Assembly (NCBI GenBank): GCA_045863235.1
Contig: BTUM01000145.1
Span: forward strand, 1 to 10,881
Length of the DNA: 10,881 nt
Direction of reading: 5' to 3'
Origin: Candidatus Xenobia bacterium
GTDB lineage: Bacteria; Vulcanimicrobiota; Xenobia; Xenobiales; QWHO01
Under the pieces are notes generated by a model. The model did not search any database and was not told the DNA's origin. It saw only the letters and a program-made list of their open reading frames with translations. Every line of letters begins with the position of its first letter. Within the stretch, counting starts at the first letter, position 1. The translations under genes were made by a program, and so were the position numbers. Of this stretch, positions 1-10,881 are shown in pieces.

Positions 1-456
1 CCTCGCTGGCTGGTGGGATGGTCGCGTCAGGTGGCCGCCTTCATCGAAACCCATCTGGTCGACTTGCAACGGTTGCCCACCATCGCCGAGATCGCTCGAG
101 CCCTCAATATCTCCGAGGCGGGCGTCCTGGATGTGCTGAGATTCAAGATCCCTCTCTCGCTCGATGCCCCCTCCGAGGACGTCGAGCTGAGCAAGATCCA
201 GAGCCTTCGCTGCGAGGAGTACCAGTTGCCGCTGGAAGACCGAATCTTCTTACTGGAAGCCCTGGAAGCTCTGCTCGAGATCGAGCGCAAGGTCGTTTAT
301 CTCTTCTTTTATGCTGATCTGAATCAGAGCGAGATCGCCGGGCGCTTCGGACTGGCTCCCCGCAAAGTGTCTCGCCTGATGGGCCGGGCTCTGGAGAAGC
401 TGCGGGGGATGCTGGTCGAGTTTCGGCCCGAGCTGCGCACTGAACAAAAATTTTAA
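1..456 (+). CDS. Alternative sigma-70 factor, SigB/SigF/SigG-like; 5'-truncated, regions 3 and 4 visible
   Basis: Frame is open from base 1 (PRWLVGWSRQ). Region 3 is RLPTIAEIARALNISE...PLSLDAP. Region 4 helix-turn-helix is ERKVVYLFFYADLNQSEIAGRFGLAPRKVSRLMGRALEKLR. Stop TAA at 454-456. Confidence 0.88.
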   Translation, partial: PRWLVGWSRQVAAFIETHLVDLQRLPTIAEIARALNISEAGVLDVLRFKIPLSLDAPSEDVELSKIQSLRCEEYQLPLEDRIFLLEALEALLEIERKVVYLFFYADLNQSEIAGRFGLAPRKVSRLMGRALEKLRGMLVEFRPELRTEQKF

Positions 457-475
457 CAAATGTGCCCTGGATCAC

Positions 476-508
476 TGTTCAAAGTCCCATCGGTCATGTA
501 TAATGACC
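476..508 (+). promoter_or_regulatory. Putative sigma-70 promoter of the pilin gene with an overlapping inverted repeat
   Basis: Perfect TATAAT at 499-504 in a GC-rich background. Weak -35 candidate TGTTCA at 476-481 with a 17-bp spacer. Inverted repeat GGTCAT(492-497)-N5-ATGACC(503-508) straddles the -10. Confidence 0.6.
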
Positions 509-580
509 TACGTGAGGTTAGCGAGAGAGCAAACTGCCCCGCTCACTAAACGCCAAACGAAAGGAGGCATCTGACGAAAA

Positions 581-1015
581 ATGCAGATCATTCGTCGCCG
601 CAAGAACCGCGGGTTCACCCTGATCGAGCTGATGATCGTTATCGCTATCATCGCGATTCTGGCCGCTATCCTTGTCCCGAACTTCATCAAAGCTCGTGCT
701 CAGGGTCAGCTCACTTCTTGCAAGTCCAACCTGAAGAACATTGCCACCGCGCTGGAAATGTACTCCACCGACAACGTCGGTGTGTACCCCCTCACGGGTA
801 ACTTGCCTGGTGGTCTTACCCCGAACTACCTGAAGATCATCCCGAACTGTCCGTCGGCCCAGACGCCCACGTACAACGCTGGATACTTCGCTGCTGCTCT
901 GCCGGACGCGTTTTCGGTGAGCTGCTCCGGTGGTCCGAACCACTCGGCCGCAAACGTCACCGTGGCCGACTACCCGCAGTATTCCTCTTACCAGGGCCTT
1001 ATCGAGCGCCCGTAA
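581..1015 (+). CDS. pilA: Type IV pilin, probably the major pilin (144 aa precursor)
   Basis: Class III signal peptide MQIIRRRKNRG|FTLIELMIVIAIIAILAAILVP with G-1, F+1 and E+5. SD AAGGAGG at 561-567. It has its own promoter and terminator and is followed by pilD and pilMNOPQ. Major-pilin status is inferred from context. Confidence 0.9.
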   Translation: MQIIRRRKNRGFTLIELMIVIAIIAILAAILVPNFIKARAQGQLTSCKSNLKNIATALEMYSTDNVGVYPLTGNLPGGLTPNYLKIIPNCPSAQTPTYNAGYFAAALPDAFSVSCSGGPNHSAANVTVADYPQYSSYQGLIERP

Positions 1016-1027
1016 GGAGCAACTGCC

Positions 1028-1060
1028 AAGGAGAGAGCCTGAAAGGGCTCTTTTTTTTTT
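1028..1060 (+). terminator. Rho-independent terminator after the pilin gene
   Basis: Stem AGAGCCT(1034-1040)/GGGCTCT(1045-1051), GAAA loop, T10 run at 1051-1060. Confidence 0.9.
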
Positions 1061-1106
1061 GCCCGCGGCCGGGGAAGCGGAGCTAGCAACGGAGAACCCA
1101 GCAAGC

Positions 1107-2012
1107 ATGTACGAAGAGCCCCTGCCCTTCGAGCTTCTGACCGCACCAAACCCCTTCAGCCTCTTCGTCGTGTTCCTCTTTGGGAGCCTGGTGGGCAGCT
1201 TTCTGAACGTGGTCATTTATCGAACCCCGCTCGAGCGTTCCATTGTGCTGCCGGGCTCGGCCTGCACCACCTGTGGCACGCCTCTCAAGTGGTGGCATAA
1301 CATCCCAATCCTGTCCTACTTCCTTTTAGGGGGGCGTTGCGCGTACTGCTCCTCGAGTTATTCGTCGCGCTACATGCTGCTTGAGGTCTTCGTGGCTGCC
1401 AGCGCAACCGGACTCTTCTGGTTCTACGGTGGGCCCTCGGTGGGATTCTTCGCTACCTTCACTTTGTTCGGATTCTGCCTGGCCGTTTTCTTCACCGACC
1501 TCGACCACTGGATCATTCCCGATCAGGTCAACTTCAGCGGCATTCTGGTGGGTCTACTCTTTGCACCGTTCTTGCAGCCCCGGGTCGATTTCGACCTGGA
1601 CCCGGTGCTGCTGCCGACCTGGTTACTCACAGTGCTGTCCACAACCTGGTCCGCCAACCTGCTTTCGGCGCTGCTGGGTGTCGCAGTGGGAATGGCCTTT
1701 TTTACGGCTATCCAGGTGGTGGGAACGATTCTGGCGCGCCAGGAGGCCATGGGCGGCGGCGACGTGAAGTTTGCCGGGCTCATCGGAGCCTTCCTCGGCT
1801 GGCGGTTGGCGCTGTTGGCCTTTCTGTTGAGCTTCTTTCTGGGGGCCCTCATCGCCATTCCTCTCATGATGTGGCGACGAGGGCGGGGGAAGGACCCCAT
1901 TCCCTTCGGGACCTTCATGGCTGTGGCGGCCGTCATCGTGGCTCTGCACGGGGAACGTTTGCTCGACTTTCTGATCTATTGGCCCGAGTACTTCTATCCG
2001 CTCGGATACTGA
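1107..2012 (+). CDS. pilD: Prepilin peptidase/N-methyltransferase (A24 family), about 301 aa
   Basis: GSFLNVVIYRTP; Zn-binding CTTC and CAYC; NIPILSY; catalytic Asp motifs FTDLD and MGGGDVK; C-terminal IPFG; several TM helices. Start moved from 930 to ATG 1107 because 930 overlaps the pilin gene and terminator; GGAGA lies at 1091-1095. Confidence 0.95.
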   Translation: MYEEPLPFELLTAPNPFSLFVVFLFGSLVGSFLNVVIYRTPLERSIVLPGSACTTCGTPLKWWHNIPILSYFLLGGRCAYCSSSYSSRYMLLEVFVAASATGLFWFYGGPSVGFFATFTLFGFCLAVFFTDLDHWIIPDQVNFSGILVGLLFAPFLQPRVDFDLDPVLLPTWLLTVLSTTWSANLLSALLGVAVGMAFFTAIQVVGTILARQEAMGGGDVKFAGLIGAFLGWRLALLAFLLSFFLGALIAIPLMMWRRGRGKDPIPFGTFMAVAAVIVALHGERLLDFLIYWPEYFYPLGY

Positions 2013-2130
2013 AGGCAACTCAAGAGCTTGAGGAAGGTTACTCCAGTATCGGCCCCGAAGCACCGGGTCGAACACTAGAAACGGCGCCATTCGTCGAGCC
2101 TGGTGCAATGTAAAGAGGAGTTTCGAACGT

Positions 2131-2172
2131 AGCATCGAAGCACCGTCGATGTTGAGAACTTTTTAAGTTTTT
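2131..2172 (+). terminator. Possible terminator or attenuator downstream of pilD
   Basis: Hairpin AGCATCGA(2131-2138)/TCGATGTT(2146-2153) followed after a few nt by TTTTTAAGTTTTT. The geometry is not canonical. Confidence 0.3.
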
Positions 2173-2331
2173 AGCAGGGTGAGAAACTGGAATAACGTAT
2201 TTCATCACCAGGGTGATCGGAGCTTTGAACCGGTCCCCTGACCTTTTGTCTGGAGATATGGGTAGGTGAGGCGAGTCGTCGAAAGTCGGTGGGGTTCGTT
2301 CCCTTCCCGAGCGGGAAGGGCAAGGTAGCTC

Positions 2332-3432
2332 ATGGACTTCTTTAAGAAGCTGTTTGGCGGGAGTCGTGCCCCGATGGTGGGTGGGCTGGACGTTGGCAGC
2401 AGCATGATCAAGGTGGCGCAGGTTCGGAAGACGTCTGCCGGAGCGCAGTTGGTCGCTTTTGGTGCCTGTCCAACCCCTCCGATGACCATTCGTGACGGGG
2501 CCGTGGTCGATGCACGAATGCTGGGCGATGCGATTCGTCAGTTGCTGGCCGACAGCAACGTCGCCGCCAATACCAAGATTGTCAGTGCTGTCACCGGTCA
2601 GCAGGTGGTCATTCGTCCGATCAGCATGACCAAGATGACCGAGAAAGAGTTGATCCAGGCCATCCGCTTCGAAGCCGAGCGCTACCTCCCTTACTCGGTG
2701 ACTGAGGCCCAGATTACCGGCATCAAGCTGCAGGACACCGACGAGAAGTCGATGGACGTCCTCCTGATCGCCGCTCCGAACGAGATGGTGAACAATGCCA
2801 AAGAAGTCGTCAAGATGGCCGAGGTGCAACCCGAGGCTATCGATCTGGAGCCGTTCGCGTTGTTACGGGCGCTGCAGTTGACGGCCTCGCCGGAAAAAAT
2901 GCAGCAATGCATTGCTCTCGTTAATCTGGGGGCTTCGTCGAGCAGTATTAATATTTTCAAGGGAGGTGTCCTGCGCCACAACAGAACCATCACGATCGCC
3001 GGCAATAGTTTTACGAAGGCGATCGGTCAATCCCTGAATCTGTCGTTCGAGGAAGCGGAGAAGATCAAAAAGGAGAAAGGCGTGATTCGGGTGGAAAAAG
3101 ATGCAACACCTGTACCGCCTACGACCATGAGGATCTTCAACGTGATACTGCCGGTGCTGACAGAGCTTGTGACCGAGGTCCAGCGGTCCTTCGACTACTA
3201 CCGTTCGCGCTATCGGGGCGAATCGGTCGACCTGGTTGTCTTGTCCGGGGGAACGGCTCGTTTCAAGAACATCGAAGCTTACCTCAGTAATGAGTTGAGT
3301 ATTCAGTGTGAAGTGGCCAACCCGTTCAGGAATCTCTCGGTTCAGAAAATCTCGGGGATGACTCCCGATGACCTGGAGGAGCTGGCGCCCTCCGCCATGG
3401 CCGTTATTGGCCTGGCCCTCAGGGAGGTTTAA
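2332..3432 (+). CDS. pilM: Type IV pilus assembly protein PilM (actin/FtsA-like)
   Basis: GLDVGSSMIKV phosphate-1 motif, IRFEAERYLPY, EVQRSFDYY, VVLSGGTA, and C-terminal IGLALR. Confidence 0.96.
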   Translation: MDFFKKLFGGSRAPMVGGLDVGSSMIKVAQVRKTSAGAQLVAFGACPTPPMTIRDGAVVDARMLGDAIRQLLADSNVAANTKIVSAVTGQQVVIRPISMTKMTEKELIQAIRFEAERYLPYSVTEAQITGIKLQDTDEKSMDVLLIAAPNEMVNNAKEVVKMAEVQPEAIDLEPFALLRALQLTASPEKMQQCIALVNLGASSSSINIFKGGVLRHNRTITIAGNSFTKAIGQSLNLSFEEAEKIKKEKGVIRVEKDATPVPPTTMRIFNVILPVLTELVTEVQRSFDYYRSRYRGESVDLVVLSGGTARFKNIEAYLSNELSIQCEVANPFRNLSVQKISGMTPDDLEELAPSAMAVIGLALREV

Positions 3433-3488
3433 AGGAGTTTGGCTAGTAACTATCTCGTCAATTTTGGGGTAGCCTCAGGAGGTACCAT

Positions 3489-4172
3489 ATGACCATCAAG
3501 GTGGACCTGCTACCTACCGAAAAAAAGAGGTTTGGGCTGGATCCGCTGGTTATCGTCCTGTTCCTGTTCGTGGTCCTGGCCACTGTGGCCATGTTCATGT
3601 GGAGCAAGAATCTCGAGAACCAGATCAGTCAGAAGCGGAATGCTATCGCAGAGGTTGAGAAGCAGATCAAAGACCTCGAAGCGCAGCTGCCCGTGCTCGA
3701 AGAGCGGCAGAACCGCATTCGGAAACTGAAAGAGCAGATCCAGATCATCAAGACTCTGGTCTATGACCCGGTTCGGTATGCCAACCTGCTCACGCAGATT
3801 ACTATGGCCCTGCCCGACAATGTCTTCTTGGAGTCCTTGACCATCGACCCGAGCAAGACCCAGGTCAACATGACGGGCAAAGCGGCCGAAGTCGGTGGCA
3901 CGCTCCCGCTGGCGACGATCTCGCTGCTGATGAAGAACCTGAACGACACCGAGTATTTCCGAGGTGCCTCGCTCAGTTCCGCGACGCGCGAGAAGTCCGG
4001 CGACATTCCGGCCTTCGCGTTCACCATCGACGTTGCTTACGACCCTCAGGCCGCGGCTGACCCGTCCAAGAAGCCGATGCTGCCTGGAACCGCTCCCGCC
4101 CCGGCTCCGGAGCCTGGCGCAAGTCCATCTCCGTCCGGCGACGAGACTACTGCGCCGCCGGCTCAGCCTTAA
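3489..4172 (+). CDS. pilN: Type IV pilus alignment protein PilN
   Basis: N-terminal IKVDLLP (variant of the PilM-binding INLLP motif), one TM helix, coiled coil, LPDNVFLESL, and a Pro-rich tail. SD AGGAGGT at 3477-3483. Directly follows pilM. Confidence 0.92.
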   Translation: MTIKVDLLPTEKKRFGLDPLVIVLFLFVVLATVAMFMWSKNLENQISQKRNAIAEVEKQIKDLEAQLPVLEERQNRIRKLKEQIQIIKTLVYDPVRYANLLTQITMALPDNVFLESLTIDPSKTQVNMTGKAAEVGGTLPLATISLLMKNLNDTEYFRGASLSSATREKSGDIPAFAFTIDVAYDPQAAADPSKKPMLPGTAPAPAPEPGASPSPSGDETTAPPAQP

Positions 4173-4187
4173 AGGAGGATCAGTATC

Positions 4188-4868
4188 ATGGCGCTTACTG
4201 CACCAATGAAAATATTCATCGCCCTGATCGTCATCGGACTGATCCTGGCGGGCTTCTGGTTTATGGACTACCAGCAGAAGTACAACGAGATCCAGCAACT
4301 GGATCAGAATCTCAAGCAGAGCGAAGAGAAGCTTGCCTCCAGCAAGCAGAAGCTTCAGGACCTGCCGCGGTTGACCGAGGAGATGCAGCAGCTCGAGCGC
4401 GAGCTCCAGTCGCTGATCGCCTCCAAGTTCACCAACGAAGATCCTGAGCTGTTCGTGGCCAACTATATCGCTGATATCGAGCGATTGGTTCTGGCCCAGC
4501 AACAGGCGACGGGCGACTCGACGTTCTCCATCGACTCGATTCAGCCGGGTCAGATGCAGACCACCTCAACTCCCGAGAGTGGAGATCAGGGTGGGCAGCC
4601 TGCCGGTAACGCTCCTCCTGCGCAGCCCGAGGGCGGCGCAGGTGAGGCTCCCGAGGCTCTGCAGGGCTTCCCGACTCGCGTCTTCTCGATGACGATGACC
4701 GGACGCTACGGCACCCTGGTCGAGTTCCTTTATCAGCTCGGTGCGCTCAAGCTTGATCGTCTCGTGACCATCAACAAGATCACGCTGCAGCCTGGCAAGG
4801 ACAAGAACCAGGGTGAAACCCTCAACATCCAGATTCCGATCACCGCGTATCTGCGGCAGGGAGGCTAG
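4188..4868 (+). CDS. pilO: Type IV pilus alignment protein PilO
   Basis: N-terminal TM helix, coiled coil ending DLPRL, and the PilO-type motif MTGRYGTLVEFLYQLGALKLDRLVTINKI. SD AAGGAGG just after the pilN stop. Confidence 0.9.
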   Translation: MALTAPMKIFIALIVIGLILAGFWFMDYQQKYNEIQQLDQNLKQSEEKLASSKQKLQDLPRLTEEMQQLERELQSLIASKFTNEDPELFVANYIADIERLVLAQQQATGDSTFSIDSIQPGQMQTTSTPESGDQGGQPAGNAPPAQPEGGAGEAPEALQGFPTRVFSMTMTGRYGTLVEFLYQLGALKLDRLVTINKITLQPGKDKNQGETLNIQIPITAYLRQGG

Positions 4869-4869
4869 A

Positions 4870-5619
4870 ATGAACAACAAGACGGTTGATTCCGTCCGAA
4901 CTGGTCTGCGCCGCCTGGCCCTTGGAACCGTGATCGGCGCAATGGTGATCGGAGGGGTTGCCTGTGGTGGGTCCCCCGCGCCGACTCCGACGGATAGCCC
5001 GACAGCCACGAGCACCGGTGCTGCTTCACCCAGCCCGGGCGACACGTCTTCGCCGTCGAGCAGCACAGGAACGCAGGGTGCTTCCGAGACCGTCAGCATC
5101 ACCGATACCGGCGCCGAGGCTCCGGCCACCGGTACGCCGGCGGCAAGTCCCACTCCCAGGGGAAGTCAGCCGCTAGCCAGACCGGTCCAGCAGCAGATCA
5201 CCCGGGACCCGTTCGTCAATCCATTGACGGGCGGAGGGGCCTCCCTGGCTTCGCGGCCTACCGTCCGGGCCACCCCGCGGGTCACCGCGGCGACCCCGGG
5301 CTCGACCGCCGCGGCTACTCCTGGAACCAAGGCGAGCCCGGGTGCTCAGGATGCGGCCGAGCCGGAGGAGGAAGTTCCGCCTCCGGATGTAACCGTGACC
5401 GGAATCGTCATGGGGGCGGGTCGTTCGTTCGCGATCGTCACCGGTCCCGAGCAGTCCTACATCGTCGGTGTGGGAGACAAACTGGTCGAGTATCGCATCC
5501 TGGCCATCAGTCCGCAGGCTGTCACCTTCGGGCTGAAGTCCAAGAAGTTCAAGGTCAAGCTCCAGGATGAATTTGGCGCTGACGCCGCTGGCACCAAGGC
5601 CACGGCGAAAGGGCGTTAA
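4870..5619 (+). CDS. pilP: PilP-like lipoprotein (249 aa) with long Thr/Ser/Pro/Ala linkers
   Basis: ATG 4870 is 1 nt after the pilO stop with GGAGG upstream. Lipobox-like GVAC (Cys32), RDPF motif typical of PilP, and C-terminal beta domain VTVTGIV...AIV...YIVGVGDKL...ILAI. Lies between pilO and pilQ. Confidence 0.8.
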   Translation: MNNKTVDSVRTGLRRLALGTVIGAMVIGGVACGGSPAPTPTDSPTATSTGAASPSPGDTSSPSSSTGTQGASETVSITDTGAEAPATGTPAASPTPRGSQPLARPVQQQITRDPFVNPLTGGGASLASRPTVRATPRVTAATPGSTAAATPGTKASPGAQDAAEPEEEVPPPDVTVTGIVMGAGRSFAIVTGPEQSYIVGVGDKLVEYRILAISPQAVTFGLKSKKFKVKLQDEFGADAAGTKATAKGR

Positions 5620-5634
5620 CAAAGAATGGCTCGT

Positions 5635-5810
5635 TTCGCCGGGCTCCGGCGGATAGTTTGGAAGGTGGTGATCTCGACCCCGGACTAACAAGTCAAAGCT
5701 ACAGGGCGGAATCTGGCGACGGAGGTTCCATTGAGTCCTGTGGCTGAGGTCGGTTTCACTCTTGCGCCTTCCGTCGTGGTGTGCGCAACAAAGTCGTTGA
5801 CTAGGAGGTG
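5635..5810 (+). promoter_or_regulatory. Candidate structured cis-regulatory RNA in the pilQ leader
   Basis: Several nested stems, a loop-to-downstream complementarity and an alternative anti-SD helix were found by eye (see findings). I do not recognise a known RNA family. Confidence 0.5.
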
Positions 5811-5821
5811 GGTTAACACCA

Positions 5822-7942
5822 ATGGTTTCGCTGAAGCAGAAGGGCTGGAAGCTTCTTCTGGCGTGCCTGATCGTCGCGGGAATGCTGGCTCCGGCCTACG
5901 CAGCTCCTGCCACGGTGTCGGAGGTCAAGGTGACCGATGGCACGGGCACGTTGAAGGTCGAGGTCTTGTCGAACGGTGCGATTTCGAACCGTACCAAGAC
6001 CCTGTCCCAGCCTCGCAAGATGATCGTTATCGATCTCTATCCCGCAGTTCTCGGTAAGTCGGCCAAGACTTCCGTGGACGTCAACCGCGGTCTGGTGGAG
6101 AAGGTCCGTCTGGTCCAGTACTCCGACACCACCGTCCGCATGTATGTCGATTGTATCTCGTTGCCGGTCTATAAGGTCGTGTCCGAGGGCGGACGTGGCG
6201 TGACCGTGGCTATCTCGAGCGCCATGATGTCGGAAGCGAAAGATCCCAAAGCTCCGACGACCGTCGCTGAGACGCCCGAAGTCGCCCCTCGTCCCCAGCC
6301 TCGTCCGCAGCCTCGACCCGTGGCAACGAGCCCGCGCCCCCAGCCTCGTCCGGTGGCGCGTCCGGCCTCCGCAATGGAGCCAGTGTCGGCTCCCGTGTCG
6401 GCTCTGCGTCCTCGCCGCCCGGCTCAGCGCGCCTATGTGCCGCGTCCGAAGCTGGTGTCGGTAGACTTCGTCAATGCTGACCTGGTCTACGTCATCAAGG
6501 TCCTGGGCAAGGAAATGAATAAGAACGTCGTGGTTGACCCGACCGTCGAAGGCTCGGTTACCGTGACCCTCAAGAGCGTCCCGGTCGAGGGCGCCCTGGC
6601 CCTGATTTTGAAGATGCAAGAGAATCCCTACGACTACAAGGTGCTCAATGACCAGCGCACCATCGTGGTCGCTTCGCCCGAGAAGCTCGGCGAGATCGCC
6701 GACAACATCATGGGCACTGCCAAGGCTCGCGATGCGGCCGTGGGCTCGGTTCGCCAGGAGTTCATCCTGGAAGCCGCCCCGTCTGCCAAGGTCGTCGAGT
6801 TTTTGCAGGGGCAGTATTTGAACGTCAAGTTCGTGCCCCATCCCACGATGAACGGGTTCTACGCCGTCGGTCCCAAGAAGGACATCTTGTCCATCAAGAC
6901 CGAGCTGCCGAACCTTGACCGCGTGCCTGAGCCTCCGCCGCCCCCGCAGCGTGAGTTCATGTATGTCAAGTACGGCGACATCCAGAACGTCCAGAATCTG
7001 CTCAAGACGCTGGTTCCTGACCTTCAGTACAACGCCGACGAGCGTCTTGGCATGCTGATCGTGGAGGGCACGCCCTCGGCGATCGACCAGGCCAAGCAAC
7101 TGCTGGCCGAGCTCGACCGTCCCAAGGATCAGGTCATGATCGACGTTAAAGTGGTCGACCTGACCGAGGGCGGCACCAAGCGTCTCGGCATCAACTGGTC
7201 CGACACCGGCATCGGTCAGGGCGTCTTCCAGACGACCTTTACCGAGGGTGCCACTTCGGCTGTGAACGTCCCTCTGGCTGCCGCCGGCATCACGCCTGGC
7301 GTCAACCCGACTGGCCCTCCTAACGCCGATACCGGTGTGGTCGAGTTCGCCGCGAATGCCACGGCCAACGGCTTCCAGATTCCCGGGGTGGGTGCGCCCA
7401 ACTTCCTTGGTCTGCCCATCCAGTCGTTTGCCCGTTCGCCGTTCGTGATCGTGTCGACCATCAACATGCTGGTCCAGACCAACGAGGCCAAGATTCTTGC
7501 TTCGCCTCGCGTGGCCACTCAGTCCGGCACTGAGGCTCTGATTCACATCGGTGACAAGTTCCCGATCGTGTATTTCGACCCTCGCGCCGGTCAGTTCCAG
7601 GTGCAGTATGTTGACATCGGCATCAAGCTCGACGTCAAGCCCGAGGTGAAAGCCGACGGCTGGATCGTCACTGAGCTGCGTCCCGAGGTCAGCAACCTGA
7701 TCGAGCTGGTCAACAACCAGTACCCCCGCACCGCGATCCGCACCGTCAATACGACGATGCGCGTCAAGGACGGCGATACCATCGTGATTGGTGGCCTGAT
7801 TCGTGAAGATGAGCGCGTCACCATCGCCAAGTTGCCCTTCCTGGGTGACCTGCCGGTTCTCGGCGTGCTCTTCCGCACCACCAGTGTGGACAAGAGCCGC
7901 AGCGAAGTGGTCATGATGCTCACCCCGCATATCATGCGGTAG
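5822..7942 (+). CDS. pilQ: Type IV pilus secretin PilQ (706 aa): signal peptide, AMIN domain, PRPQ linker, N domains, secretin domain
   Basis: Signal peptide ending AYA; AMIN-like PRKMIVIDL...VEKVRLVQYSDTTVRMYVD; N0 VSVDFVNADL; LDRPKDQVMIDVKVV; AKILASPRV; GDTIVIGGLI; KLPFLGDLPVLGVLFR; EVVMMLTPHI. SD AGGAGGTG at 5803-5810. Confidence 0.96.
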   Translation: MVSLKQKGWKLLLACLIVAGMLAPAYAAPATVSEVKVTDGTGTLKVEVLSNGAISNRTKTLSQPRKMIVIDLYPAVLGKSAKTSVDVNRGLVEKVRLVQYSDTTVRMYVDCISLPVYKVVSEGGRGVTVAISSAMMSEAKDPKAPTTVAETPEVAPRPQPRPQPRPVATSPRPQPRPVARPASAMEPVSAPVSALRPRRPAQRAYVPRPKLVSVDFVNADLVYVIKVLGKEMNKNVVVDPTVEGSVTVTLKSVPVEGALALILKMQENPYDYKVLNDQRTIVVASPEKLGEIADNIMGTAKARDAAVGSVRQEFILEAAPSAKVVEFLQGQYLNVKFVPHPTMNGFYAVGPKKDILSIKTELPNLDRVPEPPPPPQREFMYVKYGDIQNVQNLLKTLVPDLQYNADERLGMLIVEGTPSAIDQAKQLLAELDRPKDQVMIDVKVVDLTEGGTKRLGINWSDTGIGQGVFQTTFTEGATSAVNVPLAAAGITPGVNPTGPPNADTGVVEFAANATANGFQIPGVGAPNFLGLPIQSFARSPFVIVSTINMLVQTNEAKILASPRVATQSGTEALIHIGDKFPIVYFDPRAGQFQVQYVDIGIKLDVKPEVKADGWIVTELRPEVSNLIELVNNQYPRTAIRTVNTTMRVKDGDTIVIGGLIREDERVTIAKLPFLGDLPVLGVLFRTTSVDKSRSEVVMMLTPHIMR
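6287..6364 (+). repeat. Intragenic 12-bp repeat encoding (PRPQ)n in the PilQ linker
   Basis: CCTCGTCCCCAG CCTCGTCCGCAG CCTCGACCC... translates to PRPQPRPQPRPVATSPRPQPRPVARP. Confidence 0.8.
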
Positions 7943-7962
7943 ACTCTCGCCCGCGGGCAGAG

Positions 7963-7995
7963 AAAAGAGGCGGCTGAAAGGCCGCCTCTTTTTTT
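7963..7995 (+). terminator. Rho-independent terminator after pilQ, possibly bidirectional
   Basis: AAAAGAGGCGGCT-GAAA-GGCCGCCTCTTTTTTT. A second small hairpin (7944-7962) lies just upstream. Confidence 0.92.
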
Positions 7996-8076
7996 ATGCC
8001 AGTCTGCTGCGGGCAGGATGAGCGGGAATGTGGACAGAACAGAGAGCGGGCCCCGAATGCTCGGGATGTGGCTGAA

Positions 8077-8116
8077 TCTGTCCGGGCTGGACAGACCCGG
8101 TCGCAGATGTTAGAAT
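8077..8116 (+). promoter_or_regulatory. Putative sigma-70 promoter of the TPR gene with an inverted repeat over the -35
   Basis: TGGACA (8088-8093), 17-bp spacer, TAGAAT (8111-8116), and an extended -10 TG at 8108-8109. Inverted repeat TCTGTCC(8077-8083)-N5-GGACAGA(8089-8095). Confidence 0.65.
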
Positions 8117-8279
8117 AAATCGCTGCCGTGTGCGGGTTGGGACAATTTGAAGTCGCTCTCTCAAGTCCTCATTGTGAGCACCCATCACTCCCTTTGCTTC
8201 CAGTCGGGAGTAGCGTGTGCCGTTTTCAATTCTGTTGAGGCTATGAACGCCCGGATCTCCCGGAAGGAGGCAGTGCGTC

Positions 8280-10881
8280 ATGCCCGCTGAGCTTGACAAC
8301 CTCCTTCGCGAAGCCGATCAGTTCTATGCCGAGCGCCAGTGGGAGCAAGCTCTCGAGCGCTACCAGAAGGCACTTGAGCTCGAGCCCAACAACGGTGAGG
8401 CCTGCCACCGCATGGCCCAGGTCTATGCCGTGCGCGGCATGCTCAACAACGTCATCAACACCTACTTTCAGTTGATCGATATCCTGGAAGCCAGCGGCAA
8501 CCTCGAAGGAGCGGTCCAGGTCGCCGAGTGGATCATGATGCTGCGCCCCGAGTCCGACAAGGCTCGCATGAAGCTGATCCTGATCTACCAGAAGCGGGGC
8601 GATCTGGCCGAGGTGGTGCGCCAGTCGCGTGAGCTCGCCAGGCTCTACATCGAGCTCGGCCAGGGCGATCAGTCCATCGCCCTGCTTCAGAAGGCCCAGC
8701 AGGCCGATCCTGAAAACCTCGATATCGGCCTGGAGCTGGCCGAGATGTACGTCAGCCATGGCCACATCCAGGATGGGGCCAACCAGTATCGCAAGGTGGC
8801 CAACTCGTTCATGGACCGCCAGATGTTGGACAAGGCGGCTGAAGCATTCCGTCGCATGAAGGTCATCGTGCCCGATGACCCGGGCGTGCTCTTCACCCTG
8901 GGGAATCTCTACGTCGAGCTGACCCGTTACAATGAGGCTGAGCAAGAGTTTCGGAGCATCCTTCGGCACAATCTCAACCATGAAGAGGCGCTGTTGGCGC
9001 TGGGCAACGTCTGTCAGCTTAAGGGCCAGTTCCGCGATGCCATTCTCGCGTTCAACAAGATCCTGACGATCAATCCTGAGCAGGTGGCCGCCAAGGAGAA
9101 GCTGGGTGAGCTGTATCAGGCTCAGGGCCTGGTTTCTGAGTCTATCAAGAATTTCCAGGACGCCGCCAAAGGATACCTTGAGATCGATGAGCGCGATCGC
9201 GCCATCCGCATTTATCAGATCATTTTGGGGATGGATCCCAGCAATCCGACTGCCTGTCGCGAGTTGACCAACCTGGGGGCCCCTCTGGTCCCTATTCAAC
9301 TCGAGGATGAGCGGGCCGCGGTGCGGCAGGCAGCCGAGCAGGCGGCCGCAGCTGCCATGGCGGCGAAGGCTCCTGAAGAGTCAGTCGAGGAGGCTGCTGC
9401 CGAAGCCCCTCCTTCCCGCGCTCGGAAAGCGCGCGAGGAGGGCTCTCCCCGGCCCGGCTTGCGACCCGGTTTGACGGCGGCCGGCGGGGCCGCTCCTGCG
9501 ACTGGTGGCCTTCTGGCCAAGGGCAAGGTCAAGAAGGAAGGTGCTGTTCCTGAGAAGCCTCTACTGGGCTCTGCCAGCGGCCCGCGCCCCGGGCTGATGC
9601 GTCCCGGAGTGTCTGCGGGTGCGTCCCAGCCCGGTGGCGACAAGCCGCTTCTGCCGAGGCGCAAGGAAGCTCATGCGGAGGCCGTTGAGGAGCCGGTGGC
9701 CGAGTCGCCCGGTTGGTCTCAGCCGGTCGCCGAGACCACCACCGAATGGCAGCCCGAGGCCCAGGCCGCCGCCTGGACCGATCCCAATTCAGGTACCTGG
9801 TCCGAGCCCGCCCCCGCGGGCTGGGACCAGTCCGGGTCCTGGGAGCAGTCTTCCTCGGGGAACTGGGAGCAGCCGCCTGCTGCCGAGGCCCCTCCGAGCT
9901 GGGAGCAGCCTGGCGTTGGCGAGACGGCCACTGGAGGCTGGGAGCAGCCTGCGGCAGAGACCTGGGAGAGCGCGCCGAGTCCTGCCCCTGCACCCGCCTG
10001 GGAAGCGGCGCCCGCCGAGCCCACCTGGGATGCGGTCCCGGCTCCTCCTGGCGAGGATTGGGGTTCCGCGGCCCCCCCGGTTGCGCCCGCCGAGGCGCAG
10101 CCCACCGGCGATGAGGAGCAGCACAAGCCCTCGATTCGTCGCGGGCTGGTTCGGCCCGAGGGGACGGAAGCATCGACTGGCGGCCTGCAGTCCAAGGGCA
10201 TCCTGGGGGGAAAGGCCAAGTTGGGTGGAGAGAAACCCGGTTTCTCGGCCGAGAGGCCGAGTCTGCTTGGAGGCCGTCCAGGTCTGCGCGGAGGCGCTGC
10301 GAGCGAGAAGCCGACCTTGCCCCGCAAGGACGTCGAAGAGACTCCAGTGGCCGAGACTTTCCCCGGCGAAGTCCGGGCCCCCTTGCAGTCGGTCCAAGGC
10401 GAGTCGCTCGACTCTGGTGGCCTTGCCGCTCCCGCCGGTTGGGAGGCAGGCGGTTTTGCTCCCTCTCCCGAGCCGGTAGGCGAGGGCTTCTCCACCTTTG
10501 GGAGCGGCTTTGAAGCCCAGCCCGTAGCCGAGGGATTCACTCCCGGTGCTTTTGGATTCGAGAGCACCTTCGCCCCCGCGCCCGAAGCCGGCAGTTTCGG
10601 CGCAGCGTCCGCTGATTTCGGGGCTTCGCCGGCGACCGACTTTGGCCAGTCGGCCGAGACCCCGGTTCCTGCGACGGACTTCGGCCAGTCCAGCTTCCCC
10701 CCCCCGGCGACCGACTTCGGGTCCAGCTTCGCCCCTCCGGCGGCTGACTTCGGCCAGTCCAGCTTCCCACCCCCCGCGACCGACTTCGGGTCCAGTTTCC
10801 CCCCCCCGACGCCGGCGGCTGACTTTGGCCAGTCCAGCTTCGCGCCCCCGGCGCCGGCGGCTGACTTCGGCCAGTCCAGCT
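8280..10881 (+). CDS. Large TPR-repeat protein with a long low-complexity disordered tail; 3'-truncated, at least 867 aa
   Basis: SD AAGGAGG at 8264-8270 and ATG at 8280. Hand translation shows no stop to the window end and begins MPAELDNLLREADQFYAERQWEQALERYQKALELEPNNGEACHRMAQVY. TPR signatures (LFTLGNLYVELTRYNEAEQEF, LLALGNVCQLKGQFRDAILAFNKILTINP) run to about 9280, then P/A/G/E/S-rich sequence follows. No signal peptide or TM helix is seen. Confidence 0.93.
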   Translation, partial: MPAELDNLLREADQFYAERQWEQALERYQKALELEPNNGEACHRMAQVYAVRGMLNNVINTYFQLIDILEASGNLEGAVQVAEWIMMLRPESDKARMKLILIYQKRGDLAEVVRQSRELARLYIELGQGDQSIALLQKAQQADPENLDIGLELAEMYVSHGHIQDGANQYRKVANSFMDRQMLDKAAEAFRRMKVIVPDDPGVLFTLGNLYVELTRYNEAEQEFRSILRHNLNHEEALLALGNVCQLKGQFRDAILAFNKILTINPEQVAAKEKLGELYQAQGLVSESIKNFQDAAKGYLEIDERDRAIRIYQIILGMDPSNPTACRELTNLGAPLVPIQLEDERAAVRQAAEQAAAAAMAAKAPEESVEEAAAEAPPSRARKAREEGSPRPGLRPGLTAAGGAAPATGGLLAKGKVKKEGAVPEKPLLGSASGPRPGLMRPGVSAGASQPGGDKPLLPRRKEAHAEAVEEPVAESPGWSQPVAETTTEWQPEAQAAAWTDPNSGTWSEPAPAGWDQSGSWEQSSSGNWEQPPAAEAPPSWEQPGVGETATGGWEQPAAETWESAPSPAPAPAWEAAPAEPTWDAVPAPPGEDWGSAAPPVAPAEAQPTGDEEQHKPSIRRGLVRPEGTEASTGGLQSKGILGGKAKLGGEKPGFSAERPSLLGGRPGLRGGAASEKPTLPRKDVEETPVAETFPGEVRAPLQSVQGESLDSGGLAAPAGWEAGGFAPSPEPVGEGFSTFGSGFEAQPVAEGFTPGAFGFESTFAPAPEAGSFGAASADFGASPATDFGQSAETPVPATDFGQSSFPPPATDFGSSFAPPAADFGQSSFPPPATDFGSSFPPPTPAADFGQSSFAPPAPAADFGQSS
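9714..10061 (+). repeat. Degenerate Trp-centred peptide repeats (W[ED]QP-like) in the TPR protein
   Basis: 13 Trp in 116 codons. CTGGGAGCAG occurs at 9839, 9863, 9899 and 9938. Confidence 0.85.
10632..10881 (+). repeat. Coding tandem repeat encoding A[TA]DFG(Q)SSF[PA]PP; runs to the window end
   Basis: GACTT(C/T)GG units at 10638, 10677, 10713, 10746, 10782, 10821 and 10863. Periods are 33-42 bp and all multiples of 3. Confidence 0.92.

Follow-up and report, generated by a model that had tools for sequence, protein, structure and literature searches.

A genus-restricted structured RNA in the pilP-pilQ spacer of a Candidatus Xenobia bacterium: a possible ribosome-docking element rather than a ligand-sensing switch

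The c-di-GMP-II riboswitch, which precedes the pilin operon of Clostridioides difficile, is a stem-loop with a loop pseudoknot and features a kink-turn between its stems. In the Csr system, CsrA is titrated by the decoy RNA CsrB, and RNase J is the nuclease blocked by classical STAB-SD elements. Riboswitches for c-di-GMP also occur 5' of pilus genes elsewhere (PMC1950547 and PMC11477304), the c-di-GMP-I type being described as two adjacent hairpins with an AAA linker and a GNRA-type P1 loop (PMC1950547). Precedents of a different kind are the structured UTR with a very strong Shine-Dalgarno (SD) sequence of Bacillus subtilis hbs (PMC5737220) and the hindrance of RNase E scanning by ribosomes and coaxial base pairing (PMC9943677).

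The locus described here lies in a window of 10,881 nt, the whole stretch of DNA that was analysed, from the genome of a Candidatus Xenobia bacterium (G000, contig C145). According to the ORF list and Pfam, a sigma-70-family fragment is followed in this window by a pilin, a prepilin peptidase, PilM, PilN, PilO, an ORF in the pilP position, PilQ and a TPR protein. The pilP-position ORF (4813-5619, plus strand) has no Pfam match and is named only by its place between pilO and pilQ, and the secretin gene pilQ (5822-7942, plus strand) encodes AMIN, STN/N0, Secretin_N and Secretin domains. From the pilP stop to the pilQ ATG, the spacer measures 202 nt.

An earlier note, made from the letters of this DNA, had proposed that the spacer forms a riboswitch-like RNA controlling secretin translation, albeit one lacking the c-di-GMP-I and -II consensus. 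The latter point was borne out, as no Rfam model matched the spacer at E <= 10 or any of ten homolog loci at E <= 5. RF01051 (c-di-GMP-I/GEMM) gave no match in the spacer at E <= 10 and none in the genome, where the search controls also gave none; RF01786 (c-di-GMP-II) matched neither spacer nor genome, with a positive control in Deinococcus. Of the two-hairpin c-di-GMP-I core, the spacer has an AAA between hairpins P2 and P3, but P2 is not conserved and no GNRA loop was seen. With regard to the kink-turn of c-di-GMP-II, inspection found an ATTGA bulge opposite GGGC that lacks tandem G-A/A-G partners and reads ATCGA or TTGTGAA in homologs. As a separate observation, G000 contains 37 GGDEF matches but no c-di-GMP riboswitch match.

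With the c-di-GMP-II element of C. difficile the spacer shares its position 5' of type IV pilus genes and a stem-loop whose loop could form a pseudoknot; unlike it, the spacer has no model match, kink-turn or terminator-based expression platform and is single-copy and intercistronic. The likeness to c-di-GMP-I/GEMM, which is listed 5' of pilM, pilO and pilQ (PMC1950547), ends at the missing two-hairpin core (AAA linker, GNRA loop) and model match. The hbs 5' UTR of B. subtilis and STAB-SD elements of the cryIIIA type resemble the spacer in their structured untranslated region, very strong SD, SD-like sequence lacking an obvious start and the presence of RNase Y (PMC5737220), whereas the spacer is intercistronic, holds its SD mimic in a long-range helix with a pseudoknot alternative and comes from a genome in which RNase J was not found. 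As in STAB-SD elements, strong 16S complementarity occurs here without a normal start codon, a near-cognate mini-ORF being possible. The RNase J search used model TIGR00649 on G000, which is 97.6% complete. RNase E/G is present, as in the case of the scanning obstacles, where downstream RNA is shielded by coaxial pairing or by a ribosome bound to the message (PMC9943677), but the pseudoknot and the 5'-monophosphate entry site are only putative in the spacer. Similar to CsrA/RsmA targets with CsrB/RsmZ decoys, GGA is found both in a hairpin loop and in the SD, and a stand-alone small RNA carries the same motif; however, CsrA was not found in G000 and is absent from 37 of the 44 class genomes (found in 7), and the small RNA, besides containing an ORF, is poor in GGA repeats.

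Upstream of the operon, a putative SigH-like promoter of pilMNOPQ is located at 2116-2139 (plus strand; AGGAGTTT, 12 nt, CGAA) and resembles the consensus quoted in PMC8510167. By eye, such a site was seen 5' of pilM in G004, G013, G019, G037 and G040, weakly in G010 and not in G027; SigH is encoded in G000 (C103:7468-8046, match above cut-off), and the promoter pattern was not enriched genome-wide. The conserved site and the encoded SigH suggest, at the level of sequence, SigH control of the pilus operon. An ATCACC/GGTGAT palindrome 5' of pilM, considered as a shared operator, was rejected because it is lost in G004. At the other end, an intrinsic-terminator-like hairpin with a T run (7963-7995, plus strand), found by reading the sequence and absent from the listing of a scan, appears to close the operon.

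Within the spacer, neither a sigma-70 nor a SigH-like promoter match was found, and an internal promoter was rejected on these grounds. RNA-library contigs, taken from 4 of 22 listed runs, include X1 and X3, which compute to window positions 2140-7936 and about 3628-7962, respectively, both running across the spacer and ending near the terminator. They are a hint only, since contigs show neither strand nor starts, DNA carry-over is possible and this DNA may itself derive from X1. Together with the lack of a promoter match in the spacer, they argue that the folded region is an intercistronic spacer rather than a 5' leader, and the element likely sits inside a SigH-driven pilMNOPQ message. A low-depth contig of run X8 begins at 5636, exactly at hairpin H0 and after a gap, which, being one contig in one study, is no evidence; run X18 adds A5697G, with the pair kept, and its remaining changes were already seen in G001 or L044.

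All pairings listed in the earlier note, i.e., P1, P2, P3, P4, the loop and the SD pairing, are present in the sequence at the coordinates given there, except that the P3 loop spans 5715-5722. The folded arm (5667-5760, plus strand) consists of P1a, P1b, the non-conserved P2, P3a and P3b, with pair probabilities of 0.96-1.0. The expectation that the region folds better than shuffled controls held moderately for 5660-5830 (z -2.84; 3/200 shuffles as good) and more weakly for the originally proposed 5667-5810 (z -1.68; 9/200). The opposite strand reached z -0.60, so the better-than-shuffle fold is confined to the coding strand, and z <= -2.8 was also reached by 10 of 197 other gene-upstream regions of G000 (folded out of 316 candidates from crude gene calls).

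For comparison, four sequences were aligned (G000, G001, L044 and G004), nearly all informative changes coming from the divergent congener G004, which is 79% identical over the region. One metagenome scan for close homologs returned two near-identical loci only, L043 and L044, of which L043 was left out as it showed no difference from G001 by eye. The covariation anticipated in the earlier note was present in P3b, which keeps 7/7 pairs in G004 with three two-sided and two one-sided changes, but not in P2, which is broken there. P1a is kept across the four sequences, P1b has one mismatch in G004, and P3a is largely intact, G001, L044 and G004 having a single mismatch apiece. Over the whole predicted fold, to which the alignment had been fitted, six pairs show two-sided changes versus 2.3 in shuffles (2/500). 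Judged from this comparison, the long arm P1/P3 is a real RNA structure, its covariation being contributed by one divergent species.

Loop L3 and the following AGG (GGCGACGGAGG, 5715-5725, plus strand), a predicted pseudoknot strand that contains a third GGAGG, are invariant in the four sequences. As 54 of 79 fourfold-degenerate pilQ sites are identical, the invariance of 12/12 positions in the loop and its flanks (p ~0.01) and of 36/36 positions of the 3' block from 5763 onward (p ~1e-6) exceeds the neutral rate and indicates that both are under constraint. An ORF behind the loop GGAGG (5731-6057) was rejected, its TTG being lost in L044 and different in G004. Towards pilP, hairpin H0 (5636-5654, plus strand; core 5638-5642 with 5646-5650) has an invariant core in the four sequences and a probability of 0.98 in the fold from 5620, which drops to 0.01-0.32 with other 5' ends. 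It is preceded by an A-rich stretch after the pilP stop (5617-5632, plus strand), unpaired in the same fold and a candidate endonuclease entry site.

The element is single-copy: among the 44 class genomes, the covariance model R1 finds it in three, which all belong to this genus, with one match per genome; two further weak matches lie inside a coding region. A BLAST search for extra copies in G000 gave only short chance matches, a repeat or mobile element was rejected because of the single copy, and one viral sequence scan gave no match. No literature account of the spacer element or of the small RNA was found, judged by title and abstract opening and excluding subscription papers and supplements. 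The spacer is a real, previously undescribed structured RNA that is restricted to its genus.

The idea of one strand with competing partners, also put forward in the earlier note, is supported. The C-rich switch strand CGCCTTCC (5765-5777, plus strand) may pair with L3, giving the pseudoknot, or with an SD mimic, GGAAGGTGGTGATC (5660-5673, plus strand), which has no start codon at normal spacing and provides the 5' strand of both P0 and P1a. Helix P0 (5660-5667 with 5765-5772) dominates in the model, with a probability of 0.92-0.95 whenever 5660 is included; its 5' strand lies just outside the region first outlined and had been missed. A helix equivalent to P0, with changed bases, occurs in both spacers of genus g5. 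P0 overlaps the pseudoknot strand 5771-5777 and excludes hairpin P4 (5762-5788, plus strand), of which 5/6 pairs are invariant in the four sequences. The P4 fold lies 5.2 kcal/mol above the P0 fold before pseudoknot energy and reaches a probability of 0.95 when the 5' motif is blocked.

The loop-to-3' pseudoknot itself is plausible, with both strands invariant, but a duplex as good as its 7-bp one turned up in 10% of cases when the 3' block was shuffled and in 24% when the remainder of the spacer was. Covariation is absent because both strands are invariant in the four sequences. The 7-bp pairing extends to 10 bp with 5768-5777, and an extended 11-nt L3 duplex, chosen after the fact, was matched in 0.9% of block shuffles. 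Given the 5.2 kcal/mol gap of P4 and a loop duplex of -11.5, the state with P4 and pseudoknot could, by rough estimate from the model, be energetically close to the P0 state.

The proposed pairing of the C-rich strand with the SD itself was not confirmed: each of the 11 5' ends tried gave it an ensemble probability of 0.0, its energy exceeds the minimum by 9.3 kcal/mol, and shuffled sequences pair as strongly in 83% of cases (7 bp) or 27% (flanks included). The anti-SD/anti-anti-SD switch is therefore not supported in the form proposed; its SD-sequestered state is unpopulated, and what really competes with the pseudoknot is the SD mimic on the 5' side instead of the SD. In the model, 9.8 kcal/mol are needed to open 5803-5824 from the P0 state and 7.8-8.2 from the remaining states. 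Access to the ribosome-binding site would accordingly vary by only 1.6-2.0 kcal/mol between states, which is little for a switch.

Using the 16S 3' end of G000, located on C136, for duplex energies, the mimic pairs with the genome's own 16S tail at -16.9 to -20.3 kcal/mol, compared with -15.0 for the real SD, and its scan value of -18.2 is reached by none of 316 other upstream regions of G000. A 9-mer of it, GGTGGTGAT, is common to five of eight genera and never to more than three in 500 shuffles of one representative per genus. It is situated 135-173 nt 5' of the ATG, varies in g2 and is missing in g3, g6 and g7; in G004, changes of the mimic keep the pairing with the 16S tail (-14.4, by our reading of the alignment). 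The predicted fold hides the mimic within P0 and P1a, and blocking it flips the model to P4. Across homologs, blocking lowered the opening cost of the SD region in 8 of 15 spacers, raised it in 6 and left it equal in 1, within the range of random blocks, and this effect in both directions argues against a conserved coupling switch. In genus g8 (L013, L022-L024), a much longer, highly conserved and multi-branched spacer carries GGAAGGTGGTGATC about 280 nt 5' of pilQ.

The wider family comprises 29 of 30 pilQ loci, L004 having no upstream DNA. The ribosome-binding site of pilQ, AGGAGGTGGGT (5803-5813, plus strand), contains GGAGGTGGGT, which is found in all 29 order-level spacers whether pilQ follows pilP, pilO or pilM and is rare as an SD in G000. 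It shares eight bases in up to eight genomes versus two to five for the sites of pilA, pilM, pilN and pilO, the starts of which were approximated from tblastn. In family f4, a short spacer with GGAGGTGGAT was present in the three loci examined, and in two genomes outside the class only GGAGGTG is kept 5' of pilQ. All 29 spacers fold at z <= 0 compared with a genome median of -0.3, although sequence and fold differ from genus to genus; what is kept is structure and complementarity to the 16S tail, and not an aptamer.

Several further observations were made on these loci. Operon order varies (L187-L189), pilQ directly following pilM in g2 and g5 and pilO in g4; within the stretches fetched, no pilN, pilO or pilP match was found in g2 and g5 and no pilP match in g4. 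In the last 45 nt 5' of pilQ, G-U-rich, RNA-thermometer-like hairpins are predicted over the SD in g4 (L006-L008, L011, L012) and g2 (L009, L010, L014, L015, L021, L025, L026), with one-sided changes only in both genera. Sharing of the 10-mer by infC was rejected for the 20 of 30 infC loci listed; in most of these 20 (from L108-L137), infC appears to be ATT-started, and IF3_N matches number two or three in some genomes of g2 and g5.

In our reading, to which we assign a probability of roughly 0.4, the spacer is a genus-conserved intercistronic element that docks ribosomes and protects the mRNA, thereby raising and tuning secretin output, and not a ligand-sensing switch. Cleavage by RNase Y or RNase E/G would take place in the A-rich stretch that follows the pilP stop, leaving a new 5' end that H0 would cap. 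A 30S subunit could then occupy the mimic and displace P0, allowing P4 and the pseudoknot to form, and the ribosome together with the pseudoknot might protect the pilQ segment from decay and make its SD somewhat easier to reach. The covariation of P3, the rank of the mimic as best 16S-tail match among 316 upstream regions, the shift to P4 upon blocking it and the presence of both RNase Y and RNase E/G in G000 support this reading, as do the precedents of hbs and of RNase E obstacles. Against it count the failure to find RNase J, the paired state of the mimic in the model, its loss in g3, g6 and g7, the short spacer of f4 and the 36 invariant bases 5' of the SD, which a pure stabiliser leaves unexplained. 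If the spacer does hold a ribosome-binding decoy, it would show how the last gene of pilMNOPQ is tuned apart from the rest, in a phylum (Vulcanimicrobiota) where regulation of type IV pili is almost unstudied.

A less likely alternative is that the GG(A/U)GGUG strings are sites for a trans-acting factor, either a protein or an Hfq-assisted RNA, that controls pilQ translation and is titrated, like CsrA by CsrB, by a class-wide small RNA serving as decoy. This RNA was found from one of five AGGAGGTGGGT strings in G000 (C78:25715-25925, minus strand; L143, and L086:915-1140, minus strand). It is an intergenic 210-nt RNA with a sigma-70-like promoter, a terminator and a z of -4.53, has no Rfam match and recurs in homologs L138-L161. 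Model R2, built from 15 copies and run on 44 class genomes and a 151-genome phylum sample, gave one strong match per genome in 24 of the 44 (f1 5/5, f2 16/16, f4 2/3, f5 1/1, f3 0/19) and no credible match outside the class, five weak phylum-level matches being rejected as they look like coding sequence. All 21 copies parsed, out of 24, have a promoter match, and 22 of 24 carry the GGAGGTGGGT 10-mer exactly. An ATT or ATC follows the 10-mer by 3-4 nt in 18 of 19 tabulated copies, with 21 or 24 nt to the hairpin in 18 of 19, and an in-frame stop is present in all 19, moving by one codon where mutated. The resulting micro-ORF starts with AUU, has about 14-15 codons and ends in P-T-x-G-G-V-G/A-A. 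Hairpin H4 covaries in three pairs; neither the CGGA of its loop nor a UCCG on the 3' side varies, a CGGA/UCCG pseudoknot is likely, and the same strand retains 100% pairing with the SD through wobble changes.

The invariance of the 10-mer 5' of pilQ, its rarity as an SD elsewhere in G000 and its recurrence in this stand-alone RNA speak for such a factor, and so does the distribution of Hfq (28 of 44 class genomes; 0/14 in g3, g6 and g7): the mimic is present in the Hfq-positive g1, g4, g5, g8 and g9, a variant in g2, and lost in the Hfq-negative genera. However, Hfq absence there may be one loss in reduced genomes, 7 of the 10 bases are an ordinary strong SD that is also found 5' of pilQ outside the class, CsrA was found in just 7 of the 44 genomes, G000 not among them, and the small RNA in none of the 19 genomes of f3, although these retain the pilQ motif. 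Pairing in trans between the small RNA and the spacer was rejected, as there is no conserved site and cognate duplexes are no stronger than non-cognate ones; an antisense seed of at least 10 nt was found in no plausible G000 RNA. For a link between the small RNA and pilQ, no signal was found in trans-pairing or in co-distribution with CsrA, and no copy was found in f3. We regard as unlikely the fuller version, an undescribed post-transcriptional Xenobia circuit in which an invariant GGAGGUGG(G/A)U site 5' of pilQ, with SD mimics and pseudoknot, is read by a factor titrated by the class-wide RNA; the same low expectation applies to its other half, namely that the RNA belongs to the circuit through the shared site, the AUU-started 14-15-codon ORF and a CGGA/UCCG pseudoknot like that of the pilQ spacer. 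If true, this would be a Csr-like system without CsrA, possibly with the 30S subunit itself as the titrated factor. The small RNA is in any case a candidate new RNA family with a conserved AUU-started micro-ORF and may be a more valuable lead than the spacer. In genus g1 (5/5), it adjoins a 114-aa protein with a likely signal peptide (G000:C78:25303-25647, plus strand; L086:504-845), which resembles the STN/N0 domain of PilQ below Pfam cut-offs.

Another explanation that we think unlikely is a mini-ORF in frame with the mimic (5668-5688, plus strand; GTG or ATC start, TAA stop; a weak candidate from translation), the ribosomes of which would melt P0 and couple pilQ to translation of the upstream genes. 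Its main evidence is an in-frame stop within six codons in 9 of 15 motif-bearing spacers (g1 3/3, g4 4/5, g5 2/2) versus a background of 0.19, but early stops are missing in g8 and g9 (0/5), which leaves three of five genera, and these are related. ATG starts are seen in g4 and g5, and G000 and G004 stop at the same place with different codons, whereas the start in g1 would be ATC or GTT at poor SD spacing. The drop in opening cost from 9.8 to 7.8 kcal/mol in G000, obtained in one model, shrinks to only -0.6 with a larger footprint, and the effect on SD access is inconsistent across homologs.

Returning to the riboswitch of the earlier note, what stands is a conserved, structured RNA 5' of pilQ; the switch core differs, and the grounds for a riboswitch are weak. 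A genus-specific version, in which a ligand would stabilise the L3 pseudoknot against P0 and turn pilQ translation on, is improbable in our estimate. It would account for the invariant loop and 3' block, it gains from the rough energetic closeness of the P4 and pseudoknot state to the P0 fold (5.2 kcal/mol gap, duplex -11.5) and from the 37 GGDEF matches, and c-di-GMP riboswitches do precede pilus genes elsewhere (PMC1950547, PMC11477304). The spacer, however, has no Rfam match and lies inside an operon, and an aptamer would be expected in several copies across genera, instead of once per genome in 3 of 44 genomes of one genus. Several features of a translational riboswitch are also lacking: no SD-sequestering OFF state is populated, the modelled range is below 2 kcal/mol, and the aptamer is neither shared across lineages nor repeated before related genes.

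That the spacer folds without any regulatory role and the strong SD alone matters is very improbable, for although 10 of 197 upstream regions fold as well, the pseudoknot match arises by chance in 10-24% of cases and independent sequences are few, P3b holds a concentration of two-sided changes, more positions are invariant than the neutral rate predicts and GGTGGTGAT recurs in five of eight genera versus at most three in 500 shuffles.

Apart from the spacer and the small RNA, a few observations concern the window and its genome. A 705-codon open frame runs antisense to pilQ (5813-7930, minus strand) and is also present in several orthologs, probably as a codon-usage shadow. The C-terminal end of the TPR protein (10540-10881) consists of short repeated units of the A-A-D-F-G-Q-S-S type. 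Elsewhere in G000 (C34:8852-9026, minus strand; L107), a probable divergent 6S RNA scores 35.5 bits versus the Rfam cut-off of 46.4.
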